DNA from: Octopus vulgaris | Taxonomy: Eukaryota | Direction: 5' to 3' | NCBI GenBank assembly: GCA_951406725.2 | Contig: OX597820.1 | Coordinates: forward strand, 7,502,001-7,566,000 | Length of the DNA stretch: 64,000 nucleotides | The notes under the pieces: model-generated | The model's input: the letters and a program-made list of their open reading frames with translations, nothing else | The model's database searches: none | Told to the model about the DNA's origin: nothing | In this document: piece after piece, positions 1-64,000 of the stretch | Position numbering within the stretch: the first letter of the stretch is position 1 | How the letters are laid out: each line of letters starts with the position of its first letter | Made by a program: the position numbers and the translations under genes

Positions 1-25
1 TGGCAACACTTACAGCTGAGTCATT

Positions 26-444
26 AGTGGCGGCGTAATGGCCCAGTAGTTAGGGCAGCAAACTCGCGGTCGGAGGAACGTGGTTTCGATTCCCAGACCG
101 GGCGTTGTGTGTGTTTATTGAGCGAAAACACCTAAAGGTCCACGAGGCTCCGGCAGGGTGTGGGGGTGGCGACCCCTGTTGTACTCTTTCGCTCCAACTT
201 TCTCTCACTCTTTCTTCCTGTTTCTTGTCCGTGACTTCCTACGCAACCGCTGAGCCTTGATGCGCATTCATCCATCCGTCGATGCTCTCGGTGTAGGGAG
301 TTGACCTGCATTCTCGTCTTCTTCGGGTCTTACGAATAGCAAAAGGATCACGTTTCGGACTTCTCCCACTACAGAGGCGCGAACTTGCGAGCTCTGGGAC
401 GAAGACCGCTTTGCTCAACAAACAAACGAACAAACAAACGAACA
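26..444 (+). mobile_element. tRNA-derived SINE, family C (tail variant 1), full length with TSD
   Basis: A-box-like TGGCCCAGTAGTTAG and B-box-like GGTTTCGATTCC; (AAAC)n tail; 12-bp TSD AGCTGAGTCATT at 14-25 and 445-456; head shared with copies at 16338, 22868, 41217, 46066, 50745. Confidence 0.9.
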
Positions 445-589
445 AGCTGAGTCATTTTCCTTCTGACTATTTTCCGATCATCCCTCATTTGATTTGTTCT
501 GCCGCTGTTAGAACCAGATCTGTTCTTTTGTCATTATCTTCAGCTTACTTTTATATTCTTCATATTGTCCTAACCAAAGTCGTTGCTGC

Positions 590-606
590 ATTTGCTGTTG
601 TTATTG

Positions 607-638
<32 letters not shown>

Positions 639-790
639 GGTGGTGGTGGTGTTGGTGCTGTTGTTGTGGTTGTGGTTGTGTTTGCTAATGTTTCACTTGT
701 ATTGCATTCGGCATTCTTACAGTTTTATGTGATGGCAATTGGAGTTGACATTGTTGTTATTGTTGCTTCTTTACTGGGGCTGCAGTGACG

Positions 791-842
<52 letters not shown>

Positions 843-1169
843 CGGCTCAGTGTATGTATATGTTTGTGGTTGTACAGGTATGTGGGCGGGTGTGTTTTAT
901 TAAATCATATATATATATACACATATGCAAATATGTGTATATAAATGTATATAAACATATAAATATTCATTGATATATACGTCTATACACACACACACAC
1001 ACATATAAATATATATAGATAGATGAACATAGATATATATATATATGTATATATATATACATATATGTGTGTGTGTGTGTGTGTGTATGTATATGTATAT
1101 ATCTATTACATATGTGTGTGCGCGTGTGTAAATATATGTGTTAAAATATCCTCGCTCACTATATGTGTG

Positions 1170-1214
<45 letters not shown>

Positions 1215-1330
1215 GCATATCTATTGTGTGTATGTATATCTAATATATGTGTATTATTATATATATCATATATCTACATATGCGTTCACATAATATTACA
1301 TGATACAATCACACACACACACACACACAC

Positions 1331-1368
<38 letters not shown>

Positions 1369-1850
1369 ATATGTATGTGTGTACGCGTGTGAGTGTGTGT
1401 GTATATATATTTAATACGATATGATATAATATATAATATAATACATATACACACACACGCTCATAGATATATATGTGTATGAAGATTCTAGTTTATATTT
1501 CTTTTGTAGCTTAATAATCTTACCATTATTACAGGAAATGTTGTTGTGGTTGCTATTATTGTTATTGTCCTTGTTACTGTTGCGGTTAATATTGTTGTTG
1601 TTGTTGTTGTTGTTGCTGTTCTTCTTCTTCTTCTTCCTCCTCCTTCTCCTCCTCTTCTTCTTCTGCTTCTTCTTATAATTATTGTTAGTAGTATAACCAT
1701 CGTCATTATCATTATCATAGTCATTACTACTACTACTACCACTACTACTACTACTAATACTAATACTACTACTACTACTACAGCTATCTATAATTTTTGT
1801 TATTTACCATTATTACTACTACTGCTACTAATGCTGTATTATCATTAGTA
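590..1850. repeat. Compound microsatellite block: (GTT)n/(GGT)n, (CA)n, (TA)n/(TG)n, (GTT)n(CTT)n(CTA)n
   Basis: Direct inspection. Confidence 0.9.
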
Positions 1851-2234
1851 TTAGTAATTTTATCCTTGCACCATGTGATGAAAATTGTTAATATTCATAT
1901 TATAAACTTCATTCTATTGTTTAAATTGTTGTTGTTATTGCTCCTGTCGTTATGAGTTGCTGCTGTTGTTGTTGTTCTTGTTCTTTGTTTTCTCTGTTTG
2001 TTTTTTATATTGCTATCGGTGTTGTTTTTATTTATATCTTAAGCATTTTTTTTTTCCCTATTTTTTGTTACAACTGTCAAAAAGTTGTTAGGAATTATAA
2101 AAGTTCTAATTACATGACACGTTGCTATGTAATTGTTGGAGACATTCGGCATTGTGCGCTGATTGTATACAATGTATTACTGATAAAGTTTACATACACA
2201 GCCACAAGAAACCATACAGACGCTCGCATAAATA

Positions 2235-2700
2235 CAATTATACATACATACACGCACGCAAATATACATACTTTCATACATATATACATGCATACATACA
2301 TACATACGTACATTCATACATACATACATATATTCATACATACATATATTCATACATGCATACATACATACACACACGCAAACATACATACATTCATACA
2401 TACATACATACATACATACATACATTCATACATACATACATACATACATACATACATTCATACATACATATATTCATACATACATACATACATTCATACA
2501 TACATACATACATTCATAGATTCATATACATACATACATACATGCATACATACATACATATATTCATACATACATACATATATTCATACGTGCATACATA
2601 CATACACACACGCGAACATACATACATTCATACATATTTACATGCATACATACATACATATATACATACATACATATATACATACATACATACGTACATA
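2235..2700. repeat. (TACA)n tetranucleotide array with recurring higher-order variants (CACACGCAAAC, TATATTC)
   Basis: Direct inspection. Confidence 0.9.
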
Positions 2701-2999
2701 CATTATAACACAGACACATCACAATAGACAAAGATAGACACTGCATACATATGTGTGTGCCTGTGTGTGTCAGTGTCTATGTGTATGTGTGCGTTTATAT
2801 TGATGCATGTATAAATTTTGATTTCATTAGGAGGAAATATAGGTGTGTAGATATAAAAACATTGTCACAACATATTTACGGATACAGGCACGTAAGTTTG
2901 TAAATGCGCCAGAATGCATTTTAATAGAATGTCTTCCTGGGGTTATAAAACACACGCGCGCACACACACTTATATATAGTGAACAGGGTAAATTGTATC

Positions 3000-3143
3000 T
3001 GTATATATATATGCATATATACATATGAATATACATATATATATATATAGATACACATGTATGTATATATATCTGTATATATATATAAGTATTTATATAT
3101 ATTTATATATATTATGTATATATATGAATATATATATACATAA

Positions 3144-3188
<45 letters not shown>

Positions 3189-3254
3189 AATATATTTTTA
3201 AAAAGGAAGAGGGGCTAAGATATAAACTTACATAAACACAAATGTACGTTTGCA

Positions 3255-3313
<59 letters not shown>

Positions 3314-3373
3314 GTATGTATGCATGCATATATATATATATAGAGAGAGAGACAGAGAGAAAGAGAGAGATAT

Positions 3374-3420
<47 letters not shown>

Positions 3421-3809
3421 CAGATAGATAAATAGGTAGATATTGATATATGTATAAATGTACATATATATCATATATATGTATATGTATGTATATATAT
3501 GTATAAATATACCGGTACATATATGTAAGTATATATATATATATATATTTATATGCATATATATATATATATACATACAGACATACATATATAATTTACA
3601 TGCATGCGTTTATTGGGCGATGTGACTGTCAGTGCCTGTGTCTGCGCTTACGTATCTTTCTCAAGTCAGATATTATGGACATTTGGAATATTAACTTTAT
3701 ACTATACATTAAATATTTATGCATTAAAATGTGTTGATATATTAATATATACACTCGTAAATCTTTCCATGTTCATTCGCATAATTTCATGCATTTATAT
3801 GTATAGATA

Positions 3810-3869
<60 letters not shown>

Positions 3870-4102
3870 TGTATATGTATACATATACATACATATAGAG
3901 ACATCGTTATATATATCTTTAAGTATGTACGTATCTACCTATCGCTCAACATATTTGTATATATACATCATATATATACACATACGCACACACACTCACA
4001 CACACACACTCATATAAATATATATATGTGTGTTTGTGGATGTGTATGTATACATACATACATACAAACATACATACATACATACATACATACATACATA
4101 CA

Positions 4103-4134
<32 letters not shown>

Positions 4135-4135
4135 C
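3000..4135. repeat. (TA)n/(GATA)n/(TACA)n microsatellite region
   Basis: Direct inspection. Confidence 0.85.
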
Positions 4136-5725
4136 GGTGGTCGGTTCCCTCTCGTTCCCGAGCATTGGGCTCGTTCGTTTCTATCCAGTCACCTCGGCTG
4201 ATGTTTGTGCTGAAAGTGACTTTGAGTCCAAATCGGTGGTGTAAGAGTCGTTGCTAAAACTTGCATGTGATGGTCGGTGCAGGTCGAGTATGTTGAAGAT
4301 GCTCTTTTCTTCTCTTGCGTTTTGCCTCATTATTTCGTTGTCTGTTCTGCTAGCTCCATTGCGGATAGCTGTCCTCCAGGCTGTCCTGTCCATGGCAATC
4401 TGTTCCCAGGAGGATGGCTGGATGTTAGCTTGAGGAAAGGTCCGTTTCAGCTGATCTTAAAAACGAAATTTCGGACCTCCGCTTGGTCTTGTTCCAATTG
4501 CAAGTTCTCCGTAGAGCATGATCCTTGGGAGACGAGAGGGCTCCATAAGCTGGACGTAACCCGCCCAGCGGAGATGATGACATAGAATGGTGGATTCGAC
4601 AATTGGTAGTGAGGTGCGGCGAGGAAACTCGTTGTTAGTAACGTGATCTTCCCATTGTATGTTGAGGATCTGTCGTAGCTTCGATTGCTGGAAGCATTCA
4701 AGGCGCTTGAAGTTACGGTTGTACAACATCCAAGTCTCATAAGCGTAGAGTAGAGTTGACAGGACAATGGCCCGGAAGACCAGCGCGTGATTTAAGAATA
4801 CACGTTGGCTGAGTCTGCCGAAAACGGATTGGGCCTCCCCAATCCGGTTCTCCACGTCCCTTTCACACGTGAGGGTCTTCGAAATGATACTTCCAAGGTA
4901 TGTGAAGTGTTCAACCTCTAGGGGTTTAGCCGTTGATGCTAATGTTTGTGGGTGGACCGTTCTGGCCTGATGCAGGTTGGATCAGCGTCTTGGTCGTTAA
5001 TGTGTTTAGCTATATCGCGAAGCGTTCGTAAACCACGTTATAAAGTTCGGCTGTCCTTTGTAGGCCATCTGCGGCCCGGCTCGGTGTGGAATTGTCGTCG
5101 GCATACAGCATCTCACGGTCTGAATTAGCGGAGGTCATCGTCTTTGCTGGGAGGCGTGCGAGATTGAAGAGTCCGCCATCCAAACGATAACGCATGTTGA
5201 TGGAGGGCGAGTTCAGTGGGATTTCGTTGAATATTGCGGCCGTGTACAAAGACAAACAGGTTGGTGCCAGGACGCATCCTTGCTTAACATCCACAGTGAT
5301 GAGGAACGGATCTGTGAGGGAAATTTTGATGGCATACCCTACCCACCAGTGGGAGTGGACCAGGAAAATGGAGTCCACAAGATATCCAAATCGGGCAAGG
5401 ACGACCCACATTGCAAGACGGGATGGGATGCCTTGTTAAAGGCTTTCTTTAGATCCCAGTCGAACATTGCTGGCTGTTGTTGTTCCTGACATTTCTCCTG
5501 GGGCTGACGGGCACAAAAGACCATGTCGATTGTGCTTTGAGAGGGTCGAAAGCCACAATGGGACTCAGGTCGAACGTATTTTGCGAGGATGAGGAGTCGA
5601 TTGAGTAGGATACAGGTGAAGATCTTACTTACAATACCCAGGAGTAAGATGGCCGATAGTTGTTGCAATCCTCTCGGTCTCCCTTCTTGTAGATGGTGAT
5701 GATAGTTGCATCGTAGAAGTCGTTA
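4136..5725 (-). mobile_element. RTE-clade (BovB-like) LINE, 5'-truncated, frameshifted reverse transcriptase
   Basis: ORF pieces PESHCGFRPSQSTIDMVFCARQPQEKCQEQ, DVKQGCVLAPT, MLYADD, RQILNIQWEDHVTNNE, RIMLYGELAIGTRPSGGPKFRF, MDRTAWR, all characteristic RTE motifs in the correct order. Confidence 0.93.
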
Positions 5726-5729
5726 GATT

Positions 5730-6440
5730 TATAGTGTTGGAATTATACAGAGATGACAAGCTCATATTAGCAAGCACGAAAAATGCCCGCATATTAAACT
5801 GTCTTAGAAGAGAGTTAATGAATTTAGGAGCTTTGGCCTAGAGATTACTCTTGGTACAAACACTAATGTAGTAAACACCTTAGACATCCATATGAACCTA
5901 ACTTTAGGAACCTAGATCCCTAATACTAAACCGAATGAAGACATAAGTTATATAAAGAAAGATTTTAAGAACAACAATAAACACCCGTAAAATAATCTAA
6001 TAGTGAAACCTCGGACTGAACTGCTATATTTTACAGCGAGACCCTGAAAAGAAACAGCTATAGCGATACGATATAATATATCTCTCATCAAGAAAACCAG
6101 GGAAGCTAGGTTTTTAAATTTCATAAACAAACGCTTCCCTAACGTACATAAATTCACCAAATTTTTTATGGATGCAATTTCAAATATAGTTAAAGCTGCA
6201 AGGATAACTTCGCCTCTTCCCAAGATATAATTAATAGGAAAAATCCACACTCCCACTAATAAATGATTCGTCATCTCAATATAACTGCTTCAATAATATC
6301 ACATACCTTCTAAACCGTAAAAACCTTCAAAAAATTGCTTACTCTACTAAATTTCAAACAACAAAGATAAGTTAAACCTGCGTAAACAGCATTGATTGTT
6401 ACAGTCTCCCGAATCTGATAGCATTACAAAACACTACAAG
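5730..6440 (+). mobile_element. Decayed Penelope-like element (probably Neptune clade): RT C-terminal half, linker and start of GIY-YIG region
   Basis: Manual translation across stops/frameshifts: ELYRDD (YRDD at 5746-5757), FRSFGLEITLGTNTNVVNTLDIHMNL..P.TKPNEDISYI, RFLNFINKRFPNVHKFTKFF, KYS*SC, YNC...LNRKNLQKIAY; matches PLE order LYRDD / FGL.IT..VNFLD..LNL / KPN / FL.LI.KHFP / SYSC / CNC..CPL. Confidence 0.78.
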
Positions 6441-6449
6441 AGGATGACA

Positions 6450-7130
6450 GATCTAAGAGAAGGTATATTCAGCATATGCACTCTTTTTGGTGCAGGGAGG
6501 GACAAAATTCCACACCTTGTCTCGCTTTATCTGGAAACTCTGTGACCGCCGGAGATACTTCCCCAAAACGAAATAGAGTCTCATTGACAGGGTTCGTCTA
6601 TACATACCTGGAATTCACAATCACCAACGCTGCTTCCCCCGATAGATTACATATAGTCCACTAATCTGGAGGAAGAATGAAGTATTATTGTTGACACCAG
6701 AGGAATGCCTTGTTAAGTTCTGTCCACTGGCACCCTATAGTCCAGATAAACCACCTTAGACTTGCCTACTCTATACTTAAGAGCACAGTACTTAATCCTG
6801 CTACCCGTATAAACTACAGCCTAATCCAGGTTGACAACCCTAACCCTACCAAACTGAGTAAATCCAATACCACCAAATCTGGTTACTTCCACACAAAGTC
6901 TGTTGTCGCAGTATGTTTGTTTTCCACTAAACCGCAACAAGAAATGTAACGAACTGATGTCGCTAAATAAACAATACCGCACATTCCAGGCAGAATGGTG
7001 ATAACTGCCTAGCACAGCCTGTCCGATCACATGGAGCTGAGGACAGAGATAAGGTCTTTCCAAACCAATAGCACCACGTGATCTGAGTTGACCAAGAGAG
7101 TCCTAACATGAAGAAGCCCTCTCGAATTTG
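6450..7130 (-). mobile_element. Possible highly decayed LINE APE-endonuclease remnant (Tx1/L1-like)
   Basis: Only short motif-like traces on the minus strand (KVVYLD, RLV, FVLG); no intact ORF. Confidence 0.3.
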
Positions 7131-7312
7131 TCGCATTTCTTATTGCTTGATATTCAAATGCCTGACGAGTTAGGTTCGTTCTAGGAAAATACGAAACTTA
7201 TGTAGCATGCAGCTGATTTAAACTGCTATTAAATAATATTTGTAACTCGTAACAAATGTGTCCAGTGCCACATTCTTCCATTAGTTTACTCACTTGTATA
7301 TATTTATATATA

Positions 7313-7339
7313 CTAGCGGGACCCGTGAATATTTCACGG
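7313..7339 (-). mobile_element. Helitron 3' terminus (hairpin + CTAG)
   Basis: Minus strand reads CCGTGAA-ATA-TTCACGG hairpin, GTCCCG, then CTAG followed by T; the element body extends to higher coordinates and its 5' end was not located. Confidence 0.65.
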
Positions 7340-8706
7340 AATTAATGGTAAACTTATTGGTTTATTTCTGATAACTATTTCCGCCAAAACCTGAAAGCGT
7401 ATCCTGCGTTGTGTCTGTAGCAAAAGATGGTTGCTCATCTGCTAATCATTGAAAAGTGAAGGAAATTGGAATACGATGATGATTACTGAATACTCTTCAT
7501 ATTTGCACTTCATATACTTTATGCATAATTTTATAGACTTAATACACAGGAATCTCCCTCTTTCTCTTTGACTATTCGCCTATCCCTCTTTTTCGTTCGC
7601 TCTTTGCCTTTCCCTTCAGCTAATCACATGAAAGCGTTACAAACGGGCTAGGTAATGGAGGAAAAGATCTTAGCTAAAAAACATTTTAGTTAAAAAAAAT
7701 CTCATTCCATTTACCACCACTACGCCACCCCTGTCCCCCACCTTTCCTCTTTCCTACTTCTTCCCTCCCACACCCACTCACCTCCCTATTACCCCCCTTC
7801 TCCTCAACAAATCACGTGGAATCGTTATGGACGGGCTAAGTAACAGAGCAACAAGCAGAATTATTATGTGGTTGTGTGTACGTCTGCATGTGTACGCGCG
7901 TGTGTATGTGTTTGAGTTTATGGCCTAAAATGAAGAAATGGGACTCATTACCTAAAAGTAGAACATATAGACGTTTTTGTTGCATATATTGGTTGTAAGT
8001 TTGCATAAGCCATTCGGTTTTCAAGACTTTCCTGCGATGCATCTACGAACACATAATTACTACTCCAACGAAACTCTAGCTCCTTGCATCACTTACGTAG
8101 CTTTTCAGCCGATATATCGACGAGAAACTCGTCCACTCTCTGTTATTCGACTGTGGTTTCGGCTAATGTTTTGTACAAGCGTGGTCATTGCAGCCTCACT
8201 TTGGCCGTTTTGAATTTCATTCGACCAGTTCCTGTTTCATTTCTTGTTTGAAACGAACGCCATTATTGGTCGTATATTGTAATATAGAAGCGAGATATAA
8301 AATAAATTTGCATATGATTGTATCAATAAACAACATTATAAATATATTCTCTATAATATTTTAATATTTTAGTGTTTAAACATATTACTACAAATATATT
8401 AATATTGAAATATGTGTACGTATAAATACATATAATGTGTAAATATTGTATACGACTAACATATTTTACTGTAGATATATCAATGGTTCTTCGTCGGTTT
8501 CGGCGATGAGTATTCAATTCTCGATTAGCTGAATTACCTGTTCCAAACTAATGTGTAAACTGGCTGAGTATTCCAAACATAAATATTCATCCTCAAATAG
8601 AATCAGCGTGGCACGGTGTGTGATAAGGTTTCATGCTTTTTAATTATGGATGCAATCAAAACGAGGGGCTTTCTTACAGTATCCACCTACTTAATTTCTT
8701 TTATAA

Positions 8707-8922
8707 GGCGGCGAGCTGGCAGAATCGTCAGCACGCCGGGCGAAATGCTTAGCGATAATTTATCTATCTTTACGTTCTGAGTTCAAATTCCGCCGAGGTC
8801 GACTTTGCCTTTCATCCTTTCGCGGTCGATAAAGTAAGTACCAGTTGCGTACTGGGGTCGATCTAATCCACTGGTCCCCTTCCTCCAAATAAATGTCGGG
8901 TCTTGTGCTTAGAGTAGAAAAG
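8707..8922 (+). mobile_element. tRNA-derived SINE, family A, with TSD; inserted in an older decayed family B SINE (about 8620-9030, minus)
   Basis: Head GGCGGCGAGCTGGCAGAATCG, B-box GAGTTCAAATTCC, body TTGCCTTTCATCCTTTCG..GTCGATAAA; TSD AATTTCT(T/C)TTATAA at 8693-8706 and 8923-8936. Confidence 0.88.
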
Positions 8923-9149
8923 AATTTCTCTTATAAAGTAAGGATCGACTCGAATCGACAGAAAATCATATTTGTCCAGGCTGCAGTGCAGTGCGTTCGA
9001 AACTGGGGCGCGTCGATGTGAATCTAACTTAGTATTTGGCTATAAAGCGGTTATATACTTTAGAATATAAATTTGGCAATATTCTCTTTCTCACACACAT
9101 AAGCGGGGACACACGCGCGTGTATGTATGTGTGTGTCTGTGAGTGTGTT

Positions 9150-9192
<43 letters not shown>

Positions 9193-9292
9193 ATTAGTGT
9201 CTACCAAAATGTGTTACTGTGTTTCTAAATATATAATTATACTGGTGTTAAAGTGGACGAATATGATTAAAATTGTAACCGATTCAATCATG

Positions 9293-9360
<68 letters not shown>

Positions 9361-11179
9361 ACTCACACAGTGCGTAGCTAAAGCATAGAACTGTTGTAGA
9401 ATCTAATGGACTGGCCAACGCGATCTTGCTTCCTGGCTGTCGAGATCTTTTTAATCACGGGAATTATTGTTCATTAATATCCAGAAAGTAGCTTTGCTTA
9501 CATTATTAAGATATCTTTATAAATAAATATATTACTGTTTAATTATATAACTGTACAAACATCATAATGGAGTTGATATATTCATGGAAACAGTTGATTT
9601 CTTGTGGATTGGAGCAAAATATAGAAATTTCTATTGAAATGAAACTTCTGTAAGATACGTGAAGAGATAAAGCTCTCGGTGCTTCTCAAACATTACTCAT
9701 AACCACTTCTGGGAATGACATGCTTTTCTTTGTGTTTTTCTGGTGATCGAGAGAGGGGGGGACTGAAAAGAGGAGTGAGAGGGAGTGAGGGTGAGATTGA
9801 GAGAGTTTTTCCTTTTATAATGTATCTTTTCTGTGTTGCCTAATTTTGCAACATGACTGCCAAACATCCCAAATGTCTCTAAATTAAATAGGAATGAATG
9901 CTGTAGAGCTTACAGAGAGACCGAATCGATGTAATCTAGAGAAAATTCTAAATATTTCTTTAAATATCTTCTGAATGGAGATTCGTACAAGACAACAAAA
10001 ATCAATACATTTTTTTTTCCTTTACTTTTGCAGGAATTGAAAGTTATCAGTTACACGCCATAAGATTCTGCTCCACATACTTACACTCTTCGAAATGTAC
10101 GTAGATTATGGTAGATCTTGCATGGAACAGATTATGGTAGATTTAGCATGGAACAGAGTACATAAGATTGTTGAATGTTGTGGCATATATAATGTAGATA
10201 ATGTGATATGGTTTGTTTAAAGACATTGAACAGAGAAAGAGAGACAGACAGACAGGCAAACACAGAGAGAGAAAGTAAGAGTAAGAGAGAATCATTTCTC
10301 AGCAATAAGGTGTCAGAGTTGTTACAATTCTGAGAAAATAACTGAGAAATCAAATGCCTGTGCCTCTATGTGGTTGTTTAAGGTGCTAAAATAACACCCA
10401 AGTTTCCCTCAAGTTCTGATCTATTGTGTTAATAAATGCAATAAGCATTGGATAACGAGGTCCAAAGAACTAACATGGAATGGATTTGATTTGATTTTGA
10501 TTTTTCCAGTTTCAGCTAATGAGCTGTGACCATGCTGGGGCACCGCCATTTAGATGTGTCTATTTATTTTGGTTTTTATTGCATGTCTGTCCGATCGTAG
10601 TTGACCTGAGTTTAAACAGCAACATAAACCAGCGGCAATGCAAAACCAGCGACCGAAACCTTAAATGGTCTCTCAGTTTGCTAGAAATAGCTGCTAAGTC
10701 ACTCTTATATGACATCTTGCCTTCATACAGGATGAAGTGGTCCGGGGTATGCGCAATCTGTGAAAAAGGGGACGGTGACAGCTGAAAGATGTTTAATCTA
10801 TCAAAGTGAACAAGGAATGCAATGATTGCCATAACCATCTGCTATGCCTGCGTTTTGTATCAAATTACCCGTCCGTACCAAGTCTACCTGCTGTGATCAT
10901 GTGATTTCTGGTCACATGATCACGGCAGGCCCACATGGGTAGATGCAGGTTTCAGTTTATAGTTTGGAGGCTTATCCGATATCTTTCGTATATGGGGTCC
11001 CTTGGTGATGGAGTGGGGGGATTATAAGAGAGGTAGTCAGTCTTATTTGGTAACACATTGCAATAACCGGGGAGAGAGAGAGAGAGAAGAGAGAGAGGGG
11101 AGTAGGAAATGAGAGAGGAAGAGGGAAGATAAATAGATAGACAGACAGGCAGAGAGGCTGTGTAATAATTAAATCAAAT

Positions 11180-11370
11180 AGAGAGAGAGAGAGTGAGAGA
11201 GTCTGAGGAACAGAGAGAGTCAGAGAGAGAGAGAGAGAGAGTCTGAAGAACAGAGAGAGTCAGAGAGAGAGAGAGAGAGAGAGTCTGAGGAACAGAGAGA
11301 GTCAGAGAGAGAGAGAGAGAGTCTGAGGAACAGAGATAGTCAGAGAGAGAGAGAGATGGAGAGAGAAAGA
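11180..11370. repeat. GA-rich minisatellite, four units GTCTGAGGAACAGAGAGAGTCA(GA)n
   Basis: Direct inspection; unit length varies with the (GA)n spacer. Confidence 0.9.
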
Positions 11371-12409
11371 ATGAGGGGCGTCAGAGGGAGAGAGTGGGGC
11401 TGGAGGAGGAATTGACTGCAGAATTTGACAACTTGACTCATTTTTATCAAGTGGAAAAGAATGAAAGGCAAATATGACCTTGGTAGGATTTGATCACCGA
11501 ACGTAGAGAATTGAAACTAACACTACGAGGTACATATCCGACGCTCTACCAATTCTGCCAATCACCTGAGTTAAGTCAGCGAATAAACTGGACAGCATTG
11601 TTGAACATTATTGTATTGGCGCCATCATTAATGGTGACAGCTTATTGAATAAACAGAACGGCACGTTTGTTCAAAATGGCGACTGATGCAATTAATTAAA
11701 TTTCTTATCTAATAACTTCACACTGTATTGAATAGTGAAATGATACACCGAAAATTTAGTCAAAAGTTGGAGACTAATAAATCGTAAATGTAATAGAGCA
11801 TGTCCTAGACAAAAGAGATGTGCCGCAGCAATAAATAAGTATAAAAGCACTTGGACCTCCAAAAGATAACCGTTTTTCTTATAATAATCCTGATTCACTG
11901 AACTGTATGGCACATGAAATAATTCATTGAAAAAAATCTAATGATTTCTATTTAAGGCACAGAGTCAGAAACTTCGGGTGGAGTAGATTATTTAATATTA
12001 TTGGGCGCAGTACCTCACTTGTATTATATTTTATTGTCCCCGAAAGCTTGATAGGCAGAAAAGTTTGAGAAAATTTTGAAACAATAAATATTATCAAGTA
12101 TTTCGTCCGATACAGTAACAACCCTGCCACTGCACCGTAATTTAAAAGTAATGATGCAATATTTATAAGGATATTGAAACATATGCAGGTCGTTTTGTCA
12201 CAAAAAAAAACAGTGAGTTTCATGAAGTTTTTTTCGTGGGAGTGGCAAAATCGAAGTGGAACATGGAAACAAATTACAGAACAGAACAAATGCATATATT
12301 CTCTCATCAGATACAGAGACCAGATTCAACGTAGTTTCGACGCGTTCAAAGTTCAAGAAATTTTAAATGTTGGACTACTACTCTGGTTGCAGTAGTGATA
12401 GGTAATACC

Positions 12410-13007
12410 TATTTCTTTACTACCCACAAGAGGCTAAACTCAAAGGAGACAAACAAGAACAGACAGACGGATTATATCGACCCCAGTGCGTAACTGGCAC
12501 CTAATTTATCGACCCCGAAAGGATGAAAGGCAAAGTCGATCTCGGCGGAATTTGAACTCAGAACGTAGCGGCAGACGAAATACCTATTTCTTTACTACCC
12601 ACAAGGATATAAACACAGAGGTGACAAACAAGGCGAGAGTCACGGATTAAGTCGATTATATCGACCCCAGTGCGTAACTGGTACTTATTTAATCGACCCT
12701 GAAAGGATGAAAGGCAAAGTCGACCTCGACGGAATTTGAACTCAGAACGTAACGGCAGACGAAATACCTATTTCTTTACTACCCACAAGGGGCTAAACAC
12801 AGAGGAGACAAACAAGGACAGACAAACGGATTAAGTCTATTAAGTCTATCGACCCCAGTGCGTAACTGGTACTTAATTTATTGACCCCGAAAGGATGAAA
12901 GGCAAAGTCGACCTTGGTGGAATTTGAACTCAGAACGTAGCAGCAGATGAAATACCGCTAAGTATTTCGCCCGGCGTGCTAACGATTCTGCCAGCTCATC
13001 GCCTTCA
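12410..13007 (-). mobile_element. Family A SINE trimer (one complete unit plus two 5'-truncated tandem units) inside a single TSD
   Basis: Three head-to-tail body+tail units with junctions GACGAAATAC|CTATTTC; TSD AGTG(A/G)TAGGTAATACC at 12394-12409 and 13008-13023. Confidence 0.9.
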
Positions 13008-14189
13008 AGTGGTAGGTAATACCAACAAAGTGAGGGACGTAAAAGGACGATATCTAAGAATGTACAATACAACATCACACGAGTGAGACGAAAAAATAAG
13101 GTGTATATTTATCTATATTTGTGTGTGTGTGTATATCTGTAAATGTATTTAAATATATGCACATACATACACGCTCAGAGCCATGCTTACATGCATGTGT
13201 GAGTGTTTGTGTGTGAATAGTAGTCTTTGGACAAGAATTTGAAAAGCAACACTCACATGTGTGTGAGTGTGTTTGTATGTGAATGCGTGAGAGTGTGTGT
13301 GTGTGTGTGTTTGAGATGTATATATAAAATCTAATTGTGGTGTATATATTGCCTTATGTGATATTGTTTGATACAACATATTCGTCAAAGAATCTCGTCC
13401 TCCATTTTCGAATATTTCACGTAATTAATTTACACTTAAAAAGGCAATTGAAATTAATTCAATTATTAAAATCTGTTTAATCCCCCATTTATATATATTG
13501 CTTGATTACATCTCCAAATGTTTATCCCGTTTTTAATTGGTTGTATTATTACAGACATAAAAATATTTCAAGTACTTTTCGCCTTTTGAAGTAAGAAGTT
13601 TTACCGATATGTTTTTCCTTCAGACACACACACATTTATGTATATATATATGTGTGTGTGTACATGTATCATAATATATGTATTATATATTCGTATATTC
13701 ATATATGTTTTACGTAAATATATTTGACGCAGGTTTCTCGGTGTGCACACATATTATAGCGGATGAAACATATAAATGCATGTATAGAATGTCGGCACGG
13801 CTGAGAATAGGTTTGGCTCAGCGGTTTACAAACTTACATGAAATGCGACAGCGTTGGATTAGGTCCCACATACATATACACGCATTTATGTGTGTGTGTG
13901 TGTAACAAATGAGAAACGAAAATTCACGAGAATCTTTATTAATTTGAACGATCGTGTCGACCCGTCCTGCATCGGCCCTTTGTGGGTGAGATATTATACA
14001 ATTGGTTGTGGTGCATCCTTCAGGTGTCTCGTCAGGTGACTTTTTAAAGGGTCTCTCCATCTCAATTTATCATGGTTTCCTTTGGTTCTATAAGAATGCA
14101 TGTCATTATTTGCCTGCAGGTTGTTACCTACAGGTTTGATGGTTTGGAATGGCTTGAGTGGATACGATCATATCTATCTATCTCTCTAC

Positions 14190-14239
<50 letters not shown>

Positions 14240-14674
14240 ATACATGCATACATACATAAGTATATACGTGGCAAGTTTTGGTGTGCGCGTTGTGTTTACG
14301 TGTATGTATATGTCTCACGGTCCTCACCTCGGTAATGTTCACGCTTCTTTATAAACTTTTAACGTAGCACTCTGTCAAATCCCACCGATACAATAAGTGC
14401 TAGGGTCCATTTGATCAATGTAGCATATGAAGATAATGCGACAGCATGGCGGCAGTCCCTTGATGCAAACAAGCAAAATAAGTTTAAACTAAGAGAATAT
14501 ACATCAGCCCAGTTAAATATACACAAATATGAATGTTTAACTTAATAATCAACGTTTTCCGACGTAAACATTTCCTACCACGTTATGACAGCCGTCACCT
14601 TTTCGAAGAAATATAAACAAAATAAATTGAAGAGACACAGAAACCGGAACACTTGATGAAGTTTCGTTGAATAA

Positions 14675-14907
14675 CCTAATTCTTTACTACCCACAAGGGG
14701 CTAAACACAGAAGGGACAAACAAGGACAGACAAACGGATTAAGTCGATTATATCGACCCCAGTGCGTAACTAGTACTTTATTTATCGACCCCGAAAGGAT
14801 GAAAGGCAAAGTCGACCTCGGTGGAATTTGAACTCACAACGTAACGGCAGACGAAATACCGCTGAGCATTTCGCCCGGCGTGCTAACGATTCTGCCAGCT
14901 CGCCCCC
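14675..14907 (-). mobile_element. Family A SINE, full length
   Basis: Near-identical to 12764-13005 and 49377-49610. Confidence 0.9.
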
Positions 14908-16337
14908 TTGTTCCCTTGTATTACCATTGCCATGTAGCCAATGTTGTTGGTTAAGCAAACTGTAGCAGACAACGAATACATACTGCTCTTTATTTGGCCA
15001 TGAATTCTTAATGTATAAAATCATTAAAACGTATTGCCAATTATAAAATATTCTGCATAAAGTTGGTACAATATTTTGTTGGGTTGTCTGCAAGTTTTAA
15101 TAACATAACATAACTTTTCAATGAATTTAGATTAATTAATTACAAAATTCTGAGTTATGTCATGTTGAAGAGTTCAGAAAGAGGACGAAATGGTCCACGG
15201 CTACTAGAGACTTTACTAAAAGAATTATATGGAAATATAAGTTTGGTGTTTTCACTCATTGATAATGATTGGTCAGCATAAGAAAAATATAGCTAGAAGC
15301 TATCGCTTCCCGCTTCCAGTAATTCCAACGAATTTTATGTGATATATATGAATACGTGTATCATAACTCCTGCGACGTTGTGCACTCTGAGTTGAAAATT
15401 AATTAAAACGGAAAGAATATTTCATGAAAATATGAACGCATTTCATGTTATTTCATGTTATTTCATGATTCCAGAAAATACATAAAAATTTAGTCAATAA
15501 CAACTAAATTTGATGATAGATTAAAATAATGGAGTATAGAGAAGATTACTCATAATTTGTTTCATGAAATACAAATGACAAAAATGCACCAATTCTGTAG
15601 GGTCGCCCAGAGTCGACATCTAGCACAAACAGTTACACTATATTCACTTAGGAAGTCTTATAAGATCTGAACACACCGGAATTGATACAGTATCGATAAA
15701 GGTCAGATGCTCTTCTTTTAAGCAGTCTAGCATATTTTAAACACATTACCTCCCTTGATTAGAATTTACAATTAAAATAATGATTTGTAATCACTACAGG
15801 TGTAATTTTCCTTGAAATACAATTTCTCGAAACACCACATTCAGTATGCTTAACGCCCACTAAATCCAGTCTGTTGCCGCGCACTGCATCCATTATACTA
15901 TCATCTGTTACAGTCTGCAAGTGTACGCCTATTCTAATCTCTAAGTTAACGCCTACTACATTCATTATGATGACGTTCACTTAACTGTTTGCTTTACATG
16001 CAACAGGAGCTTCTTGGTATATTCTTCCGTTTTTTCTACAGTGGCAAACTCTGATTGACAAAAGTAAGAGAAACCTACTGTCAAGTACTTATTTCAGATG
16101 TTGTAACCCCATTATGAGCTCTGGCCCCGGAATACAAGGCTTCTGACAAGAGTGTGTCGACAGCACATGGACGTTCTAGACTTCGAAAGCTGGCTCCTAA
16201 CTCGTCTGATGCAACTAGATTCATGACCGACCATTAAGTGTCAGTTGGATCGCTTTACTTAGAGATGTTTCCGATATTGTCTCCACTTATCGAGAAACCA
16301 AGATCGATGAAACCTCGAGAGTAAACAGCAACTACAA

Positions 16338-16422
16338 GTGGTGGCGCAATGGCCCAATGGTTAGGGCAGCGGACTCGCGGTCGGAATATCGCGATTTCGA
16401 TTCCCAGACCGGGCGTTGTGTG
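16338..16422 (+). mobile_element. Family C SINE head only
   Basis: GGCGCAATGGCCCAATGGTTAGGGCAGCGGACTCGCGGTCG...GATTTCGATTCCCAGACCGGGCG. Confidence 0.85.
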
Positions 16423-16942
16423 TCATCAATGTGACACTGGGGTAAAATATACGAAGCCCAGTATACCCATCATGTCTACACGTCTGATAAGGGTACACCA
16501 GGCACATGCATCACAAACATAAGTGCAAGACATGTTGATGTCATATAAAGATAAACAGCACATGACCTTGCAGGTGGGGCCCAGTTGCAATTTTCTTCAA
16601 GTTGAGTGGCCCATCCCGCTCAAAAGGTTCCTGCATAAGGGACGTAAGGATGATGAGCAAAGCCCTTATGTTTCCAGAGGTGAATTATCTAAACCCCAAA
16701 GAATTCCTCTCAACACATAGATATTATGCCACCCCACAATTTCTGCTTGTGACCAGAGATGCAGATATTGCCAGCCACTAAGGGACATGCTCAACTGGTT
16801 AAGGTCAAACAACTGACAAGCAAATCTGTGGTATTGAGCAGAATATTTGCTGTAGCCCATCTTTTATACTAAAACAAAACAATATACATGATAACACTTC
16901 CAATCAGTTAAGATCAGAAGCCATGAGAGCCACTGCCTGGTA
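16423..16942 (-). mobile_element. Unclassified ~550-bp non-coding interspersed element (AAT-associated), copy 1
   Basis: Reverse complement is collinear with 56659-57203 and 57461-58013 (TACCAGGCAGTGGCTCTCATGGCTTCTGATCTTAACTGATTGGAAGTG ... CCCAGTGTCAC). Confidence 0.85.
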
Positions 16943-16944
16943 TT

Positions 16945-18193
16945 GATTATTATTTTATGTTTGACTTTCGCTTTGTATTAGTGCAAGTTGACTCCAAGTC
17001 TCATCCAGAGACCTCAAGAGACAACAAGTTAGAAGATCAAGTTGGTGTTATGCCTAGGGTGTCATATATTTGGTTTTGCACAAAGTTTTGTTCTAGAGAA
17101 TATTTAAGAAATCATAAGAAAATTGTATGTTTGTTTTAAAATTTGAGATTACATAGACAGTATTTTACGTAGGATATGGGCAATTTCCATCAGCACTATC
17201 TTTTGAATTTCTTCCATTTTGTGGTCTCGTGGTGTCTGAGCTACGTAGGAATCAGCCAGTTTTGCTATCATTCCTAGGGCACCTATGACAACAGGTATTG
17301 CTTTAGTCTGGAGATTCCACAATTTTCCAATTTCTATTTCAAGTTCTTTATACTTACGGAGTTTTTGGTTGGTCTTGACAGAAACATTTATATCGTTTGG
17401 GACAGTCATATCAATGAGAAGGAATGATTTTTGTCTGACGTCTTTCAGTATAATATCTGGCCTATTCGCATCTATCTTTCTGACTGTTTGAATGGTGAAG
17501 TTCCAGAGGAGTGAGATGTAATCATTGTCAAGCACTGATGGTGTATTTTGCAAATTACCCAGTGAATATATTGAGCTGCTCAATCATGCCTGTTGAGGTA
17601 CTTTGCAGGCTCAAGAAGAGACAAAATGATCAATGGCTTCATTTTGTTGTTGATACGCACGACACGTTGGGCAGCTGTTGGTCATGTAGTTTTTGTAGGT
17701 ATGAATTGATCTTGGGCTGCTATGATAAACCCTTCTGTTTCTAATTTTAAGCTAGAAGACACTAACAATTGATGGGTAAGGGTTTTGTCAACATCAGCAC
17801 TATAAGCTCTGTTTGGGTATTGAGAGGTTTTTCTTGTCATTTATCATTAAGAATATTTAAGGCAGCAGTTTTAGCACGGGTTTTCATACGCTTAGCTTTT
17901 TCTGTGCCTGTTTCTAGTACGTCTAATTCTGGAATTTGTTGTATTTAGAATTCCCTGGGATATTCCTTTGCTTGTTTTGTTACTGAGTATGATGTTTTCT
18001 TGTTTTCATGCGTTGAGACAAGATTCAACAGTCACTCATCAGAGTTTTTCAGGCAGGCGTCAAGGCCGATTGTGGCAATCTTCATTGTTAATTCCAGTTG
18101 TAAAAGTCTACGGCGTTCCTCTTTCCTTGGCAGAAAAAGATGTTCTATATATTCCTTAGGGCGGTGCATTCTATGCATTGTCAACAATTTTCG
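16945..18193 (-). mobile_element. R4/Dong-clade non-LTR retrotransposon, 5'-truncated (RT thumb, REL endonuclease, 3' UTR)
   Basis: RKLLTMHRMH.PK..IE.LFLPRKE.RR.LLQLE; LLWNFTIQT.RKIDANRPDIILKD..LLIDMTVP..K.RKYKELEIEI..LWNL...IPVVIGALG; 5' end abuts (AAT)n at 18194-18232 and the 3' end has a short AATAAT tail. Confidence 0.9.
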
Positions 18194-18235
18194 TATTATT
18201 ATTATTATCATTATTATTATTATTATCATCATTCG

Positions 18236-18425
18236 CTAGGTAAAATACTTAGCGGCATTTCGTGCGCCTATACATTCTAAGTTAAACTTCCGCCAAGGTG
18301 GATTTTGCTTTTCATCCTTTCGGGGTCGATAAAATAAGTACTAGTTGGAGTAGGTGTAATCGAAATTTCTGCTTTTGAGTCAAAATTTGAAACCATTATT
18401 ATTATTATTTTTATTATTATTTTTT

Positions 18426-18488
<63 letters not shown>

Positions 18489-18690
18489 AGTGGCGAGCTT
18501 CCGATGTCATTAGCGCTTCGCGCAAAACAGTTGCATTTCTTCCGGCTCTTTACATTCTCACTTCAATTAACACCAAGATCGACTTTGACTTTCGTCCATT
18601 CCAGTTGGTAAAGCCCCGGTGAAGAACTCGGGTGGGGTGGGTCCATGAAATCGACTTGCCCCTCCTCTCATAATTGCTGGCCTTGGGCCA
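18236..18690 (+). mobile_element. Two decayed family A SINE fragments separated by (ATT)n/(TAG)n
   Basis: TTGCTTTTCATCCTTTCGGGGTCGATAAAATAAGTAC at about 18305-18340; degenerate head GGCGAGCTT at about 18492. Confidence 0.65.
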
Positions 18691-18781
18691 AATATCTCTA
18701 CACACATACACACATTTGCATACACATAAATATATTCAGTCCTGTAAAAGATCATATTCATAATTATAACGTATATATATA

Positions 18782-18865
<84 letters not shown>

Positions 18866-20134
18866 GTGTGTGTGTGTGTGTGTCCCTCTAATGGAAATAT
18901 GATTTTATCTATGAATATACCTGAACATATCAATATTCGAGAAGCAAACGTGATGCAATGTAAAATGTGTGTGCAGTAATAGGCGTATATATGCTTGTAT
19001 GTATGTATATATATATATAATGATGGATATATCACTATGCAAGTGAGTGTGGGGGGGGTGTATATTCATCTACGTATATGTTAGAGGATAGATGACAAAG
19101 CCACCAGCGTCGAGGTAATAATCTCGATGCTATTCATATAGATACGTATACGCGACATTTATGACTAAAAACGCAAGTGCTTGTGTGTGTGCGTGTATTT
19201 GTGTGTGCGTATGTGTGCGTATGTATGTGTATGCGCGTATGTGTGTATTAATGTGTAGTGTAGAAATCAATAACTCTCGTTACGTCACATTTAACTTTCA
19301 ACGACAGTTTAGTCCTGATGTAATTAAGCCCCATTGTAATTCCAATACTCCATACCATCTCATTTCCCACTCTACTTTCACTTTCTCTTTCCAACTATAT
19401 TAAACCCTTTTTACAATATTTTGTTTTCCTTTCTTCTTCTCTCATTATTTCTTCCTATTTTATTCGATTTCTTTATTTTTTTCTTTGTTTGTGCTGTATG
19501 TTTTTTTTTTTCCATCGATTTTCTTTCCCATTTTTCTCCGAGATTTCAAAAGAGATTCCTCGCTGCCTGTTTGACCTCTTTCTGTTTTCATATTTAGACA
19601 AGTTTATATTATTTACGTTTCTATCAATTTGACAATTCACTAACTACTCCCTGCGCAGTGCCCAGTATTGCGGTGTTTCGTTAGAAATAATGGTCACGTG
19701 ATTCTTATTCATAAAACATTGCTTTTTTTCTTGTTGTAGTTGTTGTCTATATATTATATTATTTTTTTTTTAATCCAAGTGACATTGTACTCTTTATATA
19801 TATCTAATAATTCGTTTGTTACCCTTTTTCACCTCGGCTCACAATTTTTAAGATTTGTAAATCATACACACAAATAAGCACAAAGATTTCTCTATACACG
19901 AAGAGTTACTGGCTTGAACTAACAACAAAGGAACCGCAACAGAAACACACAAGCACACATACACCCATGCATACGCACGTATATAAAGTTCCTACAAACA
20001 TACATGAAAAATTATACACTGCATATTTGTACATATGACTGCCTTAACCCATTAGATTTCCACATAAATACTAATATACACAAGACATACAGACAGACAA
20101 GCCGGATATAAACACACACACACATATATATATG

Positions 20135-20167
<33 letters not shown>

Positions 20168-20365
20168 TGAGAGAGAGAGAGAGACAGAGAGAGAGAGTAT
20201 GGATGAAATTTCAGTTAGTCATTAAGGGAATAAAAGTTTTTTAGACGTTTGTTTGTATATACATACACGCACATATATGTATGTGTGTATGGATGTGTGT
20301 GTGTTTATGCATATACATATGTTTGTATATATATATGTATGTATATGTTATATGCGTCAATACGT

Positions 20366-20411
<46 letters not shown>

Positions 20412-20539
20412 TTGTTTACACATAGTAAATCATTTATAACAGTGGAACTCGAAGTAGATAAGGCTATAAATAATAGCGCGAAGATTCTATATTCTATAGG
20501 CAGATCTTTTAGGATTAGACCAAAGAGATCCTGCAAATT

Positions 20540-21103
20540 ACTGCATATGTTTTAGAAACTTCCTGCCTACCGTTGAGAATTCTAAGTTATTGACGTCATA
20601 ATAATTTTGAAACTCCGAGTTTCTTAATTCCCTCAAATTGCCCTTCAACTACCTGAAAAAAGCAAATGACAGATTTATTAACCCCGTAGACTCCCAGAAA
20701 AGCAAGTAATAAAGAAACTGATGGTCGGAGCAGGACGATTGTTTGACGATCAGTTTTAGGACAGATTTAGGACTACAAACATCGCATACACCAAGTGTGT
20801 AATTTTGGTATTTCTATTTCTTTGTGAACCAGTGAGATATCCTTCAGACCTCCTTAACATGAATGACAAGGCGTTTACAGAAAGTATAAACAACATCGCA
20901 GAGGGGGCTGTGCCCCTTGGCATATGCGTCTGCAATACTGTATTGTACCAGTGATAATGCAGTTGTTCTTTGAATTTAACTTCAAGATGGTGGCCCACGA
21001 TGACGTCATGCCAGTTATGTCTTTTGACTAGGCTCACAGGAACTTTAGCGAGCTGAAAGGCTTCTAGCATCCTTGAGTGAGGGACAGAGCCAAATGTTCT
21101 CAT
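20540..21103 (-). mobile_element. R4/Dong-type reverse transcriptase fragment, decayed
   Basis: TFGSVPHSRMLEAFQLAKVP (RT domain 3, AFDSVPH-like) and MLFILSVNALSFML..SEGY....KITHL (domains 4-5). Confidence 0.78.
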
Positions 21104-21169
21104 GTAGTATATAGGTATGTATATATTATGAGTGTATCTTTTATTAATCTATGTATGCACGTATATGAA

Positions 21170-21208
<39 letters not shown>

Positions 21209-21350
21209 TATTTATACAAAACGAAATATGAACATAAACAGACATACACACACAAGCACATAAACATACGCATATATATATATGATTACGTACACTAGCC
21301 GTATCTTCTAATCCATCTACCACACAATCTCTATGTGTGAATGTATGTGC

Positions 21351-21391
<41 letters not shown>

Positions 21392-21559
21392 ATGCTATTC
21401 ATATTGTGGTTGTTTGAAAAACGTGTATTAAAGAGCTGTGACATTATTAACATAATATCTGCTATAAATAGAATTTCTTTTAAATTGAAAACATGAAAAA
21501 TGCAGTTGGATATGTTGAAAGCAGAAGCATGCTTTGGAAATAATGAAGAAAGTACTAAA

Positions 21560-21699
21560 TATGCATACACACACACACACACACACACATGTTTACATAT
21601 ACATACATACATACATACATACATACATACATACATACATACATACATACATACATACATACATACATACATACATACATACATACGTACAATCATACA

Positions 21700-21731
<32 letters not shown>

Positions 21732-21773
21732 CATACATACATACACATACATACATACACATACATACATACA

Positions 21774-21805
<32 letters not shown>

Positions 21806-21806
21806 C

Positions 21807-21857
<51 letters not shown>

Positions 21858-21860
21858 TAT
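21560..21860. repeat. (CA)n(TACA)n(TA)n compound microsatellite
   Basis: Direct inspection. Confidence 0.92.
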
Positions 21861-22772
21861 AAACATATGAATACCTGTCTCATTGTACATGTGTATACGT
21901 TTCTGCTTCATGCATGTATGTATACATATATACACATACATACATACATACATACATGCATACTTACACACATAATGTATAGAATGTGGATGGATATATA
22001 CATATATACGCATATATGCACGCATAAATATACGTCTATAAACAGACATATATGTGTGTGTATGTGTGTGTGTATACACATGAGTATACATGCATATGAA
22101 TATATATTCAAGTTGTAATCGATTAATTATGTAGAGAAAAATTGTGTAAAGTAATATTTGTAATTAAAACTGTATCATAATGGAAAGCTGGTTGGTTGTC
22201 AAGTTGGAAGCATAATTACTTCATCTGTAAGATAGCAAGACAAGAGATATGATTTGTGTGAGAAGTATGCTAATATATCACGTAATCACCTCTTCCTAGA
22301 CACACATATATACTGTACAACACATACCACCACCAAACACACGCGCACACACACACGCACAAACGCACATACACACACACACATATTTATTGTGTTGTTG
22401 TTGTACAATTTTAGGTTTGTATAACATCAGTACAATATACGGTAGAATTAATCTGTGAAAAGTATATAAGTGAAAGAATTTATTGCATTTTTAAATAGAT
22501 TTGCCCGGCAGATTGTTAATTTTCCCCATGTCCACCGCCATTACGTATTCTTAACCGTGATGTGAATATGAGGTTGGAGAGATAGATTGCACAAATGATT
22601 TTCGGTTAAACTATGAATTCCTACATTGCTTTAGTCGACCAGTCACCTGTAGTAAGAGGTTTTCCTTAAGAGGCAGTGGCCGTTATAAACCGTATTAAGC
22701 ACAGGTGATTACTAGCAAATAATTTCCTCCTATAATTGTTAACTTTATCTTATATTTACTAACATTTGTATG

Positions 22773-22804
<32 letters not shown>

Positions 22805-22830
22805 AATATGTGAGAGAGAGAGAGAGAGAG

Positions 22831-22867
<37 letters not shown>

Positions 22868-22871
<4 letters not shown>

Positions 22872-23166
22872 AGGCGCAATGGCCCAGTGGTTAGGGTAGC
22901 GGACTCGCGGTCGTAGGATCGCGGTTTCGATTCCCAGACCGGGCGTTGTGAGTGTTTATTGAGCGAAAACACCTAAAGCTCCATGAGGCTCCGGCAGCGG
23001 GTGGTGGGGATCCCTGCTGTAGTCTTTCGCCACAACTTTCTCTCACTCTTTCTTCTGTTGGCCTGCTCGCTTAGCCAGCAGGGTGGTGCCATTTGAATGG
23101 TAAAACAATGCGAAGCGCATTGTCACTAGCGATGTGCAGCAACATCTGATAGCCTGGTCGGTCACG

Positions 23167-23170
<4 letters not shown>
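22868..23170 (+). mobile_element. Family C SINE (tail variant 2), between (TG)n and (TA)n
   Basis: Same tRNA-like head as 26-444, diverging after TTTCTCTCACTCTTTCTTC into a different 3' tail ending GGTCGGTCACGGTGA. Confidence 0.88.
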
Positions 23171-23259
<89 letters not shown>

Positions 23260-23296
23260 TCATTCATACAAGAGTGTTTACATATGTATACATGTA

Positions 23297-23517
23297 TACG
23301 GTCGGGGTGCTGACAATTCCTGGCTTTGAGTAAGAGAAAATACAAGAGGATCGGTTAATTATGATTTTATTCAACTTATTCCCGCCCCAACTACAAACAC
23401 TCACTGCAGCAGTCCTTCAAATTTTCTAAGCCCCTGTAAAGGAATTCGGAAGGCTAGGCCTCCAGTCAGGCCTTTCGTGACACCCTTAAAGCCAGCAACG
23501 TAAGCATCTCTCTTGTA
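23297..23517. mobile_element. Mariner-type MITE, about 220 bp
   Basis: Imperfect TIRs GGGGTGCTGACAATTCCTGGCTTT / AAAGCCAGCAACGTAAGCATCTC; TA at both boundaries. Confidence 0.55.
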
Positions 23518-23789
23518 TGTGTGTGTGTGGAGGGGAATTCTTGATATTTGCAATTCCATTGTTTTGTGCTATCAACAGTGCCTGAACCGAACTAGAGCAG
23601 TCATCAGTTTAAATGAACAAGTATTCATATAAACATTAAATTCTGTTCGTAGATTCCGTTAAATCTTCAAAATGAAATACATTTCAATAAACATTGACTT
23701 TATAACCGTTCAAAGTGTGCACACCTATTTGTATATAGGTTCTTTTATTTCTTTATATGTTTCAGTTTTTAATTGGCCACTTTTATGGG

Positions 23790-24780
23790 TTTGGCTTCTG
23801 GCGAAGAAGGGAGTTCGATATCGCCGTCGGCTTTTTAGTTTTGTGCTTGATATTGATTCATCTGGGGTCTTGGACAGTAAGAGGTCAAGTTGTTTCTTGA
23901 AAACATCTACTCTCACTCCATGGCGCTCCCTCAGATGTTTTGGCAAGGAATTAAATAGCTGTGGACCCTTAAATCCCAAGCTATTGCAGTACATGGTTCT
24001 CGCCCTAGATGAGACAGCTGGAACTTTTGGAACAGTGCAGTGACGAGCATTTCGAGGTCTGGTATAACTCTCAATTCCAAAGTTTGGTGCCAGCCCCTCC
24101 TGTATCTTCCAAACATATATCACTGCATATTCTCTCCCTTCTTCTCTCCAGAGAGTAAAGTCGTAGCTCTTTCAGTCTCGCCCAGTAGCTCAGCAGTTTT
24201 ATTGATGCAATCTTTGTTGTGTAGTATCTCTGAACCGCCTCAAATTCTGCTATTAACACTACGGTATAGGGTGACCACAGTTGGGAGCAGTAGTCCAGAC
24301 GGTTGACGACAAATTTCCTCCATAGGACTAGCATAGTTTCCTGGTCCCATGTTCTGAAGGTTCTCAGAATCCATCCGGCCATTCGCCCGCACATTGCCAC
24401 CATCTTCCCGACAATGTGCTCCATGACTTTGCTGACATGGGAAGTTGGATTTCCGCTGCTTTTGCTCCAAAGTATCGTTGTTGTGTCTTCTGAGCACCAA
24501 TTAGCTGGTAGCGGATGTCTTGGAATTTGCCTGCATTAAACTGCATGCTATTTTCCTCAGCCTATTTATATATGGCATCTAGGTGTCTCTGTAGAAGATT
24601 AGCATCTTGGCTGCTTCTACTTCTTTTGTGTCATCGGCATAGCTAGTAAGCGTGGCTGTCTGTGTAACTGATGGCATGTCTGAAAGATGCACCATGAACA
24701 ATAGTGGCTCCAATACAGTTCTCTGAGGCACTCCACTTTCTATTAATGTCTCTGTGGAGAGGTTTCCGTTGGCTGCTACA
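23790..24780 (-). mobile_element. CR1-clade LINE, RT 3' portion, decayed
   Basis: GVPQRTVLEPLLF, SYADDTK (about 24625-24645), MQFNAGKFQ, RLDYCSQLWSP, LSYWARLKELRLYSLERRRER, FKKQLDLLLSKTPDE. Confidence 0.9.
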
Positions 24781-25067
24781 ATTTATGACTTATCATCCCG
24801 TGATCAACGTTATCAGAGATCTTTGCAATGTCGAGATATATCACATCTACATTTGAGCGATTCCTTAATTGTTTCAATACTCAGTGTTGCAAAAGCTGCG
24901 TAAGGCAGCTTATTCCGGAGCGAAAGCCATGCTGCGTGTCAGGAAGCAAGTCATTATCTTAAACGAACGCAACTAGTTTCTTCCCGACAATGTGCTCTAT
25001 GACTTTGCTGACATGGGAAGTTAGAGAGACAGGTCTATAATACTTAGCGTCAGCTCAGCTAACTCCC

Positions 25068-25300
25068 GTGGCCTAGTGGTTAGGGTGTCAGCATCATGAT
25101 CGTAAGATTGTGGTTTCGATTCCTGGATCGGACGACGCGTTGTGTTCTTGAGCAAAACACTTCATTTCACATTGCTCCAGTCCACTCAGCTGGCAAAATG
25201 AGTAACGCTGCGATGGACTGGCGTCCCGTCCGCCTGGAGAACACATGCCATATGCCGGGAAACCGGGCCCATGAGCCTGGCTAGGCTTTAAATGGGCGCA
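25068..25300 (+). mobile_element. tRNA-derived SINE related to family C (tail like 41217 copy)
   Basis: GTGGCCTAGTGGTTAGGG, GGTTTCGATTCC; tail GCGATGGACTGGCGTCCCGTCC...GGGAAACCGGGCCCATGAGCC. Confidence 0.78.
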
Positions 25301-25305
25301 TTTAT

Positions 25306-25320
<15 letters not shown>

Positions 25321-25336
<16 letters not shown>

Positions 25337-25600
25337 GAGAATATATGTCTGTCTGTCTGTCTGTGTGTTTCCCTAAAACTTGAGAACATTACAACCAATT
25401 TCATTCAAATTTTACACATGCCTTACTTAAGGTCCGGGAAGTGTCATCGGCAAAACAATTTAAACTTTTTCCCTAGGGCGACCCCACAGCAATATCTTCT
25501 CCACTATTTCAGTATTACGTGTTAAAAGTGAAACAAAAACATCTCTCTATTGTAATGCAGACATTCAATTTAATACTGAAATTATTAAAGTGAAAGTATT
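25321..25600 (+). mobile_element. Non-autonomous Helitron-like 5' region, copy 1
   Basis: TATATATAAAA..GAGAAT..(GTCT)n..CCCTAAAACTTG..CAACCAAT.TCATTCAAATTTTACACATGCCT, shared with 27264-27385. Confidence 0.6.
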
Positions 25601-26139
25601 ATATAACAGGGATGAACCATTAACAGTGGTCATTCATTTTGCTAGAAGAATATCCGCTATGGTCTTATATGCTACACCACTGGTTTTCAATTCATATTAA
25701 TCAAATTAATATTCAATTTTTCACCCTTATTATGTGTGTATGTGTGTGTGTATTAGCAATTCGTATAAAATTGCATCAATGACTTGAACTTGAATAAGTG
25801 GTTCCACATAAATGGAGATAAATTAAAAAGGTTTGTTGTTATTATTATTACTGTTTGACTATTGTAATCACATTTGTTGGTACCGCGTGAGGGAAACGTT
25901 GTTGTGTTGCATTTGTTAAATAATTGTAAACCGTAACCCTTCCCCTTTCATAGAAGGGGCTTTGGTTATTGTTTAAAAATTGATTTGTGTCCCTGTTTGG
26001 GAAAATTGACAATATTTTCACCGTCTTTACGGAAGCATTTTTGTTAAAATGCCTTCGATAGAAGAAAGTCCAAAAATGAATTTCGCTGCAGCCGTACACT
26101 TCTATACAAGAGGGAGGACAAGATCCAATTGATCGAAAT

Positions 26140-26392
26140 TGCCAGAGACGGGCCTACAATTCCAGTCTGTTCTATATTTTGAGTACTGTTATCACTAGCG
26201 ATATCAAGATATAACTTGGACTCCACCTGTACTTGCTTGAAATGAATCATTCCTGAGAGTATGAGACCTTCAGGCCATTTGAAATCACTCTTAAGGAATA
26301 TGGTCACGTGGTGTTCCAGATTCATGAGGATTTCTTTAATTCTTGTGAGGCAATCTTCAAACATGCCTATGTGATTTGGAGCATCCGGGTGC
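26140..26392 (-). mobile_element. CR1-like APE endonuclease fragment
   Basis: HPDAPNHIGMFEDCLTRIKEILMNL..HVTIFLKSDFKWPEG resembles the YRPP...LLGDFN..W region. Confidence 0.6.
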
Positions 26393-26475
26393 AATATGTA
26401 TATATATATATAGATGTATATAGATATATACATATATATATACACACATATATATATACACATATATATGTATAC

Positions 26476-26558
26476 ACAATCCCAGAGCCTAAGTCTGTGA
26501 GGGACCTGGGTATCGACATGAGTGAGGATACCTCTTTCCAAATGCACATTACCAGGAT
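26476..26558 (+). mobile_element. CR1 RT domain-7 fragment
   Basis: TIPEPKSVRDLGIDMSEDTSFQMHI (RDLG motif). Confidence 0.7.
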
Positions 26559-26752
26559 GTGTGTGTTTGTGTGTGCATGTGTGCGTTTGTGTGTGCATGT
26601 GTGTGAGTGTCCTCAAGAAGTGTGTTTTGTCCATATTTGAATGTGTGTGCTTTCATTAGTCATTTGTTTGCGTGTGTCTTTGTATGTAAGTACACCTCTT
26701 GGTTTAATCTCGTCTGCGCGCCGATAATTACGTAAGTTCGTGTCCTCCCCAC

Positions 26753-26830
<78 letters not shown>

Positions 26831-27263
26831 TACATGTTTCTATGCATATGTATATATATATATATGTGTGTGTGTGAGTGTGTGTGTCTGTGTATGTATG
26901 TATGCGTGTATACATGTATGTATATGTGTGTACATGTGTGTGTCTATGTATTCATTTCTGGGTATATATGTTTTACAGCTAGTGTGTACGCTTGTATAAA
27001 ATTGTATTTCTATCGCTGTATATACGTATGTATTTTCATACATAATGTATGGTGGATACTTATATATTATGTGTATGTGTGTGTGTGTGTGTTTATGTAT
27101 GTATGTATATGTGTGTGTACTTGTATGTATTTGTATATATGTATGTGTGAGTGTGTACATATACATACATGCATACATATCTACCTGCCAGCACACACAC
27201 GTATATAATGTTATTTTTGTCTGTTTATGTGCGAATATGTGTACTTGTGTGTGTATCTATTTA

Positions 27264-27385
27264 TCTTTATATATAAAACCGAGAATGTGTGTCTGTCTGT
27301 ATGAATCCCTAAAACTTGGGAACTACACAACCAATGTCATTCAAATTTTACACATGCCTAACTTAGGGTCCATGTAGTGCCATGG
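27264..27385 (+). mobile_element. Non-autonomous Helitron-like 5' end, copy 2
   Basis: A|TC start, TCTTTATATATAAAACCGAGAATGTGTGTCTGTCTG; collinear with 25321 copy. Confidence 0.65.
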
Positions 27386-27517
27386 GCTCGCTCTGGGCGC
27401 CATTGGGGCGACTGTACACCGCTACCGGCCCACAGTCGACGCTATGGCGGGGTTGGGTTGGGTTGGGTTGGGTTGGTAGTTGTATACAGTCTCCCTAATG
27501 TCGCCCAGAGCAAGCTC
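27384..27517. repeat. GC-rich foldback (34-bp+ inverted arms) enclosing (GGGTT)n
   Basis: GCTCGCTCTGGGCGCCATTGGGGCGACTGTACAC versus reverse complement of GTATACAGTCTCCCTAATGTCGCCCAGAGCAAGC, 5 mismatches. Confidence 0.85.
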
Positions 27518-28127
27518 CGGTCGCCGTTGCGTCGACTTTGCAAATTAAATATAATTTTGAGATACGTGGAATGTCAAAGCTGCTATCAAAAACAGGACAG
27601 TGAAAAATTTCGGTAAGGACTGTTTAACCCTAACGTGGTGAAGTGGTGAACGCTGGAGTAAAAAAGCTTTGTCAAGAGACAGACAAGAATGCGTGTTATT
27701 GTTATAAACTGAACGAGAAGAAAAAGAATTACATTTAGAAATAGAAATCTATAATCATTGAGGACAGAATTTGAGTTAGAAATAGAGAACTATAAATATT
27801 GTATTATGCATAAAGTGGTGGCTTACATTCGAGGCTTCCAATTTCTCAGTAAAATATAAGATAGTCGCAAAATCATCGCACATGTCACCATCGATTACAA
27901 ACACCGGTGGAAGATAAAAGTTCCAGCGGACATTCTTGTTCTTTCGTTTGTACAAGGATCGTATTATGTTTCGGTTTAAAATAAATTATAGATACAAATA
28001 TAATGTATAGATATATATATAAAAACCAGAATAGAAAATAAACGTCTTAAGCATATAAAATGAGATAGCATGAGATATCAAGGTGTTATAAACTTGAAAC
28101 CTACTGGAATATCATAGATTATATATA

Positions 28128-29800
28128 TCAAATCATCCAATCAGTCCTGTGCAATTTTACCCTTGTTTTAGATTTGAATGAAATTTAATAGTATTTTCAA
28201 ATGTCTAATTCAATTAAAAATTATTTTTATGTGTTTGTGTACGTTTAAACTAAATTACTATTGTTTTACAAAATAATAGAGGGTGTCCACAAAGTCTGCG
28301 TACATGGGGATTAACACATACTCTTAAAACAAACCAATTTTATTTAATTATAATGTTAATAAATAATATTTTCAAAGTGATTTCCATCATTTTTCAATGC
28401 ATAACTTGATGCGCCTTGCAAAATTCAGGTGAACTTGATTAAATAAGTCTACATTGCCATCAATTTCAGCACACTGGCTGGTAATGCGTTCTCTCATTTT
28501 TTTTATATCTGTAATCTTTATTGTAATCTTTCTTTTTCAACATACCCCAGAAAAAGAAATCAAGGGGAGAAAGGTCTGCTGAACGAGGGGACCTTTCCAT
28601 ATGAGCCCTTCTTCCAATCCAGTGAGGAAAAGTGTCATTAAGCCAATCTCTAACAGTTGTGGCAAAATGGGTAGGGGCCCCATCCTGCTGAAACCAATTC
28701 GGAAGGCCCTCGCCTAGGCGCTCAATTTGAGATATTAATTTGTCTCTCAATATGTTTACATAAGTCTCATCCGTTACATGTTCAATGAAGAAGGATCCTA
28801 GAACATGAGCTTTCCACAAACCACACCACACCATCACCTTTTGCTGCCTTGCTGTTTGGATGGATCCATCCAATGTGGATTACCTCGAGACCAGTATAGC
28901 AGATTCTGTCTGTTGACCTCACCATTTACATAAAACGTAGCTTTATCACTGAACAACAAAGTTTTTCGTAAAATTGATATTTTCATCCAATTTATCTGAA
29001 AACCATTCGCACGTCTACATTCGTCTATCAGGGTCGTCTTAATTTCAGTGATGCAATATCTGTAGGTTGTATCGATGAAACCTTTCCTCAACCAGCATTT
29101 TGTGGATGGTTGGTTTTGGAACACCTAACACCGTGGATGTCCGACGAAGTGATTTCTTTGGGCTAGCAGAAACTTTAGACATGACAGCCTCTTTCGTTTC
29201 ACCCGAAGTCTTTGGTCGCCCGGAATGGGGTTTATCCAAAACACTGCCTGTTTGTTTAAATTTCTTGATCAATTTCCCGACGTCAGTAAAAAAAAATAGG
29301 TTACCTATAAGGGTGTCGAAGATGAAATTCTTCCGCAATTTTGTGATAAGACCATCCCTCTCGTGCACTTAATAATACTAACTCGATTCTTTCTTCTTTA
29401 GACAGATCCATCATTCGATCTGGGATTCTTTCTTCTTTAGACAGAGACATCATTAGATGATCTGTAGAAAAAATAACAAATAAATTTAGAAAAGTAAAGT
29501 ATTTTTTTAATTTAATTTAAACAAAAGTAAAAATGGAAAATTATTATTTCTTATATTTGTTTATGTTATGATTTTATTGCATGTACCCAGACTTCGTGGA
29601 CACCCTAAAATTGCTTTGATTACAACCCTTTCAACATGGAAGTATCCAAGGAGCATTTAAGGCACATATAATTATTTATGAGTACAATAAAGGTAACTCT
29701 GCAGCCGAAGCGACTCGAAACATACACTCAGTTTATGGGAAAGTGCTTGAATGAAAGAACTTGCAGGAGATCGTTTGCAAAACTGAAGATGAAGATCGAA
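28128..29800 (+). mobile_element. 5' part of a mariner (same family as 30891-32028), split by the 28279-29607 insertion; pieces about 28128-28220 and 29607-29800
   Basis: TA|TCAAATCATCCAATCAGTCCTGTG matches the TIR; CAGCCGAAGCGACTC.AAACATACACTCAGTTTATGGGAAA..GCTTGAATGAAA shared with reverse complement of 31740-31935. Confidence 0.75.
28279..29607 (-). mobile_element. Tc1/mariner superfamily transposon, DD41D (rosa/Visitor)-type, near full length, frameshifted
   Basis: TIRs AGGGTGTCCACAAAGTCTGCGTACATG / CATGTACCCAGACTTCGTGGACACCCT; motifs KFKQTGSVLDKPHSGRPKT, FSDKATFYVNGEVNRQN, WFQQDGAPTH, SPRSADLSPLDFFFWG (40 residues between the 2nd and 3rd D in this copy). Confidence 0.9.
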
Positions 29801-30041
29801 TATATATATATATATATATACGTTTTTATGTGTAACTATATGTATATATGTACAAAAACAGGTATTTCGCTAAATGCAATTGTTTCCGTAATAATTTGAT
29901 CTTCACTTGTGACACCTGATGCCTGCCCTACTTAATCACGGTGTTTATTTGTCCAAAAATATTTTTAGACGCTAAATGTTTTTTTCTGCCTATTTATCCA
30001 TGAATATATGTGAGTGAGTGTATATATATATGTGAGCGCGC

Positions 30042-30076
<35 letters not shown>

Positions 30077-30080
30077 GAGT

Positions 30081-30437
<357 letters not shown>

Positions 30438-30890
30438 GTGTTCTTTGCCCTACTTTAATTCAGTTAATTTGTGCCAGCCTGCTGCCTGGTAACAGTGTTG
30501 TGAAGGAAAGTATCTCATTTTGTTTGTCATGCATTAAATCTTTAGAAGGGCCTTCTTTTAATTGCCCCCTTTGTAGCGTGTGAATTAAGGAATTGCATTT
30601 TGTTCCTAGGAAACCATGTTCGGCCATAGTTTGCTTCCACCAGACTTGTACATAACTCGTTGCTCCAATAATGTCTATGCCGCTTCCTGTGGAATCTAGA
30701 CAGATGTGGTAAGAATGTTGCGATTGTGTTCCGAACCCAAAGACAAATGCCTCAGCGGCATACGATTGAGTGCGTTTAAATTAATTTTTGTAACATGTGA
30801 ATAAAATTTCTCAGGGACGCATTCTTTATGATGAGAATAGTTAGGCGGGTGCTTCCTTACTAAAAGAGGTGAGCCAAATGATTTTAATTA

Positions 30891-32028
30891 TCAGGTCATC
30901 CCATAAGTTCTGTCCGAATTATGAATAAAGAAAACAAGTGAACAAATATTATGTTTAATTGAAATGTAATCATCAATGTACTTTCCATGATTATCTATGA
31001 GTTCCTTCCATCTATTTACAAGCTTCTTAATCCCATCAATGTAAAACTCTTTTGGTTTCAAAGCAAAGAACTCTGAAATGTCAGTTCCGACCTTCACCTG
31101 GCTTGCGAAAGTTATGTCCACCAAATGATTCTGTAAACTACGAATCAAATGGTAGCCTGAAGGAACAATTTCGGTAGAATAAGGTGGATGATGTGATCTT
31201 TGCCGTGTGGGGTCACGCATTGTCCTGATGAAACATCACTCCTCTTCAATTCACTAAAGCGCTTTTTTTTCTTCCTTCGAAGCTTGATTCAGATGCTCTA
31301 ATTTCTGACAGCAGACTTGAGCATTGATTGTTGCATTAAGTAGTAACAATTCAAAGTGGATTACTCCTTTGTAATCCTACCAGATAGAGGTTGTGTTTGA
31401 GTCTTTTCCCTTTTACCAATCCACTGTTTACGGCGTTAAACATTTCGATATAAGATCCATTTTTGTCACCAGCCACAAGTCTATCCAAAAATGGTGAAAG
31501 GAGTTCGCGAGAATGGAGAGAAGAGCAGATGTCAACTCGGGATTTGCGTTTGCTTTCGGACAATTCATGAGGTATCCATTTTCCAAGTTTAGGAACCTTT
31601 CCAAGTTGTTGAAGATGACGATGAACGGTTGTATGGTTTGAACTACGCTTTATTGCCAATTCTTCAACTGATAATGCAGGATTTTCTTCAAGAAATGTCT
31701 CAAGGAGCTTATCATGAAACTCAACTGGACGTCCTGTTCGGTCTTCATTTTCAAGGCTGAAATCTCTACTTCTGAATTTTGCAAACCATTTTTTGCAAGT
31801 GTTTTCATTCAAGCATTTTTTCCCATAAACTGAGTGTATGTTTGGAGTCGCTTCGGCTGTAGAATTTCTTTTTTCGTACACATAAAGCATTATGAGCCTC
31901 AAATGGCCATGTTAGAAAGGGATTTAATCAAAGAAATTTTAATTCTATTAGACATTCTAAAATATTTTTAAATTTCATATTCAATTTTAAAAAAGGTAAA
32001 ATCAGACAGAACTTATAGGATGACCTGA
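30891..32028 (-). mobile_element. Mariner (DD34D-type) transposon, both TIRs and TA TSD, inactivated transposase
   Basis: TIRs TCAGGTCATCCCATAAGTTCTGTC / GACAGAACTTATAGGATGACCTGA flanked by TA; KWFAKFRS.DFSLENEDRTGRP, GKWIPHEL, HPPYSTEIVPSGYHL, GIKKLVNRWKELIDNHGKYI. Confidence 0.95.
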
Positions 32029-32324
32029 TATTTTAACGAATACAAAAGTTTCTAATTAAATATAAATTAATATTCATTGGAATTAAATGCTCTCCCTCTC
32101 TTTCTCTCTCTCTCTCTTTCTCTCTGTCTCCCTCTCTTACTCTCTCATCTCGATGCCCTTTCTACAATCTGCTTCAGAGACGAATAGATTTGTTCCACCT
32201 TCGTTCACGCATTTCCCATTTACTCATCTATTTTATATTTATTTTGTTTATCCGCATAATTGTATTTCTCTCTCTCTCACTCTCTCACTCTCTTTATGTG
32301 TGTATATGCATATATATATATATA

Positions 32325-32509
32325 GGGAGAGTTTACGAAAAAAACAAAAGACGAAGACAGGTGGTGTACAAAACAAACAGATGTATTAGTATAAAGCTCA
32401 GGAATAGAAAAAAGTCTTTTACGTTTCGAGCCTACGCTCTTCTACAGAAAGGGACACAGAAAAAACAAGGAGAGAAAAAAATGTGTGTAGGAACTAACGA
32501 TCTATCATG
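32325..32509 (-). mobile_element. Putative Penelope-like terminal-repeat (pLTR) remnant with hammerhead motif
   Basis: 185-bp unique segment between (TA)n and (GA)n carrying CUUU-CUGUAGA-A-GAGC-GUAG-GCUC-GAAAC-GUA-AAAG. Confidence 0.68.
32416..32451 (-). ncRNA. Minimal type I hammerhead ribozyme-like motif (core variant CUGUAGA)
   Basis: Helix I CUUU/AAAG, helix II GAGC/GCUC, GAAA box, palindromic ACGU helix III, GUA cleavage triplet. Confidence 0.65.
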
Positions 32510-33387
32510 AGAGAGAGAGCGAGGGGGGAGGAAGAGACATACATATATACAGCATACATACGACATACATACATACATACATACATACATACATACATAC
32601 ATACATACATACATACATACATACATACATAATACGTATGTACGTACATGCAGTCATATGGGTTGTCTTTTAAAACTCTTGTTGCAGTCTCTCTTTTCTG
32701 TGCTAGATTTTAATGAACAAAATGGTGGCGAAAGCCGAAAACCCAGAAGGCATCATATTAACTAAGAATAAATAAAGAATCGAAAGCGGTGAAATAATTC
32801 CAGCTGCCTCAGTTGAAGCAAAAAAAAAAATAATAGTATTTGTCCCTAAGAACCTGATCCGTTTGGTAAGGAGTCATCACAGTATTATAAATAAGGCACA
32901 GCACGTGTAATAAGAAATTACTGTTGGTTTAATCGAACCATATGGTGAAAAACTTTTCAAGAATCGAACTAGATGTAATATAAGGAGTTCTGACGATTGT
33001 GAAACGATGAATGCGAGACTGAGTTAAAGAAATATCGGAATATCACACTTTCTGTGGAAAGAGATGTGATGGAAATAATTTTCGACTTAAAAACAGTTTC
33101 TTGTTACTTTTGTTATTCCGACTCGGTATTCTCTTTCATACCAGTTGACCAGCGCAACAACACAATAGATCAGTTATGAATAACAACAAATGATAAATAA
33201 ATAAATAATTCTACTCCATGTCGAAACTATATTGCTTTCGTTCATACACTCAAATGTAGACACACACACACTTTCACACACTTTCACACACATATAATAC
33301 AGAGAGAGAGAGAGAGAGAAATAGATTTAACATGCATAGATACAAAGTGCTTTATTTTTGTGCGCGCGTGTATATATATATATATAA

Positions 33388-33453
<66 letters not shown>

Positions 33454-34315
33454 GTGTGTGTGTTTATATGTAATATGTCTATGTATGTATATATAAGATG
33501 TTGAGTATAGAGAGGGGGATGATCACTAGAGAAAGAAATGACAACAAATCCGCCCCAGGCAGGAAAAAAAAACTGCAATGAATATAGTCCCACATGTGTA
33601 CAAATACATACACGCACATATTTGTACACGTACATATATCTGCGCAAATGTATGTCTATGCGTATACGTGTATGTGTGTGTGTGTGTGTGTGTGTTTGTG
33701 TGTGTGGTAGGGTTAGCTCAGGAGAAGTATTGAATTATCTATGAATCTTCATATCTACCTAACACAATATGCTGACGTTAATATAATTACTGACAGAAAT
33801 AAGGTCTATTTTCCACACACTCTTCTTTCTGTCAGATTTCGTTAGAAATATCGCAAAAGATTCTCTATTGAGAACACTGTAATTATCTCTTTTCGCCGTT
33901 TATTCATAACAGCGAGATTGCGTGCGAGGCGGAGATAAAGTCTTTACATCAGTAAACGAGTCTTTGCCATGAAACTACTCCAACTCAGCCGAGAAATCAT
34001 ATTGGGCGTCTACGAATACACAATACCTGCAATTTTCGGGTTATTAAGCTGATTTATAAAGGCCTATCTTTTTTTATCTCGCAACGTGAGTCGTTTTATT
34101 TCACGAATTCTCGATACGATTTGTTAACATTTACCAAACATGATACACGAACGAGTTGGAAATATTTTTGCAAGCTTTACAAAATGTTTCGACGTTTGAT
34201 TAACGGCTGCCATATTTGGTTCACTGAACATTTCGCAATGAACGATCACGCTTACTGGTCATCTGCCTTATCTTTCTACCATCTACATGATCCTTCCGCT
34301 GTTGCTGTTCTTGTT

Positions 34316-34348
<33 letters not shown>

Positions 34349-34874
34349 CCCTATCAAATCCCAGCTTACCATCTTAAATAATGACACATTGAGATAATAA
34401 GCACAATACTTTTACAAAAAAACACGGCATCCTAAATAGAGAATTCTTTAAAACAAAATGGCTAGATGATCACGGTCCGAATGTCATTTGATCATACTTC
34501 TACCTGGTCAGTGTTAACCTTGGGTTAAACACGACTAATAACATTATATTAGACGCGATGACCTGCAATTTCGGATCAGAAAGAGATGTAGGGTCAGTGT
34601 TTGGGCATTTAAATATTCTTTCTATTGTTTTGTTGCAGTTGTTGGTACTATCAGAGAAATCCGGGATACGAATTTCATTCTATTTGTATAATGCCTCTGT
34701 CCAGCTAAACCATACTGCTCACCCGAGCAGGGTGCGATGAATGGAGTGTCACCTGACAGATTAGACAGTTACACTGTCTCGGTAGCCTGGGGTTTTCTGC
34801 TCACCCGGAAGTGCTTCTGTAATTCTTGTCGGAAGAGGTGAATAGCATGGGATGCAGCATCATAGAACGGACAT

Positions 34875-35029
34875 TTCTCTCTCTCTTTTTTTCTCTCTCT
34901 TTCTCACTCTCCCTCTCTCTCTCTCTCTCTGTCACTTTCTTTTTCTCTCTCTTTCGCCCTCTCCCTCCTTCTCTCTCTCTTTTTCTCTCTCTCCCTGTCA
35001 CTTTCTTTTTCTCTCTCTTTCTCTCACTT

Positions 35030-35060
<31 letters not shown>

Positions 35061-35340
35061 GTCACTTTCTTTTCCTCTGTCTTTCTCTCTCTCTCCCTCT
35101 CCCTCTCTCTCTCCCTCTCCCTCTCTCTCTTTCTCTCTCTGTGTATCTCTCTCACTTTCTCTCTCTCTCTGTCTGTCTCTCTCTCCCTCTCTCTCTTTCT
35201 CTCTCTCTATGTCTCTCTATCTTTCTCTCTCTCTGTCTGTCTCTCTCTCCATCTCCCTCCCTATCTTTCTATTTCTCTCTCTCTCACTCTCTCTCTCTCT
35301 CTATTTCTCTCTCTCTATTTCTCTCTCTCTCTTTCTCAAT
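34875..35340. repeat. (CT)n-rich polypyrimidine tract with repeated CTGTCACTTTCTTTT motif
   Basis: Direct inspection. Confidence 0.9.
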
Positions 35341-35574
35341 TATCCACTCTGTTTCTCTACGTCCGTAGATAAAGGTCACTCCAGCATAGAGGGACAAATG
35401 GATAAGAACTGTAACGCAACAGTCGCAAAGTGTTTCACTCTCTCACCCCCCCCCCCCAACAGCCTACTCTCAGCTACGTCCACCTCCACAACTGCCAGCC
35501 CCCACCTCACTTCATTTACCATCTATGACGGCAAAAACTTCTGATTTGAATGAATATCCTGATCACCACAAAAT

Positions 35575-35745
35575 ACCATCACCATCATCATCATCATCAT
35601 TATCCTCATCATTATCCTCATCATCATCAGCAGCAGTAGCATTGTAACTATCATCATCACTTAAACCATCATTATATTCATCGTCGTCGTCATCATCATC
35701 AACAACATCATCATCATCATCATCATCACCACCACCACCACCACG

Positions 35746-35776
<31 letters not shown>

Positions 35777-35793
35777 CCACCACCACCACCACG

Positions 35794-35833
<40 letters not shown>

Positions 35834-35835
35834 CC

Positions 35836-35923
<88 letters not shown>

Positions 35924-35925
35924 CC

Positions 35926-35959
<34 letters not shown>

Positions 35960-36305
35960 TCACCACCACCACCACCACGATCATCATCATCATCATCATC
36001 ATCACCACCACCACCACCACGATCATCATCATCATCATCATCATCACCACCACCACCACCACGATCATCATCATCATCATCATCATCACCACCACCACCA
36101 CGATCATCATCATCATCATCATCATCATCACCACCACCACCACCACGATCATCATCATCATCATCACCACCACCACCACCATCATCAACAACATCATCAT
36201 CATCATCATCATCATCATTATCCTCATCACCATCAGCAACAGTAGCTGTAGCATTGTTACTATCATCATCACTTAAACCATCATCATCATCATCACCACC
36301 ATCAA
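35575..36305. repeat. Higher-order trinucleotide array [(ATC)n(ACC)n(ACG)] with duplicated unique flank
   Basis: About 11 alternating ATC/ACC blocks; ATTATCCTCA..CAGCA.CAGTAGC..ATTGT.ACTATCATCATCACTTAAACCATCAT at 35611-35672 and 36217-36284. Confidence 0.9.
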
Positions 36306-36769
36306 CGCCATCGATTCCCAAGACATTTTCCCAGCAGAAAATGTTTTAATTCATATTACACAAAATTTAGAAATACATTATATCGATTTATTATTTTTTT
36401 CTTAATATTCTTCATAAGCTTGGAGCGGAGTGGGGGTGGGGGGGTGTTGTACATTTGAAATTCTTACCAAATTAAGGAAATCTGAGATGGATGTATTTAG
36501 GATTGTAAAAATTGTCTTCGATATATGAGAATGATGTCTTGGAACGATATTCATCGTTTTAGTATTTTAATGTCTATTTCTTTCCGAAAGGCTGGCAGAA
36601 AAACCGAAATTGCAATTATCAGCTTGCATCAAAGATCCTTTTAGCTGTGCGCTATTTTCAGACAAATCGTGCATTTTGGAGATATCGTGTTAACGGGATC
36701 CGTGGAAAATAGATTCCTCAACGATCTCTTGGAAAAATAAAATATTAAGAAATATTAAGATATCTGTAT

Positions 36770-36950
<181 letters not shown>

Positions 36951-37121
36951 ATATGTACGAGTTTATATATGTATATACATATATACACAAATAAATGCAT
37001 TTGTATGCTCATATCCTCCAGAATATACAGAAAAATCAATAGAATTATATATATATATGTGCATACACAAACATATATATATGAGTATGTATATCTCCAA
37101 CAATACATATAACATATTATA

Positions 37122-37158
<37 letters not shown>

Positions 37159-37226
37159 GCATATATAGCGTAGGAATATATGCTTACGTATGTCGTATAT
37201 CTGTATGCACGTAAATGTTATATATG

Positions 37227-37261
<35 letters not shown>

Positions 37262-38060
37262 ATTCGCGCATATTTATAAATAGGTTGATCACTTCTAACA
37301 TAGATATACTCACACATACATATATATAAGTTTACGTATATATACATATATTATATATATATATGTATATATCAATACACACACGTGCACACACACACAC
37401 ACATACACACACACACAGAGAATGAACGGTGTACCCGCTGTTACATTATGCGAATTATTTTCGAAGTAGAGTTGGAGAATGTACATTGTCATTCCCTCGC
37501 TAAAATCTAATGCCTTGTAAAAAGATAAAGAGTTTTTCTCTCGTAACCATTTGCAACTAGGAAATGTCTTAATTATTATGACCATTTCTTCAGATTCAGA
37601 AAATGAGCCGTCTCAGATTTCATTTCCTTTCAGATAAACTAACAACAAATTGCTGAAAAACACCAGCTACAATCCACTCATGCCATTACCTATGGTCTAA
37701 GTTTGGGACGATGTATTAAAGAATGGAGTTTCGTGTTGTTTTAAATCAGATATGTTTGAAGTGGTCTATTCAAAAAACAACAGCTTTACATTCAGAGCTG
37801 GCTACTAGGGTATCAATAAGTTATCACATTAATTAATTGAATTAACAGGCAACATCCTTAGAAACACAGCCTATCCTTTGTAAAAGAGAAAATATGTTTG
37901 CCCGACATTATTGAGTCTGAACACAACTGGACACAAGTAGATCCTCTTTTTTTAAGCGTTTTACACTTACTCGGGCTTAGATTTATTCTAATATCCAACA
38001 ACAACGTCTACACTATTTCCCAGTTGTTTTCAGACGAGATTTAAAGAATGTTATGTTTTT

Positions 38061-38265
38061 AAGGTGGCCAGCTCGCCGAATCGCTAGCACGTCGCATAAA
38101 ATGCTGAGTGGCATATCTTCCAGATGTGTACGTTCTGAGTTCAAATCCTGCTGAAGTTATCTTCGTCATATTTCTTTTCCGTGTGAATAAAATAAAAATA
38201 CCAATGAAGTGCCAGAATCGATGAAATCGATTTGGTCTCTGCCCATCAAAAGTGCAGGTTTTGAA
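38061..38265 (+). mobile_element. Decayed family A SINE
   Basis: AAGGTGGCCAGCTCGCCGAATCGCTAGCACG, CGTTCTGAGTTCAAATCC. Confidence 0.65.
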
Positions 38266-38929
38266 CCCCGCAACGGATCGGCGTACGGATCAGGAACAAT
38301 GCTGTGTTGTGGGTCACTGATCCACAGGGAAACCGAGTAATTGGTTTCCCTGGTGGATCAGTAATTCCAATGTTCCAGAAAACCTAGTAATTCCAATGTT
38401 CTAGAAGAATAAAAGAACATATTTTTCCTCTCCAACAAATTTGATTACAATGACGCCTTATGGCTCCCCACCCCCTGCAGATGTAAAAGACTTAACAGAT
38501 TGACCCCATAGTTTGAGGGTGAAGACATCATTTGTCTTTTGTTTAAAACTATTTCCTTTTAGGTAGGTGTCATTACTAGAAGTCACTCTATCACCATCCT
38601 TCGTTCATCTCACCATTCTCTTAGACACTGATGAATGTAATGGTCAATGTAACTAACTCCTAAAACGGCGTCGGCCCCAACTGAAGCAACTCATGTTCAA
38701 ATCGAATGCAATTCTGTATCATGCTTGGATTTTAGGACCACCTTTTTCATCAGTATATATATATTTCTTGTTAAGATTGTACGGATTGTGAGTTGAGAAA
38801 ACAGTGGCTATTGTTTTTTAGCACAATGAACAACCATATAGAACACCTCTCTTCCAATTGAATTTGAAAATAATTAATTGAAGATAATTACTTATGGAAA
38901 ATGATTTATTCTGTTTTAAGGTAAAATAA

Positions 38930-39572
38930 TAGTTTCAAATTTTAACAAAAACCAAGCAATTTCAGGGCGGGGAGGGGTTAATCGATTACATCAACCCCGG
39001 TGCGTGACTGATACTTACTTTATCGACGCCAAAGTCAAAGCCGACCTCGACGGAATTTATTTAACGTAAAATATTGACATTAGAGAGAAATTCATAATTC
39101 AGTCTTAAAAATTGAATTGTTGACATCCTTTGTCTCCGGAGACAATGGAGTTGCACATAAAATAATCTAGTCCGGATTTTGCATTTCGTATCCTAATACA
39201 TCTGCTGTGGCTACGTATAGAGTAATGTAACGTTAGAGCAATATAAAGTTGGTGTTACGTAACAAATGCAACGTAACGTTAGAGGAATTTACGTAACGTT
39301 AGAGCAATTTACGTAACGTTAGAGCAATTTACGTAACGTTAGATTAGTGTGATTCGGTTTTAAAATGTTGACACGTGGCTATCATTTTCAGTGGAGTTGG
39401 GTAAAGCGATTACATCGGCCCCAGTGCTCAATCGATACTTATTTTATCAACCCTGAAAGGATGAAAAGCAACATGAGCCCTGTCAGAATTTGAACTCAGA
39501 ACATAATGGCGGACGATATGTCGCGAAGCATTTTGATCTGTGTGCTAAAAGTTCTGCCAACTCAGCGGCTTC
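38930..39572 (-). mobile_element. Two decayed family A SINE pieces (about 38930-39058 and 39350-39572)
   Basis: TACTTACTTTATCGAC..GACCTCGACGGAATT; CCCTGAAAGGATGAAA..GAATTTGAACTCAGAAC..TTCTGCCAACTC. Confidence 0.65.
39271..39342. repeat. 20-bp minisatellite ACGTAACGTTAGAGCAATTT x3.6
   Basis: Direct inspection; partial extra unit at about 39227-39243. Confidence 0.9.
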
Positions 39573-40239
39573 GTCGGGTAATATTGGGATCGAACAACCG
39601 AAAACAGGGTTACTGCTGATTTTGTGTTTTCAGTCTTATGTATGAAATACAAAGTCGAAACTTAACTGAATTGTTAGAGAGATGGGAGATTTTCTAAGGA
39701 CACCTTCTTCCATGAGAAATATACTGTTCAGGAACAGTTAACCATCATAATGTAGCGAACAAAATTTCTTTTAATAAATTACACAATCATCCGAAGATTA
39801 GATCCGACAATAATCCCGGTAGAAAGGATTCAACTCAGAAAGTTGAATAAGAATAACTAATTAACCTTTTTATTAACCCTTTCATTAACCAGATAACACT
39901 AATTGACGGTAGTTGAGAGTTTGACAGCTATCAGATCTATATTGTTATATACTTGAGCGTTAGCTGTCATTTGACGGGTAACTTTAGAAGTATATTTTGC
40001 TACCTCGGGTAATATCTGGAATCTTGATAAATATGCAATAATTATAATTTATTTTCTATGAAATTTCTTAAAGCTTAATATGTGCCCTCTCCCTGCATCT
40101 CTTGCGTAAACTCTCTACATTTCTCCTTTAATACACCCCCACCCGCCTACTTTCTCTGTACAATGTTAAGCACGACTGGAAAATCAACCAACCAACTTTT
40201 ATCGGATCCTATTACATAAACTCTCTTTCTCTCTCTCTC

Positions 40240-40458
40240 TTTTACTCTTTTACTTGTTTCAGTCATTTGACTGCGGCCATGCTGGAGCACCGCCTTTAAT
40301 CGAGCAACTCGACCCCGGAACATATTCTTTTGTAAGGCCAGTACTTATTCTATCGGTCTCTTTTGCCGAACCGCTAAGTAACGGGGACATAAACACACCA
40401 GCATCGGTTGTCAAGCAATGCTAGGGGGACAAACACAGACACACAAACACACACACGC

Positions 40459-40489
<31 letters not shown>

Positions 40490-40650
40490 TACGATGAGCT
40501 TCTTTCAGTTTCCGCTTACCAAATCCACTCACAAGGCTTTGGTCGGCCCGAGGCTATAGTAGAAGACACTTGCCCAAGGTGCCACGCAGTGAGACTGAAC
40601 CTGGAACCATGTTGTTGGTAGACAAGCTACTTACCACACAGCCACTCCTG
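40240..40650 (-). mobile_element. Family B SINE (tRNA head, CORE-like segment, internal TA/TG microsatellite, (GAGTAAAA)n tail)
   Basis: Reverse complement collinear with 46482-46905; GGCACCTTGGGCAAGTGTCTT resembles the CORE motif GACCTTGGGCAAGTCACTT. Confidence 0.9.
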
Positions 40651-41216
40651 TTGTTTTAATGGTCAAAACATTTATATCTGAGATTGGCCTCCACAGGAAA
40701 CATGTTCGTTGGCTGTTCCATAGCTTCCTTGTGGCGTGGTCAGCTACGTGGCTCCTTGATCGCCTCACTTCATACCAGCTTGGACAAATGATTTAATCGA
40801 TAGTATCGGTGGTGTTTTTCAGCGAAGAGTGTAAACAGCAGCTATAAAAACGAAAAACTGGTGAATCGTGAGGTTTCTGTAAAGCTTTGCGCTAATCGAA
40901 ATATTTTGGTAGAAAACACAGGATCGATTAATTGTTACCATTCATTTTGTCAGTTGCTAATACTTTATATTTAAATATATTTGCGGGATGGATGTGTTGG
41001 TAGTGTTTAGGAGAAAATAACTTGCATCATTCTGATATTCCCAGTAAGTAGCAGTAATGTAACAGGGTCCATTTAATTCTAATTCTCTCATTTAGGTGCA
41101 ACCTTTCGCCTATATGTGCACATCGCGTTACAATTAAAGAAGCGATAATTTTAGTTTAGTGTTGGCTGCTTAGTCCTATTTCAACTATGATTCGACTGTG
41201 GCCACAGACTTTCCAT

Positions 41217-41527
41217 GTTTGTTTTGTTTGCTCCTTCTCGAGTCATGCCTGGCTCATAAGGGCCGGTTTCCCGGTTTCATTGGCGTATAAGGTTCCCCAC
41301 CTGGACGGGACGCCGGTCCGTTGCAGGTGAGCTGCAAGATGCAGGAGGAAAGAGTGAGAGAAAGTTGTGGCGAAAAAGTCAGCAGAAGTTCGCCATTACT
41401 TTCTGCTGGAGCCGCGTGGAGCTTAGGTGTTTCGCTCATAAACACACACATCGCTCGGTCTGAGATTCGAACCCGAGATCCCTCGACCGCTAGTCCACTG
41501 CTCTAACCACTAGGCCATGTGCCTCCA
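41217..41527 (-). mobile_element. Family C SINE (tail variant 3), full length with TSD
   Basis: TGGCCTAGTGGTTAGAGC, GGGTTCGAATCTC; (AAAC)n tail; TSD CACAG(A/G)CTTTCCAT at 41203-41216 and 41528-41541. Confidence 0.9.
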
Positions 41528-43557
41528 CACAGGCTTTCCATCCTTGACCACATCTTTCTACGAGTGCATGCGGCACTACTTTATTAAATCTGTCCTTTTT
41601 TTTTTTTTTAGCTGAGGCGGTAGGGTGAAGGATTTGATGACTATTTTTAGCAAGCTGTGTGACCACGTGGTTACATTTTCCCTGGTTTCAATATACTTAG
41701 TTATTTCCGTTCTTTTTACTTTCCTAATCATGGAACTACCAACTGGAACTTAACCATTTTTGTTCCCTCTAAGCTGGGTCCATCACAAGTTTAACACACG
41801 AAATTAAACTTCATCGCTCCGCCTTTGACGATTAATATTCCTAACGTGAAATATCAACATTTCAGTGTAAGGTAAATATTTGATCAGTTTCTGCTTCAGC
41901 ATTCTCCATATATCTTTTGGTATTGTTGTTGTTGATAACATCGAAATATATCAATGTACAAATGTTTCGTAAAATTTCAGACAAATAAACAAACAACCCG
42001 ATAAGTGATAAAATATTTACCGAAGATTTGTCGTGTGCCATAAATTGTAAAAGACACCTAAGTGAATATCATAAATACATCATTGGAACAGTCGTAAATA
42101 AATAATCACATTTTAAAGCTGCTCTCAATTTCCCTCTCAATCAATCTTCTCTACTGCAGCTGATTATTTCTTCTATTCCTATATTTCTTTCTGTAACTTT
42201 TTTTTATCACCTTCCTGCCTCGGCACTCCAATAATTAGAGTTTACCTGTCCGACGAAATATTTGGTACACTCGTAACAACGGTCTCATTTCGAAAACTGG
42301 CGGGAGGGACCAAATGCAAGGTGAAAAAGATGCGCGTGAAGAATATACAAATTGTTTGGTGCGTATATATTACTGGTATTTATTTTACTAAACTAAGGAA
42401 GACTGAAAGGTGCAGTCGTTATAGTCTCTGTTAGAACGTAGAAGACCACACCATCGCATGTTTGCTAGTGTTGAAAAACATCTGTGAATCAGGTAACGAA
42501 GGTAAACGGATTTATTTCATAGAGTTACTCGTGAATGGCGTCGTCTGTTCCACATTCTCAACACTGTGTTTTTACAGAAAGGAAATTGCAGTCAACTTCG
42601 TGGTAGAATTCAGTATTTGGCTTAAATTTCAGCTTGGTTTTAAGTATCAAATCTATTACTACCCGATGGGTTAGCTTCAAAAAGCCTGCTGTTCAAAATG
42701 CATGAGGTGAAACTTGTTTGGAAACTTATAGTTTATATTTCTTTTCACGGAGGTTTATCAATGAGGTTTCCTCGCGACAAGTTTAAAATAGAGTAGAAAA
42801 GAGTTTTCCTCATTAATGGCTGTTGTACGTCTTGTATTCTATAAAAAGGTTGCTTCTATATTCTATAAGGTCGCCTCTCTGTCTTTAACAATAAAATCTA
42901 TTTGGAAAGTGGTGTGGCATTACATTCCCTTCTCAGCAAGGTCTATTTAATTATTATTTTGATGAGTTTAATTTCAGTACAAGGTCTTCTCTGCTTCCAA
43001 GAATTTATGCGAATATATTCAAGACTGAATTCTTCATTGTTACCATTGACTAGATTCTAGTCAAAGCCATTATTTAACCTGAAATGCCTAAATTTGTAAA
43101 AGGAAAACCAACATTGCTGTATTGATGAATGCTTTCTGAAAATAAAGAGAATGTGAACCACAAGGGAAACAGCAATCTATCTTTGAAACCAGCGCCTGTT
43201 CTAGTATTACTCTTATAATGAAACAAATTAAGGTTTCCCCGCCAGAGAATAAGATTTGCAATAAGTACTCTCTTTAAATAAGCTTTTCCGTATTGATGAG
43301 TGATGACTGGGATTTATAGAATCATTGTGCAATTCCTCATTAACTTTACTCTCTAAGTTCAGTATTTATCTCTTTATAGTTATACCTAAGATATTAATTT
43401 CAAATACTGGCACAAGGACAGGAATTTCGGAGAAGGTGTTATGTCGATTACATCATCCCCAGTATTCAACTGGTACTTATTTTATCAACCCCTGAGACGC
43501 AGAACAAAGCTGGACGAAAGACAAGTAAGCATTATGGCCTGCGTGATAACGATTAGA

Positions 43558-43754
43558 TTTTACTCTTTTACTTGTTTCAGTCATTTTGACTGGAGCACCG
43601 TCTTTAGTCGAGCAAATCGACCCCGGGACTTATTCTTTGTAAGCCCAGTGCTAATTCTATCGGTCTCTTTTGCCGAACCGCTAAGTGACGGGGACGTAAG
43701 TGAAGGGTTGTCAAGCAATGCTAAGGGGACAAACACACACACACACACACACAT

Positions 43755-43795
<41 letters not shown>

Positions 43796-43966
43796 CATAT
43801 ATACGACAGGCTTCTTTCAGTTTCCGTCTACCAAATCCACTCACAAGGCATTGGTCGGCGCGAGGCTATAGCAGAAGACACTTGCCCAAGATGCAACGCA
43901 GTGGGACTGAACCCGAAACCATGTGGTTGGTTAGCAAGTTACTTAGCACACAGCCACTCCTGCGCC
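43558..43966 (-). mobile_element. Family B SINE, full length
   Basis: Collinear with other family B copies; explains ORF 43441..44253. Confidence 0.9.
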
Positions 43967-44127
43967 TTTTATATTTATATAAATTTATATTTATAAATAT
44001 TATAAATATTATAAATATTTATATTTATATAAATTTATATGTAATTAAATTTTTGTCTCTTACTCTGATCATGATATCTAACTCTTTGAATATGCACGTC
44101 GACTCTTTTCTAACAGGATCGATTGTA

Positions 44128-45213
44128 CAGTGTGGGGCAGAGAAGACGGACGTTTTTGAAATGGCTATTACTCAGCCCCAGTGGGAGGCACATATGCCCG
44201 ACGGGTACCATTCGGTCCGTGGTGTCTTAGCATTTGTTTTTCTTTTCAAGTGAAGCCAGTGTGCTGTAGACGAGGGGCCATTGCGTGTTTTCCCACGACA
44301 GTTACGTGAAGAATAACAAATCTGTCACAGCAGTTCAGCGTGATGAGTTTCGGCGCCACTTCAACATTCACCGAAATCAGGCCGTTCCCACCCGTAACAC
44401 GATCTTACGTTGGCTGAATGCACTTCGTACACGAGGTACACTAATTAATAGGAGATTGGTGGGGGAGCCACGAAGGGTACAGACCCCGGAAAACGGTACG
44501 GACATCGGAGGCATTCCCCTGAATTTGGCATCGGTAATTAATCGGTACGGTGTATTTTACATGAAGACCAGCAATTCCACCCGTACAAATTGGTCACTAG
44601 GCAACAATTGTAACTATAAGATTATGCATGGCAGCTTAACTTCGCACGTCAGATGGAAGCAATTTTTTAGGCAAATGACAACCTCATTTTGTTAATGAGT
44701 GATGAAGCTCATTTTCATCTCAATGGCATGGTGAATCAACAGAACTGTCGTTATTGGGCTCTTGAAATGAGGCAACGGCCCACACAGCCAGAGCATCAAT
44801 GGACGTTCTTCTCCCTCTCTTCGATGACCTCCTCATTTCCAGGTTTAATGATATTCCTTGGATCTCGGTCCACTGATTTCTCCATGTGTGATTATTTCTT
44901 GTGGGTAAACCTTAAATCAAGTGTGTATGCGCATAAGCAGCGTACATTGTACGATTTGAAGGAAGCTATTTGCGTGGAAGTCGCCCAAATCAACAAAGCA
45001 ATGGTGGAGAGAGTGGAGACCAACTTCCAAGAAGGACTTCAGAAATGCTTCAATGAAAACGGACACCACGTGATGGATGTTGCTTTCCATAGTTCATTTT
45101 GGCAAATGCCAATTCAATACAAACACATTGGTGTGTCAATAAAATTTGTTTGCAACTAAAATTAATGATTTTGTGAATTTTTCAAAACCGTCCGTCCTCT
45201 CTGCCCCACCCTG
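44128..45213 (+). mobile_element. Tc1/mariner DD41D-type transposon, internally deleted, both TIRs and TA TSD
   Basis: TIRs CAGTGTGGGGCAGAGAAGACGGACGTTTTTGAA / TTCAAAACCGTCCGTCCTCTCTGCCCCACCCTG flanked by TA; SVTAVQR..FRRHF..PTRNTILRW, MSDEAHFHLNGMVNQQNCRYWA, SRSTDFSMCDYFLW; QQDGA region missing. Confidence 0.9.
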
Positions 45214-45657
45214 TACGAGTAGTCCATTCACGATTAGTCCATCATCGCAATAAGCACACAAGTAAGAAACCCGAATCATACAATATGCTATTAGTGCACA
45301 TCTGCTCTGTCGCACAATGATTTGGTTACACGAACCATTTACCTTTTTCTTTAAACAGCAAACATCTCATTGGGTGTGTAGTGACTGGAATAAATAACCA
45401 ATGAACTTCCAAGCCCTTCCGAAGACGGTGCTTAGGAATATCTGGATACATCTCTTCTCTACCGAAATACAAGAATTTAAAATGCTCCTTATAAATATTA
45501 GTGGTCCCTTTGTTGTTAGACAAACCAATCCTCCATAGCGTTATACATCATGCTACCTCTTTTTTTCCTACCATTATTGTTCAGTATTTTCGATTAATCT
45601 AATCCTCTTTAACTGTAATTAGGGTTTATATGGTGAGTCTAGTTTATCAAACCATTT

Positions 45658-45812
45658 TCTTACTCTTTACTCATTTACTTGTTTCAGTCATTTGACTTCG
45701 GCCATGCTGGAGCACCATCTTTAATCGAGCAAATCGACCCCAGGACGTACTCTATGTAAGCCTAGTGCTTATTCTATCGATCTCTTTTGCCGAACCGCTA
45801 AGTTACGGGTAC
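45658..45812 (-). mobile_element. Family B SINE 3' fragment
   Basis: TTTACTTGTTTCAGTCATTTGAC..GGCCATGCTGGAGCACC..TTTGCCGAACCGCTAAGTTACGG. Confidence 0.85.
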
Positions 45813-46065
45813 GCAAATTTAAGAGCCTGGGCCCGCCATCCCCCAGTCCCCGTCGGATGGTATCTTCAATCCAATCTGCTTCGGTGCCTGGGGGCAACCC
45901 ACATACCCAGGCTCGTATTAATTTTCCCCCACAATATGACGGAAGGAACAGAATTTCCTTGCCTTCCAAAGGCTGACTCGCAAACTAGCGAGCCTTTTCC
46001 CCGTTGTCAAACAGCAACCATACGGTTGCATGTTTGACACCACAGGATATATATTGTGTGTGTCA

Positions 46066-46157
46066 ATAAACACACACAACGCACGGTCTGGGAATCGAAA
46101 CCGCGATCCTCTGACCGCGAGTCCGCTGCCCTAGCCACCTGGCCATTGCGCCTCCAA
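46066..46157 (-). mobile_element. Family C SINE head
   Basis: Reverse complement GGAGGCGCAATGGCCAGGTGGCTAGGGCAGCGGACTCGCGGTC..GGTTTCGATTCCCAGACCG. Confidence 0.85.
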
Positions 46158-46376
46158 AATTGTGCTGTTCATGACTGACGTGAACACAACTGTAAACTTA
46201 CCTATAATAACTATCGACTCATTTTTTTCCTCTTATATCTAGCAATTGCCGATACTAATTTGTACCCTAGTTCATTAATTTGCTTTAGATTTTAATTGCA
46301 AACGGACCACCTATATTATAAGGTATTTAATATATTTTGATATATTAATATAGAGTAATAGCTTATTGTATTCATA

Positions 46377-46905
<529 letters not shown>

Positions 46906-47048
46906 ATACTCATTCTACCTTGAGTATTTAGTTCTATAGCAAATAATGTTTGCACTATGTAAGGTATATCAATGCTATAAGCCTCTACTGTAAAATCACT
47001 ATATATATGCATATATGTATCTATATATATACATATATATATATATGC

Positions 47049-47130
<82 letters not shown>

Positions 47131-47365
47131 GTGTGTGTGTATGTGTGTGTATATTAGAGTATGTATTTGAGTGTGTGTCCATGTTCGTGTGCGTGTGTTG
47201 AAGTGATTTTCTCAGTATTTCGATCGCAAATATACAATGTAATTTCTATTCTTTAACTATTTAGTTTTTAGTATATACACATGTACATATTGAAACATAC
47301 ACACATACATACACACACACATACATACATACATACATACATACATACATACATACATACATACA

Positions 47366-47396
<31 letters not shown>

Positions 47397-48559
47397 GTAC
47401 GCATATGCACAATCTTAAAATATACTGCGGATGAATTTGACAGACTTTATCTCATTCTACTTCATGCAGCTTTCGCTACATGTATGTCCATTATATATTC
47501 ATTTATGCAGTTTAAGCTAATATTAACGCAATTCCCTTTAATTCCATCTAGATTCACCGTTCTTTTTATCGCTTCTTCTTTACACATTTTTGGTGTAATT
47601 TATCTTTTCCTTCTACTCTTCTTGCATCATGGTGTGTGAAACTGATTCCAACCACTTCAGTAACAAATGTTTTAATTTGGCAAAACAGTTTGGATCACCT
47701 GCTTCATGAAATTTTACATGTAGCACATGGTAAGTTATTTGTCGATGTCTACATCCACCGCAAGCTAGCTCTCAGTTCTGTCTACTAAGCGGTGACGTTG
47801 ACTCAGCATTATACGAACCAGAATAAAGATAACACATTTTTCAGCCCGATATTATGACAAAAGCATTATTATATCCGATAAACACAACTGTAAACACCAC
47901 TGACGTAGTATTTAATTAAAATAGTCATCAATGTATCATATCTAATGTACATACGGTGTTGGTATAAAGCCTAGATAACGTCTCGTAAGGACGAGCTGTG
48001 TTAAAAACAAGTAAATATGTAAAAGAGACGATAAGTGCCCTAGCAGCGACCAGCGAAAATATCAGGCATTTCGACCTGTCCATGTCTTTTTATGACATGC
48101 ACTTGCAACCAGGCACTTGTTAGATAAGAATTCCTCACTTTCGATACTGAGAACAGTGAATAAAACATCAACTGATGTTGCGAATAGCCACGTAGCTGAA
48201 TAAAAATCCTGTAAACAGAATTAAGGCAAGGTCTAATTCAATATCCATCTATGGATCAACTTAGTGTGGCCACTGATGGGGTGATTTCGTCTCCCGATAT
48301 TTATTGTTGATTTAACCACAGCAAATCTATAAGACTTGTTATCTCAGGACAAATACAGCGGTAAGTGGCCTTCCAATGGTGTATATAGAGTAAGTATGAT
48401 AAATAAGTGGCCATTTTATTAAATATTTTGGTGAAAATGAGCACCAAAAAGTTTGGAGAGTTTTACCATCTCAATTATACAATTCCCCAGAATTCTATCT
48501 GCAATAATTTCTAAAACTTTGTATTGAAGGTTTTCTTACTTGTTCTACCTTTATTGGTT

Positions 48560-49360
48560 GTAGAAGTGACTGATTTATTGAGATCAGTCAAAAGCATTTG
48601 AGAGGGCCGTCCATCGCTTCCTGATCCACTTCAGAAGATGAGACAGAAGCAAGTTACGTTCTATAGTCGCACTTTTCTTCGGTCCTGTCTTCTTTGGTTG
48701 GTCACTATAATGTACGGCAAGATATGCTCGGTGATTAGACTAAATAGCCACTAATAAGAACCGTTTCAAAACCCACACGCAGTGCGACTAGGACATGCGC
48801 TTATATTTCTTCGGTATATTTTAGCGAGTAAACCTCTGCAACGGAGACTAGAGATATTGAGGGAGATATTACTTGAATTGGGAACCAGAAGTGTTACATG
48901 TTTTTAGGGAATCGATAACGCCGGAAATTGAAGAGTGTTAATTCAATATTCAATGATAGAAAGGGAAACAAGGTCTAGGGGATATAGCTCGGTAATTCTT
49001 CATGAAGAACTGCACCCCCGGCGTCTGGAACATAAATCTGTTTAAAATTTATGGAGTCTGATTTGTTCCAGATGTCCACGTGGTGAAAAATCTGGGAAAA
49101 AATGATCCGCATGTTGACCAGTGTTACGAAGGAGGTTGGCTATGAAATTTGGGTGAAGGTGGTTGACACATTGCTTCGGTTCTTTTCAGCCATTTGCCTA
49201 CCAATGTACTCTGTCCCAAGAAACATCTGAGGAGATTAGAGTATTTACTCTTCCGTTTCAAACGGAAGAAGGCCGCTGACAAGGGAGGAGGTCCAGCAGT
49301 TCTGAACACCCACGCAAAGAGAACACGAAATGCTGTCACCGATTGTAAGTTAATCATAAT
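48560..49360 (+). mobile_element. Decayed Tx1/L1-clade LINE RT fragment
   Basis: From 48710: MYGKICSVIRLNSH**EPF...AVRLGHAL..LRYILA.KPLQRRLEILR (SVRQGCPLS-like); FKIYGV*FVPDVHVVKN; VLCPKKHLRRLEYLLFRF. Confidence 0.65.
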
Positions 49361-49376
49361 GTTACTCCGGCCATAC

Positions 49377-49610
49377 CTATTTATTTATTACCCACAAGGG
49401 GCTAAACACAGAGGGGACAAACAAGGACAGACATAGGTATTAAGTCGATTACATCGACCCAAGTGTGTAACCGGTACTTAATTTATCGACCCCGAAAGGA
49501 TGAAAGGCAAAGTCGACCTCGGCGGAATTTGAACTCACAACGTAACGACAGACGAAATACTGCTACGCATTTCGCCCGGCGTGCTAACGTTTCTGCCAGC
49601 TCGCCGCCAT
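49377..49610 (-). mobile_element. Family A SINE, full length, with perfect TSD
   Basis: 14-bp TSD TACTCCGGCCATAC at 49363-49376 and 49618-49631. Confidence 0.92.
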
Positions 49611-49934
49611 TATTTTATACTCCGGCCATACTATCTACATAGACCTCTGATTGTTCTTTGTTAGACAAATATCCTCCATAGCTTTTTCTCTGTGACTGAG
49701 CTGTCGTCTAGCATATCTCAGTCAGGTTTTCAGCAGAACAGTTTGCATCAGTTTGTTTATGACTTACGACCATGTATAGTTACTCAGGCAGAAGATGGCT
49801 TTACAAGATCCCTCTAAGATTTACTATCAGCTTTACTTCTTAATCTTTACCTCTCAGTTCAACAAGTCACTAATGCTATGTGTTCATTCCTGAAGAGCCA
49901 GGTATGTAAAGGGAAGCCCGAGCATCTTTATTCC

Positions 49935-50155
49935 TTTATTTTTTCAAATCTACTTCAATCAATAGAGCGCGGCCAAACTGGGGTACCACCTTGAAGAATT
50001 ATCGTTGATCGAATCCAGGACATATTTTTTAAGGCTATACTGATCCCATCAGTCTCTTTAGCTGAACCGTTGCTCGCATGGATATAAGCACACCAACACA
50101 CACCAACACTAGTTGTCAAGTGGTAGTGAAGGACCAACACAGATACAGACACATA
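49935..50155 (-). mobile_element. Decayed family B SINE 3' half
   Basis: GTCTCTTTAGCTGAACCGTTG, GTTGTCAAG, ACACAGATAC. Confidence 0.6.
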
Positions 50156-50244
50156 CATCTATCTATATATCTATCCCCTTCCATCTCTCTTCCTCTCTCC
50201 TTATATATATATATATATGTATATCTATCTATATATCTACCTAC

Positions 50245-50294
<50 letters not shown>

Positions 50295-50295
<1 letters not shown>

Positions 50296-50505
50296 GCTGT
50301 GACTGCGTGTGTATCGTTGGCGATTTTTTCCCTCCGTCTTCCCTTCCTTGGATCTTTCCTTTTCCTGTGTTTCTGACGAAGAGCTCCGCTCGAAACGTTT
50401 AATCCTCCTTCTTTCTTTCCTTTCCTGATCATCCAATAACACTATACCAGTTCTACGTCCTCGCGTTGTTGTGTTTTCTCTTTGTGTTTTCATGTTTGGA
50501 TTAAC

Positions 50506-50508
<3 letters not shown>
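50295..50508 (+). mobile_element. Putative Penelope-like terminal-repeat (pLTR) remnant with hammerhead motif
   Basis: 215-bp unique segment between (TCTA)n and (TA)n carrying GUUU-CUGACGA-A-GAGC-UCC-GCUC-GAAAC-GUU-UAAUC. Confidence 0.7.
50369..50405 (+). ncRNA. Minimal type I hammerhead ribozyme-like motif
   Basis: Canonical CUGAnGA and GAAA boxes, helix II GAGC/GCUC, palindromic AAACGUUU; helix I imperfect in this copy. Confidence 0.68.
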
Positions 50509-50560
<52 letters not shown>

Positions 50561-50564
50561 ATAT

Positions 50565-50740
50565 TGGGTTGGCAACTAAGTTACCCCGATTTTTTAATTT
50601 AAATTTTTTAAAAGGTTTAATAACAAAATAACTAATTAATGAACAATGTATTCAACCTTGTTGTTTACAACTTCTTCCCAAAGTTCAACAAGAGTTTCAA
50701 AACCTCGTTGGTAAAAATCACCCGATTTCCACGCGAAAAG
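50565..50740 (-). mobile_element. Mariner 3' fragment with TIR
   Basis: Minus strand FAWKSGDFYQRGFETLVELWEEVVNNKVEYI; terminal TTGGGTTGGCAACTAAGTT next to TA. Confidence 0.75.
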
Positions 50741-50744
50741 AATC

Positions 50745-50909
50745 TTGTGGCGAAACAGTGAGCAGAAGTTCGCCATTACCTTCTACTGGAGCCTCGCGGA
50801 GCTTAGGTATTTCGCTCATAAACACACACATCGCCCGGTCTGAGATTCGAACCCGCGATCCCTCGACCGCAAGTCCGCTGCTCTAACCACTAGGCTATGT
50901 GCCTCCACG
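50745..50909 (-). mobile_element. Family C SINE, 3'-truncated
   Basis: Collinear with 41365-41527. Confidence 0.85.
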
Positions 50910-51042
50910 ATTGTAAATATTAACATAATTAAATCTATCTTACATAATTATATCATACTTATTAATGTAATTTAGTTGTTCCATATATTCATATTTTACG
51001 TTGATGGTGAGAAGCATTACAAAGCGCCCGTCCGTTTTAAAG

Positions 51043-51206
51043 CTCCATATAAATTATCGTAGCGCCCTCCATATAAATTATCGTAGTGCCGGCAACATTC
51101 GTCAATTTCTTGAAAATGCTGTCATAACCCCGAAATATTGAATACAAGGCAAGTCTACCTATCCGAAGGTAATACAAGGCAACGTATACCTATCCGAAGG
51201 TAATAC
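51043..51206. repeat. Two adjacent short tandem duplications (24 bp x2; 30/31 bp x2)
   Basis: CTCCATATAAATTATCGTAG(C/T)GCC at 51043-51090; AATACAAGGCAA(C)GT(C/A)TACCTATCCGAAGGT at 51141-51201. Confidence 0.9.
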
Positions 51207-51617
51207 TCAGACGGAATACTCAACCTATAGAATCCTCGCACGATATGATGTCCCAGTAGCTGGAATATTCTAAGAACAGCTAGGAAAACCTGTTATTATG
51301 CTGCTAAAGTAAATGTCGTTCTTAAGTGTTGCCAAACTCTTTGACGTTTCTTTTATACTTTAATCTCTCTAGCTACCAATATAACTTATTCTTATTATAC
51401 CTGCGAAAACATGATGGTTTTGGAGTTTTAACAAGAAGAAATATATTACTCTACCTCCGGTATTCGAGGACTAAATATATTTATACATATGCATGCAACA
51501 ACTGAAAATTTCTGACCTGGAATTCAACAGAGAGTTAGGGATCTTACCTGTGAGCAGGATCTGCGCTCTTTCAGCCAAACAGACTGCATTTATTCGATCC
51601 ATATATATATATATATA

Positions 51618-52217
51618 GGCGCAGGAGTGGTTGTGTGGTAAGTAGCTTGCTAACCAACCACATGGTTCCGGGTTCAGTCCCACTGCGTGGCATCTTGGGC
51701 AAGTGTCTTCTGCTATAGCCCCGGGCCGACCAATGCCTTGTGAGTGGATTTGGTAGACGGAAACTGAAAGAAGCCTTTCGTATATATGTATATATATATA
51801 TATATATATAATTAATCAATATAGGGTGGCAAGGAAAATTTTGTAGAATTTTTTTGCCACCAGCGGCCCAGTGGGAAAAAATTAAATAGTCATAGACCAT
51901 TTTTAAGTTCAACATTAACAATTAAGGAACGGCCATAATAGGCCATTCACCCGATAAATTTGGCGCGAGTCCGACGATTTGAAAATTTTAGGTCAGATAT
52001 TGCCTTGGCAGGATTGGGTATGCCTCGTGTAAATATCTGTTCCGACTTGAGCTATTTCTTGCTGAAGAATCTGAGGGCTTATGGAAGATTGGCTTGATTT
52101 AATTTAATCAGGTTAGTTTACCATTAAACAGCAGATGAAACGGTATACCGTACAAGAAATTACAGGGTAAATGTTTTTTTAATTTTCTCCTGTTTACGGA
52201 ATTGATCTTTATTTGCG

Positions 52218-52255
<38 letters not shown>

Positions 52256-52478
52256 ATATGTTTGTGTGTCTGTGTTTGTCCCCCTAGCATTGCTTGACAA
52301 CCGATGCTGGTATGTTTATGTCCTCGTCACTTAGCGGTTCGGCCAAAGAGACCGATAGAATAAGTACTGGGCTTACAAAAAGAATAAGTCCCGGGGTCGA
52401 TTTGCTCGACTAAAGGCGGTGCTCCAGCATGGCCGCAGTCAAATGACTGAAACAAGTAAAAGAGTAAAGAGTAAAGAG
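51618..52478 (+). mobile_element. Family B SINE split by a 408-bp insert (51811-52218) in its internal (TA)n
   Basis: 5' half 51618-51810 and 3' half 52219-52478 are collinear with 46482-46905. Confidence 0.88.
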
Positions 52479-52778
52479 TATGTATATATATATATATATA
52501 AAGTATATATATATAAATATATTTGTTGTGCAGTTATTTCAGTGCAATATCACGTTATATACCTTATTTTCCAGCACAGTATATCTTTATATATATGGGT
52601 AGTGGGGGACTTATGCGAGAGCGTATTTGATTGTATAAGTGCCATTGTATGAGAGCGTGCGTGTGTGTATCTCGTTTATGTCAACAAAGTCCTTACATAA
52701 TATCTCTACTGTTTGAACTGGATTGAAATGGACACACTTTATGTTTCGAAAATTTATAAACATAATTATATGAACACC

Positions 52779-52779
<1 letters not shown>

Positions 52780-52820
<41 letters not shown>

Positions 52821-52889
52821 GTGTGTGTGTGTGTGTGTGTATACATAAAAATATGTATATAAGACGCATATATATATATGTGTATATGT

Positions 52890-52932
<43 letters not shown>

Positions 52933-53023
52933 TATGTATATGTATATGAGTATATATGTGTAATATATATAAATATGTATATATACATAATGAATTTATA
53001 TACAGCCATATATATATATATAC

Positions 53024-53055
<32 letters not shown>

Positions 53056-53483
53056 CTATATATATATATATATATATATACATATATATGTAAGTATGTA
53101 TGTATGTATGTATGTATGTATGTATGTATGTATGTATGTATGTATGTATGTAGGAATGTATTTATGTATATAGAGAAAAAGAGAGTGCTTGTGTGAGTGT
53201 GTGTATGTGTGCGCCAGAGTATTTGTGCGTGTATGTATATTGTTCATATAAGTATGATAGTTAACGTAGCGAATGTTTGAGGCTGGGAGAGATGAAGTCT
53301 GTTTCGCAGATGTCTTCTTGCGGATTTATATACCTGGATATGTGTATCGTATGCAGATGTGTGATTGAGTGCATATATATATATATATACATAGAGATAC
53401 GCCTACATACATATTAACATATATATATAGATATATAGATAGATATATGCGTGTGTGTTTGTGCGTATACATGCACTTATATA

Positions 53484-53516
<33 letters not shown>

Positions 53517-53866
53517 AAATTATATTCCATCGCACGTAATGCATCTGCGGAAATTTATATGTAAAATATTTATATGTGTGTGTGCTTCAGTGTTTATGGG
53601 GGGGTATCTGTATACATACCTGTATGCATATATGTATATGTATGTATATATATATATATATATATATGTAGATATATATATATATATATATATATGTAGA
53701 TATATATACGCATATATATACGTATATATGTATATATATGTATATGTTTATATATATATATACACACACATATTTATATATATATATATATACATATATA
53801 TACATGTATACGTATATATATGCATTGATGTATACACATAATATATATATCTCTTTATACACATTT

Positions 53867-53898
<32 letters not shown>

Positions 53899-53911
53899 GA
53901 TAGATAGATAT

Positions 53912-53942
<31 letters not shown>

Positions 53943-54917
53943 TATGTTGGTGCATATACGCACACATAGATACATATAGATGCACACACACACATATATA
54001 TATATACATACGCACAGTGAGAAATACATATAGATACATATACATATATACATATATATACGTATTTCTGAATGGTTACCTATATATATATACATTCATA
54101 CATTACATGCCTGTGTGTTTATATATATGTGTGTATGTGTGTCTGTGTATGTTTCTATATGTATCTATGTGCGTAGATATACTCATAGATAGGTACACAT
54201 CTATACGTGTATTTATCTCTACATTATGCGTCTGTGTTTGTGTGTATATGTATATAAATATATGTATATATCCATATATATAGGTATATATCTATGTATC
54301 TATGTATGTAAATGTACGCATGAAGAGAGAGAGAGAGAGTCTTTCTCACAGCCAGTACACATACATACAGTTAAGTTGAAATGTGTTCGTATGCGTATAT
54401 ACTTGCGCTTGTATACATGCATGTGTGGGTATGTGTATATGCATATATGTGAGTATATATACATTTCTAAATTGTATTGAACTTGTAAATTTAATTTCGC
54501 TAATGTTATAATCATCTTTGTGTTTTCAATATTTCTATTTGTTCCGCCATCTTAGAAACATTCTGATCGTTGCAAATATTTTTACATATCGTCCTTATCT
54601 CCGAACAATCAATAATGCTGCTCTAACTCTATCAGATCCTATTCATTTCTCTCTCGTTCCACAATAATAATGCTTTCATCCAATCTTCTCCAGACATTTC
54701 CATCATATGACCGTACCTTCATCGGTCACATGACATCTACTACGAACGGTTTCGTCATAAATTTACGCTTATGGCTTCTTTTACTCTTTATTTTCCGTCT
54801 TTTAATATTTTCCGTTTTCTTTTCTTTCCTTCGTCGTGTCGATACATCTGTGCAGGTTGTATATATGTATATATATATATATGTGTGTATGTATATATAT
54901 ATATATGTGTGTGTATG

Positions 54918-54994
<77 letters not shown>

Positions 54995-55057
54995 ATAGAT
55001 AGATATAGATATGTGTGTGTATGTTTGTGCGTGTGCATGTGTTTGCGTGTATGTGTG

Positions 55058-55088
<31 letters not shown>

Positions 55089-55300
55089 ATACATATATAT
55101 ATTCATATTTATTTATACATACGGACACACATAAATATATATGTGCCTATGTATGTATATTGCATATACATACGTAAATGTACACATAAATAATTACACA
55201 TACATATATACATATAATTATAAATATACGTACGTACATATGTATATATACATATATATATATACATATGTGCGCGAATATATTTATATATACACGCGTA
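52780..55300. repeat. Extended degenerate (TA)/(TG)/(TATG)/(GATA) low-complexity region with short unique islands
   Basis: Direct inspection. Confidence 0.8.
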
Positions 55301-55697
55301 TTTTTAATTATTATATTCTTTTATGCTTTCCTCTATGTGTATTGTGTGTACTTGTGTGAAATAGAATTAATTCTATGTCGTCATTGCTGTTCCTGGTGAA
55401 AACATGTGTACTGTTTAAAGTTGGACAAAATGGCGTCTCCACTTTGTGTAATACAGTCAAACTGAAACACATCTTCACTTTCTCTCTCACCCCTCACCCA
55501 TCTCTCTTCCTCGTTCTTTCACCCCTTTCCCCCCTCTCTCTCTCTCTCTCTCCTTTACTTGATTGTATTTTTTTCTTACACAGCGACATTCATGTACGGG
55601 TTGATGTTATTTGTGCCTCTGTTCCGCCTGTATTCATATGGTTTAAAGTTTGGCAGTGTGTGTGAATGTGTAATATTTAGTCACACCAGCTGAATGG

Positions 55698-55739
<42 letters not shown>

Positions 55740-56125
55740 GATAGACACTTATGAAGAAACAGCAAAAGCTGTATGTAAAACAAATGAAAACCAAAGTAAA
55801 ACTGGAGCAGGAACGGATCGTTATAAAACGATGGCAAGAAATGCCACAACATGGCAAATATTGGGTTAAACTAAACAGAAAGAAAATAGACGAAGCAAAA
55901 TCCCAACAATGGCTGAGAAGTATGAGCACTTTACTAGCAACTTGTTTGAAAAACATCGGTGCAAGCGTGAAGATAGAACACCTACAAAAAATCAGCATTG
56001 CTTGGAACAGCAAGAATTCTTCGCTAGGTTCTCGAAGTATGTCACTTTAGTCTGCTGACTGTGGACAACTGACACTTTCACTCACACCAAGCAAAATAAG
56101 CTGTGTCCTTTCATATAATAAAAGC

Positions 56126-56126
<1 letters not shown>
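55740..56126 (+). mobile_element. R4/Dong fragment, internally deleted, between (AAT)n arrays
   Basis: RWQEMPQHGKYWVKL....IDEAKSQQWLRS fused to a C-terminal IEHLQK segment and 3' UTR. Confidence 0.75.
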
Positions 56127-56180
<54 letters not shown>

Positions 56181-56181
56181 T

Positions 56182-56524
56182 AAGAAAAAATGTGGCATCT
56201 CAAGGCGACTACAGTACCAGTGATTGTAGGATCTCTAGGAATGATAAAAAAAAGATACTGGAACCTATTTGAAAATGATTCCGTCTTACTATCCCTACAG
56301 GAAGTGCAAAAAATCGTATTAATTCGAACGGCTCATGTACTGAGAAGAGCATTATCGCTGTGAAAACAACATCCATCTATGAATTTATTTATATATTAAT
56401 TTTTAAATACATATATTATCTATGAATTTGCGTGTGTAATCTGAGAATGCATACAATGAGCTTCTCTGCCCTAGGTGTATGGAAAACCCTCGGTAGAAAA
56501 TTTGAAGAAAGAAGAAAAAAACAC
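56182..56524 (+). mobile_element. R4/Dong 3' end (second family), between (AAT)n arrays
   Basis: KMWHLKATTVPVIVGSLGMIKK..LQEVQKIVLIRTAHVLRRALSL*, then 3' UTR. Confidence 0.82.
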
Positions 56525-56554
56525 AATAATAATAATAATAATTATAATAATAAC

Positions 56555-56631
<77 letters not shown>

Positions 56632-56658
56632 TAATATTAATAATAATAATAATAACTG

Positions 56659-57203
56659 CTCTGATGCAGTACCAGGCAGTGGCTCTCATGGCTGCTAGTC
56701 TTAACTGATTGGAGCGTTATCATGTACATTGTTTTGTCTTGCTATAAAAGATGGGCCACAGCAAAGATTCTGCTCATACCGCAGATTTGCTTGTCAGTTG
56801 TTTGACCTCAAGCAGTTGAGCATGTCCCTTAGTGGCTGACGATATGTGCATCTCTGATCACGAGCAGAAGTAGTGGGGAGCATCATAGCCATGCGCTGAG
56901 AGGAATTCTTTGGGGCTTGAATATTTCACCTCTGGAAACATGGGTGTTTGTTCAACATCCTTAAACAACCCTTATTCAGGGACCTTTTGAGTGGGATGGG
57001 TTACTCGACCAGAAGAAATTTCTAACTGAGCCCCACCTGCAAGGTCATGTGCTGTTTATCGTGATATGAGATCATTATGTCATGCACATATGGTTGTGAT
57101 GCATGTGCCTGGTGTACCCTTATCAGACGGGTAGTCATGATGGGTATACTAGGCTTCGTATATTTTATCCCAGTGTCACTTTGATGGCATGCACTGATCT
57201 CTC
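56659..57203 (+). mobile_element. Unclassified ~550-bp non-coding AAT-associated element, copy 2
   Basis: Collinear with 57461-58013; flanked by (AAT)n on both sides. Confidence 0.88.
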
Positions 57204-57459
<256 letters not shown>

Positions 57460-57460
57460 T

Positions 57461-58013
57461 CCCTGATGCAGTACCAGGCAGTGGCTCTCATGGCTTCTGA
57501 TCTTAACTGATTGGAAGTGTTATCATGTACATTGTTTTGTCTTTGTATAAAAGATGGGCTACAGCAAATATTCTGCTCAATACCACAGATTTGCTTGTCA
57601 GTTGTTTGACCTTAACCAGTTGAGCATGTCCCTTAGTGGCTGACGATATGTGCATCTCTAATCACGAGCAGAAGTAGTGGGGGAGCATCATAGCCATGTG
57701 TTGAGAGGGATTCTTTGGGGTTTGAATAGTTCACCTCTGGAAACATGGGTGGTTCTTTCAACATCCTTAAACAACCCTTATTCAGGGACCGTTTGAGCGG
57801 GATGGGCTACTCAACCTGAAGAAAATTCTAACTGGGCCCTACCTGCAAGGTCATGTGCTGTTTATCTTGATATGAGATCACCATATCGCGAACAAATGGT
57901 TGTGATGCATGTGCCTGGTGTACCTTTATCAGACGGGTAGTCATGATGGGTATACTAGGCTTCGTATATTTTATCCCGGTGTCACTTTGATGGCATGCAC
58001 TGCTCTCTCACTC
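57461..58013 (+). mobile_element. Unclassified ~550-bp non-coding AAT-associated element, copy 3
   Basis: Same start (CTGATGCAGTACCAGG) and end (GATGGCATGCACTG.TCTCTC) as copy 2. Confidence 0.88.
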
Positions 58014-58035
58014 AATAGTAATAATAATAATATTA

Positions 58036-58782
<747 letters not shown>

Positions 58783-58794
58783 GAAGAATAATAA

Positions 58795-58825
<31 letters not shown>

Positions 58826-58833
58826 AAGAAGAA

Positions 58834-59015
58834 TGAGCACTAACAAACAAGTTTAGGAAATACGACAGAGAAATCGGAATTGACATGAGAACGGAGCAAG
58901 CCCAAAATCCAAGTATCAAAGCTTATAATGTGCGGAAACAGACTCTGACAGCAGGTTGCGATCTGTTTCTCACAGAATTTACCAGAGCAAACAAGTCCGA
59001 GCGCTGAGAAGTAAA
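58834..59015 (+). mobile_element. Short R4/Dong-like 3' remnant (fourth family)
   Basis: ALTNKFRKYDREIGIDMRTEQAQ resembles the post-GALG C-terminus; followed by (AAC)/(AAT)/(TAC) repeats. Confidence 0.5.
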
Positions 59016-59290
<275 letters not shown>

Positions 59291-59636
59291 ATAAGCAACA
59301 CGATTAACAACAAAATCATCTGTTTTTACTTGCAACAATTTTGACAGCCAAATTAAGAAAATGACGGTGATTTGCGCAATGGAAAGGGAACTTATATACC
59401 ACTTTGGTATAGTCAATGATAAATTAGAAGGTATTGCTGTTAATCAGGAAACTCCACAGATTCTCAGCTTAGGCTTAATGTTCTCGACAAGATGTATTCC
59501 CCCGATAGCCGCTTCATGCTGAGAATCCACCCGTTTACTTCTGATAGAGACATACCCGCTATATTCAACCCCATTCCAGCAACTATACAAAATGCAACCA
59601 GTTCCCATTCCATCCTCATCTTTTCTCCCAACTGAC

Positions 59637-60039
59637 ACTCTCTTTTACTCTTTTACTCTTTTACTTGTTTCAGTCATTTGACTGCGGCCATGCTGGAGCA
59701 CCACCTTTAGTCGAGCAACTCGATCCCGGGACTTATTCTTTGTAAGCCCAGTACTTATTCTATCGGTCTCTTTTGGCCGAACCTCTAAATGACGGGGACA
59801 TAAACACACCAGCATCGGTTGCCAAGCAATGGTGGGGGGACAAACACAGACACACAAACACATATATATACATCTATACGACGGGCTTCTTTCAGTTTCC
59901 GTCTACCAAATCCACTCACAAGGCTCTGGTCGGCCATAGGCTATAGTAGAAGACACATCCCCAAGGTGCCACGCAGTGGGACTGAACACGGAACCATGAG
60001 GTTGGTAAACAGGCTACTTACCACACAGCCACTCCTGCG
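59637..60039 (-). mobile_element. Family B SINE, full length
   Basis: Collinear with other family B copies. Confidence 0.9.
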
Positions 60040-61408
60040 TTTATTTCACAGAAAGTGGTTGATCTTACGGCATTGTTTAAAATGTAACAAATCAACATTT
60101 CCAGGACTATGTGTGAAAGGAGGGATTCCAAGGATGAACCACTTGAAACCAAATTGCATATTTGCTTTCAGGTTATACCTTTTCTACACCTCCCCATCGA
60201 ACCATTTTCTATCACCCATAATAATGGTAACAGACTTATCTGTGATAACGCAACCTTTATAGTCCAAGTTGAAGAAATGGTTTTCAAATATTCTTCCTTA
60301 AAGCATCTTCTAATCCGAATAATGATTTTCTCTCTTTCTTCATCCCTATTTCTTTCAAGTTCACTCCAGCGTCTACCATCAAAGTGAGCCGTCGCCATTT
60401 GTTGATAGATGACCACTTCAACTTGTGCATATCTATTTTCTAAACCGGTTCTGTGAAGATTTCCTGCAGTAAACAACACGTTTAGCGTTTGAGGTTTGGT
60501 TTTCGTCAGTTAAGTCTACCTGGGTTGACCGTGTCGCCAACAAATCCAGTGTAAGCATCTAATCAACGGAAACAGGAGTTACCCTTAACTATTTCATTCC
60601 ATTCACCTGGCAAATATTCTTTCTCGGCACAGACATCGTTGAGCAGATATACGCTGACCCAACCTTTAGGTCCTCAACTGTCCGAAACCACCATTCTACT
60701 TTTAAATGATTTTGCAATTATGAAGAGTGTTGTTGTTTGTTGTTGTGGTTGTTGTGATTGTATTTGTTAGTGGTGGCGTTGTCGTTCCGTCGATATTTCT
60801 TGTCTAATATTTGTCATATACAACTCCATCAGAGCGACCGTTTCATTTGTTCGGTGGCAGCCCCATTTCTTCGCCCTCTTTAAGATCCACCATAAAGTTT
60901 TAACGTATTCTACTCTGTTGAAAGAATTTCGGCATTGTCTTCGGTGTGAGGCTCACAACCTCCTCTCCTCCAACCAGTCGCAGAAGCCCTGAATACAGCC
61001 ATACTTGCTGCTCTTCCACCTCTGTCTTATACACGATGGAGAAAAATGTTACGAAAAGAAGAAAAAAAATCTTGTTTAAATGTTCGACTTTAGTTGGAGA
61101 AATAAAGAGAAATAAGAAAACGTGATATTATCTCTTAAAGACTTTGTCAAAGACTTAGAATTTCGAATCAGTGCTTGTGCAGATGTTAAATGTAATTAAT
61201 CCCAGCAGGAAGTGGCTTGGCTTGTTGAGAGAATTTACTATACAAATATTAATAATTATCATGCATTCAACAGTCGCACACATAACACTATCTTAGCAAA
61301 GTTTATCATCTTCCGCTACAAACGTCTATTGAACACACTTATGTTGTTTTAATAACAAATAAATAAATAAATACACATTCCTGTGTGGGTGTATATATAC
61401 ACGTGTGC

Positions 61409-61486
<78 letters not shown>

Positions 61487-61605
61487 TGTGTATATATTGT
61501 ATATGTATATATAATACATACATATATATATATGTGTGTGTGTGTATATATATGTGTATATATACATATATATAATGTGTATATATATATACATACAAAA
61601 ATACA

Positions 61606-61684
<79 letters not shown>

Positions 61685-61819
61685 ACTCATATATGTATAT
61701 ATCATTCATATATTTACGAATATACATACATATAGATATCTAAATATACATATCATCACAGGCAAATTTTTTACATACTTATGTGTGTGTGTGTGTTTAT
61801 GAGAGTATATGTGTGTATA

Positions 61820-62190
61820 TAATCGACAACGCACACCTTTCGTGCCAAAGCTGCAGTGTCTTTGTGATCAGAGACCTCGAAAGCTTCGTTCATTGAGGCC
61901 ATATTCGCTTTTTCTTTCCTTTCAAGGAACAAAGACAATATAGTTATCGATAAAATCTCGTAGCACCTCCTTCCACGAACCACTGACATCACGCTACTCG
62001 AACCCTCGTCATGTTAACATCCCTGTTCTTGATTATTCCTGCTGGAGAATATATTTCTGCCACATAGCAAATACAGAGATTAATTATTCCTTCTAGTGTA
62101 TAAAGTTTATGATGCTCAGGTGAAGTCCCTGATGTTATCTGTCTCCTCCACCACCTGGAACGGCGCAACTGATACTCACACAGAGACATC
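61820..62190 (-). mobile_element. Possible decayed Tx1-like LINE C-terminal remnant
   Basis: Weak similarity only (LCICYVAEIY, LFLERK, ALARKVCVVD). Confidence 0.3.
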
Positions 62191-62347
62191 TTAAATGGTA
62201 TAAAATAATGAGGTAATTATGGTAAGAAACTACTCACAAACTCATACCTCATACCTGGCTTACATTGACATTGTCTTCTCTATTTTTGTTACTAATGCAA
62301 TGGCTTCATTCCTCCGAGTGTACACCTACACATTCTCGTATTTGTTA

Positions 62348-62920
62348 GGTCGCTCTTGAGTGCTACTGGTAACATGTATCCCAGTACAACTTGTCGCATG
62401 GTCGGATCACCGGCGACTAAGCTGGCAACCCCACCAGACTTGCTTGTTGGACACCATGCGTGACGAAAAATAAGACCCGTCAAAGGGCAGAAGAACTACT
62501 GTGTAGTCAACGGCCAATTCAACAAGTGCCTTGTCACTATGAAGTGCTTGTGTGCTCCATTGAGAAGGAGAGCTTTGCTGGAGGGAGAGAAATCTTCAGG
62601 CAGGTCTTACCAGGCCAGGCAGGTCAAAGGGCAGGAGACAGACAAAACATTAACGACAATAAATTGAAGCGTCGGCAGCAGGGAGTGGATTTGGTTATCG
62701 GCAGATAACCCTAACAGATCAGATTCCTGGTTTTGAACTAGCAGGATGTCATGCGGAGGTTCTTGACTACAAGACAATGGATAAGGCCCTAATATTCCTA
62801 GTTAGATGGGAACTGTGAGACCATATGGAGCAACGGCCTGTGACTCCTATACTCTGCGCAACCTAAACCCTTATGAATAGGGGCTTCCTATGGGATGACC
62901 TAGATGAGAGATGAGATGAT
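62348..62920 (+). mobile_element. Non-autonomous RTE-5'UTR-like element with (GATGA)n tail
   Basis: First ~165 bp collinear with 63350-63528; ends TAGATGAGAGATGAGATGAT; no ORF. Confidence 0.65.
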
Positions 62921-63349
62921 CTACTATTCGCTACAAATATTCTACCCACCCAACCCAAACACCATCTGAAATCCTAAGTTCAGTTCTTGGAAGCCCTCCT
63001 CCCCACCACTGCCACATGTTGCCTTGCTGTAATCGATTTACAAGAGCAACACTGACGGCATCAACGTTACCGATCTGGGAATGAGGTTGTTGTGTGTCTA
63101 ATGCCAGACTTCCTGATATTACCTGTGGTGCAACAGGTATACTTCCAATGATACCCGTCATATAGCCGGTAACACACCTGTGTATGTATGTATATATATA
63201 TGTGTGTATATGTATGTGTGTATGTATGTGTATATGTACATATGGATATGTGTATGTATGTGTGTACGTATGAATATATGTATGTGTTTATGCATGTATG
63301 TATATGTGTATGTTTGTATGTATGTATGTATGAATGTAAGTTTGTGTCA

Positions 63350-64000
63350 TATCACTTTCGAGTGCTACTGCTAACGTGTAACTCAGTACAACTTGTCGCA
63401 TGGTCGGGCCGTCGGCGACTAAACCGGCAACCCCACCAAGCTTGCTTGGTGAGGAGTGTATTTATTGGACACCCTGCGGGATGAAAAACAAAGCCCGTCA
63501 AAGGGTGGAGGAACTCTTGAGAGTCAACTAACCCTAATTTTTATATATTGTATATTTTTATAGCTTGCTCGTTATATTTATTTTTATATATATTTTTATA
63601 TACTTCACATCGTATATTTTATGTATGTTTTGTATATCAATATTTTCATATATCGTATTTTTTTCCTTATATCTATATTATCCAGCTTATGGCTGTATTA
63701 TGCGCGGGGACATAGAAATAATCGGACTGAATACCCGATCGTGCAGTTAATCCATTGGGAGTGAAGGACCCCTAGCCTTTATTAGGGCATCCTTCTAGGA
63801 GAAGGTAACTCAGGTAACTGGGATAACTCCGACATAAAACCTGCGGCTCAGTGGTTACCGATGATGTTGACTTGTTCTTCTTTTCGAATTATGGCTGCAG
63901 TTGCTTAGTGAGTGGGATTGACTCAGTGCACAGCTTTTCCTCACTTTAAAAAAATCTTCTTGCACAGGCATTGCACGATAACAACATTGATTGATTGATT
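63350..64000 (+). mobile_element. Non-autonomous RTE-5'UTR-like element with (ATTG)n tail, interrupted by an AT-rich segment at about 63530-63745
   Basis: Shared head with 62348; TCTAGGAGAAGGTAACTC motif recalled as typical of RTE 5' UTRs; ends ATTGATTGATTGATT. Confidence 0.65.

What the first reader, a model, noticed from the sequence alone, without database searches (positions are those of the whole stretch)
50295..50508. Second hammerhead mini-element: same ribozyme scaffold, unrelated flanks
Seen: canonical CUGACGA-A-GAGC-UCC-GCUC-GAAAC-GU shares the extra A, the GAGC/GCUC helix II and the ACGU palindrome with the 32.4-kb motif. The rest of the two ~200-bp elements is only compositionally similar (pyrimidine-rich, ATCGTT near the start, 3' end running into (TA)n). 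Inference: at least two families of ribozyme-bearing, microsatellite-targeted solo terminal repeats or retrozyme-like units. Shared ACGU palindromes raise the possibility of cross-family dimer activation in one long transcript.
Basis: partly seen in the sequence, partly recalled or inferred. Interest (0 to 1): 0.72.

Follow-up and report, generated by a model that had tools for sequence, protein, structure and literature searches.

The report
Truncated Penelope retrotransposon end with hammerhead
This 209-base piece is the cut-short tail of a common Penelope-like jumping gene, carrying that group's known small hammerhead RNA motif with a private mutation predicted to weaken it; the similar motif 18 kb away is the tail of a sister element on the opposite strand, so the pair is ordinary.

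Summary
The motif is real (50369-50403, +). It lies in a 209-bp 5'-truncated copy of the terminal repeat (pLTR) of an autonomous Penelope-like element, Neptune-type by motif layout. This repeat lies downstream of an RT + GIY-YIG ORF in 29 of 40 ORF loci. One near-intact pLTR-ORF-pLTR copy has an 816-codon open frame. The 32.4-kb element ends a sister family (ORF 64% identical; 18 of 20 loci). The families are related, their 3' flanks show weak homology, and the shared features are the published hallmarks of PLE minimal hammerheads. The scaffold has 39,036 exact matches in the genome, so two per window is unremarkable. The two motifs lie on opposite strands and cannot both be sense in one transcript. 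The family forms a 4-bp helix I whose outer pair differs between families; this copy breaks its first pair. 5' ends do not pile up at the cut site (1 of 50). Most relatives carry U4C (70 of 100) or A6U (94 of 100) cores; this scan noted such variants before on other DNA of this genome. Cleavage is untested. New member of a known kind.

The parts
50298..50506 (+). 5'-truncated copy of the 3' pseudo-LTR of a Penelope-like retrotransposon (family 'F50'); 8 differences from the majority sequence of its 29 closest copies
   Evidence: same repeat downstream of the PLE ORF in 29 of 40 loci, closest ORF-linked copy L091 at 92%
50369..50403 (+). Minimal type I hammerhead motif: helix I 5' arm 50369-72, core C3-A9 50373-79, extra A 50380, helix II 50381-91, GAAA 50392-95, palindrome 50395-98, predicted cut after 50399, helix I 3' arm 50400-03
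   Evidence: architecture as described in PMC4209133
50400..50400 (+). Copy-specific A-to-T change at position 1.1; makes a U.U mismatch in the helix I pair next to the cut site
   Evidence: 46 of 56 three-base-loop copies in fetched loci keep all four pairs
50509..50564 (.). (TA)n microsatellite at the fixed 3' junction, the likely target site
50222..50295 (.). (TATC)n microsatellite at the 5' junction
32325..32509 (-). Comparison element: 5'-truncated 3' pseudo-LTR of the sister PLE family 'F32', hammerhead core with U at position 6 (C3 at 32447)

Best explanation
The element is a 5'-truncated copy of the 3' end of an autonomous RT + GIY-YIG Penelope-like retrotransposon, likely of the Neptune clade, and its hammerhead motif is a likely inactive passenger here. 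Shown: family membership, ORF linkage, fixed 3' end at (TA)n, ragged 5' ends, and a tandem junction in which the repeat end is followed by TTTATATA and the 5' UTR. Inferred: the element's endonuclease nicks a (TA)n tract; reverse transcription starts inside the tandem RNA at the pLTR/5'UTR junction, where the RNA's own UA-repeat could pair with the target; synthesis stopped after about 210 nt. The template must have been uncut (or re-ligated) at the hammerhead site, because the copy holds both sides of it. In master elements the motif would act as a slow, dimer-dependent, probably protein-assisted ribozyme between two pLTRs of one tandem transcript. This solo copy has no same-strand partner in the window and has a broken first pair in helix I.
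For: ORF remnant with RT, C-x4-CxxC linker and GIY-YIG 1.2 kb upstream of an F50 copy. F50 repeat downstream on the same strand in 29 of 40 ORF loci, at 0.3-3.3 kb. L151 is pLTR-5'UTR-816-codon frame-CA-rich UTR-pLTR-(TA)n. Pfam RVT_1 E 0.0016 and GIY-YIG E 0.0079, both below their curated cut-offs. 743 homologues at E<=1e-30, most of the 120 listed with a precomputed PF00078. 24-residue spacer after the CxxC, like Neptune rows (25, 27) and unlike Nematis rows (7, 7) in the Craig et al. supplement, compared by eye. 3' (TA)n in 21 of 29. Identical tandem junction in 5 of 5 upstream pLTRs found without selecting for it and 53 genome-wide matches. F32 downstream of its own ORF in 18 of 20 loci, best copy 64% identical over 660 aa. 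33 of 50 tandem insertions start upstream of the cut site and 1 of 50 within 3 nt of it. PMC11167929 reports internal RT initiation, AT-rich cutting, a protein-assisted hammerhead and insertion unaffected by catalytic mutants.
Against: The window copy is too short to show whether its template was the autonomous RNA or an internally deleted derivative (14 of 30 tandem-junction loci are such short units). The clade was assigned by motif layout, with no tree against reference elements. No start codon or intron was defined for the ORF. 11 of 40 ORF loci lacked a downstream F50 repeat within about 4 kb. The biochemical model comes from a Poseidon-clade element, not from Neptune. No cleavage or expression data.
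Confidence: 0.9

Rival explanations
1. The copy is the end of a non-autonomous, retrozyme-like short unit (pLTR + start of 5' UTR + pLTR, about 350-690 bp) that spreads through small RNA circles using the PLE enzyme.
For: 14 of 30 tandem-junction loci return to a second pLTR within about 180-510 bp; L214, one of these, is 88.5% identical to the window copy. Animal retrozymes are reported as PLE pLTR relatives (bioRxiv 10.64898/2026.07.22.740005).
Against: The 14 short units have different breakpoints by eye, so they look like independent deletions or template jumps and not one amplified family. No multimer array was seen among them. The closest long copy is ORF-bearing L091 (92%). The hammerhead is the minimal PLE type, not the canonical type of retrozymes (PMC7229834 passages).
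Confidence: 0.07
2. Hammerheads of the two families pair through their shared ACGU palindrome and activate each other when co-transcribed in one long host RNA.
For: ACGU is shared. Same-strand cross-family neighbours exist elsewhere: G000:C1:3134681 and 3135159, 478 bp apart; L035 and L038; L197. The computed active-fold energy of the mixed dimer (-4.6 kcal/mol) is not worse than that of the F50 homodimer (-3.1).
Against: This pair is on opposite strands. In the swapped dimer helix I is also intermolecular, and the mixed dimer loses the outer pair at both sites, leaving three U-A pairs; it is 2.4-3.8 kcal/mol above the mean of the homodimers. All active folds lie far above the mis-paired minimum (-18 to -22.5). 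The F32 core has U6, and a change at position 6 gave low activity in PMC3088659 (A6C).
Confidence: 0.03

Closest known systems
Minimal type I hammerheads (min-HHR) in pLTRs of metazoan Penelope-like elements (Cervera and de la Pena 2014, PMC4209133; read parts 1-2 of 4)
   Same: Short helix I (4 bp), extra nucleotide between 9 and 10.1, G10.1-C11.1, palindromic 15.2-16.2 with no stable helix III, mostly solo motifs in truncated copies, several families per genome, a few copies flanking an ORF.
   Different: Helix II is 4 bp (7-8 bp in the Schistosoma examples). The sister lineages here mostly carry U4C or A6U, which the parts read do not list (they list U3-A8).
Neptune-clade EN+ PLEs (Craig et al. 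2021, PMC8557442; passages, section 6, four supplement rows)
   Same: RT then C-terminal GIY-YIG with two Cys in the core, CX2-5CxxC linker, DKG motif, partial tandems forming pLTRs, 5' truncation, inverted 5' copies, microsatellite bias attributed to the linker.
   Different: A long, variable CA-rich stretch (about 0.8-3.3 kb) separates ORF and pLTR here. These two families were not matched to any named family; Repbase and Dfam could not be searched.
Poseidon element PAc of Anolis carolinensis (Frangieh et al. 2024, PMC11167929; read parts 1-2 of 4)
   Same: Tandem pLTR organisation, AT-rich targets, hammerhead in the pLTR, and insertions apparently made from unprocessed RNA.
   Different: In PAc the ORF starts inside the hammerhead and the RT start lies in an AC-rich stem-loop with no target homology. 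Here the hammerhead is about 100 nt before the fixed end and the junction carries a TA run that matches the target.
Animal non-LTR retrozymes (PMC7229834 passages; bioRxiv 10.64898/2026.07.22.740005 part 1 of 5 and passages)
   Same: Type I hammerhead in a short repeat related to PLE pLTRs.
   Different: Retrozymes are tandem non-coding units; this is a single truncated end of a protein-coding element.

Membership tests
EN+ Penelope-like element | Single ORF with PLE-type RT followed by GIY-YIG endonuclease | tested here: met
   816-codon open frame in L151 with DKG, motif A/B/C, GIY-YIG; Pfam hits below curated cut-offs; 743 homologues. The ORF is in relatives, not in the window.
EN+ Penelope-like element | Partial tandem that forms pseudo-LTRs around the ORF | tested here: met
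   L150, L151, L152 have the repeat on both sides of the ORF; 53 junction matches
EN+ Penelope-like element | Fixed 3' end, variable 5' truncation, AT-rich target | tested here: met
Neptune clade | CX2-5CxxC linker between RT and EN, Neptune-length spacer | tested here: met
   C-x4-CxxC then 24 residues to the next Cys; Neptune rows 25 and 27, Nematis rows 7 and 7, by eye on 4 supplement rows
Neptune clade | Placement in an RT phylogeny with reference elements | not tested
   No named reference sequences were available as tool output
Minimal type I hammerhead | Core C3-A9 and G12-A15.1, U16.1-H17 | tested here: met
   Canonical in the window copy; 28 of the first 100 three-base-loop matches have U4, 70 have C4, 2 have A4 (hand count)
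Minimal type I hammerhead | Helix I and helix II can form | tested here: inconclusive
   Family: 4-bp helix I in 46 of 56 (F50 type) and 43 of 48 (four-base-loop) copies, outer pair G-Y versus C-G between families. Window copy: first pair U.U. Helix II probability 0.34-0.9, helix I about 0.01 as a monomer
Minimal type I hammerhead | Self-cleavage as a dimer | not testable with these tools
   Needs an in vitro assay
Non-LTR retrozyme | Tandem non-coding units, each with a hammerhead | tested here: not met
   Single copy in the window; family tied to an ORF; short two-repeat units have unshared breakpoints
Non-LTR retrozyme | Small circular RNA | not testable with these tools
   Only assembled contigs were available

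The most novel reading that the evidence does not exclude
In these sister Neptune-type lineages the hammerhead is kept as a fold, not as a cutter. One lineage has largely fixed U4C and the other A6U in tens of thousands of copies, while helix I covaries between families and the free positions 7 and 17 drift. Insertions show no trace of cutting at the predicted site. The motif would then be a dimerisation or enzyme-binding element whose family-specific helix I keeps pairing within a family.
Probability: 0.25. Interest if true: 0.55.

Novelty: new member of a known kind. Interest (0 to 1): 0.2.

Why it matters
The locus itself matters little: it is one of tens of thousands of truncated retrotransposon ends. 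The families are a handy natural test set for an open question, namely what the PLE hammerhead is for. They offer canonical, U4C and A6U cores on one scaffold, a near-intact coding copy (L151), and a count showing that integrated copies mostly come from uncut RNA. If the variant cores prove inactive while the fold is conserved, the motif's role is not self-cleavage.

Tried and rejected
Rfam scan of the window: no hammerhead family among the 150 of 253 matches shown; those shown were sub-threshold microRNA-type hits on microsatellites, and 103 rows were not shown. PDB sequence search with the ORF: 0 matches at E<=1. A pattern with a five-base loop was a mis-specified first try (31 matches). RNA evidence: no RNA holder listed; four runs were laid as contigs, which cannot show ends, strand or level, and were not used for or against expression. 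Idea that the canonical CTGA core is just CpG decay of CCGA: rejected, because 9 of 10 copies with the AAAT helix I arm have CTGA (hand count), so it marks a subfamily. Idea that the hammerhead cut sets the 5' end of tandem insertions: not supported (1 of 50 within 3 nt; about 1 expected from an even spread over about 320 nt; the 50 loci were selected by the exact junction pattern, 50 of 53 examined, and TA microhomology blurs ends by a few bases). Pairing of the F50 3' end (GGATTAA) with the cut-site region was seen by eye but is absent from the predicted folds and has no clear match in F32; dropped. An alternative register for the window copy (cut one base later) gives two U-A pairs, a U.U and a non-palindromic loop; not pursued. 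Lunse et al. 2017 on dimer cleavage could not be read; I know it only by its title in the reference list and the review text of PMC6765202. PMC12602865 added nothing. Look-up of earlier findings by this sequence returned nothing.

Full report
OBSERVATION. The sequence at 50373-50398 (+) reads CTGACGA-A-GAGC-TCC-GCTC-GAAACGT. A loose two-strand scan of the window gave five core-like hits, of which two have this scaffold: this one and one on the minus strand with C3 at 32447 and U at position 6. The element sits between (TATC)n at 50222-50295 and (TA)n at 50509-50564. Direct comparison of the two window elements gives one significant alignment, the 44 bases over the hammerhead. The genome G000 is 2.8 Gb in 227 contigs. 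That it is an octopus is my recall and the wording of earlier scan notes, not a tool label.

IT IS A HIGH-COPY REPEAT. The 214-base query had 3443 first-look candidates, of which 40 were scored, at 93-96% identity apart from itself. The 32.4-kb element had 1668. The shared scaffold has 39,036 exact matches and 0 for the reversed control: one per 72 kb, so two in a 64-kb window has a Poisson chance of about 0.22 (my arithmetic). Core-anchored patterns give 13,351 three-base-loop and 19,752 four-base-loop matches. In both families the 3' end is fixed and the 5' end is ragged. (TA)n follows within 24 nt in 21 of 29 F50 copies, any microsatellite in 27 of 29; the background for (TA)n is 446 of 5800 windows.

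IT IS THE END OF A PROTEIN-CODING ELEMENT. Walking upstream through longer copies led through a CA-rich stretch to a decayed RT + GIY-YIG ORF 1.2 kb upstream of an F50 repeat in L091. L091's repeat is the closest long relative of the window copy (92%). Of 40 loci picked by ORF similarity alone, 29 have the F50 repeat downstream on the same strand at 0.3-3.3 kb (two of these partial) and 11 do not within about 4 kb; three have it on both sides of the ORF at full spacing (my count). L151 reads pLTR, TTTATATA, 5' UTR, an 816-codon stop-to-stop frame, CA-rich UTR, pLTR, (TA)n. Pfam gives RVT_1 (E 0.0016) and GIY-YIG (E 0.0079), both under their cut-offs. A protein search found 743 relatives at E<=1e-30; none of the 120 listed has an informative name. 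The linker is C-x4-CxxC with 24 residues to the next Cys, which fits the two Neptune rows and not the two Nematis rows shown from the Craig et al. supplement (by eye). No part of the ORF or 5' UTR is in the window.

THE 32.4-KB ELEMENT IS A SISTER FAMILY. An ORF piece lies about 0.8 kb upstream of F32 in L076/L169. In 18 of 20 loci fetched from the top of the ORF search, F32 follows on the same strand at 0.35-1.1 kb, two of them as partial matches. The best F32 ORF is 64% identical to the F50 ORF over 660 residues. The family-majority 3' flanks are weakly homologous (local 7 of 2000 shuffles, global 66 of 2000), the 5' flanks are not (192 and 118 of 2000), and the two window copies alone are not (300 of 2000).

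THE HAMMERHEAD. The family forms helix I as GUUU with AAAU or AAAC; F32 uses CUUU with AAAG, a two-sided change at the outer pair. All four pairs are possible in 46 of 56 three-base-loop and 43 of 48 four-base-loop copies in the loci held at that point, which are not a random sample and may count an overlapping locus twice. The window copy differs from its family majority at 8 of 209 positions, one being A1.1 to U, which breaks the pair next to the cut site. As a monomer helix I has a probability near 0.01. In the swapped dimer both helix III and helix I are intermolecular, so a mixed F50/F32 dimer loses the outer pair at both sites. Its computed energy is 2.4-3.8 kcal/mol above the mean of the homodimers but not above the F50 homodimer itself, and every active fold is far above the mis-paired minimum, so these energies are weak evidence. 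The two window motifs are on opposite strands, so one transcript cannot hold both as sense. Same-strand cross-family neighbours do occur elsewhere.

CORE VARIANTS IN RELATIVES. In the first 100 listed three-base-loop matches on contig C1, 70 have C4, 28 U4 and 2 A4; 16 share a subfamily with a U.U inside helix I (hand counts). In the first 100 four-base-loop matches, 94 have U6, 4 A6 and 2 C6, while position 7 takes all four bases (hand counts). PMC3088659 says U4C lowers activity in vitro yet supports viroid infection, and A6C gave low activity; it has no 'A6U' (passages). A search for hammerhead + U4C + A6U + catalytic core + Penelope listed 15 of 22 papers, none with 'A6U'. That single search is my only basis for not finding it in print; Lunse et al. 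2017, most supplements and repeat databases were not seen and may describe these variants. Earlier scan notes report the same kinds of variant on other DNA of this genome; I had the counts before reading them.

MECHANISM. The tandem junction is identical in 5 of 5 upstream pLTRs found without selection and has 53 exact matches. Solo ends read either ...TTAAC then TATA or ...TTAACTT then TATA, which fits two adjacent start points beside a TA run in the template (inference). Of 30 junction loci, 8 run on into the ORF, 1 does so with a deletion, 14 jump back to a second repeat and 7 stop early (my count); the 14 have different breakpoints by eye. In 50 of the 53 junction loci, the upstream repeat starts upstream of the predicted cut in 33, within 3 nt in 1 and downstream in 16. 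So cutting does not visibly set the 5' end, and any copy holding both sides of the site came from uncut or re-ligated RNA. This agrees with the in vitro work on PAc, where hammerhead mutants still insert and cleavage needs the protein (PMC11167929).

VERDICT. A real motif with an ordinary explanation: the truncated 3' pLTR of a Neptune-type Penelope-like element, probably inactive at this locus. The passages of the published octopus repeat annotation that I saw list Penelope-like families and contain no 'ribozyme' in the main text (PMC13282606). New member of a known kind; interest 0.2. The residual interest lies in the variant cores of the relatives, not in this copy.

Noticed in passing
window 32325-32509 (-) and G000 genome-wide: The sister family has U at core position 6 in 94 of the first 100 listed copies while positions 7 and 17 vary; 19,752 pattern matches.
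   Followed up: partly
G000 contig C1, first 100 three-base-loop matches: 70 of 100 carry U4C; a subfamily of 16 also has a U.U mismatch inside helix I with C at position 17; a small third family with a different loop and A at position 7 is present.
   Followed up: partly
L151 (G000:C11:22479400-22489399, minus): Near-intact pLTR-ORF-pLTR element with an 816-codon open frame; L150 and L152 have the same layout. A candidate source of protein for assays.
   Followed up: yes
L191-L217 (14 loci): Short pLTR-5'UTR-pLTR units of about 350-690 bp with different breakpoints, possibly template jumps during reverse transcription; they could be raw material for retrozymes.
   Followed up: partly
L043, L035, L038, L197; G000:C1:3134681 and 3135159: F50 and F32 copies share single (TA)n tracts, tail-to-tail or on the same strand; 11 neighbour pairs within 2 kb among the first 100 matches against about 4 expected (my count).
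   Followed up: partly
L193, L199, L208: An inverted pLTR copy abuts a repeat that starts 11-18 nt downstream of the predicted cut site, the inverted 5' arrangement described for PLEs.
   Followed up: no
window 31354-31911 (-), 44671-45156 (+), 4460-4981 (-), 24074-24535 (-): Open frames that look by eye like transposase (first two) and LINE reverse-transcriptase (last two) remnants; not checked against any library.
   Followed up: no
window 12470-12956: 184-bp unit repeated 2.6 times; resembles a common short interspersed repeat of this genome by my recall.
   Followed up: no
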